DNA of 64,000 nt. It comes from Candidatus Latescibacterota bacterium. GTDB lineage: Bacteria; Latescibacterota; UBA2968; UBA8231. The stretch is from assembly GCA_965248265.1 (NCBI GenBank), contig CBDFJF010000001.1, positions 2,112,001 through 2,176,000 on the forward strand. Direction: 5' to 3'. Positions 1 through 64,000 of the stretch are shown here, piece by piece. Made by a program: the position numbers and the translations under genes. The notes beneath the pieces were generated by a model, which was given only the letters and a program-made list of their open reading frames with translations, was not told the origin of the DNA and did no database searches. Numbering within the stretch: the stretch's first letter is position 1; each line of letters starts with the position of its first letter.

Positions 1-219
1 GGGCTGGGAAGCGACGCGTTCTCGAGTTTCGAGCGCTTCGAGCAGAACGTCGAGCGCAGTGAAGCCGAAGCCGAGGCCCACACCGAGATCGCCGGCGAAT
101 TGGCCGAGGTCGAGCGCCAAGCAAACCGTCTCGATCGCGAGGTGGCCGTGGATGATGAGTTGCGGGCGCTGAAGGAAAAGCACAACGCCCAAACGGGCGG
201 GGACCAAACACGAGACTGA
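1..219 (+). CDS. pspA: PspA/IM30 family protein, C-terminal part (truncated by window start)
   Basis: Frame 1 reads GLGSDAFSSFERFEQNVERSEAEAEAHTEIAGEL...VDDELRALKEK to TGA at 217-219, the typical PspA C-terminus. Not in the ORF track. Confidence 0.85.
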   Translation, partial: GLGSDAFSSFERFEQNVERSEAEAEAHTEIAGELAEVERQANRLDREVAVDDELRALKEKHNAQTGGDQTRD

Positions 220-226
220 GGCCGCA

Positions 227-751
227 ATGCGTCTGCAATGGATACTGGAAGGCGGTATCAAACGACTGGGGGGCCTGTTTCTGCTGGTTTGGGCCATTCC
301 CCTGTTCGCCGTGGGACTGGGACTTATGCTCTGGGGTCTATCGAAGGCTCTGACCTTGGCCATCCATACCGGCCCGCCTGGTTTTCTTCTGAGCGGAAGT
401 CACTTCGAGCACCCGCTGTCCATCGGCGTCGCCCTCGTCGTGCTGAGTGTGTTAATGTGGGTCGGATCTCGCCGGCTGGACGCAGCCGTACGCACGTTGA
501 AGGATCGCCGCGTTGAAAATGCTTTGTTGCGTCTGGCGCAGCAACGCGGTGGTCGGCTCACGGTCATCGAAGCTGCCGCGGAAACCGGTTACACCGCCGA
601 GGAGGTGGCCCTCGTGCTCAGAAGGTTGTCAGAGCAGGGCTTTGTCGAGATCGAGGTCACGGATGCCGGTGTGATGGTGTATCGTTTTCCCGAAATCGCC
701 TACGCGCCAACACCGGGTGAGAGCTGGACGAACAGAATAGAATCGGCGTGA
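227..751 (+). CDS. Two-TM membrane protein with C-terminal winged-helix domain
   Basis: Two hydrophobic segments, then LLRLAQQRGGRLTVIEAAAETGYTAEEVALVLRRLSEQGFVEIEVTDAGVMVYRF (wHTH pattern); starts 7 nt after pspA. Confidence 0.8.
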   Translation: MRLQWILEGGIKRLGGLFLLVWAIPLFAVGLGLMLWGLSKALTLAIHTGPPGFLLSGSHFEHPLSIGVALVVLSVLMWVGSRRLDAAVRTLKDRRVENALLRLAQQRGGRLTVIEAAAETGYTAEEVALVLRRLSEQGFVEIEVTDAGVMVYRFPEIAYAPTPGESWTNRIESA

Positions 752-769
752 ACCGCGCCGGGAGGACTC

Positions 770-928
770 GTGTCCGCGTCGGACAACGAGGTGAAGGAAC
801 GCCTGACCCAGATTGAGAGACGCCTGACGGACACGCAAGAAGTGATGATCGCCTTGAACGAGAAAATGGATCGTTGGGAGGAAGGTCCCCGAATCAGGAG
901 CGAGCAATGGTCGAAGTCATCTTCATAA
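770..928 (+). CDS. Small soluble coiled-coil protein (52 aa)
   Basis: GGAGGA at 761-766, GTG start; MSASDNEVKERLTQIERRLTDTQEVMIALNEKMDRWEEG...; aligns with the C-terminus of 907-1134. Below the ORF-track size cutoff. Confidence 0.7.
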   Translation: MSASDNEVKERLTQIERRLTDTQEVMIALNEKMDRWEEGPRIRSEQWSKSSS

Positions 929-1134
929 GTATAGCCATCGCCGTCGTCATCCTCAGTGCCGGTGCTGTAAAGTGGATGAACATCTATATGCATAGGCGGC
1001 CGACGGCTGCCGATGCCGGTATCGATGAACTCGGGCAGCGCCTCGATGTCATCGAGGGAAGACTCCGCGATATCACCGACGTAATGATTTCGGTCAGCGA
1101 AAAGGTAGATAGCATGGACCAGACGCGGCCGTAG
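907..1134 (+). CDS. Single-TM plus coiled-coil protein, PspB-like architecture (75 aa)
   Basis: AGGAG before ATG 907; N-terminal TM followed by ELGQRLDVIEGRLRDITDVMISVSEKVD. Confidence 0.75.
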   Translation: MVEVIFISIAIAVVILSAGAVKWMNIYMHRRPTAADAGIDELGQRLDVIEGRLRDITDVMISVSEKVDSMDQTRP

Positions 1135-1153
1135 ACGAACAGGAGAGCAACGG

Positions 1154-1306
1154 ATGGATATTCTGTGGAAAATCGCCGGGGTCGTCCTACTGATCGGCGG
1201 CGCGATCATCGCCTTCAAACTGATCGCCAGTATGTTGATGTTTGTCGTCACCGTGGCGGTCGCCGGAGGGCTCATTTACGGCGGTTACCGGTTGCTGACG
1301 CGTTAA
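1154..1306 (+). CDS. Small two-TM hydrophobic protein (50 aa)
   Basis: AGGAG at 1141; MDILWKIAGVVLLIGGAIIAFKLIASMLMFVVTVAVAGGLIYGGYRLLTR; its TAA overlaps the kinase ATG (TAATG). Not in the ORF track. Confidence 0.75.
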   Translation: MDILWKIAGVVLLIGGAIIAFKLIASMLMFVVTVAVAGGLIYGGYRLLTR

Positions 1307-2697
1307 TGGTGCAGACGGCCGGTACAGAGGACGCCGCCGCGGGCGCTGTCGCGTCAGAGACGGAGGTCTTCTTTCGGCGGGGTATGGCCCTGCTGAAAGA
1401 TGGTCAGCAGGTCGAAGCGAGGGAGGAACTCGAACGCGCCGCCTCTGCCGGCCACATGGAGGCGCACTTTCAACTGGCTCTGCAGTACGCACGCGACGGG
1501 CGGCACCAGCGCGAGATACATAGACGCGCCGTCGAGCACCTGGAAGCGATTCTCGCATCAGCGGACGAACCGGACGGGATCGATACCCTCACCGCTGGCC
1601 TCGATCGGGTTTGTTTCGCCCTTGGCGGTTTGTACGCCGACAGCAACGGAGAGGGATCGCTGCAGCGCGGCATCGAAGTCTACCGCCGCGGGCTGACGAT
1701 CAATCCCCTGTCCGCGGTCGGTCACAGCAGTCTTGGACTCTTGCTCAAGAGGGCCGGGCATTACCTCGGCGCTCTCGGCGAATGCAAGCTGGCCATTCAA
1801 CTCGACCCCGACCACAAGGCGGCCTACACCAGCCTCGCTCAGCTGCTGTGCGAACACGTCGATGCGCAGGATCTGGCCACCGAGTATGCCCACATGATGG
1901 AAGAGTTCGGGGAGAGCGCACCGCGCGTGATCGCGACGTTGTCCATCGAGCTGATGGAACAGGGCCGTGGACAGATGCAGCGGGAAATGTACACGAAGAG
2001 CCACCAACTCAAGAATCTGCTGGGTCTCGTCGGCAGCCGTCTGCGCCGCGTCAGCCGCAAGCTGACGAAACGGGAAAAGGTATCAGCACCATTGGAGGAG
2101 CTCGTCGACGAGGTTGGCGAGGAGATGCACGGCGTCGAAGCGGAGTACGAACGACTCTACGAAGAATGGGTCGGTTTCCTGGCGGCGCTGACGCCGGACA
2201 CCCTATACACCAGCCTGGTGGAACCGGGGCGTGTCGTCGAGCGCGTGCTCGAAGCGCTGAGGCCGCGGGCCGGGGACACGGCACTGAAGTTGAGAACTCA
2301 TGAAGGGGTCCCCCGCATTCAAGCCGACGAGCGACTCCTGCGCGATGTGATTACCAACCTGTGCCTGAACGCCCTCGAAGCGACGGCAGAGCTGGGAGCC
2401 GGAACTGAGATTTCGGTAGGAGTGGGATATGATGCCAGCGCCGGTGTCGTCTTCGTCGAAGTCGAGGACGAGGGCCCCGGGATCGCCCCCGAGTACATCG
2501 ATCACGTCTTCGATCCAGGGTTCACTACCAAGGACAACGGCAGTGGCTACGGCCTGAGCATCGCTCGCCGCATCGCCCTGGCACACCACGGCGATCTCAG
2601 GGTGAAGAGCAAAATCGGGCACGGCAGCGTCTTCCGACTGGACATACCCGTGAACTTCGATGCGGAGGCTGGTCCTCACCTGGGGGAGATCCGGTAA
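1306..2697 (+). CDS. Soluble TPR-repeat sensor histidine kinase
   Basis: N-terminal TPR/Sel1-like repeats, H-box SHQLKNLL, N-box NLCLNA, G1 DEGPGI, F-box FDPGFTTK, G2 GSGYGL; no TM. Start moved to ATG 1306. Confidence 0.9.
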   Translation: MVQTAGTEDAAAGAVASETEVFFRRGMALLKDGQQVEAREELERAASAGHMEAHFQLALQYARDGRHQREIHRRAVEHLEAILASADEPDGIDTLTAGLDRVCFALGGLYADSNGEGSLQRGIEVYRRGLTINPLSAVGHSSLGLLLKRAGHYLGALGECKLAIQLDPDHKAAYTSLAQLLCEHVDAQDLATEYAHMMEEFGESAPRVIATLSIELMEQGRGQMQREMYTKSHQLKNLLGLVGSRLRRVSRKLTKREKVSAPLEELVDEVGEEMHGVEAEYERLYEEWVGFLAALTPDTLYTSLVEPGRVVERVLEALRPRAGDTALKLRTHEGVPRIQADERLLRDVITNLCLNALEATAELGAGTEISVGVGYDASAGVVFVEVEDEGPGIAPEYIDHVFDPGFTTKDNGSGYGLSIARRIALAHHGDLRVKSKIGHGSVFRLDIPVNFDAEAGPHLGEIR

Positions 2698-2698
2698 C

Positions 2699-4123
2699 AT
2701 GGCGCCCACCGAAGCTGCCGGCGTTGTGCTGATCGCCGACGATCAACCAGAGGTACTGGACGTGTTGGCGCAGCATCTGCGCACTCGCGGCAAGCAGGTG
2801 TTGGAGTTTCCCACTGGTGCCCTGCTCGCCCAGCATTTGAATCAGACCGCCGACGCCGTCGAGCTGGTCGTGCTGGATCTCGACTTCGGTGCCGGCGAGC
2901 AGGATGGCATCGCCACCCTCAGGCAGATCAAGCGAGATCGTCCCGACACCCCCGTCATCATCCTCACTGGCAAGGGCAACGTCGACGCCGCCGTCGACGC
3001 CGTGCAGCAGGGCGCGGCTGATTTCATCGAAAAGGACCTATTCGTCGAGGACAAGCTCGAACTGAGCATGGAAAAGGTGGAGCGCATGCTGCAGGTCTTG
3101 CGTGAGAACGCTGAACTGCGCGCCCGCAACCAGACCTTGGACCGCGACAACACGCTCTATCGCTCAGAACTGGGGCTCCGTTACCGCATCATCAGCGACA
3201 GCCCCAAGATTCACAGCATCCTGCGCCAGGTCGAACAGATCGCCAGCGTGCCGCGACCCGTCCTGATCCGGGGCGAGCGCGGCACGGGCAAGGAACTGAT
3301 CGCCGCGGCCCTCCACTACGGCAGCGATCGCGCCGATCGTCCGTTCGTCAAGCTCAACTGCGCGGCGGTGTCGGAATCACTCCTCGAAGCAGAGTTGTTC
3401 GGCCACGAAAAAGGCGCGTTCACCGGCGCCAATGAGGCGCGGCCCGGTCGCTTCGAAATGGCCGATGGCGGCACGCTGTTCCTTGATGAAATCGGTAACA
3501 CCAGCCTGGAGTTTCAGCAGAATCTGTTGCGTGTCATCGAGTACCCCGAGTTTGAGCGCATAGGCGGCAAGCACACGATTCGAGTCGACGTGCGCGTGGT
3601 CGCGGCGACCAATGCCGAACTCGAGGAAGCGATCACGCAGGGCAGTTTCCGAGCCGATCTCTACGATCGACTGCGATTCTCTGAACTGTCGATACCGCCG
3701 TTGCGACAGCGACGCGAAGACATCCGATTGCTCGTCGATTTTTTCGCTGCCGAGATGACGCGGGAAGTCGCCTCGATACCGGCACGCGGCTTCAACCCCC
3801 AGGCGCTGGCCGCCTTGGAAACCTATGGCTGGCCGGGTAACGTCAGAGAGCTCAAGTTTGCCGTCGAAAGGGCCCTGTGCGTGGCGACGGGTGAAGCCGT
3901 GGAGCCGGCCGATCTGCCACCTGAGATCACCATCGGCAAGACCGCCCCGAGCGACCAGACGACAGCCTCCTTCGACGATCAACTGGAAGGACTCGAACGC
4001 GGTATACTGCGACGCGCACTCGACGAGGCCAATGGCAGCCAGAAGAGTGCTGCAACCGCACTCGGCCTCACCTATGACCGCTACCGGCACCTGCTGCGCA
4101 AGCACAGCCTCACCGGCCAGTAG
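2699..4123 (+). CDS. Sigma54-dependent response regulator (REC-AAA+-HTH) with PspF-like AAA+ and HTH
   Basis: REC (ADD...VLDL...TG...EK), Walker [36 protein letters not shown]-terminal [16 protein letters not shown]. Confidence 0.92.
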
Positions 4124-4130
4124 CACCGAT

Positions 4131-4266
4131 TCCCTGCTGAGTAGCTTCGGTGGCGATCAGCGCCACGAGCAACACTATACTCCCTGCTGAGTAGCTTCGG
4201 TGGCGATCAGCGCCACAAGCAACACTACACTCCCTGCTGAGTAGCTTCGGTGGCGATCAGCGCCAC
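4131..4266. repeat. Tandem 50-bp repeat (about 2.7 units), each unit containing the palindrome GTGGCG-ATCAG-CGCCAC
   Basis: Identical 36-mer TCCCTGCTGAGTAGCTTCGGTGGCGATCAGCGCCAC at 4131, 4181 and 4231; the two 14-nt linkers differ at 2 positions. Confidence 0.95.
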
Positions 4267-4331
4267 GCCGTTGGCCCCACCCGCCTTCAGCTGTTTCGTT
4301 ACAATAGCGATAAATCATTCAAGTTTATTAA

Positions 4332-4344
4332 AAACAACAGATTG
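4332..4344 (+). promoter_or_regulatory. Possible IHF site in AT-rich spacer
   Basis: AAACAACAGATTG, one mismatch to WATCAANNNNTTR, located between the repeats and the sigma54 promoter. Confidence 0.4.
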
Positions 4345-4372
4345 TAAGTTTTGTCGGGCAATCAGAATCCTC

Positions 4373-4388
4373 TGGCACAGTCCTTGCC
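4373..4388 (+). promoter_or_regulatory. Sigma54 (-24/-12) promoter for pspA2-TM2
   Basis: TGGCAC-AGTCC-TTGC with GG (4374) and GC (4386) exactly 12 nt apart; AGGAGG RBS downstream. Confidence 0.88.
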
Positions 4389-4452
4389 ATGAGTGTTTTG
4401 TGGACTCGGCCATTGCGGGTCCGTCGGTTTTCGCTAATTGCAGAGGAGGTAG

Positions 4453-5163
4453 ATGATGGTCAAGTCAACGCTGGGTCGAATCGGACACATTCTGTCATCC
4501 AGTGTCAACGACGCTCTGGACCGACTCGAAGATCCGGAGAAGCAGGTGCGTCAACTCATCCGGGACATGGAGGCAGCAATCGAGGACGCCATCCGTTCGG
4601 TGAGTACGGCGGTCGCCGATGAGCGACGGCTTGCCCGTCGCTGCGAAGAGGATGAGCGTCAGGTGAAGAAGCTCGACAAGTTGGCCCGTCGCGCGATCGA
4701 AAGCGGCGACGAGAGTCTCGCCCGCGCCATGACCGTACGTCGACTGGCGTACGAGCAGGCGAGCGCCGTCGATGCCCTCGGCGAAAGCCGCGACACCGTG
4801 ACCAGGCTGAAAACCCAACTCACCGAGATGCGTTGCAACCTGCAGCAGGCACGAGACCGACAAGGCAGTCTGATCGCTCGTATTCGGGCGGCCAGATCCA
4901 TGCCGGGATGGTCGACGACGGCCACGGCTCAGAAGGAAGATCCCTACGCGGACTTTCAGCGTCTTGCGTGCAAGCTCGATCGCAGTCGCGAAGAGCTCGA
5001 ACACCTCAGGGCTGAGGTCGAAATCTTCGAAGAGACCAAGGTGGGAATAGAAGAGGAACAGACCGGCACCGGGGCGGCATTCGAAAGGCAGGTGCGAGAT
5101 CTCGAGCTGAAACGGCGTATCGACGAGGAGATGGATCTGCTGCGACAGAAAGTGGGCACCTGA
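4453..5163 (+). CDS. pspA: PspA/IM30 family protein (second paralogue)
   Basis: LGRIGHILSSSVNDALDRLEDPEKQVRQLIRDME, ARRAIESGDESLAR, IDEEMDLLRQKV. Confidence 0.88.
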   Translation: MMVKSTLGRIGHILSSSVNDALDRLEDPEKQVRQLIRDMEAAIEDAIRSVSTAVADERRLARRCEEDERQVKKLDKLARRAIESGDESLARAMTVRRLAYEQASAVDALGESRDTVTRLKTQLTEMRCNLQQARDRQGSLIARIRAARSMPGWSTTATAQKEDPYADFQRLACKLDRSREELEHLRAEVEIFEETKVGIEEEQTGTGAAFERQVRDLELKRRIDEEMDLLRQKVGT

Positions 5164-5564
5164 TGACTCCTCTACATGTCTCACCCCGTTCGCGACTCGT
5201 TGCCCTCGTACTCTGTTTCTTCGCCGGTTTTCTTGGCGCTCACCGGTTTTACGTCGGCAAGACCGGCACGGCCCTGCTCATGCTGGTCACCTTTGGCGGA
5301 TTTGGTCTGTGGACCCTCATCGATTTCATCCTCATAGGGCTCGGTTCGTTCGCGGATGACCGGGGGTACCTGCTGCTGAGGTGGAGTGTCGAGGAGCCGA
5401 CATCGAGCGTCGAGGTGCCATCTCGGAGTGAGGTGCCGCCCGAACCCGATGTACCCGCCCGACGGGAGCTGGTGACGAGGATGGACCGGATCGATGGTGA
5501 ATTGTGCGACCTGCAATCGATCATGACGAGAATAGACGGGAGACTCGAACGTCCTCGATTGTGA
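5163..5564 (+). CDS. TM2-domain membrane protein with C-terminal coiled coil
   Basis: SRLVALVLCFFAGFLGAHRFYVGKTGTALLMLVTFGGFGLWTLIDFILI is a TM2 motif; TGATG overlap with pspA2. Confidence 0.88.
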   Translation: MTPLHVSPRSRLVALVLCFFAGFLGAHRFYVGKTGTALLMLVTFGGFGLWTLIDFILIGLGSFADDRGYLLLRWSVEEPTSSVEVPSRSEVPPEPDVPARRELVTRMDRIDGELCDLQSIMTRIDGRLERPRL

Positions 5565-5590
5565 GAGGCCCACGCCTACTTGTACCTACC

Positions 5591-6583
5591 TCAAAGATCT
5601 ACGCGTTCACCTGTCCGTGCCGATTCGAAAATCGCCTCTACGATCGCGATGGTGCCCAGTGCGTTGGTCGCAGGAACGGCCAGCTGTTTGTTGTCGAGCA
5701 AGACATCGTGGAAATGTTCGATTGCCGGGGTGAAGGGATGTCGGCCGTCGCCGAAGGGGTAGCGCACTTCGCTATCAGGAGTCTGTACCAATAAATAGGA
5801 ACCGTTGCGGGGGTGGTATGGTTGGGGAACGTTGATGAAACCCTTCTCGCCGTAGATGGCCGCGCCTTGACCACCTGTACCATCCATGGCCATCTGGATC
5901 GTGGCAAAGCGGCCATCAGAGAATTCCGCAACGGCGCTTGTCCGTATGTCGACCCCATACTCTGGATCGATGAGGCAGGCCCCCTGCACGGCGATCGGCT
6001 CTTCACCGAACACGAACCGCGTAAAGGTTATCGGGTAGACGCCGCCATCCAGCAGACCACCACCACCCAGTTCCCTGTTAAGTCGAATGTTATTGGAGGG
6101 ACGCGGGATGCGAAAATCCATGTAGGCGTGTGTGGCCGTGATCTCTCCGATGGCGCTACTGTCCAGGATCTGGCGAAGCTTCAGGGTCTGTTCATGAAAC
6201 AGGAACACGAACGCCTCAACCAGCTTCACGCCGGCACGTTCGCAGCTATCCGACATGCTGGTGATTTCGTCCGCTGACATGGCAAGCGGTTTTTCACAGA
6301 AAACGTGTTTGCCATTCTCGGCAGCCTTGATCGTCCACTCCGCGTGCATGGTGTTGGGGAGCGGGTTGTAGAGCGCGTCGATCTCGTCGCTTTCCAGAAG
6401 GCTTGTGTAGTCATCGCACACGACTGGGATGTCGTGCTTCTTGGCGAAGGCGTCAGCCTTGCTGCGATCTCGGCTGGCGACGGCGGCCAGCTCACCACGA
6501 TCGGTCTCACGAAGCGCGGGGATGAATGATCTTTCGGCGATAGCCGCGGTGCTGATGATGCCCCATCGGATCTTGTTCGGCAT
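5591..6583 (-). CDS. Gfo/Idh/MocA family oxidoreductase
   Basis: IRWGIISTAAIA, GKHVFCEKP, GGGGLLDGGVY. Confidence 0.9.
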   Translation of the reverse strand: MPNKIRWGIISTAAIAERSFIPALRETDRGELAAVASRDRSKADAFAKKHDIPVVCDDYTSLLESDEIDALYNPLPNTMHAEWTIKAAENGKHVFCEKPLAMSADEITSMSDSCERAGVKLVEAFVFLFHEQTLKLRQILDSSAIGEITATHAYMDFRIPRPSNNIRLNRELGGGGLLDGGVYPITFTRFVFGEEPIAVQGACLIDPEYGVDIRTSAVAEFSDGRFATIQMAMDGTGGQGAAIYGEKGFINVPQPYHPRNGSYLLVQTPDSEVRYPFGDGRHPFTPAIEHFHDVLLDNKQLAVPATNALGTIAIVEAIFESARTGERVDL

Positions 6584-6914
6584 GGTCAGATTGCTTTCAA
6601 TGTGTGAATTCCATTTGGTTGCGGACCTACCTGGCTAAATCATGGGCAGTATATGAAATACTGGATTGAACTGCTGAACTGAGAAGTCGATCGGTATAAC
6701 CTGGACCTGACCGAAAGCCATCAGCATGTTTCCAGGCCGCGACCCTGCACTTGCGACGACCTGTGGGGACGAGTGTCTACAGGAGTGCCCGTTACACTGT
6801 GATCTGAAATCCTCGATGATGGGTGCCGCAGCTCTTCTATCGCGAGGATGCTAGCGCCCACTCTGGATCCACCCTAGTGAAAACACTGCATACTCGACCT
6901 ATACTCTGATCCCC

Positions 6915-7694
6915 ATGGGTACATCAAACACAGAGGACTGGTTTCCGGGTCGAGTAGCACTGGTTACCGGCGCATCATCCGGCATAGGCCTCGAGATCGC
7001 CGTGGCGCTGGGAGCCGCAGGCGCGAAGGTGGGTGTCAACTACCGTGCCAATCGAGAGAGCGCCGAGGGTACACGGGAGAAAATCGAGGCCTCTGGCGGC
7101 CAGGCCGTCGCCATTCAGGCCGACGTCAGCCGCACCGAGGACGTAGCCCGCCTGTTCGACGAACTCGCTTCGGCGTTTGGTGATCGGATCGACATGCTGG
7201 TCAACAACGCCGGCGACTGGATGCCGAAGAGCCTGATCGTTGACTGTGACGATGCAACCTGGGAGCGAATGTTGGCCGTGAACACGACCAGCGTGTTTCT
7301 GTGCTGCCGCACTGCCGCGAGCAAGATGGTCGCTCAGGGCGAGGGGTCGATCGTCAATATCGGCTCGGTAGCCGGACACACGGGTGGGGGCGGCGGCACC
7401 GTGCCCTACGCGGCGGCGAAGGCGGCCGTGCACACCTTCACCCGCGGCCTGGCACGAGAACTCGGACCCAAAGGCGTCCGCGTCAACTGCGTCGCGCCGG
7501 GCATGATCGCCACCCCCATGCTGGAGGGCCGTGTCACACAGGAAGCGCACGAGGCATTGACAGGGATGACACCGCTTGGCCGCTTCGGCCAGGCGCACGA
7601 AATAGCGCCGATCGTCCTGACCCTGCTCTCCCCGGCCGCATCGTTCATGACCGGCGAAGTGGTGCAGGTGGACGGCGGCCTGTTGATGCGATGA
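6915..7694 (+). CDS. Short-chain dehydrogenase/reductase
   Basis: TGASSGIG, NNAG, YAAAK, VDGG. Confidence 0.92.
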   Translation: MGTSNTEDWFPGRVALVTGASSGIGLEIAVALGAAGAKVGVNYRANRESAEGTREKIEASGGQAVAIQADVSRTEDVARLFDELASAFGDRIDMLVNNAGDWMPKSLIVDCDDATWERMLAVNTTSVFLCCRTAASKMVAQGEGSIVNIGSVAGHTGGGGGTVPYAAAKAAVHTFTRGLARELGPKGVRVNCVAPGMIATPMLEGRVTQEAHEALTGMTPLGRFGQAHEIAPIVLTLLSPAASFMTGEVVQVDGGLLMR

Positions 7695-7744
7695 CGATCA
7701 AACCGTCAGCAATCTCACCTCATTTGACAAGGCGCTGAATCTCG

Positions 7745-8584
7745 ATGATCAAACTCAGTCTGCAATCCCTTTCTTTCGGACACACATTCAACGCCGGCGA
7801 AATTGACCTCGTGGGTATCATCGACAAGGCTGCTGAGTTGCGGATGGACGGCGTGGACCTGCACTTCCAGCACTTTGCTTCCACTGACGACGATTATCTC
7901 GAGCACTTGCGCCATCTTTGCCTCAGGCAGGGCCTGCACGTCTGCTACATCGGCATCAGCAATAACTTTCTCAAGACAGGCGCTGAATACGATGAGCAAA
8001 TCCAGCTCTGCAAAGACTGGATCGATGTGGCGGCAAGGATGGGCGTCCCCATGGTCAGGCTGTTCGGTGGCTGGCTGAACGAAGGGCAGACGGAGGAGGA
8101 GGCTTGGCCTCAGTTGGTGGCGGCGACGAAGGAGGTCGTGGCGTACGGACGCTCGAAGCACACCGTGTGCGCGCTGCACAACCACAACCACGGTTGCATT
8201 CCTGCCACGGGCGATCAAGTCGTCCGCATCCTCGATGAAATCGACGACCAGTACTACTCGCACATCCTCGACACCGGTCAGTACCGCGGCTCACCCGGTG
8301 CCTCCTTCGGCGAGCGCGGCAAAGAGGACCCCCAGTACGACTTTTACGGCAGCATCGCCACCAGCGCCCCGCGAGCCGCCCAGGTACGTGCCAAGATCTA
8401 TCGCATTGTCTCGGGCACTGAGGCCTGGCTCGATTACGAGCGCATCATGCCCATTTTGAAGAGCGTGGGGTTCAACGGTTGGATGTCATTGGTATTCGAA
8501 GGCCAGGATGAGCTCGACGAACCCACCGCCATGCCGCTGGCCAACCAGTATCTGCGCGATCTGCTGACAAGGCACGAGATGTGA
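7745..8584 (+). CDS. Sugar phosphate isomerase/epimerase (xylose isomerase-like TIM barrel)
   Basis: WIDVAARMGVPMVRLFGG, LHNH, LDTG, GFNGWMSLVFEG. Confidence 0.8.
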   Translation: MIKLSLQSLSFGHTFNAGEIDLVGIIDKAAELRMDGVDLHFQHFASTDDDYLEHLRHLCLRQGLHVCYIGISNNFLKTGAEYDEQIQLCKDWIDVAARMGVPMVRLFGGWLNEGQTEEEAWPQLVAATKEVVAYGRSKHTVCALHNHNHGCIPATGDQVVRILDEIDDQYYSHILDTGQYRGSPGASFGERGKEDPQYDFYGSIATSAPRAAQVRAKIYRIVSGTEAWLDYERIMPILKSVGFNGWMSLVFEGQDELDEPTAMPLANQYLRDLLTRHEM

Positions 8585-10065
8585 GCAGCCCTAACATCCT
8601 GCTCATTCTCACCGACCAGCAGCGCACCGATTCACTCGGTTTCATGGGCCGGACACCTTGCAGCACACCGAACATGGATCGCATTGCCCGCGAAGGGATC
8701 TCCTTCGACCGCGCCATATGCTCAAGTCCTCTCTGTCTGCCGTCGAGGGCATCCATTTTCACGGGCCAGTACCCGCACCAGATCGACATGATGCGGAACA
8801 GCGACACCCTTCGCGCCGAGCCGACACTCACGGAACGGCTCAGAGCGCAGGGGTATTACACTGCCTATGCCGGGAAATGGCATCTGGAACCATCCGGCCA
8901 ACCCAAGGCCTTCAGAGGCAGAGGAAAAGAGTTGGGGTTGAGCCAGTTTCAATCTGACGCGGCACCCGCAGGTCAACGGGTAGTAGACCGCTGGTTCGAC
9001 ATTGCCGAAGGGCAAGCGAATGCGGACTACAGCGAATGGTGCGAGCAAAACGGTCTGCCCGACGGCTGGCCCGTCTCCGACCCGGACGTGCGTACCCATC
9101 GCACGCCCTCGATGACGACACCAAAAACTAAGGTGCAGGACCTGCCGCCCGACAAAACCTACGATGCCTGGGTCACCGACATCGCTCTTCGCTTCTATCA
9201 AGATCGACCCAAAGACCAGCCGTTTTTCCTGGTGTCCAGTTGGTTCGGGCCCCACCCGCCCTTCCTGATCCCGGAGCCCTACTACAGCATGTACGACTCC
9301 AGCGATATTCCCGAACCACCCAACTTCGGTCCGCGACCAAAAGCGCCCCGTTCCAATACCACCAATTTCTACCACCAACTCTGGCACGACCACGGTGATG
9401 ACTGGCAAGCATGGAAGAAATCGATGGCCGTTTACTGGGGGTATGTAACAATGATGGATGCCTTGGTGGGCCGGCTGCTGCAAGCATTGGAAAGCGATGG
9501 AATCCTCGACGACACCCTGGTCGTCTTTGCCTCCGATCACGGCGAAATGCTGGGCAGTCACGGCCAGTGGCATAAGATGATGCCTTATGAAGAGAGCCTG
9601 CGGGTGCCGCTGTTGATGCGCTATCCGGAACGGATCCAACCCGGTCTGCGCAGCACAGCGCTATCATCGTTGATCGACATCCCCGCTACGATTCTATCGG
9701 TCACCGATGAGACCATCCCGGATGAGTACGAAGGATGCGACCTGTCCCCGGCCTTTACGGACGGCGCCGAGTTTCAGGAGGACGCCTACCGGTTCTCGGA
9801 ACACCAACCACTGGGCGAGTGGCACCGTGCTACTGATTTTCGACTGGTTATCGATGAGCGCTACAAGTACGTCTGGAACAACAACGACCTGAACCAGTTG
9901 TACGATCTGGAAAGCGACCCCTTCGAGCTCGTCAACCTGATCGATGTTCCGAGTGCTGCCGAAGAGCTTATCCGGCTTCGCAGCCGCCTGCATCGCTGGA
10001 TGGTCGAAACCAGTGATCCACTCTTGGAAAACTTCACCCGTCAGTTAGGTATAGAAAGTGAATGA
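8581..10065 (+). CDS. Formylglycine-dependent sulfatase
   Basis: PNILLILTDQ, CLPSRASIFTG, GKWH, SDHG, LYDLESDP. Confidence 0.93.
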   Translation: MSSPNILLILTDQQRTDSLGFMGRTPCSTPNMDRIAREGISFDRAICSSPLCLPSRASIFTGQYPHQIDMMRNSDTLRAEPTLTERLRAQGYYTAYAGKWHLEPSGQPKAFRGRGKELGLSQFQSDAAPAGQRVVDRWFDIAEGQANADYSEWCEQNGLPDGWPVSDPDVRTHRTPSMTTPKTKVQDLPPDKTYDAWVTDIALRFYQDRPKDQPFFLVSSWFGPHPPFLIPEPYYSMYDSSDIPEPPNFGPRPKAPRSNTTNFYHQLWHDHGDDWQAWKKSMAVYWGYVTMMDALVGRLLQALESDGILDDTLVVFASDHGEMLGSHGQWHKMMPYEESLRVPLLMRYPERIQPGLRSTALSSLIDIPATILSVTDETIPDEYEGCDLSPAFTDGAEFQEDAYRFSEHQPLGEWHRATDFRLVIDERYKYVWNNNDLNQLYDLESDPFELVNLIDVPSAAEELIRLRSRLHRWMVETSDPLLENFTRQLGIESE

Positions 10066-11413
10066 GCGTCCCAACATTCTGATCATCACGTGCCACGACC
10101 TCGGCGACTACCTGGGTTGTTATGGCACTCCGGTGACCACTCCCAACCTGGATGCCCTGGCCGGACAGGGTATGGTCTTTCAGAATCACTTCGCCGCCGC
10201 CTCCATCTGCAGCCCCAGTCGCGGTTCACTGATGACCGGATGCTATCCTCACACGCACGGGTTAATGGGACTGGTTCCACGAGGTTGGGAAATGGATGTG
10301 GATCGGTGTCCGGCTCTGCCCCGGATCCTCCAGGATACCGGCTATCAAACACACCTTTTCGGTATTCAACACGAGCACTGGGACCCCCAGCGAGTGGGTT
10401 ACGCCCACGTGCATCCGGTCGCATCAACCTGCAGTGATGATGTCGCGCCCGTTTTCGCAGACTGGGTTCGGCAAAGAGATCAAACGGGGCCATCATTCCT
10501 CGCCAATATTGGATTGTTTGAGCCGCATCGCTTCGGTCTGGCGAGTCAGGGTTACGACCAGGCGTTGCTGGGCACCGTTCCCTCCCATTTCAGACGCGGG
10601 GTCTACGGATCCGCAGATCCGGCCGAGGTCGAGGTTCGTCCCTATCTGCCCGACATTCCCGAGATGCAGCAGGAAGTAGCCGACTTCTATGGCGCCGTCG
10701 AGTTCATGGATCATCACGTGGGTACGGTGCTGCAGGCTCTGGATGATGCTGGTTTGACCGAAAGCACCCTGGTCCTCTTCGCCACCGACCACGGTGCGTC
10801 GTTCCCACACTCGAAGGGCACGCTCTACGATGGCGGCACCAAAGTCGCCTGCATGATGCGCTGGCCCGGCCATCTTCCGGTAGGCGGCAGCGTGACAGAG
10901 TTGACCAGCCACGTCGATATGCTGCCAACGCTGCTGGAGTTGTTGAATCTGCCCGTGCCGAGCCACTGTCAGGGGCACAGTTTCACCGATGTGGTTCAGC
11001 GCACGCCAGGCGCGGGACGCGAATTCGTCTATGCGGAGAAGAACTATACCCAGTATTACGATCCCGCGCGGATGATCCGCTCGAATTCATTCAAGTACAT
11101 ACGCAAGGGTCTCAAGACCTGCATTTTCGACTTTGTTCTGACCGAAATCGAACTGAGCCCGGCCAACTTTCGTACCAGCAAAGCGGTTTTCGATTTTTAC
11201 TCTTCCCTGCGAACCACTGAGGAACTCTACGACCTCAACCTCGATCCAGCCGAGATGAGCAATCTGGCCGATGATCCGGCGCACCGGGACACGCTCCATG
11301 CAATGCAGACGGCCCTGGATGTCCATCTCGAATCCACGGATGATCCGTTCAGGCATCTGCGCCATGATCTGCTCATGCCGGCGGATGTGTACGCGGCCGT
11401 GAAGGGATCATGA
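10058..11413 (+). CDS. Formylglycine-dependent sulfatase (sulfamidase-like)
   Basis: PNILIITCHD, CSPSRGSLMTG, TDHG, ELYDLNLDP. Confidence 0.92.
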   Translation: MNERPNILIITCHDLGDYLGCYGTPVTTPNLDALAGQGMVFQNHFAAASICSPSRGSLMTGCYPHTHGLMGLVPRGWEMDVDRCPALPRILQDTGYQTHLFGIQHEHWDPQRVGYAHVHPVASTCSDDVAPVFADWVRQRDQTGPSFLANIGLFEPHRFGLASQGYDQALLGTVPSHFRRGVYGSADPAEVEVRPYLPDIPEMQQEVADFYGAVEFMDHHVGTVLQALDDAGLTESTLVLFATDHGASFPHSKGTLYDGGTKVACMMRWPGHLPVGGSVTELTSHVDMLPTLLELLNLPVPSHCQGHSFTDVVQRTPGAGREFVYAEKNYTQYYDPARMIRSNSFKYIRKGLKTCIFDFVLTEIELSPANFRTSKAVFDFYSSLRTTEELYDLNLDPAEMSNLADDPAHRDTLHAMQTALDVHLESTDDPFRHLRHDLLMPADVYAAVKGS

Positions 11414-11532
11414 GTATTTGCGAATGCCAAACCGATTCATAGATTGGATGCCTCCGTGGCACCGCAGTTGAGAGCGCCATGTACCGAACGACACTTGAGT
11501 GTCGTCCCTGCACACAAGGTCGAGACCACCAT

Positions 11533-14500
11533 ATGGTAGCACTCCGGCAAGAGGTCTTCTGGACAACCAGACAGGTGCTCGTGGTCCTCTTCCTGTTTGC
11601 TCCAGGCGTCTTGCAGGCCGCTGTCGAGCCCGACCCAAAATCCTCCAACCACTTGACATCCAGCAACAACGGCACCGGTCACTGGCGCACCTACACCGCT
11701 GAGGATGGCCTGGCCCATGGCAATGTGAATGCCCTGCTCCAGGACCGTGCGGGGTACCTCTGGATCGGTACCCGGGGTGGAGTGAGCCGTTTTGACGGCC
11801 GCAGATTCGTGAGCTTCACCACTACTGACGGACTTGGCCACGACAATGCAAAGGCCGTCATCCAGGATCGGTCGGGGGATGTGTGGGTCGGCACAGATGC
11901 CGGAGTGAGCCGTTTCGACGGTGAGTCCTGGACGACCTACACGACTGAGGATGGATTGGCTCACAGCGAAGTTCAGGCGCTGATGGTGGATCGTTCAGGT
12001 GCGGTATGGGTGGGCACCGACGGCGGAGTGAACCGCATCGACGGTGAGCTCTGGACGACCTTCACCACTAGGGATGGGCTGGCCGCGGGCGAGGTGGAGG
12101 TGTTCCTGGAGGACCGATCGGGCGCCGTATGGGTGGGCACGGAAGGAGGTGGAGTCAGTCGTTTCGACGGCGAGAGCTGGAAGACCTATACCATGGCCGA
12201 TGGGCTGGCCTACGACAAGGTGAAGGGGATTGCTCAGGACCATAATGGCAACCTGTGGTTCGCCACCGAGGGCGGGGTGAGCCGATTCGACGGAAAGCTG
12301 TGGAAGACTTACCAGACAACCGATGGCCTGACCGACGATGAGGTTGAAGCGGTCCTGACGGACCGGGAGGGCAACCTCTGGTTCGGGACCGAGGGAGGCG
12401 GTGTGAGCCACTTCGACGGGGAGCTGTGGACGACCTACACCACGGCTGATGGTTTGGCGGGAGACATGGTAGAGGTGCTTTTGGAGGATCGGGAGGGCAA
12501 TCTGTGGATGGGCACCAAGGGCGATGGCCTGAGCTGTTTCGCCGGGCAGAGTTGGACGACCTACACCACCCGTGATGGTCTGGGCTTCGACAAGGTGAAG
12601 TCGGTACTACAGGATCCAGCGGGAAATATGTGGATCGCCACGGATGGCGGCGGCGTGAGCCGCTTCGACGGACTTACCTGGACGACCTACACGACGGCCG
12701 ATGGTCTGGTCTACGATGAGGTAGAATCGGTTCTGATAGATCGGGAAGGCCACTTCTGGTTTGGCACCGAAGGCAGAGGAGTGAGTCGGTTCGACGGGCA
12801 GAACTGGACGAGCTACACCACAGACAATGGCCTGCCGCACGGAGAGGTAGAGGCCCTTTTTGAGGATGTGTCGGGTGCTATCTGGTTCGGCACCGATGGG
12901 GGCGGCGTGTGCCGCTTTGACGGGGAGACGTGGAAGACCTACTCCACCACCGATGGGCTGGCCCACAACGAGGTGAAGGAGATACTCCAGGATCGAGACG
13001 AGAACCTGTGGTTCGCCACCGAAAATGGGGTGAGTCGCTTCGGGAGGGACGGATGGAGGAGTTATACGACCAGAGATGGGCTCCCCCATGAGCGCATCGA
13101 CGCGGTGTACCTGGACGGGCAGGATCGTCTCTGGTTCGGTTCGAAGGGTGGGGCTACCCGGTTTGACGGGGAGAATTGGAGGACCTACACCACGGCAGAC
13201 GGGCTGGTCAACGACAAAGTGTCGGATATCACCCAGGACGATGACGGACACATCTGGTTCGCCACCGGCGGTGGGGTGAGCCGTTTCGACGGGCACAACT
13301 GGACCAGCTACAACGTGGCTGACGGTCTTGTCCACGATCACGTGGGGACGGTCTACCAGGATCGAGAGGGGCGTTTCTGGTTTGGCACGTTGGGTGGCCT
13401 CAGCCGCTTCGTCCCTCCTCCCCCTACTTCGCCGCTGGTTTCAATCGATGCGATTGTTGCTGACCAACGATACACAGCGTCCTCGAAACCGGCCATTCCG
13501 GCAGGTGAGCACCTGATCGCCTTAGAGTTCAGCGCCATCAGCTTCAAGACCCGCCCGGAGGCGATGCGCTACATCTATCGTCTGAAGGGCTACGAGGAGG
13601 AGTGGCAGAGCTCCCACATCCCGCGCGTCGAATACCCCCAGCTACCCGCGGGTGACTACACCTTCGAGGTCAATGCGATCGACCGTGACCTCGTCAGCTC
13701 TCAAAGACCGGCCACTGCGCAACTGCGGGTGCGCGTGGATTACACGTGGATTGGTGTGTGGACGCTTCTGAGCGGCGCGCTCGTGCTCATCGTCCTGCAG
13801 TCAGTGCGGGTCGTACGTCGCGGGCACACTCTCCAGAGACTTCACGGCGACCTGCAGCTGGCAAACGAGGAACTGGAACTACGCGTCGAGGAGCGAACCG
13901 CCGAACTGAGCTCGACCAACGAGCAATTACAGGTCGAAATCGCCGAGCGCAAACAGATGGAGGAGGACCTGCGCCGGTACCAGAAAATGGAGTTGATCGG
14001 CGAGCTATCGGCGGGAATCGCCCACAATTTCAACAATGTGCTCCAGGGAATGATCGGCGGCCTCGAGGTCTCCATCCTCAAGGCTACGCCGTCTCAGCAA
14101 ACCGCTCTGACCAAGGTCGTCGAGATGGCCGAGCGGGGGGCCAGCGTAGTGCGTCAACTCATGCTGTTCGGCCAACCGGTCAGGACGTCAGATTTGAGGC
14201 CGATCGATTTGCGGATGGTGATCGAGAACACGGTGGGATTGTGCCACAAATCGTTTGACCAGAGGATCGAGGTCAAGGTCGAATGGTCCGAGATCCTTCC
14301 CGCTATCCAGGGGGACGTTGGACAGCTGGAGCAGGTCCTGTTGAATCTGTGTCTCAACGCGCGGGACGCACTTATGGAGGCGGAGCGCGAGGCCTGGTAC
14401 GTGCGCATCGCCGTGGACACGTGTGTTGTCAGGACCGAGGATCTGCCGAGAAACATGGACCTGGCGGTTGGCGTGTACGGAAGGGTGCAGGTGGAGGACA

Positions 14501-15117
14501 ACGGTGCGGGCATGGACGAGGCCACCCAGGAACGCATCTTCGAGCCATTCTTCACCACCAAGGAAGTGGACCAAGGTTCGGGTTTGGGGTTGGCGACGGT
14601 CTATGCCATCGTTCGCGATCACGGTGGATGGGTCGAATGCGAAAGCGAGGTGGGGGTTGGCACGACGGTGTCGATCTATCTGCCGACGCTGCGCCAGCAG
14701 GGTGTGATCGAACCGTCGCAACCCGAGCAAACGCCGGTCCAACGGGGAACGGAGACTATCCTCGTGATCGACGACGAGCCCATGGTGCGGCAGTTTCTGT
14801 GCTCCTTCCTCGATCAATGCGGGTACGGTGCTCTGGAGGCAGCTGACGGCCTGGAAGGACTCGAGGTGTTGCGCCGGGAGGAGGTCGATCTGGTGCTGCT
14901 GGATCTGTCGATGCCGCGGATGCCGGGCCGCGAGGTGCTGGAGCGGATTCAAGCCGAGTTTCCGCACGTACGGGTGATCATCTTTACGGGCTATGCCACG
15001 CGCATGGAAGAATTCGCCGGAGCTCACGGCGTCTTGCAGAAACCGCTGCCGCCCAAGGCGGTAACCAACAAAGTACGTGAAGTGTTGGATGGGTCCATCC
15101 TAACCGGAGGTTCCTGA
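11533..15117 (+). CDS. Hybrid sensor kinase: 14 Reg_prop blades, Y_Y_Y, TM, HisKA, HATPase, REC
   Basis: 14 repeats WxTYTTxDGL..V....D..G.LW.GT.GG.SRFDG, YIYRLKG...YTFEV, AHNFNNVL, FEPFFTTK, C-terminal REC. Start could also be 11479. Confidence 0.92.
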   Translation: MVALRQEVFWTTRQVLVVLFLFAPGVLQAAVEPDPKSSNHLTSSNNGTGHWRTYTAEDGLAHGNVNALLQDRAGYLWIGTRGGVSRFDGRRFVSFTTTDGLGHDNAKAVIQDRSGDVWVGTDAGVSRFDGESWTTYTTEDGLAHSEVQALMVDRSGAVWVGTDGGVNRIDGELWTTFTTRDGLAAGEVEVFLEDRSGAVWVGTEGGGVSRFDGESWKTYTMADGLAYDKVKGIAQDHNGNLWFATEGGVSRFDGKLWKTYQTTDGLTDDEVEAVLTDREGNLWFGTEGGGVSHFDGELWTTYTTADGLAGDMVEVLLEDREGNLWMGTKGDGLSCFAGQSWTTYTTRDGLGFDKVKSVLQDPAGNMWIATDGGGVSRFDGLTWTTYTTADGLVYDEVESVLIDREGHFWFGTEGRGVSRFDGQNWTSYTTDNGLPHGEVEALFEDVSGAIWFGTDGGGVCRFDGETWKTYSTTDGLAHNEVKEILQDRDENLWFATENGVSRFGRDGWRSYTTRDGLPHERIDAVYLDGQDRLWFGSKGGATRFDGENWRTYTTADGLVNDKVSDITQDDDGHIWFATGGGVSRFDGHNWTSYNVADGLVHDHVGTVYQDREGRFWFGTLGGLSRFVPPPPTSPLVSIDAIVADQRYTASSKPAIPAGEHLIALEFSAISFKTRPEAMRYIYRLKGYEEEWQSSHIPRVEYPQLPAGDYTFEVNAIDRDLVSSQRPATAQLRVRVDYTWIGVWTLLSGALVLIVLQSVRVVRRGHTLQRLHGDLQLANEELELRVEERTAELSSTNEQLQVEIAERKQMEEDLRRYQKMELIGELSAGIAHNFNNVLQGMIGGLEVSILKATPSQQTALTKVVEMAERGASVVRQLMLFGQPVRTSDLRPIDLRMVIENTVGLCHKSFDQRIEVKVEWSEILPAIQGDVGQLEQVLLNLCLNARDALMEAEREAWYVRIAVDTCVVRTEDLPRNMDLAVGVYGRVQVEDNGAGMDEATQERIFEPFFTTKEVDQGSGLGLATVYAIVRDHGGWVECESEVGVGTTVSIYLPTLRQQGVIEPSQPEQTPVQRGTETILVIDDEPMVRQFLCSFLDQCGYGALEAADGLEGLEVLRREEVDLVLLDLSMPRMPGREVLERIQAEFPHVRVIIFTGYATRMEEFAGAHGVLQKPLPPKAVTNKVREVLDGSILTGGS

Positions 15118-15120
15118 CCC

Positions 15121-17928
15121 ATGCGTCTGTTCTTGCTCATCTTCACCATCGGTTTCGTCGCTCAGGTAAACGGAGCGTCCACGGCGACAATTTCGGGTCG
15201 CGTCATCGACGGTGTCTCGGGTCTGCCCCTGCCCGGGGCTAACATCCTCATCGAGGACACCTCTCTAGGGACGGTCAGCGACCGCGACGGCAACTTCCGC
15301 CTAACTGGAATCACGGGGGGTTCGCGGACTGTAACCGTGACGTACATCGGCTATCAGACCATGTCGAGCTCGACCACGTTGACGCCCGGTCAGATCGCGC
15401 TCATCGATTTCGCCCTCGAGCCCGGGGTCATCATCGCCGACGGGATCATCGTGGTCGGTCAGCGGCTGCAGGGACAGGCCAGAGCCATCAACCAGCAGCG
15501 CGCCAGCGCCAACATCACGAACATCGTCGCCGCCGACCAGATCGGCCGCTTTCCCGACGCCAACATCGGCGACGCCATGAAGCGTATCCCCGGCATTGTC
15601 GTCGAGTACGACCAGGGTGAAGCCCGCTTCGGCCTGATCCGCGGCACGGAGGCCCGCATGAACTCCGTGATGCTCAACGGAGAGCGGGTACCCTCCGCCG
15701 AGGGCGCGATCCGAGCGGTGCAACTCGACCTGGTCCCGGCGGACATGATCCAGACCGTGGAGGTCAACAAGTCACTGACGCCGGACATGGACGCCGATGC
15801 CATTGGTGGCACCGTCAACCTGGTCACTCGGTCGGCTCCCGAAAGGTTGCGCATCTCCGGCACGTTGGGCAGCGGTTACAATTTCCTGTCCGAAAAACCG
15901 ATGGGCATCTCCTCAGTGCTCGTCGGCAATCGCTATCTCGATGGCCGTCTGGGCCTACTTGTCAGTGCCTCCTACCACAATCACCACCTCGGATCCGACA
16001 ACATCGAACCGGAATGGAAGGATGCCGACGAAGTGGCTTTCGTCGAAGAGATGCAGGTGCGCGAGTATGACGTGCATCGCATCCGCCGCAGCCTCGGCAG
16101 CTCCGTCGACTTCGAACTCGACGGTCGCAACCGCCTGTTCCTGCGTTCCATCTGGAACCAGCGCGACGACTACGAAAACCGCTACCGACTCAAGATCAAG
16201 GACTTGGGCCTGCCTGTAGAAGGGCAAACAGAGACCTGGGAGGTGGTTCGCGACTTGAAAGGCGGCAGCAGCGCCAATGACGACGGCCGCCTCGAAGACC
16301 AGAGCGCATCCAGCACGACGCTAGGAGGCGTGCACCTGGTCAGAGGGGACATCGAGGCTTCCTGGTCGGCGACCTACTCACGAGCCTCGGAAGACAAGCC
16401 CAACGAGCGTCACTTGGAGTACACCGTAGCTCGGGACGCGGACGATGGCGACTCCGGCATCGGCGTGCGCGCCAATCTTTCCGACCCGGAAAAGCCGCAA
16501 TTCTCCTTCCTCGATCCCGCGGACGTCGCCATCGGCGAGTTCGAGCTCAACGAGCTCAACGAGGAACACCAGTTCGTCGAGGAGACCGACATCAACGGGC
16601 GCATCGATGTCAAAATCCCGTGGCTTGCCGGCCGCTGGCACAACCGGATTGTCACGGGCCTGCGCCATCGCGGCAAGGACAAAAAACGCGACAACCGCTT
16701 CTTCGAGTACGCACCTATCGACGACGACGCTTTCGCCACCCTGGCGCAGGTTCCGACCACGGATGTGACGAATCCCGACTTTCTCGCCGGCGACTACGAG
16801 GCCGGCACGTTTCCCAGCGAAGCGTTTCTGGGCAGCCTGGATCTGACGGACGCGACACAGTTCGAACAGGAGGACAAACCCGACGAGTACGTTCCCGCCA
16901 ACTACGAAGCCACCGAAACTGTAGACGGCGGCTACCTGATGCTCGAGCAGGATTACGGCGAGGACTGGAGCTTCATCATCGGCCTCCGCCTGGAGCACAC
17001 CAGCATCGACTACACTGGCAACGAGCTGTTCATCGATCCAGACGCGGATGAGGAGTTTCGCACGACGCCGGTCAGCGGCGAAGAGTCCTACACCCATGCG
17101 CTGCCGGGGTTCCACGTACGCCACCAGATCGACGCTCGGACCGTCTTGCGCTTGGCCTGGACCAACACGATCTCGCGGCCCAACTACTACGACCTGGTGC
17201 CCTACCGCCAGGTCATCATCGAGGACGCCGTACTCTCCGAGGGCAACCCTGCACTCGACCCGACCACGTCAATGAACTTCGATATCACGGCGGAGCGCTA
17301 CCTCGAATCGGTGGGACTGATATCGGCGGGCGTGTTCACCAAGACCATCGACGACTTCACCTTCTTCTTCCTCGAAGAGGACTATCTCGATCCGGTAACG
17401 GGCCGGACCTTCGACGAGTACCTGCAGCCGCGCAACGGCAAAGGCGCCTCGTTATCCGGCTTCGAACTGGCCCTGCAGCGCCAACTCGACTTCGTTCCGG
17501 CGGTGACTGGCCTCGGCATCTACGCGAACTACACCTACACCGACTCCGAGATAGACGAGCTCCCCATCCAGGGCCGCGAAAATGACAAACTGTCACTGCC
17601 AGGTACCGCCAAGCACTCCCTGAACGGCTCTCTCTCATACGAGCGCGGCCTGGTCACCGTGCGCTTATCGGCCAACTACAACAGCTCGCACATCGATGCC
17701 GCCGCAGGAGAGTTTCGCGACGATGCCTTCTCGGATCGTTATTACGACTCGGCCACGCACGTAGACCTGAACGGATCCGTGCGGCTCACGCCACAGGTGC
17801 GCGTGTTCTTCGAAGCCAACAACCTCTCCAATCAACCCTTACGGTTTTACCAGGGGATCGAGGAACGAACCGCGCAAGCGGAGTACTACGACCGCCGATT
17901 CAGCCTCGGTCTGAAGTTCGACCTGTAA
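15121..17928 (+). CDS. TonB-dependent receptor
   Basis: Signal peptide, carboxypeptidase-regulatory-like N-domain, plug IGRFPDANIGDAMKRIPG, DADAIGGTVNL, C-terminal LGLKFDL. Confidence 0.93.
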   Translation: MRLFLLIFTIGFVAQVNGASTATISGRVIDGVSGLPLPGANILIEDTSLGTVSDRDGNFRLTGITGGSRTVTVTYIGYQTMSSSTTLTPGQIALIDFALEPGVIIADGIIVVGQRLQGQARAINQQRASANITNIVAADQIGRFPDANIGDAMKRIPGIVVEYDQGEARFGLIRGTEARMNSVMLNGERVPSAEGAIRAVQLDLVPADMIQTVEVNKSLTPDMDADAIGGTVNLVTRSAPERLRISGTLGSGYNFLSEKPMGISSVLVGNRYLDGRLGLLVSASYHNHHLGSDNIEPEWKDADEVAFVEEMQVREYDVHRIRRSLGSSVDFELDGRNRLFLRSIWNQRDDYENRYRLKIKDLGLPVEGQTETWEVVRDLKGGSSANDDGRLEDQSASSTTLGGVHLVRGDIEASWSATYSRASEDKPNERHLEYTVARDADDGDSGIGVRANLSDPEKPQFSFLDPADVAIGEFELNELNEEHQFVEETDINGRIDVKIPWLAGRWHNRIVTGLRHRGKDKKRDNRFFEYAPIDDDAFATLAQVPTTDVTNPDFLAGDYEAGTFPSEAFLGSLDLTDATQFEQEDKPDEYVPANYEATETVDGGYLMLEQDYGEDWSFIIGLRLEHTSIDYTGNELFIDPDADEEFRTTPVSGEESYTHALPGFHVRHQIDARTVLRLAWTNTISRPNYYDLVPYRQVIIEDAVLSEGNPALDPTTSMNFDITAERYLESVGLISAGVFTKTIDDFTFFFLEEDYLDPVTGRTFDEYLQPRNGKGASLSGFELALQRQLDFVPAVTGLGIYANYTYTDSEIDELPIQGRENDKLSLPGTAKHSLNGSLSYERGLVTVRLSANYNSSHIDAAAGEFRDDAFSDRYYDSATHVDLNGSVRLTPQVRVFFEANNLSNQPLRFYQGIEERTAQAEYYDRRFSLGLKFDL

Positions 17929-17930
17929 GC

Positions 17931-19004
17931 ATGAGGTATTTCAGCGCGGCCGACGGCCAGGCATTCGGTCTGCTCCTCACACTGGTCACTACGATTTCCG
18001 GCTGTGCCTCAGGGATGCTGTCGGCATCCTCCGTGGTCGTCGGCGAAACCTGGATGTCGCCGTGGTCACAGGAGGACAACATCGATTCCCCAGCGGTCTG
18101 GCACGGTCCGGCGGGGCAGCACTGGGTCATTGCCACGGCCAAATCGACCCATCAGCTCCTCGTCTACGATGCTCGAGATGGTCGACTCCTGCGCCGCGCG
18201 GGCAACGCCGGCTCAGGAGCCGGACAGCTGCTGCGCCCCAACGGTATCACCATCGTCGACGACATGGCACTCGTGGTCGAACGCGACAACCACCGGGTGC
18301 AGGCCTTTGCACTGCCAGACCTCGTGCCTGCCGGTGAGTTCGGCGCGGACGTACTCCGTCGACCCTACGGCATAGCTGCGGCCCCGGACACGACCGCCGG
18401 CACTTACCGAGTCTTCATCACCGACAACTACATGACGGCTTCCGGAGAAATACCGCCTGACGGCGATTTGGGTGAACGCGTGCGGTCGTTCATCGTCACC
18501 GTCGACAGAGAGGCGGTGCGGGCCGAAGCTGCGATCGTCTTCGGCGACACCACTGGCCCTGGGTGCCTCCGGCAGGTAGAATCCGTCGGCGTCGATCCCC
18601 TCCAGCAGCGATTAGTCATCGTCGAAGAGCTGGAAGGCGCGCTGAAGATCTACGGTATGGACGGACGATTTCGCGACCTCGTAGTTGGGGGGGACGTCTT
18701 TCGGCGCCAGCCGGAAGGCATCGCCCTGCACGGCTGCGCCAATGGCAGAGGTTACTGGATAGTCGCCGACCAGGCACCGACGGAGAACCGGTTTCTGTTG
18801 TTCCGGCGGGATGACTTCGCTTACCTTGGCGCCTTCGAAGGCTCGGTCACAGCGCATACGGACGGAGTGGCGCTTACACAGCCACACTTCGGGCAGTTCA
18901 GCGGCGGCGCCTTTTATGCGGTGCATGACGATGGCGGAGTCGCGGCATTCGACTGGGCGCGCGTGTTGTCCGATCTCAACCTCGATCCCGAATGCAGCGA
19001 GTGA
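17931..19004 (+). CDS. Beta-propeller phytase (probable lipoprotein)
   Basis: Lipobox-like ISGC; IDSPAVW, TAK, VESVGVD, PEGIAL, HTDGVAL, FSGGAFYAVHDD. Confidence 0.8.
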   Translation: MRYFSAADGQAFGLLLTLVTTISGCASGMLSASSVVVGETWMSPWSQEDNIDSPAVWHGPAGQHWVIATAKSTHQLLVYDARDGRLLRRAGNAGSGAGQLLRPNGITIVDDMALVVERDNHRVQAFALPDLVPAGEFGADVLRRPYGIAAAPDTTAGTYRVFITDNYMTASGEIPPDGDLGERVRSFIVTVDREAVRAEAAIVFGDTTGPGCLRQVESVGVDPLQQRLVIVEELEGALKIYGMDGRFRDLVVGGDVFRRQPEGIALHGCANGRGYWIVADQAPTENRFLLFRRDDFAYLGAFEGSVTAHTDGVALTQPHFGQFSGGAFYAVHDDGGVAAFDWARVLSDLNLDPECSE

Positions 19005-19142
19005 GTGACGAAACCCAACAACCAAGTCCCGATAGGGTTGCTTCGATCTCGACATGACGCCAGGATGAATCGTGTCAGTCTATGGCCGGAGAAGATCCTT
19101 TAGATCCAATTGCATCCCTCCCGATAGTCAGAGGAACTCCAA

Positions 19143-20321
19143 TTGAACCGCAGAGAAGCTCCGGCGGTAAACGTTCACGTCAGTGGCAGAGAGAGCAAAG
19201 CCATAGGCTTGAGCCTGGGCAGGAAGATCGGCCTGCTGGACGCTACTACTCAGCCGACAAGTAGCGAGAAGTTCGACAAGGGCAAATGGGACGCCCTGCA
19301 CCGGCAGCTCACCGTCGTCGACTCCTACTCGGCCGCCGTCGACATCGATGAGCTCCAGAGAGGCAGGGTGAACGTCGTGATCCAGGCGCTGGGTGCAGAA
19401 GAACTGCTGGTTAGCATACCAACCGAGGATGACGATGGCCTGCCGCTGCCCGGTGTGAAAATCTGGAAGCATGCCTTCGAAGGTGCCGAGCTTGTCGAAC
19501 GTGTCTGCCAGGTCATCGACGAGCACCGTCGTTTCGTTGACGCCTATGAGGATTACATCGGGCTGGCTCTCAGTGAAAGCGACGTGCGCCGCCTAGTCGG
19601 CGAGGGCAAAGTGGCCATGGTGATGATGCTGGTCAGCGGCTTGATCGCCGACGATCTCGACAACCTGCGCACCTACTACGACCTGGGTATCCGCACCATG
19701 GCGCTATGCCACCTGGGCAATGTCGGCTGGGCCGATTCGATGGCGGAACTGAAGGAATCCCCCGGACTCACGGACTTCGGCCGCGATGTCGTCAGAGCCT
19801 GTCAGGATTGGGGCATCCTCGTCGACCTGTCCCATGCCTCGGACCCGACATGCTGGCACGCCCTCGAAGTTTCGACAAGGCCGATCATGGCGACACATAC
19901 CAAGTGTCGCACTCTGACCGGCAGCTCCCGCGACCTGAGCGATGAACTGATCCGCGCCATCGCCGACACCGGTGGTGTGGTCGGGATCCTGGCTCCCACT
20001 CCGAAGACGGCTGACGAAAGCGGGGAATACCGCCTCCAGCGCGACCGGCGTTTGATGGAGAACTACCCGGACCCCTTCGAGCTGGCCGAGGCCAAGCTGG
20101 CGGACGCCGAGACCTGGGGCACCAAACTCGATCTGGAGAGCATCGATCACGCCGTCAAGGTCGCCGGCATCGATCACGTGGGCCTGGCTTCACACTTCCA
20201 GAATGTGCCTCAGTGGCGGGAATTCACCGGAGCGCTGATGGACCACGGCTACAAGCAAGAAGAGGCGGCCCAGATCCTGGGGGAAAACCACCTCCGGGTG
20301 CTTCGCGAGACCATCGATTGA
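19143..20321 (+). CDS. Membrane dipeptidase (peptidase M19) family protein with atypical metal ligands
   Basis: YYDLGIR, GLTDFGRDVV, VDLSH, ATH, LSDELIRAIADTGGVVG, GIDHVGL, ILGENHLRV. Start uncertain. Confidence 0.8.
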   Translation: MNRREAPAVNVHVSGRESKAIGLSLGRKIGLLDATTQPTSSEKFDKGKWDALHRQLTVVDSYSAAVDIDELQRGRVNVVIQALGAEELLVSIPTEDDDGLPLPGVKIWKHAFEGAELVERVCQVIDEHRRFVDAYEDYIGLALSESDVRRLVGEGKVAMVMMLVSGLIADDLDNLRTYYDLGIRTMALCHLGNVGWADSMAELKESPGLTDFGRDVVRACQDWGILVDLSHASDPTCWHALEVSTRPIMATHTKCRTLTGSSRDLSDELIRAIADTGGVVGILAPTPKTADESGEYRLQRDRRLMENYPDPFELAEAKLADAETWGTKLDLESIDHAVKVAGIDHVGLASHFQNVPQWREFTGALMDHGYKQEEAAQILGENHLRVLRETID

Positions 20322-20343
20322 TAGGGCGACTCGCGCGGGCGGT

Positions 20344-21408
20344 CTAGCCGCCCCCTCGGGAATACCCTCCAACGATGCGTTCGATCGCTGCAGCGAACGC
20401 TTCGACATCCTCTTCCGTCGTATCGAAGGCCGACATCCACCGCACCTTGCTGGTGGGCGCCATCAGATCGAAGCAGTAGAAGTGGAATTCCTCCTGCAGG
20501 GGGACCACACAAGGTGTCGGAATCTCGGCAAACACTCCATTGGCCTGGGTCGGGAACAGGACGTCGACACCGCGCACGCCGCTCACCTTCGATGACAGCA
20601 ACTTCGCCATGCGATTGGCGTGGCGGGCACAGCGCAACCACAGATCGCCACCCAGAAGCGCTTCGAGCTGGGCGCTGACGAAGCGCATCTTCGATGCCAG
20701 CTGGAGTCCCTGCTTGCGGACGTACTTGAAATCCGTCGCCAGCTTCGGATCGAAGAACACGACCGCTTCACCGATCATCATCCCGTTCTTGGTACCGCCG
20801 AACGACAGCACATCCACCCCCGCGTCTCGGGTCAACGCCCGCAGCGGCACATCCAGGTGAGCGGCCGCATTGGCCACCCGCGCGCCGTCCATGTGCAGGA
20901 ACAGTCCCTGCTCGTGGACGAAATCAGCTAATACACGCGTTTCTTCGATTGAGTAAACGGTTCCCGTCTCCGTCGCCTGCGTCATCAATACCACACGCGG
21001 TTGACTGGCGTGCTCGAAGCCCACTGAGCGGATCTGCGGGCGCACGGTGTCGATCGTCAGCTTGCCCCCCACGGAAGGCACCGGAATCGCCCGAGCACCG
21101 GTGAACCGCTCGATGGCGCCACACTCATCGTTGTGGATGTGCGAGGTCTCGGCGCAGATGACGCAGTGGTAGGGCGCCGACAATCCCGCGACACTGAGTA
21201 CATTGGCCGCAGAGCCGTTCAGAACAAAGAACACCTCTGAGTCCTCGCCGAAGTGCTGGCGAAATGCCGCCACCGCCCGTTCGGTGTAGGGGTCGGCGCC
21301 GTAGGCCATCACATGGCCGACATTGGCATCGATGATGGCCTGCAACACCTCCGGATGCATGCCGGCGTGGGTGTCGCTGGCAAAACTACGCTCCTGTTTT
21401 GGCTCCAA
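20344..21408 (-). CDS. ltaE: Low-specificity L-threonine aldolase (beta-eliminating lyase family)
   Basis: SFASD, HIHNDECG, LHMDGAR, SFGGTKNG. TTG start at 21408 has an RBS; ATG 21483 is an alternative. Confidence 0.85.
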   Translation of the reverse strand: MEPKQERSFASDTHAGMHPEVLQAIIDANVGHVMAYGADPYTERAVAAFRQHFGEDSEVFFVLNGSAANVLSVAGLSAPYHCVICAETSHIHNDECGAIERFTGARAIPVPSVGGKLTIDTVRPQIRSVGFEHASQPRVVLMTQATETGTVYSIEETRVLADFVHEQGLFLHMDGARVANAAAHLDVPLRALTRDAGVDVLSFGGTKNGMMIGEAVVFFDPKLATDFKYVRKQGLQLASKMRFVSAQLEALLGGDLWLRCARHANRMAKLLSSKVSGVRGVDVLFPTQANGVFAEIPTPCVVPLQEEFHFYCFDLMAPTSKVRWMSAFDTTEEDVEAFAAAIERIVGGYSRGGG

Positions 21409-21539
21409 GTTTCCTCTCCCCTGAGCGGATTCGATGGTTTGGCATTGTGCGTGATGTACACTTTGTTCAATCACATTGTCCATTCGGCCGATGCGAATAT
21501 AACCCCCGTGTGGATATTCGTGAATAGGAGTAGCGTTTC

Positions 21540-22505
21540 ATGGAGTACACGACGTTGGGAAGAACCGGCTTGCGAGTCAGCGTGGCGGGATTGGGATGCG
21601 GCGGCTTCAGCCGCCTCGGTCAGAGCGCCGGACGCAGTGTGGAGGAGTCCGTGGCCGTTGTCCGCCAAGCGTTGGATCTGGGCATCAACTTCGTCGACAC
21701 CGCCGCCGGATATCACACCGAGCCGATCGTGGGCAAAGCCCTCCAGGGAGTTGGTCGGGACACTGTGGTCCTGTCCACCAAAGCATCGATCGCCAAGGAC
21801 GACAAGCGGGAATCTCCTGCACAGATAGTGAGCAGTCTGGATCAGTCGCTGAAGAACCTTCGAGTGGACTGCATCGACGTGTTTCATCTCCATGGCGTGG
21901 AAGCCCGGGATTGTGACTACGCCTGCGACGAGATCGTGCCAGCCGTGTTACGCGAACGCGACAGGGGCAAGTTCCGCTTCCTGGGGATCACGGAGATCCC
22001 ACCACACGACCCCGGCCACGAGTCCCTGGTGCAGGCGCTGCCGACAAACCTGTTCGACGTGACCATGGTCGCCTACCACATGCTGCATCAGTCCGCACGC
22101 CGGCTGATCTTGCCGCTCGCCGTAGAGAAAAACGTCGGAGTCCTCATCATGTTTGCCGTGCGTGTGATTTTCAGCGCGCCGGGCTGGCTGCAGCGCGTCG
22201 TCGGCGAGCTGGTCGAATCGGGACACCTACCACCGGAATTGAAGGACGACCCGGAACCCCTGGGATTCCTCCTGCGCGACGGGAACGCCCGCAGTGTAAT
22301 CGATGCGGCCTACCGCTACTGCCGCCACACACCGGGCACGGACGTGGTTCTGTTCGGAACCGGGGACCCGGACCACGTGCGAGCCAATGTCGAATCCATT
22401 CTGAGCCCGCCACTGCCGCCGGCCCACGTGCAGAAACTGGAGGCGCTGTTCGGGGCGCTGACGGACGTGGGACTGGATCTTCCCGCACCCGTGGACGAAG
22501 GATGA
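21540..22505 (+). CDS. Aldo/keto reductase
   Basis: LGRTGLRVS..GLG, GINFVDTA..Y, SLKNLRVDCID..HLH. Confidence 0.9.
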   Translation: MEYTTLGRTGLRVSVAGLGCGGFSRLGQSAGRSVEESVAVVRQALDLGINFVDTAAGYHTEPIVGKALQGVGRDTVVLSTKASIAKDDKRESPAQIVSSLDQSLKNLRVDCIDVFHLHGVEARDCDYACDEIVPAVLRERDRGKFRFLGITEIPPHDPGHESLVQALPTNLFDVTMVAYHMLHQSARRLILPLAVEKNVGVLIMFAVRVIFSAPGWLQRVVGELVESGHLPPELKDDPEPLGFLLRDGNARSVIDAAYRYCRHTPGTDVVLFGTGDPDHVRANVESILSPPLPPAHVQKLEALFGALTDVGLDLPAPVDEG

Positions 22506-22584
22506 CTCCCTGCCTGACGCTTGACGTGATCGTCTTAGTCGACGGACACTGCCCGGAGCGGCCATCGTCCGGTAGCGAGCCGCG

Positions 22585-23943
22585 ATGACCGCGTCCGATA
22601 CCGAAGCACCGATCGACGCCAACCCGTGGGAGCGCGCCCGCCGCGTGTGGCGCCTGGCCGTGCCCTCGGCGGCCGAGGCCATGCTGGGTATGTTGGTCGG
22701 GCTCGTGAACATTTACCTGGTGGGTCATCTGGGCGCGACCTCCATCGCCGCTGTCGGACTCGGGTGGCATGTGGCCCTGTCGGTCATGATTCTGTTCACT
22801 GGGGTAGGTACGGGGGCAACCGCCCTCGTCGCCCGCATGGTCGGCGCTCGGGACTGGGTCGGCGCCAACCGGGTAGTGATGCAGGCCGTCACCATCGCCT
22901 TCACGGTCGGCGTTTTGGCCACCGTGCTCCTCTTCGGCTTCGCTGAACCAGCCCTGGCTGTGATGGGTGCCGAAGGCGAGGTCCTGACCCAGGCGACCTT
23001 GTTCCTGCAGGCCATCAGTTCCGTCTTCTCCATCTCCGCCATCACCTTCGTCGGCAACGCCTGCATGCGGGGCGCCGGCGACGCCCGCACGCCAATGTTG
23101 GTTATGATGGTCGTTAACCTCGTCAACGTGGCCGTTGCCTGGGTCTTGGTTCAGGGTGTGGGACCCTTTCCTGCCCTTGGCGTTCTGGGAGCTGGGATCG
23201 GCTCGGCGGTCGGTCGTTCCCTGGGGGCCCTGCTCGTCATCGGTCTGTTGCTGCGCGGCCGGGCCGGCCTACGTCTGCGCTGGCACGGTCCGGACCCTGA
23301 CATCATCAAACGCCTGCTGCGGGTCGGCCTCCCAGCGTCACTGGACCAACTCATCCACCGGTTGGGCATGCTCTCCTTCGTCCGCATCGTCGCCACCCTG
23401 GGCACGGCCTCCTTCGCCGCCCATCAGATAGCCCTGAACGCCGAATCCATATTCTTCATGCCAGGTTGGGGATTCGCCATGGCCGCGACGACGCTGGTCG
23501 GCCAGGGACTGGGTGCGCGCGACCCCAGACAAGCAGAACGCGACGCCGTGCTCACCTTCTACATCGCCGCCGCTTTCATGTCGACGATGGGCATAGCCTT
23601 CCTCGTTTTCGCTCCGCAGTTCATCGGGCTGTTCACCGACGATCCCGAAGTCATCGCCGCCGGCAGCATGCCGCTGAGGTTGATCGGCCTCGCACAACCC
23701 TTCCTCGCTGCAATGATGATCTTTGGAGGCGGCTTGCGGGGCGCCGGCGATACCCTGACCCCAATGTGGATCAACGGCGGAGCCATCTGGCTCCTGCGCA
23801 TTCCACTGTCGTTGTTGGTGACCTACTGGTTGGGCTGGGGATTGACCGGTGTATGGATGGTCATGTCCTTCGATCTGGCCGTGCGTGGCGGTCTCATGTT
23901 CCGGCAGTTCAGGCGAGGCGGGTGGAAGAAGATGAGAGTGTAG
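22585..23943 (+). CDS. MATE family efflux transporter
   Basis: About 12 TMs, RGAGDARTPM, LGVLGAG, LVGQGLGA, LRGAGDT. Confidence 0.92.
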   Translation: MTASDTEAPIDANPWERARRVWRLAVPSAAEAMLGMLVGLVNIYLVGHLGATSIAAVGLGWHVALSVMILFTGVGTGATALVARMVGARDWVGANRVVMQAVTIAFTVGVLATVLLFGFAEPALAVMGAEGEVLTQATLFLQAISSVFSISAITFVGNACMRGAGDARTPMLVMMVVNLVNVAVAWVLVQGVGPFPALGVLGAGIGSAVGRSLGALLVIGLLLRGRAGLRLRWHGPDPDIIKRLLRVGLPASLDQLIHRLGMLSFVRIVATLGTASFAAHQIALNAESIFFMPGWGFAMAATTLVGQGLGARDPRQAERDAVLTFYIAAAFMSTMGIAFLVFAPQFIGLFTDDPEVIAAGSMPLRLIGLAQPFLAAMMIFGGGLRGAGDTLTPMWINGGAIWLLRIPLSLLVTYWLGWGLTGVWMVMSFDLAVRGGLMFRQFRRGGWKKMRV

Positions 23944-23955
23944 ACCGATCCGCCA

Positions 23956-24840
23956 CTACACCGGCACTGCCCCTGCCGCCGCGAGCCGGCGTTTGGCTTC
24001 CTCGTAGACTTCGCCGGACAACGGACCCCGTCGAGCAGCCTCCGCGTTCTGGCGCAGGTGTTCCACATTCTGACTGCCGACGATGATCGTGTGGATAGCG
24101 GAATGCGACAGCGTCAGGCGGAGCATGAAGGCGGTCTTCGTGTCCCCGTCCCGGAGCTCGTCGAGTTTTGCCTGGTCCCACAGGTTCCATGCGTCGGCCC
24201 CCCCACGACTGCTGAGCCCGGGTTCGCCCTGGTGGACCCCGCCTCGAATGATCGTGCCCATGCCGGCCTTCGCCGCCTTCGTGATCCACTCCTCATTGGT
24301 GCGAGACAAGCCCGAGTAGGGAATCTGGAACGTATCGAAGACACCCTTTTCCGTGAAGACACCCAAGTGCGGTGAAGACGTGGAGGCGCCGATCCAGCGC
24401 ACCTTACCCTGGCCGCGCATTTCTTCTAGGGCGTCAACCAGTCCTCCCTCATCAACATGCTCCGGTGTCGCTCCGTGCAATTGCATGATGTCGATGTAGT
24501 CGGTCTGCAGCCGTTTCAAGCTGCGCTCGAGGCCTATGAACAGATTCTCCCGAGTCCACTCGCGACCCTTCGGAATGCACCCGCACTTGGTCGCCAGCGT
24601 GTATTCATCCCGTCGATGGGAGAGAAAACGGCCAATAAAGGGCTCACTGCGACCGTAGCAGTCAGCGGTGTCTATGAAGTTGATCCCATTGTCGAGTACG
24701 GTGTTGAGGACGGCTTCAGCGTGGTCGTCCTCGATAGGCCATTTGTTGCTCGCGTCCCTCAGGGCCATGCCGCCAAAACCAAGACGGGTAACTTCGATTC
24801 CGGTGCGCCCCAGCGTGGCTTCAGTCAGTTCATTCGGCAT
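23956..24840 (-). CDS. Aldo/keto reductase
   Basis: LGRTGIEVTRLGFG, GINFIDTADCYG, SLKRLQTDYID. Start moved to ATG 24840. Confidence 0.9.
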   Translation of the reverse strand: MPNELTEATLGRTGIEVTRLGFGGMALRDASNKWPIEDDHAEAVLNTVLDNGINFIDTADCYGRSEPFIGRFLSHRRDEYTLATKCGCIPKGREWTRENLFIGLERSLKRLQTDYIDIMQLHGATPEHVDEGGLVDALEEMRGQGKVRWIGASTSSPHLGVFTEKGVFDTFQIPYSGLSRTNEEWITKAAKAGMGTIIRGGVHQGEPGLSSRGGADAWNLWDQAKLDELRDGDTKTAFMLRLTLSHSAIHTIIVGSQNVEHLRQNAEAARRGPLSGEVYEEAKRRLAAAGAVPV

Positions 24841-24973
24841 GGCGATCCTCTTTGGTTTCTTGATAAGCTTCGGTAGTGTATTGAATAGTTGACCTGCAAG
24901 ATAGACTGCTGGCCCGCAGCCCTGCTTCCGTGTTACTTTGTTTGCTGCTGGACGGATACGAAAGGAGTTTCTG

Positions 24974-25711
24974 ATGGAGGTGATCATTGCAGAGGACGCC
25001 GCGGAGATGGGACGCACCGCGGCCGACGACGGGGCCGTGCTGATTCGCCGGGCCATCGAGAAGCGCGGCAGCGCCAACATCATCGTGGCGACGGGGGCAT
25101 CTCAGTTCGAGGTGTTCGCTGCCCTGACCTCGATAGGTGATATCGATTGGTCGAGAGTCAACGGTTTCCACCTCGACGAGTACATCGGCTTGCCGTTGTC
25201 TCACCCGGCTTCGTTCCGTGGTTACCTGAAGGAGCGCTTCGTCGACAAGGTGCCCCTGGCCGCCTTCCATTACGTCGACGGTGAAACCGATCCGACGTCT
25301 GAGTGCCAGCGTCTGGGAGCACTGATTACCGAGCATCCGATCGACGTGGCCTTCGTCGGCATCGGCGAGAACGGCCACCTGGCGTTCAATGACCCTCCGG
25401 CGGATTTCGACACCGAGCAACCCTACATCGTCGTGACGCTGGATGAGGGATGCCGTAAGCAACAACATGGCGAGGGCTGGTTCAAGACATTCGACGACGT
25501 CCCCGAGCAAGCCATCAGCATGTCCATCAAACAGATCCTGTTGTCCCGTACAATCGTTTGCAGCGTGCCGGACGAGCGCAAAGCTGGTGCGGTCGTACGT
25601 GCGATCGAAGGTCCGGTTACACCGCAAGTGCCGGCTTCCATCCTGCAACAGCATCCCAGAACCACCATCTATCTCGACGCGGCAGCGGCGAGTCAGCTGA
25701 CCTCGGACTGA
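24974..25711 (+). CDS. nagB: Glucosamine-6-phosphate deaminase
   Basis: [33 protein letters not shown]; AAGGAG RBS. Confidence 0.9.
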
Positions 25712-25713
25712 CA

Positions 25714-26643
25714 ATGAACGCGGCCGCGCAAGACGGGTACGTCGACCTGCAGGTCAACGGCTATTTCGGCGTTGACTTCAACAGCGACGACCTGTCGGCG
25801 GAGACACTGCACAATGCCTGCACCCAGTTGAAAGCGGACGGCAACGCGGGAATCCTCGCTACCATCATTACCGATGATATCGATGTCATGTGTGCTCGCC
25901 TGCAGCGACTCGTCCACCTGCGCGCGGCCGACGACCTCGCCCGCGATCTCATCTGGGGAGTTCACATCGAAGGACCGTTCATCAACGAGACTCCCGGCTA
26001 CGTCGGCGCCCACCCGCCCGCGGCGGTACGGCCAGCCGATGTCGATGCCGCCGAACGACTGCTCGCGGCCGCCGATGGACTAACCCGCGTCGTCACCCTC
26101 GCTCCCGAGCGCGATCCCGGGTTGGCCGTAACGCGCTTTCTTGCCGATCAGGGAGTCACCGTCTCCGCCGGACACTGCAATCCGTCACTGGCCGAACTCG
26201 AAGCAGCGATTCAGGCCGGTCTGTCGATGTTCACTCACGTCGGCAACGGCTGCCCGATGCTGCTCGATCGCCACGACAACATCATCCAACGTGCCTTGAG
26301 CCTGGCCCAATCGCTCTGGCTCTGTTTCATCGCCGATGACGTCCATGTGCCCTGCGTTGCCCTGGGCAACTATCTGCGCACCGCCGGCATGGATCGTTGC
26401 ATCGTCGTCACCGACGCCATGGCCGCCGCCGGGTTAGGTCAGGGGCGCTACTCGATGGGGTCTCAAGTGGTTGAGGTCGATGAGAACCTGGTTGCCCGCA
26501 TCCCCGGAGTTGACACTCATCTGGCCGGCTCCGCCGTCACCATGCCACGGTCAGCCGAGAACCTGCGCGATGTCCTCGGATTGACCGGAAGAGAGATTGA
26601 CAGCCTGACCTCGCTCAACGCGAGGCAACTGCTGCAAGTTTGA
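25714..26643 (+). CDS. nagA: N-acetylglucosamine-6-phosphate deacetylase
   Basis: DLQVNG, GVHIEGPFI, GAH, TLAPE, GH, THVGNG, IADDVH, TDAM, LAGS. Confidence 0.9.
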   Translation: MNAAAQDGYVDLQVNGYFGVDFNSDDLSAETLHNACTQLKADGNAGILATIITDDIDVMCARLQRLVHLRAADDLARDLIWGVHIEGPFINETPGYVGAHPPAAVRPADVDAAERLLAAADGLTRVVTLAPERDPGLAVTRFLADQGVTVSAGHCNPSLAELEAAIQAGLSMFTHVGNGCPMLLDRHDNIIQRALSLAQSLWLCFIADDVHVPCVALGNYLRTAGMDRCIVVTDAMAAAGLGQGRYSMGSQVVEVDENLVARIPGVDTHLAGSAVTMPRSAENLRDVLGLTGREIDSLTSLNARQLLQV

Positions 26644-26662
26644 CACCTGAGGAGATAGAATC

Positions 26663-27820
26663 ATGACGAACGCCAAATACAAAGTGGCCGGCATAGGCAT
26701 AGGACGCGCCGGCACCGGTCGCACTCGTGCCTACGCCATCCACCCGCTGTGCGAAGTCGTGGCCGTCGCTGAGTCCGATCCCGCCAACCTGGAGCTGGCC
26801 GCTGCCCGCTTCGAGGTACCCGGCTACGCCGACTGCGTGGAGATGTTCGAGAAACACCAGATTGACATCGCCGTCGCCTCCTTGCCGGTGCGCGCCAATC
26901 ACGCGGTGGTAATGGCCGCCGCAGAAGCCGGCGTCAAGGTGATGGTGACGGAAAAACCGTTGACGGCTGAGCTGTCTCAGGCAGATGAAATGGTTGAGGC
27001 CTGCCGCTCGCGCGGCATCCAGTTCGCGGCGGGACTCCTCTCAATGAACAGGATCAACCACTGGACGGCTAAGGAGATGGTCAGATCCGGAGCGATCGGC
27101 GAAATACGGCGCGTCAATATCTACGACACCAACACCCAGGGCGGTTGCCACGGCGTCAATCTGGCTCGCCACTTTGCCGGCACCCCTGAAGTCGACCATG
27201 TCATCGGATGGACAAAGGGCGACGCGGCCAGCGACTACGAAGACGCTCACACTGGACGAGAGCACGACCAGGGTTTCCAGGGATTGGGTGGCTACATCCG
27301 CTTCGCCAATGGAATAGAGGTCTTCAGCAGCTGTGGGCCGGTCCCCTGGCGGGGGTTCGAGGTCATCGGCTCCCACGGCATACTCTATAAAGACAACACG
27401 ACCGCGCTCCAGCTTCACATGTTAAAGGCGCCGGACGGAGTAGAAAAGGCCGATTTCGCCTCATTCGAGAGAGTCGAGGTGCCGGATATCGCACCTCCGC
27501 TGAGAAGTGGAGAGCACCAGTACGACGACGAGGGCTGGGCCAACCTGACCGACGGTATGGTTCGCAGCGCCGGTGCCGTCGTGGAATCTCTGGAGACTGG
27601 CACGGACGTAAGACTGACCACCGGAGGCGACCTGGCGGCCGCCCTGGAGATATGTATCGCCCTGCGCGAATCAGCCCGGCGCGGCAATACGCCGGTCGAG
27701 TTGCCCCTCGCCGATCGCAACCTGGTGATGTACCCTCAGAACTCGCGCTGGAACTACAAGAAGGAAATCATGGGCCACGACGCCTACATGGACGCCCTTG
27801 CCCAGCAGCGTAAAGACTAG
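26663..27820 (+). CDS. Gfo/Idh/MocA family oxidoreductase
   Basis: GIGRAG, TEKP, GAIGEI. Confidence 0.85.
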   Translation: MTNAKYKVAGIGIGRAGTGRTRAYAIHPLCEVVAVAESDPANLELAAARFEVPGYADCVEMFEKHQIDIAVASLPVRANHAVVMAAAEAGVKVMVTEKPLTAELSQADEMVEACRSRGIQFAAGLLSMNRINHWTAKEMVRSGAIGEIRRVNIYDTNTQGGCHGVNLARHFAGTPEVDHVIGWTKGDAASDYEDAHTGREHDQGFQGLGGYIRFANGIEVFSSCGPVPWRGFEVIGSHGILYKDNTTALQLHMLKAPDGVEKADFASFERVEVPDIAPPLRSGEHQYDDEGWANLTDGMVRSAGAVVESLETGTDVRLTTGGDLAAALEICIALRESARRGNTPVELPLADRNLVMYPQNSRWNYKKEIMGHDAYMDALAQQRKD

Positions 27821-27841
27821 GCCGGCGACGACCCACAATCG

Positions 27842-27919
27842 CGCAGTCTCAACAGCTAGATGGAGTACCTGCTGCGCGAAGCCGTGAAGAAGCAGCGGCG
27901 GCGCGAGAAAGGGACCTGA
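27842..27919 (+). pseudogene. Remnant of an Arc/ribbon-helix-helix protein C-terminus
   Basis: Reads RSLNS*MEYLLREAVKKQRRREKGT*, resembling the Arc-family RSLNxQIExLLREA with Q (CAG) mutated to TAG; no 5' half. Confidence 0.5.
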
Positions 27920-27953
27920 CGGAGACCGACGCGTTTACACCCATCGGTGTGTT

Positions 27954-29039
27954 TCAGCCCGCTCCCAGATCCAGGTTGTAGTCACCTGGATCCATCTCCA
28001 GATCCTCGGCCAATCCGCGCAGGCTGATCAGGACATCCTCTGGCAGCTCCATCCCGTCGACGACTGCTTTGTCGCGGCGTTCCCACTCCATCTCGCCCGG
28101 CATGTAGATGCGATCCGTACCCTCGGCGGTCGGCGCCGACAGCAGTTCCTGTCGCATGTGTGCCATGCGGCTGTTGAAGTCCGCCGCCGGCATCATCGCC
28201 GACACGTCGATGGCCAGAAAGGCATGTCCCTGATTGCTCGGATCGGGCAAATCGGAGGCCCAGCTCTGCACCTGACTCATCATTGCAGACCCCGTCATGA
28301 CCGCGGTCAGGATCTCTACCAGCACGGCCATGCCATATCCCTTGTGCCCCGCCATCGGCAGTTGTGCGCCCTTCTCCGGGTACTCGTTAGGATCCGTCGT
28401 CGGCACACCGTTCTCATCCACCAACCATGTGTCCGGAATACTGCGGCCTTCGTTCCGCGCGGCGAAAATCTTGGTTGCAGCTACGGCGCTCGTAGCGATG
28501 TCCAGCATTACCGTGTGCTCGGTCCCCGTCGGCGCCGCGTAGGCAATCGGATTGGTCCCCAGCATCTTGGCCTTACCTCCTGGCACGGTCATGCAAGGCT
28601 CCACGTTGCACATCGACATCCCGAGCATGCCGTGCTCGGCAATCATGTTGGCGTAGAAGCCGGCCGCCCCGTAGTGACTGCTTCCACGGATACCGATATA
28701 GGCCATGCCGGTCTCGCGGGCCTTGCGAATCGCAAGCTCGACAGCACGGTACGAGATCGAAGGCGGCATGCCATCACAGGCATCGATGATGGCCCAGGCC
28801 GGACCTTCTGTAACGATCTTCTCGCGCGCCTCGAGCTTCAGGCGCCCGCTGCGGGCATTCTTGAGCAGACCGCGGATCTGCCGGCTGCCATGGGTATAGG
28901 TGCCCCAGGTGTCAGTGGTTACGAAGACCTTCGCCGTGAGATTGGCATCATCCTCACTCAAGCCGGCTTTGCACAACGCCGCGACGCAGAACGCCTCGAG
29001 GTCGTTGGGGCGTATGGTAGCTGAATCGTTGTTTGCCAT
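27954..29039 (-). CDS. Ldh_2 family oxidoreductase (malate/L-lactate/L-sulfolactate dehydrogenase type)
   Basis: GTYTHG, SSHYGAAG, GTNPIAYA, LDIATS, GHKGYG, MPGE. Confidence 0.9.
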   Translation of the reverse strand: MANNDSATIRPNDLEAFCVAALCKAGLSEDDANLTAKVFVTTDTWGTYTHGSRQIRGLLKNARSGRLKLEAREKIVTEGPAWAIIDACDGMPPSISYRAVELAIRKARETGMAYIGIRGSSHYGAAGFYANMIAEHGMLGMSMCNVEPCMTVPGGKAKMLGTNPIAYAAPTGTEHTVMLDIATSAVAATKIFAARNEGRSIPDTWLVDENGVPTTDPNEYPEKGAQLPMAGHKGYGMAVLVEILTAVMTGSAMMSQVQSWASDLPDPSNQGHAFLAIDVSAMMPAADFNSRMAHMRQELLSAPTAEGTDRIYMPGEMEWERRDKAVVDGMELPEDVLISLRGLAEDLEMDPGDYNLDLGAG

Positions 29040-29074
29040 TGTTCGTTCACTCCTCCGTTTTGAATCGGGCAAGG

Positions 29075-30826
29075 CTATCCAACCACTGGACGGCGCTCAA
29101 ACTCGATCATGAACTGGGTACCGCTCTCTCGATGGACCTGCATCGTGCCCTTGAGCTGACCGACGAGAATGTTGACCAACTTCAACCCCAGGGACTTGCT
29201 GTCCTGTACGTCCACGTCGCCGGGTAAGCCGATGCCGTCGTCGCTGATCTCCAGGGTGATGGCGTGCTCCCGTTGTCGCAGATCGATGCGCAGCTCTCCG
29301 CCCCTGTCCGCGAAGGCATGCTTCAACGAATTGGAGACCAACTCATTTATGATCAGGCCGCAGGGAATGGCCTGGTCTATCCCCAGGCTCACTTCCTCTA
29401 CGTTGACACCCAGGGCCACCTGTGAAGAGACCCGGTACGACTGGAAAAGACTGGTCGCCAATGCCTGGACGTAGTCGGCGAAATCAAGCCTGGCAAGGTC
29501 CTCGGACAGGTACAGCTTTTCGTGAATCAAGGCCATCGACTTAACCCGATGCTGGCTCTCCGTGAACATCTCTGTCCCGCGTCGGTCGGGCAGGTATTCC
29601 GATTGCAGATTCAGCAGGCTCGAGATGACCTGCAGGTTGTTCTTAACCCGGTGGTGTATCTCCTTGAGCAGGATCTCCTTCTCCTGCAGCGAACGCTTGA
29701 TGCGCTCTTCGGCGCGCACCCGCTCGCTGAGATCGACGGCGCTCAACACGTAACCCCCTTCCCCGCTACTCTCGCTCCTGTCCTCCAACCCGGCGACGCT
29801 AACCAGGACTGGTATCCGCTCCTCGGTGCGAGACCGCAAGGTCGACTCCCGAGTTCCACCTTCCGTCTGCAGCAGCTCCTCCGCGTTTTCAAACAAATAG
29901 CTGACTGGCTGGCCGCGCAGATCGGACTCGCTGTAACCAGACAACTCGCAGACGCTTCGATTGAGCATTCGAATGATGCCGTCGGCGTTGGAGACCAACA
30001 GCAGATCCCGCATACCGGTGAGGATGCTGTCCAGAAAATCCTTCGATACCGTCGTAGCGGCCAGATCGCGGCTCATGCGATTGAAACTGATCGCGAGCCT
30101 TCCCATTTCGTCGTTCGACAGCACCGGAACGGTCTCTCCCAATTCTCCCTGACCCAACCGCTCGGTCGCCGTCGCCATCAGGTGAACCGGACGCAGGATC
30201 CTGCGCACATAAAACAGGCTGATGCCCATCGCCAGCAAATTGACGAGGGTCACGATCCAGAGCACTTGATTCGAAATCTGATCAGCCGTGTCCAGAGTGG
30301 GTCCCAGCGGCAGGGCCAGACGGATGGTACCAAGGCGTCGCCGGGCGTGGTCGTGTCTGGTCCCCAGAAACAGAAACTCTTCGTCGGCACCTGCCCGCCT
30401 GCGCGCCTCCCACACTGGAAAAGAGAGATCGACGATGGGGCGACCGTCGCGTTGGACGCGCTCGTTCAGCGGCGCGTCCGCCTTCACGGCCGCCTTCGTG
30501 AAGCGATCGGAGTACAGCTTGCCAGTCTCCATCACGTTGGTGTGGGCGACCACGCGTCCTTCCCTGTCCAGGACCATGACGTATTCGCTGCCCATGTTTG
30601 TATCAATCTGTTGCAGCAGGGGCAGCAAAGCGTGCTCATCACCAGACTCAAAGCTGGCGACGACCCCCGGACTCTGGGCGAGGTTGAGAGTGACTGACCG
30701 CCCCGTCTCAACGACGTTCTTCACCAGTACGCTCTGCACGGCCCGGGTGGCAAACAACGATACTGTTACCACAGACAACCCGAAGGTCGGGATGAAGAGG
30801 AGGAGAATTTTCCTGGTGATTCTCAT
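29075..30826 (-). CDS. Membrane sensor kinase (TM-periplasmic-TM-HAMP-PAS-HisKA_2-HATPase)
   Basis: HAMP DEMGRLAISFNRM, PAS, EIHHRVKNNLQ, NELVSNSLKHAF, DDGIG. Confidence 0.92.
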   Translation of the reverse strand: MRITRKILLLFIPTFGLSVVTVSLFATRAVQSVLVKNVVETGRSVTLNLAQSPGVVASFESGDEHALLPLLQQIDTNMGSEYVMVLDREGRVVAHTNVMETGKLYSDRFTKAAVKADAPLNERVQRDGRPIVDLSFPVWEARRRAGADEEFLFLGTRHDHARRRLGTIRLALPLGPTLDTADQISNQVLWIVTLVNLLAMGISLFYVRRILRPVHLMATATERLGQGELGETVPVLSNDEMGRLAISFNRMSRDLAATTVSKDFLDSILTGMRDLLLVSNADGIIRMLNRSVCELSGYSESDLRGQPVSYLFENAEELLQTEGGTRESTLRSRTEERIPVLVSVAGLEDRSESSGEGGYVLSAVDLSERVRAEERIKRSLQEKEILLKEIHHRVKNNLQVISSLLNLQSEYLPDRRGTEMFTESQHRVKSMALIHEKLYLSEDLARLDFADYVQALATSLFQSYRVSSQVALGVNVEEVSLGIDQAIPCGLIINELVSNSLKHAFADRGGELRIDLRQREHAITLEISDDGIGLPGDVDVQDSKSLGLKLVNILVGQLKGTMQVHRESGTQFMIEFERRPVVG

Positions 30827-30839
30827 GGCGATTCAGCGC

Positions 30840-31781
30840 TCATGGACGCGAGCCGACGATTTCATCCGCCGCCGCCAGCGCAGCAGGGGCCAGCGACAAT
30901 CCAGCCTGCTCAGCGGACACCTGGTTCACGGTGACTTCAATCTGTTTTGGATAGACATCCGGCTGGATTCGTTCCCCCGCGAGTATCCGCCGCACCTCGA
31001 TGGCCGCGGCGGCACCGATTTGCCGGAAACTGGGTGCCACGGAAGCCGTCGCCCCGGACTGGGCCAGTCCACTTGTGGGCGCATAAAAAGGAATGTCGTT
31101 GGACCAGGAAAATTCCCGTATCACGGAAATACTTTGCGGATTGATCAACAACGGATCCGGCGGCAGCCACAGTGCATCAATGTCCTGTTTCATCAGCGCT
31201 CGCAGATGTTCTGGCAATTCCTTGGCTGACTCCAAATGCTGGTTGAAGATTTCAATCCCATGATCTTCGGCTGCCAGCCTCATGTCACTGATGAAACGCT
31301 TCGGTGTCTTCAGCACCTGCAGGACCCCCAACCGCCGCAGCCGTGGCTGCAAGAGGTGCAGGGTCTCGAGTATTCGTGAGGGCGGTGGCAGCAGGTGAAC
31401 GTGCGCCGTTTTGGCCGATCGCCGGGCGCGCTCGATTGATGCCCCGGGAGCCATACAATGAACTCGGGTCACGGTCTCGGGATAGCTGGCCAGCGCCGCT
31501 CGCGTACCGAAGGTGGCCACTACTCGGGTCTCAAGGGGAAGCTCGACTGCTGAGGAACTCATGCTCACGACTGTGGCTGAAGACTCGAGCGAATCGAGAA
31601 AACCCTCATACGCCTCCCTGTAGGGCGCTAGCTGTGAGCTGAGAACGACGACGACCTCCTGTGCCTGCACCAGGGACGGATACAGGATCAAAGCCAATGC
31701 GAATACGGCGGCGCCCGATCGCCCGCGGAAACGACACCTTGCCGCTAGGAAGTTCCTCAAAGTCGTCAAAGCGTTCATCAA
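30840..31781 (-). CDS. Periplasmic substrate-binding-fold protein (ABC_sub_bind-like)
   Basis: Signal peptide; VVLSSQLAPYREAYEGF, DALWLPPDP, GATASV, VNQVSAEQAGL. Confidence 0.75.
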   Translation of the reverse strand: MMNALTTLRNFLAARCRFRGRSGAAVFALALILYPSLVQAQEVVVVLSSQLAPYREAYEGFLDSLESSATVVSMSSSAVELPLETRVVATFGTRAALASYPETVTRVHCMAPGASIERARRSAKTAHVHLLPPPSRILETLHLLQPRLRRLGVLQVLKTPKRFISDMRLAAEDHGIEIFNQHLESAKELPEHLRALMKQDIDALWLPPDPLLINPQSISVIREFSWSNDIPFYAPTSGLAQSGATASVAPSFRQIGAAAAIEVRRILAGERIQPDVYPKQIEVTVNQVSAEQAGLSLAPAALAAADEIVGSRP

Positions 31782-33766
31782 AATGCGTAGGTGACTCTGA
31801 GGCTATGCCGGGAGCGGATGATTTCGCCAGATTGACCTGCCGTCAGCACGCCCTCGGAAGGCAGAATCTCGAAGTGATCGTTGTCGAAGAGATTGAAGGC
31901 GTGCCCCTCGATCTGCCAGCCCTGTAAAGGACCGGAAAACGAATAGCCGGCACGCACGTTCACGAGTGAGTACGCGTCAACCTCTCCGAAAGCAGATTGG
32001 AGCGTTATGACTTGGTTGCGATTCCAGCTGGTTTGCCCGACGCGATGGTACACGGCGTCCAACACGAATCCGCCCGCCGTCCAAGCTGCGCCGACCGTGG
32101 TCTTGTGGCGAGGCGTACCCCCACCTGAGGCCTGGCTGTCGATGGTACCGGTCAGTTTTTGATACGAATGATTACCGTACAGATCGAGGTTCGAGAGGGC
32201 CTGGAACGCGGCGCCGATTTCCAGACCTCTGCCCCGGGTCTGCCCCATGTTGGTGAACGAGCTGTTGGCCGTGATGGTGGTGGAGTCGGAGACGGCGACC
32301 TCCAGTTCTGAGGCCGCGTAGATATCGTCGAGGCGATAGTGAAAAATGGCGAAGTGAGACCGCAGCCGGTTGAGGTAGCTGCCGGTGTGGGCAAACTCAA
32401 TGAAGCGCATCCGTTCGGGCTCCAGAGCGGTATTGCCGACGACTCGGAAGTCTACCGTGCTCAGATCGCCCAGCAGGGACAGCAGGGCCGCCGACAGACC
32501 GAGTTGAGTTATGTCGACGGAACCGCGGATGTCGACATGATTGTCGAACAGATTCGGATTCCTGTACGAGGTACCGCTGGATACCCGCAGCACCTGCGTG
32601 GGCTCGAGAGTGTACAGAATGCTCATCCGCGGTGAGAATTCTGTTCCGGTGTGAGGATGGCGGTCAATCCTCCCGCTGATCCACACATCCGTTTTCTCTG
32701 ATGCCCGCCAGTGCCCCTCAGAGAACGCGGACCACAGGTGATGGGTCGCGACCGCTATTTCGGAATCGACGGCGTCGCGCCTGTACTCCGCCCCCGAGAC
32801 CAGCTGGATTCGGGGCGAAATGGCGAATGCCTTCTGTACCATGCCATCGAAGGCGTCAAAATCCGCTCCCGTCGCTGAACCCTGGGCGAATTCCTTGAGC
32901 AACGATCTGCCGAGTGTCCAAGAGAGTGTCGCCTGTCCGCCTTCACCGTCGGCGTAGTCGGCTCGGACAAATCGACGACGCCCTTCCTCGGTCGTGCGAC
33001 CCAGCCCCCCAACGGAGACATCGGTCTCGTGTGAGGCGCCACCCACTTCGAAGGTTGCGGATCGCCCCTGCCCCCAGCGGAACCCTATTTCTCCATGTGC
33101 CTTCTTGGATTCCGTGGCGGAGCGATCGCCATCCTCGAAACGACCCAGCCCCCTCCAGTCCCCTGCCAGCTTGTAGTCGATGCGCTCACCGGCCGCTCCG
33201 TAGGCAAGGCTGCCTGATTGTGTGCCTCGATCACCGATAGCCGTTCGAACGCGGCCGCCTCCGAGTTGTGCCGGTGTCGCAGTAATGATATTGATGACGC
33301 CGTTGATGGCGTTGGCACCGTACAGAGCGGAGGCTGGCCCCTCGACGATCTCGATCCTCTCGATCTCATCCGTCGGTATCGGAAACGCCTCCCAGTCAGG
33401 ACCCTCGGTGTGGGCATCCAGCACCCGCCTGCCATCGACCAGTATCAGGGTGCGGGCGTTTGTGAGTTTGTTGAGTCCTCGTATGCTGACAGCTGGGTGG
33501 CCGGTGCGAGCGCTGGCCACGTCGACACCGGGAACGCCTCGCAGCGCGTCCCACAGCAGGTGTGACCCAAAGGCGTCGAGCTGCCGGCGTGTTACCACGT
33601 GCACGGTTGCCGGGGCTTCGTGGCGGGCTTGGGGCTGGCGCGCTGCCGTGATGACCCGCGCCTCCTCACGAAAGAAGTCGAATGCGTCCGGATCGGTCGC
33701 CTCCGAGGGTGCAAGCCAGGCGGCCTGCAACACCGCCACGCATAACCATCGATTGAGGTGAGTCAC
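31778..33766 (-). CDS. TonB-dependent receptor
   Basis: VITAARQPQ..EAPATVHVVT, IERIEIVEGPASALYGANAINGVINIIT, C-terminal YAF. GTG 33766 preferred; the ORF extends to 33865. Confidence 0.92.
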   Translation of the reverse strand: MTHLNRWLCVAVLQAAWLAPSEATDPDAFDFFREEARVITAARQPQARHEAPATVHVVTRRQLDAFGSHLLWDALRGVPGVDVASARTGHPAVSIRGLNKLTNARTLILVDGRRVLDAHTEGPDWEAFPIPTDEIERIEIVEGPASALYGANAINGVINIITATPAQLGGGRVRTAIGDRGTQSGSLAYGAAGERIDYKLAGDWRGLGRFEDGDRSATESKKAHGEIGFRWGQGRSATFEVGGASHETDVSVGGLGRTTEEGRRRFVRADYADGEGGQATLSWTLGRSLLKEFAQGSATGADFDAFDGMVQKAFAISPRIQLVSGAEYRRDAVDSEIAVATHHLWSAFSEGHWRASEKTDVWISGRIDRHPHTGTEFSPRMSILYTLEPTQVLRVSSGTSYRNPNLFDNHVDIRGSVDITQLGLSAALLSLLGDLSTVDFRVVGNTALEPERMRFIEFAHTGSYLNRLRSHFAIFHYRLDDIYAASELEVAVSDSTTITANSSFTNMGQTRGRGLEIGAAFQALSNLDLYGNHSYQKLTGTIDSQASGGGTPRHKTTVGAAWTAGGFVLDAVYHRVGQTSWNRNQVITLQSAFGEVDAYSLVNVRAGYSFSGPLQGWQIEGHAFNLFDNDHFEILPSEGVLTAGQSGEIIRSRHSLRVTYAF

Positions 33767-33995
33767 TGGCTCGATTCTTTGTTTGTGTGCCTGAAGGGGG
33801 ACAACGATAACGGGAATTGAAACTATCTCGCCCTCTGTCCCCTGACAACTCTGTGGCCATGGCAATCGGGTCCAGGATTCCGGCCAGCGGTGACGCGGAC
33901 AGGGCCGGGGGTTTTTTGTGGGCGGATGCAGTATTGTGCCTTATTTTTCAAGGTTGCTCTGGAGATTTACCCAAGACCGGAATCGGACTCGGAAT

Positions 33996-35744
33996 ATGCC
34001 CGGGGAATGGCAAAACGTAGGCCTGCTGCGCGCGGCCAAGAATGGCAACACCAAGAACGTGCGCACCTTGCTGCTCGATGGCGCCAACGTCAACGCCACC
34101 GACGAGGCCGGCAGCACGCCATTGATGCTGGCCTCGGGTCTGGGGCACGTTGAATCGGTACGTGCCATGGTCACGGCCGGAGCCGACATCGACGTCGCCG
34201 ACGGATCAGGCTGGACGGCACTGCTGCGGGCGGCGCGGCGTGGCTTTGTCGACGTCATGCGGGAACTGCTTCAGTCTGGGGCAGACATCAATGCCCAGGA
34301 CCGGCTTGGCTGGAATGCCCTGTGCCGGTCGGCGCGCAGCGGTCACGTGGAGTCGGTGCAGTTGCTGCTGGAAGCCGGCATCGACGTCGAGGCCAAGAAC
34401 TCGGAAGGCAATACGGCGTTAATGGTTGCGACGGGCGGGGGGTTTACCGACGTGGTCGAATTGTTGCTGCAGGTCGGAGTGGATGTCGATGCCCAGAACA
34501 ATGCCCGGCACACAGCACTGATGTTCGCCTCCCTCAGAGGTCCGGTGGAACTCGTCTGGCAGCTGCTGCAGGCCGGCGCCGATGTGACGCTTACCGACGC
34601 CACCGGAACAACCGCCCTCATGCTGGCGGCCAAACAGGGACAACTGGGAGCGGTTCGAGTACTGCTGAAGGCGGGATCCGACATCCAGGCCAAAGACCGC
34701 CTGGGACGCTCGGCGTTGACTCATGCAGCGTCAAACGAAAAGGTCCGCACGCTCCTGGAGGTGGCGGAGAAGGCGATCGCCACGGATGCCGCCGGCAACA
34801 GCGCCCTCGGCGAAGCCGCCAAATCGGGAAGCGCCGTGCAGATGCAGGCACTGATCAACGCCGGCGCCGATGTCAACGTCAAAGACGAATCCGGACGAAC
34901 ACCGCTCATGCATGCCACATCGAAGGAAGTCGTGCATCTGCTGGCCAAAGCCGGAGCCGATCTGGATGCGAAGGACCAGGGGGGTCGTACGGCACTGATG
35001 CACGCGGCGCGAACCGCATTGATGCAGGCGGCCCGCAAGGGCAACCTGGAAGTGTCACAGGCTTTACTCGAGACCGGCGCCGACGTCAATGCCCGAGACC
35101 GGCACGGCAAGACCGCTCTGATGTACGCGGTGGAAGCGGGGCATCTCGAGGTCACCCAATCCTTGATCGAGGCAGGCGCCGACGTCTCTGCGACCCTGAA
35201 CCAGGGCCGCACCGTGTTGATGTTCGCGGCCACTAGGGAAGTAACGGAGATGCTGCTGACCTCGGGCGCCGACCCGAATGCCTGCGACGAAGGAGGGCGT
35301 ACACCCCTGATCTATGCGGCCTCAGGCCAGGTTGTCAAGGCACTGCTGAAAGCCGGCGCCGATGTCAACGCCAAAGATTCAGAGGGCAACACACCATTGA
35401 TGTGCGCTGCCGACGACGGCGATGTGGACGTCCTCATCTCCCTGCTGGAAGCAGGTGCGGACATCAACGCTTCCACTACTACTGGACGCACGGCGCTCAT
35501 GTTTTCCGCCAGTCCGGAAATCGTCGAGGCGCTCGCCGAGGCCGGCGCCGACGTCACCGCCAGGGACGGTGCCGGCAACACGGCCCTGCTATGTGTGGTC
35601 GAGGAGGGCGACGCCGCCGTGGTGCGGGCTCTCGTAGAGGCCGGCGTCAAAGTCAGTGCATCGAACAAGGAAGGTCAGACCGCACTGAAGCTGGCAATGG
35701 AAGCCGGGCATGCGGATATCGTCAAGGGCCTCAAAGGAGCCTGA
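33996..35744 (+). CDS. Ankyrin-repeat protein (roughly 17 repeats, no other domain)
   Basis: Serial GxTPLMxAA...LLxAGADVNAxD units. Confidence 0.93.
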   Translation: MPGEWQNVGLLRAAKNGNTKNVRTLLLDGANVNATDEAGSTPLMLASGLGHVESVRAMVTAGADIDVADGSGWTALLRAARRGFVDVMRELLQSGADINAQDRLGWNALCRSARSGHVESVQLLLEAGIDVEAKNSEGNTALMVATGGGFTDVVELLLQVGVDVDAQNNARHTALMFASLRGPVELVWQLLQAGADVTLTDATGTTALMLAAKQGQLGAVRVLLKAGSDIQAKDRLGRSALTHAASNEKVRTLLEVAEKAIATDAAGNSALGEAAKSGSAVQMQALINAGADVNVKDESGRTPLMHATSKEVVHLLAKAGADLDAKDQGGRTALMHAARTALMQAARKGNLEVSQALLETGADVNARDRHGKTALMYAVEAGHLEVTQSLIEAGADVSATLNQGRTVLMFAATREVTEMLLTSGADPNACDEGGRTPLIYAASGQVVKALLKAGADVNAKDSEGNTPLMCAADDGDVDVLISLLEAGADINASTTTGRTALMFSASPEIVEALAEAGADVTARDGAGNTALLCVVEEGDAAVVRALVEAGVKVSASNKEGQTALKLAMEAGHADIVKGLKGA

Positions 35745-35747
35745 CAG

Positions 35748-38132
35748 TCATCCACCCGGCTCAGTGGTCGCTACGATGTCCTTGCCGGACTTGCTGAACG
35801 CCACTCCAGCTGATCGTGCACCCGTCTCGAGCACGGCCTCCCCAATCTTGATCATCACCCCCGCCGCAACCTCTTCGCTGATCGTGATCGGGATGCCCTC
35901 GTAGATCCGGTTCTGTTTCTCCTCGAGTTCCCGCTTGAACTCCTGAGACTGTGTCCGCGACGAAGCCACCAGTTTCAGCTGCCTCAAGAGACCTGCAACC
36001 TTTTTTCTCTCGTGTGGGGGGCTGGTCTCGATGAGCCGTTTGAAATGGGTGGCGCTGATCTCGTTGACCCCGAGCGTGCGGAAAATGCGCAATGTATGGG
36101 TACGGCACGTTTCCAACCCGCGCTCCGCCTGCTCGATCTTGGAACTGAGTTCCCCGTCGGGGACAATCCTGAGCAAGCTCTCATCTTCTCCACGGTCGAT
36201 GACGCGAGCTTCGATCCCGATTCCTGCTGTGAGTGCTCCGCCAGTGACGCGTCCGCTGCCCGTGGGAGCGAAAAGCAAGCGTCCTCCGGCGTGCAGCGTG
36301 GCGTTCTCGGAGCGATCACCGATGGTGAGATCACCCCCCGCGGATACACTGGACTGCGCTGTGAAGCCAACCCTAACATCCCCTGCGCCCACAACCCGCG
36401 CTTCGCCGACGACGCCGCCTTCCACCGTTACCTCGTCTTCGGAGTCGATCTGGGCCCCGTTCTCAACCGAGCCGTCGATGAGGACGGCGCCCTTGGCCGT
36501 AAGCTTGACTCCGGAATTCAGTGAACCGCGAATGTGCACGTCTCTTCCCTCTTCGACTTCCAGATCCCTGTCCAGATCGCCGTCGATGATCGAGACCGGA
36601 CGCACGCTCAAGACTTGATTCCTGATGTTGGCGCGCCCCTCACGCTCGGCGAACAGGAAAGCGCGGCCTTCGCGGTTTTCGACGCGAACGTTCTTGCCGG
36701 CCATCAAGGTGGCAGTGTCGGCTTCGTCGGTCGAAGTCTGTGCCCCGGTCACATCGATTCCCGGTTTGCCCGCTTTCGGCGGAGTGACCTCGGCCAGCAG
36801 GTCTCCCATCATGACATGTGAAGCATGGTCCCCCGCCTCCACAAAGCTCAAGGTCACTTTGGAGGCTTCTGCTTCAACGCTGGGAGTTCCCTCCGCCAGG
36901 AGAACCGCCTCGGCCGTTGCCGACGATTCAGGCTGCAGCAGCAGTTTCTCCAGCCCGTCCACCTTGAGACCATGGCTCACCTCACACAACTGCAGCAGCT
37001 GCCTCAGCCACTGCTCATTCATCGCGACCTCGGGGCCGATCTGCGGCAGGCAGATGAAATAGGCCTGCATACACTCAGGCGTCAGCCAGACAGGGGGGAG
37101 AATCGAAATCTCGTCGTCGACGATGCAGATATAGCCGTGGAGTTTGGCGATGTAGAACTCACCCACGGATTGAACGTGAGGCCCCGCCCTTAGGAGTTTC
37201 TTTGCCATGACCGCCAGGTCCTCATCGGTCGCGGTGCCACGATCTTCCCCTGCGGGAATGAACTGTGCCAACTCTTCACCCGGCATCGCCAGCCGAGCCG
37301 ATGGGGCACTCGCCAGTACATCCGAAAGTTGACGCTGGGCGTAGGCCTGTTTCAACGCTGCACCAGGCAGTTCGGCGTTTTCCGCCAACGCCTTGAGGCA
37401 AGTGAACTCGATGTGCCCGAGTGTGGATTGATCCAGATCCAGATTAGTACCGATGGGGAAGTGCCCGCGTAGAACCCGGCCGGGTGACGCTGCCGCCTGC
37501 ATGGCCAGGCGCTTTACCATCTCGACATCGAGACCGCCCTGAATGCCGTACTCGTCCCGCAGCACATCGATCATGTCTTGTTCGCTCAGCTTCGCGTCAC
37601 CTCCGAAACTGAGAACTTGAAGGACTGCATCGCTCCTGGTGTGGGAAACTTCAACCTTCATCCAGCCGCTTCTGCTGGGACCGAAGTTGCGCCTTCGGTC
37701 AGAACCGCCAGACGCGGCTGGTAATTGAGGTTCCGGATGGGTCGGTTCAGTGGCATCAAGATCACTGATCGATATGTTGTCGTCATCGCCATCACCTGCT
37801 CCATCGGCTGGCCCGGCTTTGGCCTTCTCCTCCCTCAACTCAGGCAAGTCGGGCACGACGTTGCTCTTGTCGGTGTTGATCGTCACTTCGATGACGCCCA
37901 GGCCTTGGAGTGCTTTAACCTGCGCGTCAGACCTCACCAGCATACCTCCTGCCGCATTAACCTGCTCGTGCCTGCGTTTCATCAACCGCATGCGCCGGCT
38001 GGTTGACTCGCTGTACGCGGCACCACGCAGCTCGAGGAAATGCCGGACCGAGTTGTCCTTCATGACACTCAGAACGCTGGCCTCGAGAAACATACCGGAG
38101 CGCAGCTCTTTGATAGGAATCCTCAGATTCAT
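35748..38132 (-). CDS. FapA/DUF342 family protein with DUF3391-like N-terminus
   Basis: IPIKELRSGMF...GVIEVTINTDKS N-terminus; PPKAGKPGIDVTG, GKNV, beta-helix DVHIRGSL, coiled-coil insert, GVMIKIG. Confidence 0.8.
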   Translation of the reverse strand: MNLRIPIKELRSGMFLEASVLSVMKDNSVRHFLELRGAAYSESTSRRMRLMKRRHEQVNAAGGMLVRSDAQVKALQGLGVIEVTINTDKSNVVPDLPELREEKAKAGPADGAGDGDDDNISISDLDATEPTHPEPQLPAASGGSDRRRNFGPSRSGWMKVEVSHTRSDAVLQVLSFGGDAKLSEQDMIDVLRDEYGIQGGLDVEMVKRLAMQAAASPGRVLRGHFPIGTNLDLDQSTLGHIEFTCLKALAENAELPGAALKQAYAQRQLSDVLASAPSARLAMPGEELAQFIPAGEDRGTATDEDLAVMAKKLLRAGPHVQSVGEFYIAKLHGYICIVDDEISILPPVWLTPECMQAYFICLPQIGPEVAMNEQWLRQLLQLCEVSHGLKVDGLEKLLLQPESSATAEAVLLAEGTPSVEAEASKVTLSFVEAGDHASHVMMGDLLAEVTPPKAGKPGIDVTGAQTSTDEADTATLMAGKNVRVENREGRAFLFAEREGRANIRNQVLSVRPVSIIDGDLDRDLEVEEGRDVHIRGSLNSGVKLTAKGAVLIDGSVENGAQIDSEDEVTVEGGVVGEARVVGAGDVRVGFTAQSSVSAGGDLTIGDRSENATLHAGGRLLFAPTGSGRVTGGALTAGIGIEARVIDRGEDESLLRIVPDGELSSKIEQAERGLETCRTHTLRIFRTLGVNEISATHFKRLIETSPPHERKKVAGLLRQLKLVASSRTQSQEFKRELEEKQNRIYEGIPITISEEVAAGVMIKIGEAVLETGARSAGVAFSKSGKDIVATTEPGG

Positions 38133-38149
38133 GCCGATTATCGATGCGC

Positions 38150-39112
38150 TCAGCGGTCGATATCCTGATCGAGCTCGATGGCCTCGTCGAGCTCATCCTG
38201 CCATTCTGCGGGATCCAACCTGGCCTGAGCATCCTTGATGGCGACGGCGGCCTGCAGGGCAAGGCTGTTGAGCGTTCTCAGGTCTGAATCGACAACCGCA
38301 CGCTGACCGCGGCTCTCCACCTCGATCAAACCCAACATGTGGCCGCGTCGTGCGATCGGCGCCAGCAGATAGTCTTGACCATTGGTCGCAACCGCCGGGA
38401 TCAGCTGCTCCTCCACCTGTGCCAGAACAGCTGCCCGCTGTGGCGATTCCAGCATATTGCTCGCTCTTTGATTCAACTGGTCATCCGGCCATCCGATGGC
38501 GGCTGCGGGACGCAGGTTGTCTTCAGCTTTGAGGTACACCAGCGCTCGATCAACGTCGAGGACGTCGCATATGACTTCCAGCACGAGAGCCAGTGTTTCT
38601 TCGACCGTGTGCACGGTTAACATGTGCTCGTTGATACGGTCCCGGCCCTCGAGCTCACGCACTTTCAGGTTGAGCTCCCGCGTGCGCACCTCGACCGCCT
38701 CAGCCAGATTCCGCATCAGGATCGAGCGTTCGAGATGGGTACGGATACGCGACAACACCTCCTCCTTGCGGAATGGTTTCGTCATGTAGTCCAGGCCACC
38801 GGACTCGAACCCCTCGACGATTCCGGGCAGATCGTCACGGGCGGTCAAAAAGAGCACGGGGATGTGGGCAAGACGCTCATCTCGCTTGAGCCGGCGGCAG
38901 GTCTCGTAGCCGTCAATGCCCGGCATCATCACGTCGAGGAGGATCAGGTCGGGCTCGGAGTTGGCCGCCACCTCGATGGCGCTCTCGCCATCGGCGGCCA
39001 CAAGAATATTGTAGCTCTGGCCTTGTAGTGATTGGACCAACACATCCAGATTGGCCGGCATATCGTCAACGATCAATATCCGGCGGTCAGTCAGGTCGAG
39101 TTCATCAGCCAT
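38150..39112 (-). CDS. Response regulator, REC + GAF, no recognisable output domain
   Basis: [25 protein letters not shown]; [24 protein letters not shown]. Confidence 0.88.
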
Positions 39113-39159
39113 GGTATTCCCCTCCACTGCAAGTTGGTGATCCCGTCATCATTCGCGTG

Positions 39160-40848
39160 TCATGCCCTCCTGAGCTGCCGGTACTTTATGCGATGTGGCT
39201 GCTCCGCTTCTTCGCCCAGACGCTGGCGGCGGCGTTCTTCGTACTCAGAGTAGTTGCCTTCGAACCACACTACTTCGCTGTCGCCTTCGAAGGCCAGGAT
39301 GTGCGTGGCGATGCGATCCAGGAACCAGCGATCATGGCTGATCACGACAGCACAGCCGGCGAAGTTCTCCAGGCCTTCCTCCAGCGCCCTCATCGTATTC
39401 ACATCCAGATCGTTCGTGGGCTCGTCCAACAGTAGCACGTTGGCACCCTGTTTGAGAATCTTGGCCAGGTGTAGGCGGTTGCGCTCTCCACCCGACAAAG
39501 TGCCGACCAGTTTCTGCTGGTCCCCACCGGCAAAGTTGAACCGACCGGCATAGGCACGGGAATTCAGCCGCCGGTCGCCCAGGACCACCTCCTCTTCACC
39601 GCCGGAGATTTCCTGCCACACTGTCTTGTCTCCGTCCAGCGTTTCTCGGCTCTGGTCCACGTAAGCCAGCTGCACCGTCTGGCCTACCTGAAGATCGCCG
39701 GCGTCGGGCTTCTCCTGACCGACGATCATGCGAAACAGGGTGGTCTTGCCGGCGCCATTGGGGCCGATCACCCCGACGATACCACCAGCAGGTAGCGCGA
39801 AGGTCATTCCTTCGAATAGAAGGCGACCCTCGTAGCCTTTGCTGGTCCCCTTGGCCTCAATCACGAGCTCACCCAATCGCGGACCCGGCGGAATGTAGAT
39901 CTCCAGATCGCGATCACGCTGCACGCGATCCTCGTTGAGTCGTTCCTCGTAAGCTCGGATCCGCGCCTTGCTCTTGCTCTGCCGCGCCTTGGGAGCCATG
40001 CGGATCCATTCCAACTCCCGCTGCAAAGTCTTCTGGCGCTCTCCCTCGGAGCGTTCCTCTCTTGCCAGTCGGGCCTGCTTTTGATCGAGCCAGGATGAAT
40101 AGTTGCCCTTCCACGGGATGCCCTCTCCTTGATCCAGTTCGAGTATCCAACCGGCGACGTTGTCGAGAAAATAGCGATCATGCGTCACGGCGATCACGGT
40201 GCCGGCGTACTCCTGCAAGTGTCGCTCCAACCAGGCCACCGACTCAGCATCCAGATGGTTGGTCGGCTCGTCCAGCAGCAGAATGTCCGGTTGCCGCAAC
40301 AGCAGCCGGCACAGAGCAACTCGGCGGCGCTCGCCGCCTGAAATGATGTCGACGCACGTTTCCTCGGGGGGACAGCGAAGCGCGTCCATGGCCATCTGCA
40401 GCTTGCTGTCCAGGTCCCAGGCATCGGCCGCATCGATCTTCTCCTGCACGGTTGACTGTTTCTGCAACAGCTCGTTCATCTCGTCGTCTGACATCGGTTC
40501 GGCGAATTTCTCGTTGATCTGCTCGTACTCCTGCAGCAGATCGACGACGTCCTGAACCCCTTCCTCGACGAGCTGCCGTACCGTCTTGCCCTTGGACAAA
40601 ACAGGCTCCTGCTCCAAAAACCCAACCGTGTGGCCGGGGGCCAGGACCACTTCACCCTCAAATTCGGTGTCGACGCCGGCCATGATGCGCAGAAGCGTGC
40701 TCTTTCCCGCTCCGTTTAATCCCAGCACACCGATCTTGGCCCCGTAGAAATAGGACAGGGAAATATCCTTGAGCACGGCCTTTTTGTTGTGAAGTTTGCT
40801 GACCCTCATCATCGAGTAGATGATTTTCTCTGGCTCATGCTCACTCAT
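39160..40848 (-). CDS. ettA: Energy-dependent translational throttle ABC-F protein
   Basis: [55 protein letters not shown]. Confidence 0.95.
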
Positions 40849-40939
40849 CGATCTGATTCTCCTCTTTCATTTCATAGTTCATTGGCATTGGAGACCGGAG
40901 CAGCACTACCATCGCGATCCCGATGCCCACGCGCAAGAC

Positions 40940-42058
40940 ATGAGCAATTCCGTATCTTTTGGACGGCCGCAGCTTACACCAGGAAAGGTAATGGACAAAG
41001 ACCTCAGTTCCCCCGGCATGTTCATCGGCGTACAAGGGGAAGACGTCATCTCCTTCGGCTCAGGCCAACCCGACTTGCCTCCACCACCAGAAGCCTACGA
41101 GATCCTGCCGCACTACCGCGACTTCAAATATGGCCTCATTCAGGGCATGGTAGAGCTGCGCGAGGCCCTGGCGCAAAACTACCCAAGCTCGACTTCGGAG
41201 AGCTTCGTAATCACCAACGGCGCCTCCGAAGCACTCGACCTGGTGTTGCGAACGATCTCTGCTCAGGGCGACCCCAACAAGAACCGGGTGCTCATGGCCA
41301 GGCCCTACTACTACTCGTATCCCGAAATGGTGCGCTTTGCCGGCATGGAGCCGGTGTTCACGGACACCAGGGCCGGTCGTATAGACTTCGATGACTTCGC
41401 CGGCAAGGTGGCGGGCTGCAAGGCCGTCATCATCAACTCCCCTTCCAATCCGACGGGTCGCGTCGAGGCCATCGACACCCTGAAGAAGATCGAGCAACTG
41501 ACCAGCGAGTTGGGCGTCTACGTGCTCTCGGACGAGGTCTACAAGGATCTCATATACGTGCGTGAAAATTACCTCATACAGGGCCCGCATGTGGTCACCA
41601 TCAATTCGTTCTCGAAAACCTATGCCATGTGCGGGTTTCGCGTCGGCTACCTGTGGTCCCTCGACCGCGATCTGGTCGATCACGTCATCGCCATCAAAAC
41701 ACACACTTCCATGAACACGAACATCCTCGGCCAGGAAATGGCCCTGGCGGCCATCGGGGTGCCAGCAGACTTCATCAGCGAGCAGTTGCAAGTCTGGAAC
41801 CAGCGCCGTGACTTGATCTACGACGGACTGTCTGCCCTGGGCCTCGATTTGTGGAAGCCGGAGGGCGCGTTCTACGTCTTGCCGAAAGTGGAACGACCGC
41901 GAGACTTCGTATGGGATATGTACCAGCGCCATCAGGTCATCACCTACCTCGGCGAATGGTTCGGATCGCCGGATCGCGTGCGGCTGTCGTACGCCCTGGA
42001 TGTCGACAAGATTGAGGTGGGACTCGAGCGCATGGCAGCCTACCTGAAGAAACGCTGA
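40940..42058 (+). CDS. Class I/II PLP-dependent aminotransferase
   Basis: GQPD, NSPSNPTG, SDEVY, SFSKTYAMCGFRVG. Confidence 0.9.
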   Translation: MSNSVSFGRPQLTPGKVMDKDLSSPGMFIGVQGEDVISFGSGQPDLPPPPEAYEILPHYRDFKYGLIQGMVELREALAQNYPSSTSESFVITNGASEALDLVLRTISAQGDPNKNRVLMARPYYYSYPEMVRFAGMEPVFTDTRAGRIDFDDFAGKVAGCKAVIINSPSNPTGRVEAIDTLKKIEQLTSELGVYVLSDEVYKDLIYVRENYLIQGPHVVTINSFSKTYAMCGFRVGYLWSLDRDLVDHVIAIKTHTSMNTNILGQEMALAAIGVPADFISEQLQVWNQRRDLIYDGLSALGLDLWKPEGAFYVLPKVERPRDFVWDMYQRHQVITYLGEWFGSPDRVRLSYALDVDKIEVGLERMAAYLKKR

Positions 42059-42067
42059 GCGTATACG

Positions 42068-42230
42068 ATGGCCTCACTCACCGACCGCACTGCTCTCGTG
42101 ACTGGCGCTGGCCGGGGCATTGGCAAGGGATGCGCCCTGGCATTGGCTCGTCACCGGTTCGGTCCTGCCCGTTGACGGCGCCTTCCGCTTCAAGGACTGT
42201 CGCCCACGCGACCTGACACCTGGAGAATGA
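42068..42230 (+). pseudogene. SDR gene collapsed by a large internal deletion
   Basis: MASLTDRTALVTGAGRGIGKGCALALARH joined out of frame to TGSVLPVDGAFRFKD...* near 42152. Confidence 0.8.
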
Positions 42231-42239
42231 GCACCTGTC

Positions 42240-43151
42240 ATGCAACTGCAACAAAATCGGATCGATGCGCCTGAAGAAGGCCCCAGGCTGCTGATAACAG
42301 GGGGTGTCCACGGCGATGAGTTCGAGCCGATGGCGGCGTCACGCAGGATGATCAAACTGCTGGAGTCCGGGAAAGTAAAGCTGTTACGTGGAGGACTCAC
42401 CATCGTCCCCGTGGTCAACGAAGCCGCCTTCCTGCATGGAGCCCGGGCGGCAGAGGACGGACTCGACCTGGCCCGGATCTGTCCGGGCGATGAGGATGGC
42501 ACCACGACTGAACGTACAGGGGCCGCGCTGAGCAAGCTGATCGCCGAAACCGAATATTACATCGACCTGCACACCGGCGGTACCATCATGGCAGTCGTAC
42601 CCATGACCGGTTACGGACTGCACTCGGATCCGCAGATCCTGGAGCAGCAACGCCGCATGGCGCAGGCCTTCAACCTTCCCTTCATCTGGGGTACCTGGCC
42701 GGGTCACGACGGCCGCTCCCTGTCGGTGGCGCGCGACGCCGGCATCCCCGCTATATATACAGAGTACGGCGGTGCCGCGGTTTGTGTGGCTGATGCGGTG
42801 GAAGCCTACGTCGACGGTTGCCTCAATGTCATGGGCATGCTTGGAATGATCGAGCGAGCGCAACCACGCTCTCGCGTCGAGCACGTCGTCGAAGACGATC
42901 GTCCCGATTCCGGTCACATGCAGGTGTGCTATCCGTCGCCGATGACCGGGTTCTTCGAATCCGCCGTGCGCTTGGGAGACCCGATCGTGAAGGGCGATCT
43001 TTTCGGCACGGTGTCTGATGTGCTGGGCCGCGACGTGCGTGTGGTGCCCGCCGAGCAGAGCGGCATCGTGCTGACCCTGCGCACCTTCACTCGCGTGCTG
43101 GAAGGGGATAGCCTGGGGGTCATCGTGGAGACGGCGGGTGGCCGCGGCTGA
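42240..43151 (+). CDS. Succinylglutamate desuccinylase/aspartoacylase (M14) family protein
   Basis: GGVHGDE, DLARICPG, IDLHTGG, TEYGG, C-terminal barrel-sandwich domain. Confidence 0.88.
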   Translation: MQLQQNRIDAPEEGPRLLITGGVHGDEFEPMAASRRMIKLLESGKVKLLRGGLTIVPVVNEAAFLHGARAAEDGLDLARICPGDEDGTTTERTGAALSKLIAETEYYIDLHTGGTIMAVVPMTGYGLHSDPQILEQQRRMAQAFNLPFIWGTWPGHDGRSLSVARDAGIPAIYTEYGGAAVCVADAVEAYVDGCLNVMGMLGMIERAQPRSRVEHVVEDDRPDSGHMQVCYPSPMTGFFESAVRLGDPIVKGDLFGTVSDVLGRDVRVVPAEQSGIVLTLRTFTRVLEGDSLGVIVETAGGRG

Positions 43152-44064
43152 ACCCCTCTTCCGCTTTGCCCAGATAAACGACCTGCACATGCCGGGGCCA
43201 GCGCTCGAAGCGGCGGATGAGCAAGCGAGCGAGCGCGGAGAACGAGCGCGCTGGCTCGTCAATGCCCTCCACGGCGAATCCTCCTCCTCCGAATCCCGCC
43301 TACCCCCACTCGACCTAATCCTGGGCGTCGGTGACTTCGTCCAGGGAGATGATGCCGAGTCGGCATCCACGGAACTCGACCTCTTCGCTTCGATGATGAG
43401 GGCACGCCAAGTGCCGTTCTATCCCGTGGTTGGCAATCACGACTACGAAGCAGGCAACGCCGAGGCCGAACGGCGTTTCCTGGAAGCTTGCGGTCAATCG
43501 GCGCCAAGCTATAGCTTCGAGCACCGAGGCATGGCCTTCATCATGCTCGACAACCGGCCGCTGTCGTCGCCGGAGTCGAACAGCCAGCGAATTGAATGGT
43601 TGCGGACGACCCTTGAGCAGCACGACTTGCCAAAGATCGTCTGTTGCCACATCCCCCTCATACCACTGAGGAATCAACGCAGTATGGAGCGAGCCGGGGT
43701 CGAAGGGTTCAGCCCCGGAGTGGTCGAAATGTTGGAAGTGGTGGAAGATCACTCAGACAGCCTGCTTGCCGTGCTGTCCGGCCACCTTCATCTCAGCGGA
43801 TTTCGCTGCACCCGATCGATTTTTCACATATGCATCGCCGGCACAGCGAGCTTTCCGTGCGATTTTGCCCTCTACTCCGTTTACGCTGACCGCATCGAAG
43901 TGGAGGTGCGGCAGCTGCCACTCACCCTTCTGCCGGAGCCTGCCAATTCCGGCTACAGCTCCGAGAAACTTGGGACCGACCTCGTCGACGGGGACCACGC
44001 CACCAACATCGAATTCATCATGGGGACCTACGACGAAAGGCGTTTCGTCATCTCGATGAAATGA
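43138..44064 (+). CDS. Calcineurin-like metallophosphoesterase
   Basis: NDLH, GD, GNHD, HIP, SGHLH. Confidence 0.88.
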   Translation: MAAAEPLFRFAQINDLHMPGPALEAADEQASERGERARWLVNALHGESSSSESRLPPLDLILGVGDFVQGDDAESASTELDLFASMMRARQVPFYPVVGNHDYEAGNAEAERRFLEACGQSAPSYSFEHRGMAFIMLDNRPLSSPESNSQRIEWLRTTLEQHDLPKIVCCHIPLIPLRNQRSMERAGVEGFSPGVVEMLEVVEDHSDSLLAVLSGHLHLSGFRCTRSIFHICIAGTASFPCDFALYSVYADRIEVEVRQLPLTLLPEPANSGYSSEKLGTDLVDGDHATNIEFIMGTYDERRFVISMK

Positions 44065-44172
44065 AGGGCACCCGCGACGCAGGTGCTCCGATTTCCCTTG
44101 GTATCTGAGGCCATAGTGTATATTGTTGGTCCCACCCCTGGATCCACGGCACGAATCTTTGTGAGGAATAGT

Positions 44173-45114
44173 ATGGCTGGCGAACGCGGTAACTCGGCTT
44201 TGGTCCAGATCATCAAGAAGATCCCGGTGTTCGAGCAGCTGTCTCCGAACCAGGTGCAGAAACTGCTGTCGATCTGCGTCTCAAAGACCTGTGACGCCGA
44301 TGATGTGCTGTGCGCTCACGGCACCCCCAGCGATGAGATGTTCGTGTTGATTTCGGGGGAACTCGCCATCGTCACCCCTGACGGTACCCGTGTGGCGACG
44401 GTGAAGCCGGTCACGACCGTAGGTGAGATGGGATTGGTGACGCGGCAGACGCGCGCGGCCACCGTGCAGGCGACCAAGCCGACCAAGGTGCTCGTCCTCA
44501 ACAAGAGCCAATTCGAAAACCTGCTGCGCAACGACCCCAGCGTGCAAGCGAGAGTCTACCGCAATATCATCGGCATTCTTTCAGACCGGATCGTCAACGA
44601 CAACGTGCGCATGCGCGACCACCTTGTCGAACAGGTCCGATTCGAAAAGCGCGTCAAGGAGGAAAAACGCCGCACCGACATCGTCCTGGACATGTTAACC
44701 GAGAATACCGACATCGCGCGCGAAGAGGCTCAATCCCGGGTGGACGACCAGATGATGGAGTCACCCGCTTTTACCGTCCTGATCGTTGACGATGAACCCG
44801 AGGTCCGGGATTTCGTCACCCGTGCGTTGTCACAGTACGACGTGGTCCAGGCCAGCGGTGGCACGGATGCTCTTGAAGTCGTGCAGCAAGCAAGCCCCGA
44901 TCTGGTCCTCGCTGATATCAAAATGCCAGACATGGATGGATTCGCGCTGTTGGGCAAATTGCGTGAGTCGAATCCCGGCCTGCCGGTCGTAGCCATCTCC
45001 GGCTACGCTCAGGAAATAGACATCGACGAACACGACTTCGACGGATTCATTCAAAAGCCGGTCGATCTCGAGAGTTTCCGCTTGACTGTGGAGAAGTCGC
45101 TGTCCCGGGACTAG
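44173..45114 (+). CDS. cNMP-binding domain + receiver domain protein (paralogue 1)
   Basis: IPVFEQL, GEMGLVTRQTRAATV, coiled coil, REC VDDE..ADIKMPDMDG..KP. Confidence 0.88.
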   Translation: MAGERGNSALVQIIKKIPVFEQLSPNQVQKLLSICVSKTCDADDVLCAHGTPSDEMFVLISGELAIVTPDGTRVATVKPVTTVGEMGLVTRQTRAATVQATKPTKVLVLNKSQFENLLRNDPSVQARVYRNIIGILSDRIVNDNVRMRDHLVEQVRFEKRVKEEKRRTDIVLDMLTENTDIAREEAQSRVDDQMMESPAFTVLIVDDEPEVRDFVTRALSQYDVVQASGGTDALEVVQQASPDLVLADIKMPDMDGFALLGKLRESNPGLPVVAISGYAQEIDIDEHDFDGFIQKPVDLESFRLTVEKSLSRD

Positions 45115-45344
45115 GACGCTAGACCCGCTCCGACGCTGGTCGAAATCTCACACCACCACCGCATCAAGATGCGTTCCACCTGGTTATCTCTTTCCCAGAT
45201 TCGTTGCATATTTCGCCCAGCAGGTGCCTGGATTTTTTCTTGGCGTGCAGAATTCGCATGACTATCCTTGAAAAGCAGGGCAGCAGAGATTCGCCTCCCC
45301 CTGCACCGCAGACGCTGTACATATGGAGATGATTGAGGAGCGAA

Positions 45345-46280
45345 ATGGCAGGAGAGCGTAGTTCAGCCCTGATTCAAATCATCGGGAAGATCCCGATCTT
45401 TCAGCAGCTCGCACCCAATCAGGTCCAGAAACTGTTGGGGATTTGCGTGGCGAGAACCTGCGAGACCGACGAGGTCTTGTGCGCCCACGGCACCTTCAGT
45501 GAGGAAATGTTCGTGTTGATCTCGGGAGAGTTGACCGTCGAGGCCCCCGACGGCGCTGAACTTGCGACCGTCAAGCCGGTGACTACGGTCGGCGAAATGG
45601 GGTTGGTGACAAAACAGGAACGCACCGCCACGATCAAAGCCAGCAAACCGACTCGCGTGCTGGTGCTGCAGAAAAGCAGATTCGAGAATCTGCTGCGGGG
45701 TGATATCGCGGCACAGGCGAGAATCTATCGCAATATCATCGGCATCCTGTCAGACAGGATAGTGAACGACAATACCAGAATGCGCGATCATCTTGTCGAG
45801 CAGGTACAGCAGGAAGAGCGCGTCTCGGAACAGAGCCGCAGGTCGGACATGGCGATAAAGATGCTGGCCAAGGAGGCCGGCATCCCTCAACAGGAGGCCG
45901 AGACCCGCGTCGACAGTGAGTTGGCTGAGACGAGCGCCTTCACGGTACTCGTCGTCGACGACGAGCCCCAGATCCGCAGCTTCCTCACACGCGCACTATC
46001 CCAATACAAAGTGGTCGAGGCCGGCGATGGCAACGAGGCGCTCGAGATCATCCAGAGCACCACACCTGACCTCGTTATCGCCGACATCAGAATGCCGGAC
46101 ATGGATGGCTTTGCCTTGTTGGGCAAGCTGCGCGAATCAGACCCCAACGTGCCGGTTGTCGCGATTTCTGGATTCGTTTCAGAAGAGGATGTCATCGAGT
46201 ATGATTTCGATGGGTTCCTTCCCAAACCCATCGATCTCGAGACCATGATGCAGACAGTCGAGAAGTCACTGTCTCGCTGA
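45345..46280 (+). CDS. cNMP-binding domain + receiver domain protein (paralogue 2)
   Basis: Co-linear paralogue of 44173-45114; GEMGLVTKQERTATI. Confidence 0.88.
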   Translation: MAGERSSALIQIIGKIPIFQQLAPNQVQKLLGICVARTCETDEVLCAHGTFSEEMFVLISGELTVEAPDGAELATVKPVTTVGEMGLVTKQERTATIKASKPTRVLVLQKSRFENLLRGDIAAQARIYRNIIGILSDRIVNDNTRMRDHLVEQVQQEERVSEQSRRSDMAIKMLAKEAGIPQQEAETRVDSELAETSAFTVLVVDDEPQIRSFLTRALSQYKVVEAGDGNEALEIIQSTTPDLVIADIRMPDMDGFALLGKLRESDPNVPVVAISGFVSEEDVIEYDFDGFLPKPIDLETMMQTVEKSLSR

Positions 46281-46313
46281 CGAAAACCCTACTCCGCCGC
46301 TATTTCTATTGCA

Positions 46314-46787
46314 CTATGGGGCCGGTCCCGGCTCCTGGCTTTCGCCAGACGGGGCGCTGTCGCGCTCTTGTTGTGCTTGTGCTTCCGCCGCCGCCGCGGC
46401 ATCTGCATCTGCTTTTGCCTTCGCAGCGTCCTGCGCCTGAACCACAAGCTCGACGTTGGAGAGCCGCTCGTCGAGAGCCTTCAAGCGTTTCATCGTCGAA
46501 TTGGAGTGCCTGACGGACAGCAAATCTGAAGGTTCTGGCATTGCATGGTCTTCCTCGAGCTCCAGCATCTCACGCTCAAGGCCAATGAGTAGTTGACCGT
46601 TGAAGAACAAACTCATGCTGAGTCGTCGAAGATTGTCGATCCGCAGCCGGGCATTGTGACTCTTCTTTACCAGGGACTCGACCTTGTCCAGCGTTTCTGC
46701 CATGCGACGACGCTTGCGGTCCATGTCGTACAGCATGAGGCCCACCAGTGCCAAAGCGCCAATGATGGCGAAGAAAATGGTTGTCAC
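46314..46787 (-). CDS. Hypothetical N-terminally anchored coiled-coil protein
   Basis: N-terminal TM, helical body, Ala/Gln-rich tail; GGGAG RBS. Confidence 0.7.
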   Translation of the reverse strand: MTTIFFAIIGALALVGLMLYDMDRKRRRMAETLDKVESLVKKSHNARLRIDNLRRLSMSLFFNGQLLIGLEREMLELEEDHAMPEPSDLLSVRHSNSTMKRLKALDERLSNVELVVQAQDAAKAKADADAAAAAEAQAQQERDSAPSGESQEPGPAP

Positions 46788-47001
46788 TTCGGCACCGTGC
46801 TCCCTTGTGTGCGGGGGTAAATCAGATATTCAAGAAGGGGTTGGTCTGAGGAGTTGTTCTTACAAATCACAGGCTTTGAGTCGGTTTCCGCAAACGGTTT
46901 CAGCAAACGTGTTCGTTGACTCTTGCTAGCCAGGACCTCCGTATTATTACGGATAGGCGCATGGTGCGTCAAGCTTGGGGCAACGCTGACAAATCAATAA
47001 C

Positions 47002-47014
47002 AATCAATCTGTTA
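47002..47014 (+). promoter_or_regulatory. IHF consensus site in AT-rich divergent intergenic region
   Basis: AATCAATCTGTTA, exact match to WATCAANNNNTTR. Confidence 0.45.
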
Positions 47015-47197
47015 CGAAATCCGCACGACACCGATTCACTGATTTTTGTAGCAAAAATGGACAAGAGTCATACGGAAACGCCAAGTTGATCCGGCCTTTG
47101 GGAAGAGCGGCTTGCCCATGGGCGCCTAGAGATCGAAGATATAGGGGTCCGGGCGGAATATCGACTGTATCACAGGAAGGTCTGCCTCCATCACCAT

Positions 47198-48535
47198 ATG
47201 AAACAAGTCGTTCATACCGAGCGCGAGTTCGCCCTCATTATCCGCCAGGCTCCGGATCCACCGCCGGTCATGCTCGTCTACCTGCGGCTGTTGCTCAATC
47301 ACCTGTACGGCCTGGAAATCCTCAACGGCCAGAAACTCCCCGACGTTGCCTCATTGGTCATGGAACATGGGCACAGCGTGCGCAGCATATTCCTGATTCA
47401 AAACGAGGAGATTTCGAGCCGCAACACCATCTCCGCGTTGAGCCAGAGAGGCAACCTGCCCGTCGTCCTCGTCATGCCGCCGCACCTGGCACAAGGCCAC
47501 GTCGCCATTTGTCAGGGTATGAAGAACGTATTCATTTGCGATTGGGATAAAGCCGTCGGCAACGCTGACACCTCCCTCCAGACCATAGTAGCTGGCGCCT
47601 TCGAAGCGCAGGGAATCGTCAAGCTGCCAACCGACGATGGCGAGCTGCCGCATGGGTTGCTGAAGAAACGCATTCAACAGCGACTCAAGTTCGGTGACAC
47701 ACTCCCCACGCTGCCGGAAATCGTCCTCCGTATCACACAAATGCTGGCCGATCCCCGCACCACGGCCGACGACCTCGAGGAGGTTATAAGCACCGACCAC
47801 GCCATCGTCCACAGACTCCTGCACGTGGTCAAGTCCTCCGTGTTCCAGGGAACACGGACGGATGGGCACTGGACGCTGAAGGAGGCCATCGTGCGCCTGG
47901 GGTCGAAACAGGTGGGGGCCGTAGCCCAGCAAGTCAAGCTCATCAACAGCCTGGTGCGGCCGGAGAACAGCCAATTCAACATCCGCCGGTTCTGGGAACA
48001 CTCTGTCGGTTGCGCCATTATCGCCGACAAGCTCTACGCCGACAAGCTGATTCCGATGAACACGAAGCTGGAGTTCGATCTCTACTGGATCGCTGCCCTC
48101 CTGCACGACGTCGGCAAGCTGATCCTTGGTTTTTTCGCCTGGGACTACTTCCAGGCGGTGATCGCCCGCATGCGAGAGGGCAATACCTCCTTCCAGCGCG
48201 CCGAAGAGCGCCTCGGACACGAAGTCACCCACGAGCATATTGGCCAGCTGTTGATGTTGAACTCCGATGCCGACAAACAGCTGGTGCAGGTTGCCGGCAA
48301 CCACAACAGTACCGGGGCCCAGCCAACGCCGCTCGTATCCTTGATCCACGTGGCGGACAACCTGGCCAAGGACTTCGGCATGGGATACCTGGAGGACGAA
48401 AGAGGGATCTATAACTCGTCCGTTTTGGTGACGCTGGGGATAACCAGAAAAGACATAGACAGCATTCGCGCCTCGATGGGCGACAGCATGGTGCGGGAAG
48501 TGCGCGAAATCGTCAGCAGATGCCTCCGGAGCTGA
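47198..48535 (+). CDS. HDOD domain protein
   Basis: LPTLPEIV, EAIVRLG, FWEHSVGCA, ALLHDVGKLIL, THEHIG, IHVAD. Confidence 0.9.
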   Translation: MKQVVHTEREFALIIRQAPDPPPVMLVYLRLLLNHLYGLEILNGQKLPDVASLVMEHGHSVRSIFLIQNEEISSRNTISALSQRGNLPVVLVMPPHLAQGHVAICQGMKNVFICDWDKAVGNADTSLQTIVAGAFEAQGIVKLPTDDGELPHGLLKKRIQQRLKFGDTLPTLPEIVLRITQMLADPRTTADDLEEVISTDHAIVHRLLHVVKSSVFQGTRTDGHWTLKEAIVRLGSKQVGAVAQQVKLINSLVRPENSQFNIRRFWEHSVGCAIIADKLYADKLIPMNTKLEFDLYWIAALLHDVGKLILGFFAWDYFQAVIARMREGNTSFQRAEERLGHEVTHEHIGQLLMLNSDADKQLVQVAGNHNSTGAQPTPLVSLIHVADNLAKDFGMGYLEDERGIYNSSVLVTLGITRKDIDSIRASMGDSMVREVREIVSRCLRS

Positions 48536-48554
48536 GACGCGACCGACACCTCCA

Positions 48555-49529
48555 CTAGATCACGACACGCCCACCCTCCGCCGCAGCCCTTTCAGCCCCC
48601 GCACTGATACGCGAAGAATCAAGCGATCGTTCAAGATCCTCGCGCCACAGTTCCTGCTCACCCAGAACCTCTTGCAGAAACATCTCCTCCATGCTCGCCG
48701 AAGCTTGCTCCTCCGCTTCAACAGCCTCTACACCGTCCGAAGTCGATCGCATCCACCCAGTGCCAGCTTCATTCATCAACGTGCCTTCCCCAAGCACGAG
48801 GCGCTGATACTGCTCGGCCTCGACAATCGGTACGCCTCCAGCCCAGGTCCAGTGAGCCTGACCCCCGCCCACAAACCCGACCGTCACCGTGTTGACGAAG
48901 CGCTCGTAGCGCCCGTCATCGCCAAGCCCAATGTAATCCGCATACCCTTCGACCCATTCCGCCGGCCCAAACAGATCCACGAGCGGGTAAATCTGGTAGA
49001 TAAAGAACAGGGCCGGCGGCCCTGACACCTCAAGATTGAACAGCATCTCCGGACGTGCACCTCGACCAGGCGTCAACCGCACGAAGAGAGCCGTCAGCAA
49101 CGGACCCATCGAAGACACCGCTCGTTTGAGCCCGCGATGCCTGGAGGAGTAGGATTCGTTGTGGGCGACCCTCAATACTCGATCGGAGTCCTGCGCCAAC
49201 TGCACCAGTCGTTCGCCGTCCTCCAGATGCCGCGCCAGCGGGTACTCCAGGAACACATGCTTGCCGGCCTCAAGCGCCGCGCATGCCATATCCGCATGGC
49301 TGTCGTTGTTCGTGCACACAGCGACAGCATCCACGTCATCTCGCTGAACAAGCTCCTGCCAGTTGACGGCAAGCGTCAAGCTGTGCTTGCCCGCAAGCTC
49401 CGTACCCGTCTCCGGGTTCCGTGCCGCCAACGCCACCAACTCACAGCCATCCAGACTCGAGAATGTCGCCGCCCTCGACCCTGCCATCCCACCCGAGCCC
49501 ACGATGCCAACGCGGATAGGTTCAGCCAT
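48555..49529 (-). CDS. Gfo/Idh/MocA family oxidoreductase
   Basis: VGIVGSGGMA, AGKHVFLEYP. Confidence 0.88.
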   Translation of the reverse strand: MAEPIRVGIVGSGGMAGSRAATFSSLDGCELVALAARNPETGTELAGKHSLTLAVNWQELVQRDDVDAVAVCTNNDSHADMACAALEAGKHVFLEYPLARHLEDGERLVQLAQDSDRVLRVAHNESYSSRHRGLKRAVSSMGPLLTALFVRLTPGRGARPEMLFNLEVSGPPALFFIYQIYPLVDLFGPAEWVEGYADYIGLGDDGRYERFVNTVTVGFVGGGQAHWTWAGGVPIVEAEQYQRLVLGEGTLMNEAGTGWMRSTSDGVEAVEAEEQASASMEEMFLQEVLGEQELWREDLERSLDSSRISAGAERAAAEGGRVVI

Positions 49530-49585
49530 TCGTCCACCTTATCGTTTTGTTGAACCGACAGCGTTTTGTCCCATAAGCTGCGATC

Positions 49586-49700
49586 TTGGGTTGTCTTTTG
49601 ACCTGCGGTCCATGGGGTGGTAATTCGGGTTTGGTTGGGTTGGGTTCGGGTTGGTTTTGGTTGATCGGTTTGCTTTTGCTTTGATTGGTTTGTCGGTCGC
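49586..49700 (+). repeat. G/T-rich low-complexity tract with G-quadruplex motif
   Basis: GGG-TTTGGTT-GGG-TT-GGG-TTC-GGG at 49627-49650 within GGTT-type repeats. Confidence 0.7.
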
Positions 49701-49765
49701 GTGTTGTGGCGAAGCGTCGTCTGTTGGTCTGCGCAGCAGGACCGCGTAGCGGACCAACAGTCGAT

Positions 49766-49794
49766 CCGAAGGGAGCCAGGATGGCTCCCTTCGG
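49766..49794. repeat. Perfect 13-bp inverted repeat (REP-like element or terminator hairpin)
   Basis: CCGAAGGGAGCCA-GGA-TGGCTCCCTTCGG. Confidence 0.8.
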
Positions 49795-49829
49795 TTTAGC
49801 GCAGCCACAACACGCGACCGGCACCTCCA

Positions 49830-50660
49830 CTATAAATCACGCTCCACAGAATCCCGCGACCTAAAAAACGGATACACAATGCGCCCAACCAGCCCAGTAG
49901 GAAACCGCTCCATCCCAACAAACCCCAACTTCGGAGGTTGCTCCTCCTCTGGCCGATAAGCCGTACCAAAGAGCCAATCCCACACACAGAACAAGATGCC
50001 AAAGTTCTGTCCCGCGGCTTTTCCATGCGACACAACATCGTGATGCCACACATGAAAGCGGGGTGAGTTCACGACCTTTGTTAGTGGCCCCCAACCGAAG
50101 TTCAGATTCGAATGATTGATGTGTCCGATCAGCGTCCCAACCACGGCCACCCACAGGATTACACGACCTTCTACGCCCAGCAGCACCAGCGGCAGGTAGG
50201 TCAGTCCCTTGTAGACGACGATCTCCATCCAATGAAACCGCATGTTGCCGATCCAGTCCAGCTCTTCGATCGAGTGATGCAGCTTATGAAACTCCCACAG
50301 CCACGGCAGCCCGTGAAGGAGCCGGTGAACCCCGTACTCGACCAAATCCTTGGCCACGAGAAAGACCACGAACTGCATCCACGCCGGCTGTGTCGTCAAC
50401 AACTGCGCCGCTTCCGGTGACGGCAACGGCCAGCCCCCGATGGCAACGCCGGCACGGCCGATCAACCATGCGGCGATGTGCGCGATCAGAACTCCGGCAT
50501 AGTGGCCGTTGAACACCAGCCAGAACAGATCCTGCCCGAACTGATCTCGCCAGGCGCGCTGTGGTCGCCACGGCGCGAGACGTTCGAGAACCCAGCACAG
50601 CAGTGACACCACCAGTAACCAGAAGAAATAGTTTCGCGTGTCCCAGATCAGATGCAGCAC
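49830..50660 (-). CDS. Sterol desaturase / fatty acid hydroxylase family protein
   Basis: His boxes HRLLH, HKLHH, HSN, HVWHH, NFG..WDWLFGT. Confidence 0.9.
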   Translation of the reverse strand: MLHLIWDTRNYFFWLLVVSLLCWVLERLAPWRPQRAWRDQFGQDLFWLVFNGHYAGVLIAHIAAWLIGRAGVAIGGWPLPSPEAAQLLTTQPAWMQFVVFLVAKDLVEYGVHRLLHGLPWLWEFHKLHHSIEELDWIGNMRFHWMEIVVYKGLTYLPLVLLGVEGRVILWVAVVGTLIGHINHSNLNFGWGPLTKVVNSPRFHVWHHDVVSHGKAAGQNFGILFCVWDWLFGTAYRPEEEQPPKLGFVGMERFPTGLVGRIVYPFFRSRDSVERDL

Positions 50661-50661
50661 T

Positions 50662-51279
50662 TCACTTCTCCGAATTGTCAGCGACACTGTCGGCGGCGGC
50701 CGGTGTCGCCGTCAATCCCTGCCGTTCATTGACGAACACACCCCAGACCCGATCGTAGGGGTGAATGGCGTCAGTGGTGTCGGCGGCATCGTGGACGACG
50801 CGGCCCTCGTTATACCAGCGGAAGACACCGCCGCGCAGGTTGGCTACCGACAGTGCACCGGCCTCCACGGCGCTCCCGCGTACGCGCTCTGCCATCACCG
50901 AACTGCGGTAGCCGACGGAGCAGTAGAAGACCAGATGTTTGCCCTCTACCTTGTCGCCGAATTGCGTCTCGAATGCGCTGGCCTCTGTATCGGGCGCCAG
51001 GCGCTGGGCGCCGCGAACATGGCTGCGCTCGAATTCTGCCGGCTCTCGGACATCGAACAACAGATAGTCCGAGGAATCGACCGATGCGAGAGCAGCGGCG
51101 AGATCCTTCGTGGAGGTCTCGTCCACCGAAAACTGGACGGCAATAGCTGCCTCCACGGCTATAAGTGGATCCTCGACAGCGGCAAGCGCATCCTCCGTGG
51201 CGCCGGCCGACAACGCCTGTAGTACGGCAAGGGATATCAAGGCGCCGCTCGCGCGAATAATGGCAAGCCAACGCATCAT
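50662..51279 (-). CDS. Secreted rhodanese-like protein
   Basis: Signal peptide, DVREPAEF..SHVRGA, active-site YCSVGYRS, NLRGG; ATGA overlap with the upstream gene. Confidence 0.85.
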   Translation of the reverse strand: MMRWLAIIRASGALISLAVLQALSAGATEDALAAVEDPLIAVEAAIAVQFSVDETSTKDLAAALASVDSSDYLLFDVREPAEFERSHVRGAQRLAPDTEASAFETQFGDKVEGKHLVFYCSVGYRSSVMAERVRGSAVEAGALSVANLRGGVFRWYNEGRVVHDAADTTDAIHPYDRVWGVFVNERQGLTATPAAADSVADNSEK

Positions 51280-53204
51280 GAGCGTTCTCCCAGATAAACG
51301 GGTCGACCACCGTAGAAATAGCGTTCGACCAGATCCTCCGGAGGAGGAGCCGCCTTCACCGTGGCCGCGTACGAGCCGATGAAAGAAGCCGCCAGACCGA
51401 TGATGATCGGATCCATGCCTGCCAGTCGCACCGGAGAAAAAAAGCTGCCGTTCACGAATACTCCAGCGGTGTACATCGAGACATGTGCCAGGAATCCGCA
51501 CGCCATGCCGGCCATGCACCCGGTCGTATTGGCTCTCGGCCAGTAGAGTGCGAACACGGTGGGCGCCAGAAAACAGGCGGCCAGACCGCTGCCGGTGTAG
51601 ACGATGATGTCCTGAAGAAACTGTGGTGGGTTCACCGCGCCCAGGACCGCACCTGCTCCCACGATCGCGGTGACGAGATAGCTGAGCCTGCGAATGCGGC
51701 GATCGTCGACCTGTGGATTGATGTTGCGCTGGTAGACGTCGCGCACCAGGGCAGAGGAGATCATCAGCAGAAAGCTATCGACCGTCGACATCACCGCCGC
51801 GAACGGCGCCGCCACCAACAGGCCGCCGAGCCAGGCCAGACCGGCATTCTCGGTGATGAAGACGACGATCGCCGGCATGATTCGATCCGGCTCCGTTTCC
51901 ATCCCGGGCAGCAGAATCCGCGCGCAGCAGAAGATGATGACGAGGGGAAAGTAGATCAGCGAGTAGTGGACGGTGACGGTGATGATCGACCATCGCAGGG
52001 TCCGTGTGTCCCGAAAGGCCATCAGGCGAACATAGTGAGACGGCTGTCCCGTACCCGCGATCGCCCACATGATGAAGAAGGACACCGCCAGACTCAGTGG
52101 CAGAAAACCTGCCGACGAAGAGGGACTAGGACCTGGCCCGCTGACGTAGGTGCCGGTCTGCCCGGCCCCGTAGGCATACGGTCCCGGAGAGAATTGTGTA
52201 AGGCTGGATCCTTTTGGCGTAGACCCTACGACCTGGTTTGCCAATACGCGATCGACGTCACCGGGCGTCATTATCTCCAGCAACTCGACCTCTGCCTCCT
52301 GCACGCCTGCCTCGAAAGTGGCAGTGCGAGCCACCTTGAACAAGCGCGGAGATCTTGTCTCCCCCTGCGATCCCAACGAGGAGCGGATCCAAGTACCTGC
52401 CTGGAATACGACCTCTTGATTGTGTGATCCATCAACCCTGACCGAGCCTACTCCCTTGAGCGGCGGGGTCATCTGCGCCATCTGTCGTGTCGCTGACTCC
52501 AGCCCACCGACCTGGTGCAGAGCCAGTGGCAGCAAGATGACAACCCCCGCGACCATGATGATACCCTGCATAACATCGGTCCAGACTACCGCATGAAAAC
52601 CTCCATAGGCTGTGTACACGACGACGACGATTCCGAAGGCCATCAAACACAGCAGATATTCGGGGTCGACGCCGTGTAGCAGCTCCCAACCACCGAAAAA
52701 CTCTCCCACTGCGGCGGCGCCCTGGTGAAACGCCGAGACACTGTCCAGCACCGTACGCAGAATCAAACTACCTGCCTTAAACTGGGCCACCAGATTGAAG
52801 CTCATGAAGAAGACGATCAGGGCCGTGGCAAGGATCCCGAAAGCGGGACTGGCAAAGCGGTCGCGAAACACGTCCGGCACGGTAATGGCTCCGGAGATCC
52901 GCGCCACCTGGTTCAAGCGCTTACCGAGGATTCCGATCATGCAGATGGGGACGACCATGTAGCTGCTGATCCACAGGGCCATGATCCAGCCGTGGGTGTA
53001 GATCTTGGCTGGGAATCCAGTGAAGCTGCCGCCTGAAGCGCTGGTTGCGGCGAAGGTCATGGCAAACGCCCACATGCCCAGACTGCGACTGCCGAGGAAG
53101 TACTCGCTCAGAAAACTGCGATGCCGCAGCAGCCGGTTCGCCAGCCATGCCAGAACCAGCACGCCGGCGATGTAGAGGGAAAAGGTGACCAGTGCCGGGC
53201 TCAT
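51276..53204 (-). CDS. Sodium:solute symporter, PanF-like
   Basis: EYFLGSRSLG, SGGSFTGFP, YTAYGGFHAVVWTDVMQG, AAVMSTVDSFLL; preceded by a yhdT-like gene. Confidence 0.88.
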   Translation of the reverse strand: MSPALVTFSLYIAGVLVLAWLANRLLRHRSFLSEYFLGSRSLGMWAFAMTFAATSASGGSFTGFPAKIYTHGWIMALWISSYMVVPICMIGILGKRLNQVARISGAITVPDVFRDRFASPAFGILATALIVFFMSFNLVAQFKAGSLILRTVLDSVSAFHQGAAAVGEFFGGWELLHGVDPEYLLCLMAFGIVVVVYTAYGGFHAVVWTDVMQGIIMVAGVVILLPLALHQVGGLESATRQMAQMTPPLKGVGSVRVDGSHNQEVVFQAGTWIRSSLGSQGETRSPRLFKVARTATFEAGVQEAEVELLEIMTPGDVDRVLANQVVGSTPKGSSLTQFSPGPYAYGAGQTGTYVSGPGPSPSSSAGFLPLSLAVSFFIMWAIAGTGQPSHYVRLMAFRDTRTLRWSIITVTVHYSLIYFPLVIIFCCARILLPGMETEPDRIMPAIVVFITENAGLAWLGGLLVAAPFAAVMSTVDSFLLMISSALVRDVYQRNINPQVDDRRIRRLSYLVTAIVGAGAVLGAVNPPQFLQDIIVYTGSGLAACFLAPTVFALYWPRANTTGCMAGMACGFLAHVSMYTAGVFVNGSFFSPVRLAGMDPIIIGLAASFIGSYAATVKAAPPPEDLVERYFYGGRPVYLGERS

Positions 53205-53500
53205 GACTGCGCGGAATTCCCCAGATCATCCTCCGCCATGTAGCGTAAGCAGAACACGATCGTGAAAACGTTGGCCAGTAACCACGGCACGACGATGCCA
53301 CCGAATACCCAGGCCGGAATACCGTAGACCAACGGTAGTTGATTCCCGTCGATATTGTATCCGGTTGCATAGCAATACGGAACCGCCCACAACAAGGCCG
53401 CGACCCAGACCAGAAAAATAATGATGGCCTCGCGGCGCGAGTGCAGGAAGACAGGATCAGGAGAATTGGATCTGGGAGAGTTGGATCTAATTGTCGGCAT
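53201..53500 (-). CDS. YhdT/DUF997 family small membrane protein
   Basis: REA...LW...GIPAWVF...MAEDDL; overlaps the symporter start. Confidence 0.8.
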   Translation of the reverse strand: MPTIRSNSPRSNSPDPVFLHSRREAIIIFLVWVAALLWAVPYCYATGYNIDGNQLPLVYGIPAWVFGGIVVPWLLANVFTIVFCLRYMAEDDLGNSAQS

Positions 53501-53551
53501 GAATTGGACTCCAATGCGGTCGCTCCTCGACGCGCTTATCTTTGCAAACCA

Positions 53552-54136
53552 ATGAACCTGCGCCTGATTCCAACTCTGCGAGATATCGCCCTCGACGCCG
53601 GACTGCCCGGAGTTCTCGGCTTGTCCTTCGTCGACTCTGCCGGCATTCCCACGGGCGGCGGTCCTGACTTCGCCGTCGTCATTCTGAGCGGACTACAGCC
53701 TGAGTTCCTGCGGGTCGCCCTGTTCGTGGTGGCGGCCACACTCGGATCGACCGTCGGTTGTACTGCCCTCTACTTTTTCGGGCGCAAGGGCGGTGAACTG
53801 GCCCTGCGCCGCTTCGACATAACCCATCGAGACCGTGTCAGAGATCAGATCGACCGCAACGGCTTCGGCGCCATCTTCATTGCCGCGATGGGACCCCCGC
53901 CCTTTCCGACCAAACTCTTCGTCATCTCCGCCGGGGTATTCGGCATGCCATTGAGGACCCTGGTGGCCAGCATGATGGTGGGGCGCGCCCTGCGCTATTC
54001 GATCGCAGCGTACCTGGGCGTTGTGTTGGGCGAGCAAGCCATCGTCTTCCTGCACGATCACGCCCCCCACGGGTTGGTTGCCGTACTATTGCTGGCCGTG
54101 TTACTCGGACTCGTACAGCTGATTCGCAGACGTTAG
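53552..54136 (+). CDS. DedA/VTT (YqaA-like) membrane protein
   Basis: SFVDS, GSTVG..LYFFGRKGG, PPPFPTKLF, GRALRY. Confidence 0.85.
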   Translation: MNLRLIPTLRDIALDAGLPGVLGLSFVDSAGIPTGGGPDFAVVILSGLQPEFLRVALFVVAATLGSTVGCTALYFFGRKGGELALRRFDITHRDRVRDQIDRNGFGAIFIAAMGPPPFPTKLFVISAGVFGMPLRTLVASMMVGRALRYSIAAYLGVVLGEQAIVFLHDHAPHGLVAVLLLAVLLGLVQLIRRR

Positions 54137-56547
54137 CTGCTGGGCGGGTTTTTCTCGCGGGCCTGCAGAATAGCGGGCAACAAGGCGACGGCGGCGATAA
54201 AACAGCTGGCCAGACCGATCAATGCCAGCAGCCCCATCGAGTTGAGCCCCGGGTGCCGCACCAGAACCAGACCGCTGAAGCCGGCCATCGTCGTCAGCGT
54301 CGTCGCTGCCACGGCTTTACCGGTCGTTCCCAGGACGAGCGAGAGAGAACCGCGTCCTTCTTCCCTGTACCGATGCAGGATGTGGACGGCATTGACTATA
54401 CCCATGCCGGCAATCGTCGGAAATACCACGATGTTGTAGAGATCGAAGCGCAAATCCCACCCATGCATGATTCCGGCAACCCATAACAGCGCCGCGGTTA
54501 GCGGTGCCATCACCAGGATGGCCTCGGAGAGCTTGCGAAAGTCGAGAAGGACTACCACGAAGACGATGAGAAACGTAATGGCCATCGCCACCCGGCTGTC
54601 GGCTTCAACGACCTGCAGGACATCGGCGAACACGACGTTCGAGCTGGAGGCGTAATAGCTAGCGCCCGAAGGCAGGTTGATCTTGCCGATCTCCTTGGCA
54701 AAGCGGATGGCGTTCAATCCATCGTGCAGGAGCACCGAAGCACTGATGGCGACGAAATTGAGGATCTTGCCTTCCTTGTTCGTAAACGGGGTCGTGATCC
54801 CTTCCGGCAGATCCGCCAGTTCAATGCGCTCGAGGTCCAGCAGGTCGCGTAGCGAATCGACCCGGGCACGCTGATCTTCTGGGATAACGTCGACGGCGTC
54901 TGTGTCGATGAGTTGTCGCAGTTCTCCGATGATCTGGAGTTTCTCTTCCTGATCGGAAGGGATAACGGAGTGGACACTGCGCACGGATTTGATCGTTGAG
55001 TTGGGATCGAGCTCGCGAATACGCTCCACTTCTGAGACGATTTCCAAAGCCTCTGCGGCGGTCGGCGTCAGTACGATGGCCGGCGAACTCTCCGCCCGCA
55101 TGCGATCGGGCAGGTTCGCCTCCAGACCGGCATTCGGCGGTTGATAGCGCAGTTTCTCGAAGTTGTACTCCACCTGGAGATCGGTGGCACCGTAGAGGGA
55201 GTAGGCCGTGACGAGAGCTCCAATCGCCAGTGTGAGACGCGGGATCGGATACGCCCGGCGTTTGGGCATGCCGACAGCCGCGCTGTGGCGCAACTCCATC
55301 AGCCCAAGTTTCTCCCCCATCACGATGAAGGCAGGGCACACGACGATGGTGGCGACCAAAGACAGCAGAATGCCGATGCTGGCGATGAATCCGAAGTCGG
55401 AGAACGCCTTGAAATCCATGATCATCAACGAAGAGAAGGCGACGGACGTGGTTACCGCCGTCGTCACCAGGGCTCGACCGGTCTGTGACAGTGTTTCGAG
55501 CAAAGCCTCCTCTGAACCCAGCTCCCGGCGACGCCTGGCTTCGCGATATCGGGCGAAGATGTGGATGCCGAAGTCGATCCCCAGCCCGAAGAGGACGGCA
55601 AACAGGATCATCGTCACCTGGTTCAACTCGCCGACGGCGACGTAGGCGACGCCGAAGGTCCATGACAGGCTCATGGCCAGAGGAAACACGATCACCAGTG
55701 GCGCCAGCACATGGCGGAAGTACACCATGATCAACAGCAGTACACCGGCGATACCGTAGATGGCAGTACGACGCGCATCCCCGATGGCCATGTTGTAGTC
55801 GTTGGCCTGGTTCGTGAAGCTGCCGGCCAGCCCCACCTCAACCCTGTCAGCTCGACCTGCAGTCCTTAGCTCATCGATCGTACCCTGGACACTGGTGAGC
55901 AATCGATTGGTGAATCCCATGTCCGCGAAGTCACCGGTCGGGTACAGGATCAGGATGATGCCGTCGCCCTTCTTCGTCAGGAAGAACTCATCATCCAGGC
56001 CGTTGTCGATTTCTCGGTCAGCGTACTTGCTCTCGATGTCAGACAGATCCAGGACCGTTTCCTCGTCGTCGAGCGAGAAGTACAACGGCGACTGCTCGAC
56101 CTTCTTTTGTTCGATGAATTCCTCCACCCGCTCCGAAACGGTTTGAAGGTCTTCGAGATCCATGTAGAGGAGACGGTTTTTGACGAAGAAATCGCGATCG
56201 GAACGCAAGCGCTGCCAACTCAGGTGGGGATTGCCTTCGAGCCGGGCGCTCAGCTCGATGCCGAACTGACGCGCGGCCTCGGGCTCGTCGGAGGTGATGA
56301 CGACCAGCAGGGGTCGGGTATGACCGACCTCCTCCTTGATCTGGTTAAGGGTCTGTACGCTGGGATAGTTCTCAGGCAGCAGCTCGGCCAGGTTGGTGTT
56401 GAGCGTCAGCCCCGTGGCCATGTAGCCGAAGAATCCCGACAGCAACGACGACAGTAGGACGATGCTGACGTAGTGGTTGTAGACGTAGTGAACGATGCGG
56501 CGGCAACCGGCGTCGGCCAGTCGTACCACGAACTCTTTGGGCGCCAT
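54133..56547 (-). CDS. MMPL/RND family lipid transporter (HpnN-like)
   Basis: Two TM repeats with large periplasmic loops, GLGIDFGIH, TTMAGF. Confidence 0.9.
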   Translation of the reverse strand: MAPKEFVVRLADAGCRRIVHYVYNHYVSIVLLSSLLSGFFGYMATGLTLNTNLAELLPENYPSVQTLNQIKEEVGHTRPLLVVITSDEPEAARQFGIELSARLEGNPHLSWQRLRSDRDFFVKNRLLYMDLEDLQTVSERVEEFIEQKKVEQSPLYFSLDDEETVLDLSDIESKYADREIDNGLDDEFFLTKKGDGIILILYPTGDFADMGFTNRLLTSVQGTIDELRTAGRADRVEVGLAGSFTNQANDYNMAIGDARRTAIYGIAGVLLLIMVYFRHVLAPLVIVFPLAMSLSWTFGVAYVAVGELNQVTMILFAVLFGLGIDFGIHIFARYREARRRRELGSEEALLETLSQTGRALVTTAVTTSVAFSSLMIMDFKAFSDFGFIASIGILLSLVATIVVCPAFIVMGEKLGLMELRHSAAVGMPKRRAYPIPRLTLAIGALVTAYSLYGATDLQVEYNFEKLRYQPPNAGLEANLPDRMRAESSPAIVLTPTAAEALEIVSEVERIRELDPNSTIKSVRSVHSVIPSDQEEKLQIIGELRQLIDTDAVDVIPEDQRARVDSLRDLLDLERIELADLPEGITTPFTNKEGKILNFVAISASVLLHDGLNAIRFAKEIGKINLPSGASYYASSSNVVFADVLQVVEADSRVAMAITFLIVFVVVLLDFRKLSEAILVMAPLTAALLWVAGIMHGWDLRFDLYNIVVFPTIAGMGIVNAVHILHRYREEGRGSLSLVLGTTGKAVAATTLTTMAGFSGLVLVRHPGLNSMGLLALIGLASCFIAAVALLPAILQAREKNPPSS

Positions 56548-56686
56548 GCAAGCGTTTCATTCGGGAAACTGCATCAATACCGAACTTCTCGAGCCTTATA
56601 TAATAAGGAAAAAGCCTGGATCCGGACGTTTCCGGTCCCAGGCTTGGTGTGAGCTGTGTCTGAAGGCGCTTGTCGATCCCCGGCCC

Positions 56687-56748
56687 TCAATCCAGAATGA
56701 CAATAGACGGGCGGCAGACCGGTGGAAATCGGTCCGGCTACGAGCGTC
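56687..56748 (-). pseudogene. Out-of-frame duplicate of an internal segment of the propeller lipoprotein
   Basis: Encodes TLVAGPISTGLPPV then, after a frameshift, IVILD*, matching HVAGPISTGLPPVSIAILG inside 56749-57885. Confidence 0.75.
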
Positions 56749-57885
56749 TCAATCCATGTCGACGATCGTGTCAGTGTCCGTATCGATGACGACGATGTAG
56801 CTCGTGCCAGTCGGCGCAAAGAGCGGGTCATTCGTGTCCAGTCGCTGGACGAGCACGTAGATCCGCGATCCGATTCGAGCCATCTGCGTCATCTCGGGCA
56901 GACCGTCGGCGTCGGCGAAGCCGCTCAGATCTATCGTGCCCAACTCCACGCCGTTGCGCGGATCGACAATTACCAATTCGGCTCGTGCCAGGCGGGTGAC
57001 GTACGCTTTGTCGGCGCTGATGACTTCGATGTCCTGCGGATTGCTGCCGTTACCGACCGAGAACTGGATCAGCGGAGCAGTCAGGTTGCTCGCGTCCAGA
57101 ACCAGGATGTTGTCCGCGTTCAGGCGGTTGATGATATAGACCTTGCCGTCGAAGAACCGGACCACGGCATCGGAATGGATGGTGAGTAGATCCGTGTCCG
57201 CGGCATCGGCGTCCGGGGCAAGAAAAGCGGTGCTGCCCGTCGTGAAGTCACTGGTCGCCACGAAGATCCCCGACCCGGTGTCGCCGAGGATGGCGATGCT
57301 GACCGGGGGCAGGCCCGTGGAAATCGGTCCTGCCACGTGCTCCTGGGTGCCAGCGTCGAAGATCACCAGTCCGGCCCCTTGGGGCTGGGCAAAGGAACCG
57401 GGATCGGCCACGATCAAGCGGTCGCCGTCGACGGCCAGACTCTGCATGAATCCGGTAGACAGCCCCTCCAGCCGCGGCCCGACATCTCCGGTCGCCAGGT
57501 CGAAGGGGACGACATGGTTGGCGAAATTCTCATCCGAGATGATGGCGTAGCCATGGTCCTCGTCCGCCATCGCGATGGAGTTGACGTCGCCTCCCAGTGC
57601 CGTTTCCCCAATCACCACACCGCGACTGCTGATGCTGTTGCCATCAGCCGACTCCAACACCTCCAACCCACCGATGCGGTCACCGAATTCCGACACCTCC
57701 GAGACGATCAGCGTCGAGCCGACCGCCACGATCGCATTCGGATTAGATGCTGCCAACTCGACACCCAGCGCAGTGTCATCGCGGATCTGGTCCTCTGGGG
57801 GCGCGGTAGGCGAATCGGAGTCGCAGCGCACGGCCAACCCTGCGCCCAAAGCGCAGAGAACGAAGAGACTGTTGCGGGCTTTCAC
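56749..57885 (-). CDS. Beta-propeller lipoprotein, probable cobalamin-binding partner of the TonB receptor
   Basis: GTGA overlap with the receptor; signal ending LAVRC; blades VYIINR, SNPQDI..KAYVTR, GTIDLS..D.DGLPE. Confidence 0.75.
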   Translation of the reverse strand: MKARNSLFVLCALGAGLAVRCDSDSPTAPPEDQIRDDTALGVELAASNPNAIVAVGSTLIVSEVSEFGDRIGGLEVLESADGNSISSRGVVIGETALGGDVNSIAMADEDHGYAIISDENFANHVVPFDLATGDVGPRLEGLSTGFMQSLAVDGDRLIVADPGSFAQPQGAGLVIFDAGTQEHVAGPISTGLPPVSIAILGDTGSGIFVATSDFTTGSTAFLAPDADAADTDLLTIHSDAVVRFFDGKVYIINRLNADNILVLDASNLTAPLIQFSVGNGSNPQDIEVISADKAYVTRLARAELVIVDPRNGVELGTIDLSGFADADGLPEMTQMARIGSRIYVLVQRLDTNDPLFAPTGTSYIVVIDTDTDTIVDMD

Positions 57886-60230
57886 GGATTTCCTCCCTTG
57901 GTTGTATGGTGTTTCCAGGGTGAGTGGTCGGCCTGGATCGAAACGAAGAAGGAGCGTCCCGGCAGAGGGAACCCCCACAGATCGGCTGTTTGGTTGTCGG
58001 TCAGGTTCCTGATTTCGAGCGACAGCAGCGTCCCCGCCGTCAATTCGACCCGAGCACCAACCCCATGCAGGGTTCGCTCCGGAATAGACCGCAGGTTGGC
58101 GCGGTCGAGGTAGTGCTTACTGTCACGGCTGACTTCGTAGTGGGATACCAAGCCTCGTTTTGTTGTTGCTGTGACGCGGGCGTTCAGTGCGTGTCGCGGA
58201 GCGTTCGGTAGATCATTTCCATTCTCATAGAAAAGGGGGGATCGATTCTCAGGACGCTGGTACACGTAGTTGCCGTTGACGTCGAGGGAGCGATGCAGCC
58301 GTACCCGGGCTCGCGTCTCGAGGCCAAGAACCCTGGCACTGCCGAAGTTGTGCGGCTGTGATACGAACTGGGAGTTTTGCACGAAGCGAATCATGTTGTC
58401 GACCCGATTCTGATACCACACGGCCTCGGCAAAGACGATTCCCGTGGACACGGCACGCCCGGCTTCGTAGATGAGTCCACTGTCCCAGTTCCAGCCCTCT
58501 TCGCTGGCAAGATCACCGTTGCCGATGACACCACCGCGGTCCCCGAACAACTCGAAGAAGCTGGGGGGACGCTGGTACAAACCGGCATGGACGCGCAGGC
58601 TGAGCCGTCGACTCAATTGCCAACGCCCGCCGGCGTGATAGCCCCACAGCCTCATGCTGTCGTCATTGCGCCCGTCGCTGGTCAGATCCTCGTCGGTGGT
58701 CGTCAGGCGATTGGAAAGCAACTCGGCGTGGGTGCCCGCATTCAACAGCACTCGATCAGCATGGAGGGGAATCTCCACTTCGGTTGCCAGCGACGCGGCA
58801 TGGCGGCGACTGTCCTCGAAAGGGTCATCCGTTCCCAGCAGATCATCGGTCGCGAAGGTCTCGCGGCGCAGGCCACTGAAACCGGTGAGCAGCGCCTTCA
58901 TGGGGAGTACTGTGTGCCCTTCGACCTTGAGGCCGAAGGAACGCGTCGTGTTGCGATCATGAGCCGCGCCCACGCCGACTTCGCCTTGCGGATCTTGGTA
59001 CTCCCCCACTTCGACCGCGTGATAGCCCGTCACGCGATAGGCGGAGTTGCCCTCCTGTGCGGTCCCGGAAAACTCCGCCTCGGTGAGGTTTCTCCAGGTG
59101 TCATAGCGCGTGCGCTTCGACTGGTAGTTGCCGATTCCGGGGATACCGTGGTGGCTGACGTCGATGATGTTGTGCAATCTGACCCTGCGTAAACCAATTG
59201 GTCGCGACACCTTTGTCAGCCCCCGGAACGACAGGAAATCACTGTTCTCCCGGCGCACCCACTCGTCGTCGGTGAGGTTGTACTCGGTGCCGTTGTCGTC
59301 CAGGAAACGGAAGTCATTCTCAGCGGCACGGTAGTCGACGAGGCCACTGAACTTCCAGAGTCCACTGGCGCCACTGACACTGCCCCCGGCAATTCGGGTC
59401 GCGAACGAGCCGCCGTTGGCGTAGAATCGAACCTGCTTCCCCTCGGGAGCCGCCGTGCGCATGTGGACGACCCCGCCGATGCTGTTGCCGCCAAAGCGGA
59501 TAGGGACCGCGCCGCGGTAAACCTCTATCTCCTCTACCCCGGCAAGCGGCAGATAGCCGATGTCGACACCACCCCCGGATGCCTGATTCAGCGGCACCCC
59601 GTCCAGGTACACCAGCACCTGTTCCGAGGTCGAGCCCCGAATCGACACGCTTGCAGAGCTGCCCAGACCACCGTAGCGCCTTACCTGCAGACCGAGAGCA
59701 CGGTCGAGGACGCCGGGCAGGTCCGCCCCCGAGCTCTCACTATCGGCCACCTTGATGACCTCGACAAAGCCGGCTTCGCGCCCTTCCTCGTAGCTTGACC
59801 GGCGCATCCGCACCACCATTTCATCCAGCAGCAGCGGCTGTGGTTCCAGGCGCAGGACGACAAGCTCGGTCATCCCCTTGCTATCAACGGTTATCTGTTG
59901 ATCGATTTGACGATAGCCGATGCAATGTGCCTGCAGGCGCCACTGCCCGGCGCTCAGGTCGAGATTGAAAGCTCCGGCGCTATCGGATTGAGTTTGGGTC
60001 GGGGATGGTTCGGAAGTACTGGAAAGGTCGATTCCTCGTGCCTGGATCACGGCGCCGGTGATGGGCGCGCCTGTGTCGCTGTCCAGGATGCGTCCGTGAA
60101 GAATCGATTGTGCTTCGATTACCGCGGCTGCTCCCAGTACCACAAGGGCAGCGGGCCATAGGGGGCGGGAAACGAAAAACCCCAGCCTCGAAAGAGGCCG
60201 GGGAAAACATTCCCGGAAACGGTTCATCAC
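57882..60230 (-). CDS. btuB: TonB-dependent cobalamin receptor, BtuB-like
   Basis: Plug GGLGSSASVSIRGSTSEQVLVYLDGVPLN, C-terminal GFPLPGRSFF; lies downstream of the cobalamin riboswitch. Confidence 0.82.
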   Translation of the reverse strand: MMNRFRECFPRPLSRLGFFVSRPLWPAALVVLGAAAVIEAQSILHGRILDSDTGAPITGAVIQARGIDLSSTSEPSPTQTQSDSAGAFNLDLSAGQWRLQAHCIGYRQIDQQITVDSKGMTELVVLRLEPQPLLLDEMVVRMRRSSYEEGREAGFVEVIKVADSESSGADLPGVLDRALGLQVRRYGGLGSSASVSIRGSTSEQVLVYLDGVPLNQASGGGVDIGYLPLAGVEEIEVYRGAVPIRFGGNSIGGVVHMRTAAPEGKQVRFYANGGSFATRIAGGSVSGASGLWKFSGLVDYRAAENDFRFLDDNGTEYNLTDDEWVRRENSDFLSFRGLTKVSRPIGLRRVRLHNIIDVSHHGIPGIGNYQSKRTRYDTWRNLTEAEFSGTAQEGNSAYRVTGYHAVEVGEYQDPQGEVGVGAAHDRNTTRSFGLKVEGHTVLPMKALLTGFSGLRRETFATDDLLGTDDPFEDSRRHAASLATEVEIPLHADRVLLNAGTHAELLSNRLTTTDEDLTSDGRNDDSMRLWGYHAGGRWQLSRRLSLRVHAGLYQRPPSFFELFGDRGGVIGNGDLASEEGWNWDSGLIYEAGRAVSTGIVFAEAVWYQNRVDNMIRFVQNSQFVSQPHNFGSARVLGLETRARVRLHRSLDVNGNYVYQRPENRSPLFYENGNDLPNAPRHALNARVTATTKRGLVSHYEVSRDSKHYLDRANLRSIPERTLHGVGARVELTAGTLLSLEIRNLTDNQTADLWGFPLPGRSFFVSIQADHSPWKHHTTKGGNP

Positions 60231-60259
60231 CTTTCCTCCGAAGGTTCTGGATCCATCTC

Positions 60260-60512
60260 CGGCTCAGGCAGGTCTCCTGGCTTCCGGCTTTCACTCTGGC
60301 TCACCCTTCCCAATCCTTGCGGATCAGTGGGAGGAACTGGGCGTTACCCAGCTCTCAGAGCCAAAGAGATCGAACGTCACCTGTCAGGCGACGTTCAGCC
60401 GGTTACAGTGGCGGGACCGCGGCAGATTTTCACTGCCTTCCCTATTCTTCACAAGACTTGCTTTGCAGTGCGTCGCGCTGTGAAGCAAGTCTTCTGACAC
60501 CTGAACCGTATT
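60260..60512 (-). ncRNA. Cobalamin (AdoCbl, class I) riboswitch
   Basis: Minus strand AGGTG...AATAGGGAA.GCAGTGAAAATCTGC.GCGGTCCCGCCACTGTAA...CCACTG...TGGGAAGG...AGCCAGGAGACCTGCC. Boundaries approximate. Confidence 0.93.
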
Positions 60513-60575
60513 GTGTATTACTGCTGCTCCCCAATAAGGACACTGGAACGCCGGCCGTCAAGTGCCTCGGGTAAA

Positions 60576-61853
60576 TCAGACGGAATCCAGTGCCTGTTCG
60601 AGATCGGTGACCAGATCCTCCGGGTTTTCGACCCCCACGGACAACCTGATCATCCGTTCCGAAATCCCCATCCCGTCCCTCTCCTGAGGATCCACGTCGG
60701 CATGGGTCATGGTGGCAGGGTGCTCGGCCAGCGACTCCGTCCCACCAAGGCTGACTGCCAGCTTGATCAGCTGGAGCGCATTCAGAAAGCGAAAAGCCTC
60801 GGCTTCTCCACCGACGACGTCGAACGAGATCACCGCTCCCGGTGCCAGGCATTGCCGGCGATAGATCTCGTGCTGCGGATCATCCTCCGTGAGGTGTCCC
60901 AGGTAGTAGACGCGCTCGATCTTCGGATGGTCCGCCAACCAGTCCGCGACATAGCGGCTGTTCTTCATCTGGCAGGTCATCCGCAACTTGAGCGTCTCCA
61001 GACTCCGCAGCAACAACCATCCCGTCCAGGGTCCAGCCATGGTACCCAGAAACCCGCGCAGAGCCCGCACCTTGTCCATGAGATCTTGAGATCCGAGGCA
61101 GACACCGGCAATCACATCACTATGGCCCCCGATGTACTTCGTCGCCGAATAGAGAACCAGGTCGGCGCCGTGTTTGAGCGGGTGTTGCCACAGGGGACCC
61201 AGGAAGGTGTTGTCGACGGCCAGGGTCACCTTGCGCTCCGGCGTCGAATACCGGCGGGCAACCTCCGAACACTGCTCAATGTCCGCCAACTCATTGGTCG
61301 GGTTGGCCGGTGTCTCGACATAGATCATGGCCAGGTTGTCCGCCATCCCGGCCTCCGCCAACTTGGCTTCGATTTGATCGACCCCAGAGCCAGCTTTGAA
61401 GCCCAGTGGCCGGATGCCGAACTCGGTCAGGATGTGTTTTATCAGATAATCCGTGCCACCGTACAACGGCTCGCTATGCAGGAGCACGTCGCCTGGCCTG
61501 AGCAATTGCAGCAGCATGGTGCTGATCGCTGCCATGCCGCTCTGGAACACGGCCGCACTCTCGGCTTCGTCCCAAAGCGCGAGTCGGTCCTCCAGGATCT
61601 CGAGATCGGGGTTGTTGAAGCGAGAGTAGATGAGCCCGATCGCCTCCATCGGCCCCTGCTCTCTCTTGCCGTAAGCGACCTCGAAGAAGGCCTTGCCCTC
61701 CTCGGCGCTGTTGAACACGAAGGTCGACGTCTGGAAGATGGGACTCTTGAGAGCGCCCTCGGACAGTTCGGGTTGGTACCCGTAACTCATCATCAGGCTC
61801 TCCGGTCGCAACGCTTTCCCGCCTATGGTGGCCTCCGGTTTGCGTTCAGGCAT
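60576..61853 (-). CDS. Methionine gamma-lyase / cystathionine gamma-synthase family PLP enzyme
   Basis: PIFQTSTF, YSRFNNP, SGMAA, ETPANP, DNTF, SATKYIGGHSD, VSLGGTESL. Confidence 0.92.
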   Translation of the reverse strand: MPERKPEATIGGKALRPESLMMSYGYQPELSEGALKSPIFQTSTFVFNSAEEGKAFFEVAYGKREQGPMEAIGLIYSRFNNPDLEILEDRLALWDEAESAAVFQSGMAAISTMLLQLLRPGDVLLHSEPLYGGTDYLIKHILTEFGIRPLGFKAGSGVDQIEAKLAEAGMADNLAMIYVETPANPTNELADIEQCSEVARRYSTPERKVTLAVDNTFLGPLWQHPLKHGADLVLYSATKYIGGHSDVIAGVCLGSQDLMDKVRALRGFLGTMAGPWTGWLLLRSLETLKLRMTCQMKNSRYVADWLADHPKIERVYYLGHLTEDDPQHEIYRRQCLAPGAVISFDVVGGEAEAFRFLNALQLIKLAVSLGGTESLAEHPATMTHADVDPQERDGMGISERMIRLSVGVENPEDLVTDLEQALDSV

Positions 61854-61883
61854 CAGTGTGCCTCCTTGGCGATTAGCGACTGC

Positions 61884-61920
61884 AAAAAAAAACCTGGCTC
61901 CGCATTAAACCGGTTCCAGG
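61884..61920 (-). terminator. Probable intrinsic terminator between spoVR and the PLP enzyme gene
   Basis: CCTGG-AA-CCG-loop-CGG-AG-CCAGG followed by 9 T; the stem is imperfect. Confidence 0.6.
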
Positions 61921-61953
61921 CATCGTGTGGGATCGAAATTGTCCGCTACACTG

Positions 61954-63522
61954 TTACTTCATCGACCCAAACGCTGCCACCGGTTTACCCGCGGCACCGA
62001 ATGCAAGCTCTCCCTGGGCCACACCAAAGGCCACTTCGCTGTCGCCGTCGCACTCTTGCTCCATCGTCACGGGGAATCCCCATAGCGTCTCCACGTGGCG
62101 CATGACCGCGGTGGCCTCCTCTTCGTGGAGGTAGCGTCGGTTGGTGACGTGCTGGCGCAAGGTTAAGTTGCGATCGCCATGCCAGTCGACGGCTGATATC
62201 TCAATGTTCGGTACCTGGTTGCTGATATCGTGTTGGGCCGACAGGATCTTGCGTACATGGCGAAAGCCGGCATCGTCGTGAATAGCCGTCACCTCCAGCT
62301 CCTTTTGCTCGTCATCGTCAAGCAGCGAAAAGAGTCGGAAATGCCGCATCAGATTCGGCGACAGAAACTGCAGGATGGCGCTTTCGTCCTTGAAGGATTC
62401 GGCGGCGAACTTGATCGTCTGAAGCCAGGGGGCCCCGGCGATATCAGGAAACCATTGTCGATCCTCGTCCGTAGGGTTGTCGCACATGCGCTTGATGTCC
62501 GTGAACATGTGCATCCCCAGCGCGTACGGATTGATCTCCGCGAAATCGGGTTGCCGGGTCACGTCGGTGTGGGAATGCAGAAACTCCTGCATCGAACCCG
62601 GCGTGATCAAGCCCTTCTCGAGCAGGCGGTTCATGATGTAGTAGTGGGTGAAACAGGCGAAGCCCTCGTTCAGAACTTTTGTTTGCCGCTGGGGGTAGAA
62701 GTACTGCCCGATCTTGCGGACGATGCGGACAACTTCCCGTTTCCACTCGGGCAGATTCGGTGAGTATTTCTCGATGAAGTAGAGGATGTTTTCCTGTCCT
62801 TCGCAGAGGCACGGAATCACGCCTTCGCTGGCCTGCCCGGCCTCCTCTGTCTTCCCGGTAGCGTCCTGCGGCAGGGTGCTCCACAGAACATTCACATCAC
62901 GCTCCCGTTGAGCGCTGCGTTCCCGCTGGCGCTGCTCCTCTTCTTCGATGGACAACTCCTTGGGATGGTTGTAGCGATCGACACCATGCAACTGCAGCGC
63001 ATGGCAGGCATCCAGCACTTGTTCCACCTCCGTGACACCATAGCGCTCCTCGCACTCCGTGATGTACTTCCTGGCGAAGGCGAGATAGTCGAGGATGGCA
63101 TCGGCCTGGGTCCATTGTTTGAACAGGTAGTTGCTCTTCATGAAAGCGTTGTGCCCGAACGCCGCGTGGGCAATCACCAGCGCCTGCAGCGTCATCGAGT
63201 TCTCTTCCATGAGGTAGGCCAGGCAGGGATCCGAGTTGATGACGATCTCGTAGGCGAGCCCCATCAAGCCGCGGCGATAGCTCTCATTCACAGCGATGAA
63301 CCTTTTGCCGAACGACCAGTGATGGTAGTTGATCGGCATCCCGGCTGAAGTATATGAGTCCATCATCTGCTCGCTCGAGATGATCTCCAGCCTGAAGGGG
63401 TAGTAATCCAACTCGAGCTCTTCTTCGGCGATGCGCTCCATCGCGTCGGTAATCTGCTCGACCTTTTCGAAGGTCCATTCCGGCCCGGTGAAAATCGGTG
63501 CCTGTGCCAGGGTCTCAGCCAT
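61954..63522 (-). CDS. SpoVR family protein (YcgB)
   Basis: GMPINYHHWSFGK, GLAYEIVINSDP, HAAFGHNAF, YFYPQRQTKVLNEG. Confidence 0.93.
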   Translation of the reverse strand: MAETLAQAPIFTGPEWTFEKVEQITDAMERIAEEELELDYYPFRLEIISSEQMMDSYTSAGMPINYHHWSFGKRFIAVNESYRRGLMGLAYEIVINSDPCLAYLMEENSMTLQALVIAHAAFGHNAFMKSNYLFKQWTQADAILDYLAFARKYITECEERYGVTEVEQVLDACHALQLHGVDRYNHPKELSIEEEEQRQRERSAQRERDVNVLWSTLPQDATGKTEEAGQASEGVIPCLCEGQENILYFIEKYSPNLPEWKREVVRIVRKIGQYFYPQRQTKVLNEGFACFTHYYIMNRLLEKGLITPGSMQEFLHSHTDVTRQPDFAEINPYALGMHMFTDIKRMCDNPTDEDRQWFPDIAGAPWLQTIKFAAESFKDESAILQFLSPNLMRHFRLFSLLDDDEQKELEVTAIHDDAGFRHVRKILSAQHDISNQVPNIEISAVDWHGDRNLTLRQHVTNRRYLHEEEATAVMRHVETLWGFPVTMEQECDGDSEVAFGVAQGELAFGAAGKPVAAFGSMK

Positions 63523-64000
63523 GAGACGGTACTCCTTCCTTTTCGAACAGACCACGAAAGACCGGAAAGATGTCCTTGACCTCAGCGATCCTCGCCATGG
63601 CCAGGATGGGGTGCTGGTTACGGATGTCTTCATAAACACCCCACAACGGGCTGCTGTCGCGTTTGCCGATCTCCACGTAGCCGTAGTACTGCACCAGCGG
63701 CAGGATGTGTTCGACCATGGCTTGTTGAGCCACCGGCAGATCCTGCTGGAAGTTGTCCCCATCCGAGGCCTGGCAACCGTAGATGTTCCAGTGCGTCGGC
63801 GAATAGCGCTCAGCTATCACCTGCTGCATCAGTGCCAGTGCCGTCGATACGACGGTCCCTCCTGATTCGCGCGAACTGAAGAACTCTTCTTCATCGACTT
63901 CCTTGGCCGTGTGATGGTGGCGGATGAAAACGATTTCAACCTTCTCGTAGCTACGCACCAGGAACAGGTAGAGCAGCATGAAGAAACGCTTGGCCACTTC
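63515..64000 (-). CDS. YeaH/YhbH (DUF444) family protein, C-terminal part
   Basis: FIRHHHTAKEVDEEEFF..RESGGTVVS, WNIYGCQASDGDN; truncated by the window end. Confidence 0.9.
   Translation of the reverse strand, partial: EVAKRFFMLLYLFLVRSYEKVEIVFIRHHHTAKEVDEEEFFSSRESGGTVVSTALALMQQVIAERYSPTHWNIYGCQASDGDNFQQDLPVAQQAMVEHILPLVQYYGYVEIGKRDSSPLWGVYEDIRNQHPILAMARIAEVKDIFPVFRGLFEKEGVPSHG

Follow-up and report, generated by a model that had tools for sequence, protein, structure and literature searches.

A putative sigma-54-dependent Psp regulon with its own two-component system in Latescibacterota

To our knowledge, Psp/ESCRT-III membrane repair is universal, and only three designs for its regulation have been worked out, i.e., PspF–PspA titration, LiaRS and ClgR; the Latescibacterota are, as far as we know, a phylum without a cultured member. 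How, then, is PspA controlled in an uncultured Latescibacterota bacterium whose psp gene cluster encodes a receiver-bearing sigma-54 activator and a histidine kinase? We analyzed a 64-kb stretch of its genome (the window), in which nine closely packed genes occupy positions 1–5564, all on the plus strand, in the order pspA1, a transmembrane winged-helix protein (TM-wHTH), a 52-aa coil protein, a 75-aa motif protein, TM50, a TPR kinase, a REC activator, pspA2 and a TM2 protein. Gene junctions in the cluster are 1-nt overlaps or gaps of at most 19 nt. Nine tightly packed, co-oriented genes had been claimed in the original prediction, and all of them were found; pspA1, however, is a gene of the window by its 3′ end only, because the window edge cuts it and its start lies outside. 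A scan of positions 1–6000 for terminators and sigma-70 promoters gave nothing on operon structure above shuffled expectation. An upstream 77-aa ORF (G000:C1:2110961-2111194) has no homologue in 16 comparison loci and was excluded from the system. We conclude that the cluster is probably part of a Psp regulon that depends on sigma-54, is run by a dedicated two-component system and is kept in three Latescibacterota families, a reading that draws on sequence comparison.

The part of pspA1 within the window (1–219) holds the last 72 of 231 codons and matches PspA_IM30 as a fragment with E 1.1e-4. The start of the full gene lies 476 bases upstream of the window, at G000:C1:2111524, and its 231-aa product matches PspA_IM30 with 9.2e-43. 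The second copy, pspA2 (4453–5163; PspA_IM30 E 1.7e-25), is a divergent paralogue and was 37% identical to pspA1 in the genome search. With 148.1 bits for pspA1 and 91.3 bits for pspA2 against a PF04012 cut-off of 33.9, both are members of the PspA/IM30 family. Orthologues of pspA1 are 57–71% identical across 16 loci; those of pspA2 in other genera reach 41–44% and form a separate unit. The start of the adjoining TM2-domain membrane protein gene (5163–5564; TM2 E 2.1e-20) overlaps the pspA2 stop by 1 base, and residues 8–56 of its product place it in the TM2 family (PF05154; 73.1 bits, cut-off 27.9). Profile searches of the genome (completeness 92%) found rpoN once and pspA three times.

We called a sigma-54 promoter where the GG and GC dinucleotides lay 10 bases apart in TGGCAC-N5-TTGC, with a gene downstream and sigma-54 encoded in the genome. 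Both pspA genes are preceded by perfect predicted sites, and rpoN is present. The site ahead of pspA2, which the original prediction had placed there, is TGGCACagtccTTGC at 4373-4387 on the plus strand (−24 TGGCAC, −12 TTGC; 66 nt before the ATG); it is the sole perfect match in the window. That of pspA1, TGGCACatcccTTGC, lies outside the window at G000:C1:2111413-2111427, and the palindromes TGGCGcaaacCGCCA and TGGCGgcgcaCGCCt are found 78-114 nt upstream of it. At pspA2, an AT-rich stretch separates the promoter from a 50-bp tandem repeat of 2.7 copies (4131–4267), whose unit occurs nowhere else in the genome and which contains three identical palindromes, TGGCGatcagCGCCA, at 4151-4165, 4201-4215 and 4251-4265. 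Unitig depth at the repeat was about 2.7 times that of its flanks (four best runs of one sample, contigs only). These three are the only exact palindromes observed in the window, all of them in the pspA2 leader, versus 0.30 expected. Among 164 sigma-54-like sites in the genome, two have TGGCG-N5-CGCCA 40-260 nt upstream, and these are the promoters of pspA1 and pspA2. We therefore propose the TGGCGatcagCGCCA palindromes as candidate activator binding sites, an assignment by position and conservation only.

Promoter and palindromes recur in the comparison loci. Of 16 loci, 12 show the strict −24/−12 pattern ahead of pspA and the remaining 4 show GGTAC variants instead; with a relaxed pattern, a sigma-54-like promoter was found at 41/41 loci. 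Paired palindromes lie upstream of the pspA promoters there, too, with the operon consensus TGGYR-N5-YRCCA. Moreover, pspA2-like genes of other genera have a sigma-54-like site at 11/11 loci and the palindrome at 5/11.

Is the gene set conserved as a whole? In 16/16 fetched loci from families f1, f3 and f4, pspA, TM-wHTH, TPR kinase and REC activator follow each other in one order on one strand. A TM-wHTH query yielded 41 loci, of which 7 are cut by contig ends and 34, of at least 18 kb, were counted; the core operon (pspA, TM-wHTH, coil protein, TPR kinase and receiver-fused PspF-type activator) keeps its order in all 34 of these full-length loci from other Latescibacterota species. This neighborhood survey bears out joint conservation, the lack of which would have told against the original prediction. 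The nine genes as a single cluster held up in part: the core operon is conserved, but the adjacency of pspA2–TM2 is peculiar to this genome, and in other genera the pair has its own, sigma-54-driven locus.

The kinase gene (1306–2697) encodes a soluble protein with TPR and HATPase_c matches (3e-22). TPR helices span residues ~18-184, a DHp hairpin with H233 residues 187-295 and the catalytic domain residues 300-450; the AF2 model likewise consists of TPR, DHp and CA domains and has no transmembrane segment. Across 17 aligned sequences, H233 is invariant, as are the N, G1, F and G2 boxes. The Pfam HisKA model did not match, i.e., the H-box was called by alignment only. With the DHp histidine, all four boxes and the modeled DHp hairpin, the protein has the hallmarks of a histidine kinase, and its catalytic half matched the AtoS and ZraS models best. 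In genus g17, pspA2–TM2 keeps its sigma-54 promoter and the TPR kinase was not found in two of two genomes (E ≤ 1e-30), so at least one lineage can apparently do without the kinase.

The response regulator gene (2660–4123) probably starts at the ATG at 2699, one base past the kinase stop. Its product (Response_reg, Sigma54_activat with 1.5e-66, HTH_8) consists of a REC domain, a long helical linker, a sigma-54 AAA+ domain with GAFTGA and a Fis-type HTH, the architecture of an NtrC-family sigma-54 response regulator. The REC acidic pocket, phospho-acceptor Asp, Thr and Lys are kept in 17/17 orthologues. Aligned with E. coli PspF along residues 8-325, i.e., the whole length of PspF, the activator shows 47% identity. 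PspF (TIGR02974) is its best NCBIfam model, at 369.3 bits below the curated cut-off of 443.55, and the AtoC and NtrC models score nearly the same. PspF proper has no N-terminal regulatory domain; here, a Response_reg domain (residues 23-127) lies ahead of AAA+.

These near-equal scores, the large number of NtrC-family regulators and the 164 sigma-54-like sites of the genome would suit a general NtrC-type regulator of other genes that is linked to pspA by chance. We regard this as highly improbable, since order and strand are kept across three families (16/16 and 34/34) and, among the sigma-54-like sites of the genome, only the two psp promoters have the palindrome.

A further possibility is that E. 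coli logic is retained, with PspA acting on the activator itself to silence its AAA+ domain while kinase and receiver provide a second, independent input, e.g., energy or redox state via the TPR domain. In favor of this, the 47% identity to PspF extends over AAA+ and HTH, and in g17 an activator without complete receiver or kinase occurs alongside a sigma-54-driven pspA2, so other control must exist there. However, the position aligned with W56 of E. coli PspF, which we take to be a surface Trp contacting PspA, holds A, R, K, S or G and Trp in 0/17 orthologues, and the kinase gene stays beside that of the regulator in 34/34 full loci. Direct silencing is thus a possible but rather unlikely arrangement, and we prefer control through the phosphorelay. 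As a side observation, the activator of the g17 genome G157 lacks the N-terminal half of REC.

TM-wHTH (227–751) has two N-terminal transmembrane helices followed by a cytoplasmic winged helix and a conserved C-terminal tail; in the AF2 model (pLDDT 82.8), two long helices precede the winged helix. It reaches no Pfam family at gathering score, with weak matches to MarR_2 (1e-3) and HTH_Crp_2. Its gene directly follows pspA in 16/16 and 41/41 loci and is missing from 67 of 168 genomes of the phylum that were sampled. Instead of a PspA receptor it might be a DNA-binding regulator, e.g., a repressor or co-activator that is tethered to the membrane, acts on the psp promoters and is released or activated when the membrane is stressed. 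The domain folds as a classical winged helix, Foldseek places MarR, ArsR and CodY repressors next after its first match, the weak Pfam matches point the same way, and the partner gene in the wider family encodes a TFIIB-type zinc-ribbon protein. Against this, the third ("recognition") helix is net negative in 15/15 sequences and the whole domain in 14/15, a charge that would suit a protein partner better than DNA; moreover, we saw no second conserved DNA motif in the psp promoters, and all Foldseek E values exceed 1e-3. We consider a DNA-binding role decidedly unlikely and favor a receptor for PspA.

The best Foldseek match was 3cuq_A, an ESCRT-II winged helix (59 columns, rmsd 1.9, 27% identity), and among NCBIfam models, CdvB gave a weak match at its C-terminal end (E 0.092). 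Given these E values, the ESCRT-II likeness is not separable from generic repressor folds and was kept only as speculation: TM-wHTH resembles the winged-helix partners of ESCRT-III, i.e., ESCRT-II subunits and the CdvB C-terminal domain, in fold class, a likeness short of established homology. A full HMMER search gave 2348 representatives of a wider 2TM-wHTH family, and Atlas pointed to relatives in Myxococcota. No pspA was near the family gene in 27 metagenome loci, many of them short, that were recovered with six representatives; as far as seen, the link to PspA is therefore specific to the Latescibacterota branch.

Three small genes lie between TM-wHTH and the kinase. The 52-aa soluble protein (770–928; GTG start after GGGAGGA) carries a coiled-coil motif, and the 75-aa protein (907–1134; alternative TTG start at 874) combines the motif with one N-terminal transmembrane helix. 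TM50 (1154–1306), of 50 aa, has two hydrophobic helices; its stop and the kinase start share 1 base, and phmmer found homologues in 4/16 loci. The motif has the consensus RLxxLExRLTDxQDVMIxxxEK, and in this one motif the 52-aa protein, the 75-aa protein and the cytoplasmic tail of the TM2 protein, which bears a divergent copy, are paralogous. Motif proteins occur in 14/16 fetched loci and in 34/34 loci of at least 18 kb, with one to five per operon and varied membrane anchors.

An earlier label of "PspB-like" had to be dropped: 0/21 motif proteins match PF06667 at E ≤ 1. Homology to PspB was also rejected by hhalign, with a probability of 7.7% against E. coli PspB and of 27.7% against 12 PspB sequences, in the latter case over 19 columns at the transmembrane end only. 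In the genome, the best PspB profile match (E 0.39) lies elsewhere than the locus. A language-model lead to PspB scored 0.80-0.89 and is not a homology test. Judged by these alignments, the motif proteins are a new motif family that is not detectably PspB. PspC (PF04024), predicted to be unrecognizable here, indeed had no match anywhere in the genome at 92% completeness, and a control search matched 7 of 14 genomes. Two protein families without a Pfam model, i.e., the 2TM winged helix and the motif-bearing anchors, thus occupy the places of PspB/C, LiaI or PspM.

We read the locus as a phosphorelay-driven, autoregulated sigma-54 Psp regulon, as its sequence suggests. The kinase would phosphorylate the receiver aspartate, and this would release the AAA+ ring or assemble it at the palindromes, whereupon sigma-54 RNA polymerase would transcribe both units; the system would thereby induce its own kinase, regulator and PspA effectors. 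As for what the kinase senses, we infer that its cytoplasmic TPR domain may read the state of PspA, the cytoplasmic tails of the adaptors, or both, and that the kinase may become active when PspA is recruited to damaged membrane. The winged-helix and motif proteins would be membrane receptors of PspA, as functional analogues, not homologues, of PspB/PspC, LiaI and PspM. We further infer that the negative feedback between PspA and PspF in E. coli may here be shifted upstream, to the level of the kinase. Taken further, the locus might encode a self-contained bacterial ESCRT-III machine with its own membrane receptors and a sensor of assembly state, in which the membrane-anchored winged helix would act as such modules do for archaeal and eukaryotic ESCRT-III, interchangeable anchors that all bear one coiled-coil "address" helix would recruit PspA polymers, the TPR kinase would gauge the amount of PspA or free adaptor tail left in the cytoplasm, and the feedback by PspA titration known from E. 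coli would be turned into a phosphorelay; we think it unlikely that this picture is right.

How does such a regulon relate to known systems? It shares with PspF–PspABC of E. coli and Yersinia the PspA effector, a sigma-54 promoter with upstream activator sites, which here are predicted ones, and small membrane proteins after pspA. A second, orphan transcription unit is common to both as well, which in E. coli is pspG and here pspA2–TM2. In contrast to E. coli PspF, which lacks a receiver and is regulated through its contact with PspA, the Latescibacterota activator has an intact REC, a presumably cognate and co-transcribed soluble kinase and a residue other than Trp at the W56 position. Its gene and that of the kinase lie inside the psp operon, whereas the regulator gene in E. 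coli and Yersinia is divergent from it, and members of the PspB and PspC families are missing. The sigma-54-dependent envelope stress system ZraSR resembles the locus, as do AtoSC and NtrBC: the AtoS and ZraS models fit the kinase catalytic half best, and those of AtoC, NtrC and ZraR align with the whole regulator; however, these systems have membrane-bound or PAS-type kinases and targets other than PspA, as opposed to a cytoplasmic TPR array and two pspA units. In B. subtilis LiaRS–LiaIH, as outlined in PMC9239133, an autoregulating two-component system induces a PspA homologue and a small membrane anchor, as would be the case here. Lia differs in that LiaS is a membrane kinase and LiaR a REC-HTH protein working with sigma-70-type polymerase; AAA+, sigma-54 and a TPR sensor have no part in it. 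LiaF, LiaI and Toastrack domains were not found by Pfam in the nine proteins, and the locus is not of the LiaRS/LiaIH type.

All tests run fit the original prediction of a phosphorelay-driven sigma-54 Psp regulon that has a partner set of its own at the membrane and lacks PspC, i.e., receiver and kinase boxes are intact, promoters and palindromes are shared and PF04024 is missing; likewise, Pfam and NCBIfam searches with each ORF, proposed there as a check, support two PspA proteins, TPR kinase, REC-AAA+-HTH and TM2. What appears to be new is PspF-type sigma-54 activation under a receiver and a soluble TPR kinase, for which literature searches found no description. The locus would then represent a fourth Psp regulatory design and offer a test of PspA feedback as a general principle that is realized at different pathway levels. 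As its parts are few and its predicted promoters and candidate sites explicit, the circuit could be rebuilt in E. coli.

Psp neighborhood surveys might already have cataloged this architecture. The main texts of Ravi et al. 2024 and Popp et al. 2022 mention no Latescibacterota, TPR kinase, receiver-fused PspF, TM2 or membrane-anchored winged helix beside pspA, so to this extent the claim of an undescribed system stands; according to the main text of Ravi et al., PspF and two-component systems were not searched in their own right. Both surveys report pspA together with flotillin/band-7, and a Band_7/SPFH protein is likewise encoded in the operon of families f3 and f4.

The cluster at 1–5564 comprises nine ORFs on the plus strand, in keeping with the original prediction of nine co-oriented, tightly packed genes. 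It lies in a genome of 7.3 Mb, assembled in two contigs. The window opens with the last 72 codons of pspA1 (1–219, PF04012 match), whose complete product has 231 aa and starts upstream of the window (G000:C1:2111524). Then follow TM-wHTH (174 aa, 227–751), two coiled-coil motif proteins of 52 aa (770–928) and 75 aa (907–1134), the 50-aa ORF TM50 (1154–1306), a 463-aa histidine kinase with TPR repeats and HATPase_c (1306–2697) and a regulator of about 474–487 aa with Response_reg, Sigma54_activat, AAA_lid_14 and HTH_8 domains (2660 or 2699 to 4123). A 329-base gap separates the regulator from pspA2 (4453–5163, PF04012 match) and the gene for a 133-aa TM2-domain protein (5163–5564). One-base overlaps are found at the TM50/kinase and pspA2/TM2 junctions, the kinase/regulator gap is one base if the regulator starts with the ATG at 2699, and the remaining junctions are gaps of 7–19 bases. 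Several starts have Shine-Dalgarno-like sequences 5′ of them. We set the cluster end at 5564 because the next gene, encoding a Gfo/Idh/MocA oxidoreductase (5591–6583), is convergent.

A sigma-54 promoter had been proposed for pspA2 and the TM2 gene, and a perfect sequence match, TGGCACagtccTTGC, marks a putative promoter at 4373–4387. The pspA2 leader contains a 50-bp repeat in 2.7 copies, followed by an AT-rich stretch up to the promoter. Each copy carries the palindrome TGGCGatcagCGCCA, a proposed activator site (at 4151, 4201 and 4251); besides these three, the 64-kb window has no exact match, and 0.30 would be expected. The repeat unit did not occur elsewhere in the genome, and short-read unitigs from the source sample cover its shared part at about 2.7x the depth of the flanks. 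Upstream of pspA1, beyond the window edge, lies a second perfect sigma-54 promoter match, TGGCACatcccTTGC. Two palindromes lie 22 bases apart at 78–114 bases upstream of this promoter, one exact (TGGCGcaaacCGCCA) and one with a single mismatch. Genome-wide, the exact palindrome stood 40–260 bases upstream of 2 of 164 sigma-54-like sites, i.e., the pspA1 and pspA2 promoters. The genome has one rpoN gene. An ORF of 77 aa that encodes a single hydrophobic helix (G000:C1:2110961-2111194; L002 10961-11194) separates an NHL-repeat protein gene from the pspA1 promoter; no homologue of it was found in 16 related loci.

We analyzed conservation in related genomes, all of them metagenome-assembled. A TM-wHTH homologue was present in 101 of 168 genomes sampled across the phylum, i.e., in 49/75, 21/22 and 30/31 genomes of families f1, f3 and f4, respectively, and in 0/39 genomes of eleven other families. 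The original prediction depended on the gene set being conserved together. In 20 kb around the TM-wHTH gene in 16 genomes from the three families, pspA, TM-wHTH, TPR kinase and REC activator kept one order on one strand in 16/16 loci, with one to five small motif proteins in 14/16 and a TM50 homologue detected by phmmer in 4/16. Moreover, among 41 further loci from one-genome-per-species contigs, whose genomes partly overlap with the 16, all five components were found in 34/34 loci of at least 18 kb; the other seven were interrupted by contig ends. A sigma-54-type −24/−12 element matching the strict pattern lies 60–115 bases 5′ of pspA in 12 of the 16 loci, and the other four have GGTAC-N5-(T/A)TTGC variants. 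The relaxed pattern was found 5′ of pspA in 41/41 loci, with chance occurrence in about 2% of 260-base stretches by our own estimate at equal base frequencies. Paired palindromes of the form TGGYR-N5-YRCCA were also seen 5′ of pspA promoters in related loci. The f3/f4 operons (L038-L043, L046-L048) are longer by three genes, located after the small genes and ahead of the kinase; their products are an ECF sigma factor, a membrane protein of 201 aa that has no Pfam match and a Band_7/SPFH (flotillin-like) protein. In locus L039, an ISL3 transposase gene is inserted directly 3′ of the TM-wHTH gene.

Genera g17, g18 and g13 have orthologues of pspA2 (41–44% identity), which lie at a distance from the main operon. 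The TM2 gene directly follows pspA2 in 10/11 fetched loci, the eleventh being interrupted by a contig end. All 11 loci have a sigma-54-like element 5′ of pspA2, and 5/11 have the palindrome 100–130 bases further upstream. These separate loci with promoter elements of their own identify pspA2-TM2 as a predicted conserved member of the regulon, which adjoins the operon in the source genome by happenstance. Downstream of pspA2-TM2, genera g17 and g18 encode proteins of 477–558 aa (L131 7458-9134, minus strand; L133 10789-12222, plus strand) with a CBM9-like domain and at least one copy of the coiled-coil motif, which are absent from the source genome. The latter has a third PspA in a cluster with DnaJ-domain, CesT_Tir_1, amine oxidase and spermine synthase proteins (G000:C2:3393653-3398588; L103 1654-6589), a context already named by Ravi et al. 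2024 (PMC11237479). The genome-wide site scan found no sigma-54 promoter with palindrome at this third locus.

In phmmer searches, the two small motif proteins (52 and 75 aa) and the TM2 protein's tail match one another. In 21 sequences we found a common heptad-patterned helix with the consensus RLDELERRLTDIQDVMIAIDEK, joined to one TM helix, two TM helices, a TM2 domain, larger CBM9-like proteins or nothing. The label PspB-like, originally given to one small protein, failed every profile test. None of the 21 sequences matched PF06667 at E≤1, and hhalign gave a probability of 7.7% against E. coli PspB and of 27.7% against 12 enterobacterial PspB sequences, the latter over 19 columns at the TM-helix end only. 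A protein-language-model search returned two clusters that we treat as leads rather than tests, one from Latescibacterota with the automatic name ‘Phage shock protein B family’ (0.89) and one with PF06667 in 14% of members (0.80). The likeness to PspB lies in the architecture, with an anchor at the N-terminus and a zipper-like helix in the cytoplasm. Profile searches of the source genome found no PspB and, as predicted, no PspC match. The 52-aa protein lacks the membrane helix of its counterpart in relatives; it is in frame with the TM-wHTH gene and starts 18 bases past the TGA of the latter (749–772), with a GTG preceded by GGGAGGA.

The regulator shares 47% identity with E. coli PspF over PspF residues 8–325, with GAFTGA intact. 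Its best NCBIfam model is PspF at 369 bits, below the cut-off of 443.55, with the AtoC and NtrC models close behind. It differs from E. coli PspF in having a receiver, and 17/17 orthologues keep the acidic pair, phospho-acceptor Asp, Thr and Lys of this domain. Trp56 of PspF is a contact for PspA; the aligned position is never Trp in the 17 orthologues. Regulators with long coiled REC-AAA+ linkers, such as NtrC1 and DctD, tend to be under negative control of the receiver in its unphosphorylated state. The kinase model (pLDDT 82.7) has about ten TPR-type helices (18–184), a DHp hairpin (187–295) and a catalytic domain, without a membrane segment. The N, G1, F and G2 boxes show no variation across 17 aligned orthologues, nor does His233, which lies in a YT-x-x-H-x-x-KN box.

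Sequence comparison firmly supports the parts list, two predicted sigma-54 promoters with a common genome-unique palindrome and conservation of the set. We propose that the kinase would phosphorylate the receiver, and that the phosphorylated regulator would assemble at the palindromes and open sigma-54 complexes, so that the operon would induce itself together with pspA2-TM2; knowledge of the protein families gives these steps good support. More doubtfully, the TPR domain might read free PspA and/or adaptor tails, such that PspA recruitment to the stressed membrane would turn the kinase on, with the winged-helix and motif proteins as possible membrane receptors of PspA. An observation in genus g17 cuts across the kinase-dependent mechanism. 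Here, neither TM-wHTH nor, at E≤1e-30 in two of two genomes, the TPR kinase was found, and pspA2-TM2 with sigma-54 promoter and palindrome is kept (L131/L132). In the regulator orthologue of g17 genome G157 (73% identity; L136, G157:C71:7273-11511), the N-terminal half of the receiver is missing, and with it the phospho-acceptor region; its gene starts mid-receiver and adjoins a divergent transporter gene. This may be a natural truncation. We conclude that the kinase can be lost and that the regulator lineage is linked to pspA2. Kinase loss has perhaps left a constitutive activator behind.

The locus resembles E. coli Psp in its effector, promoter class and the lineage of its activator, Lia in using a two-component system, and ZraSR and AtoSC in the class of its kinase and regulator. 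By their definitions, it belongs to none of these systems. The hybrid originally predicted is supported, save for the PspB-like label. It had also been expected to match no catalogued Psp neighbourhood. Searches in the main texts of two surveys, Ravi et al. 2024 (PMC11237479) and Popp et al. 2022 (PMC9239133), found no such match and no mention of Latescibacterota, Planctomycetes, TM2, a TPR kinase or a receiver-fused PspF; the supplements and web app of the former and the OpARA data of the latter might list the neighbourhood. Ravi et al. state that neither PspF nor two-component systems were the object of a dedicated search. A full-text literature search found no description of this architecture.

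TM-wHTH gave weak winged-helix profile matches only (Pfam/NCBIfam). Its AF2 model (15 orthologues, pLDDT 82.8) has two long hydrophobic helices, then a winged helix of helix-strand-helix-helix-strand-strand order. The third helix is net acidic in 15/15 orthologues, which argues against DNA binding. Foldseek returned generic winged helices only, all at E > 1e-3, with an ESCRT-II subunit as top match. The 2TM winged-helix family has 2348 representatives at E≤1e-3; all members inspected are named ‘hypothetical’ and have no Pfam domain. Outside Latescibacterota, pspA was beside the gene in 0/27 metagenome loci, many of them short, and a Zn_ribbon_TFIIB protein typically follows (5/7 loci inspected, three confirmed by Pfam). 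We conclude that the 2TM winged helix and the Zn_ribbon_TFIIB protein form an uncharacterised two-gene module of their own. In L105, L107, L109, L114 and L124, the follower has about 230–255 aa and two Zn_ribbon_TFIIB domains.
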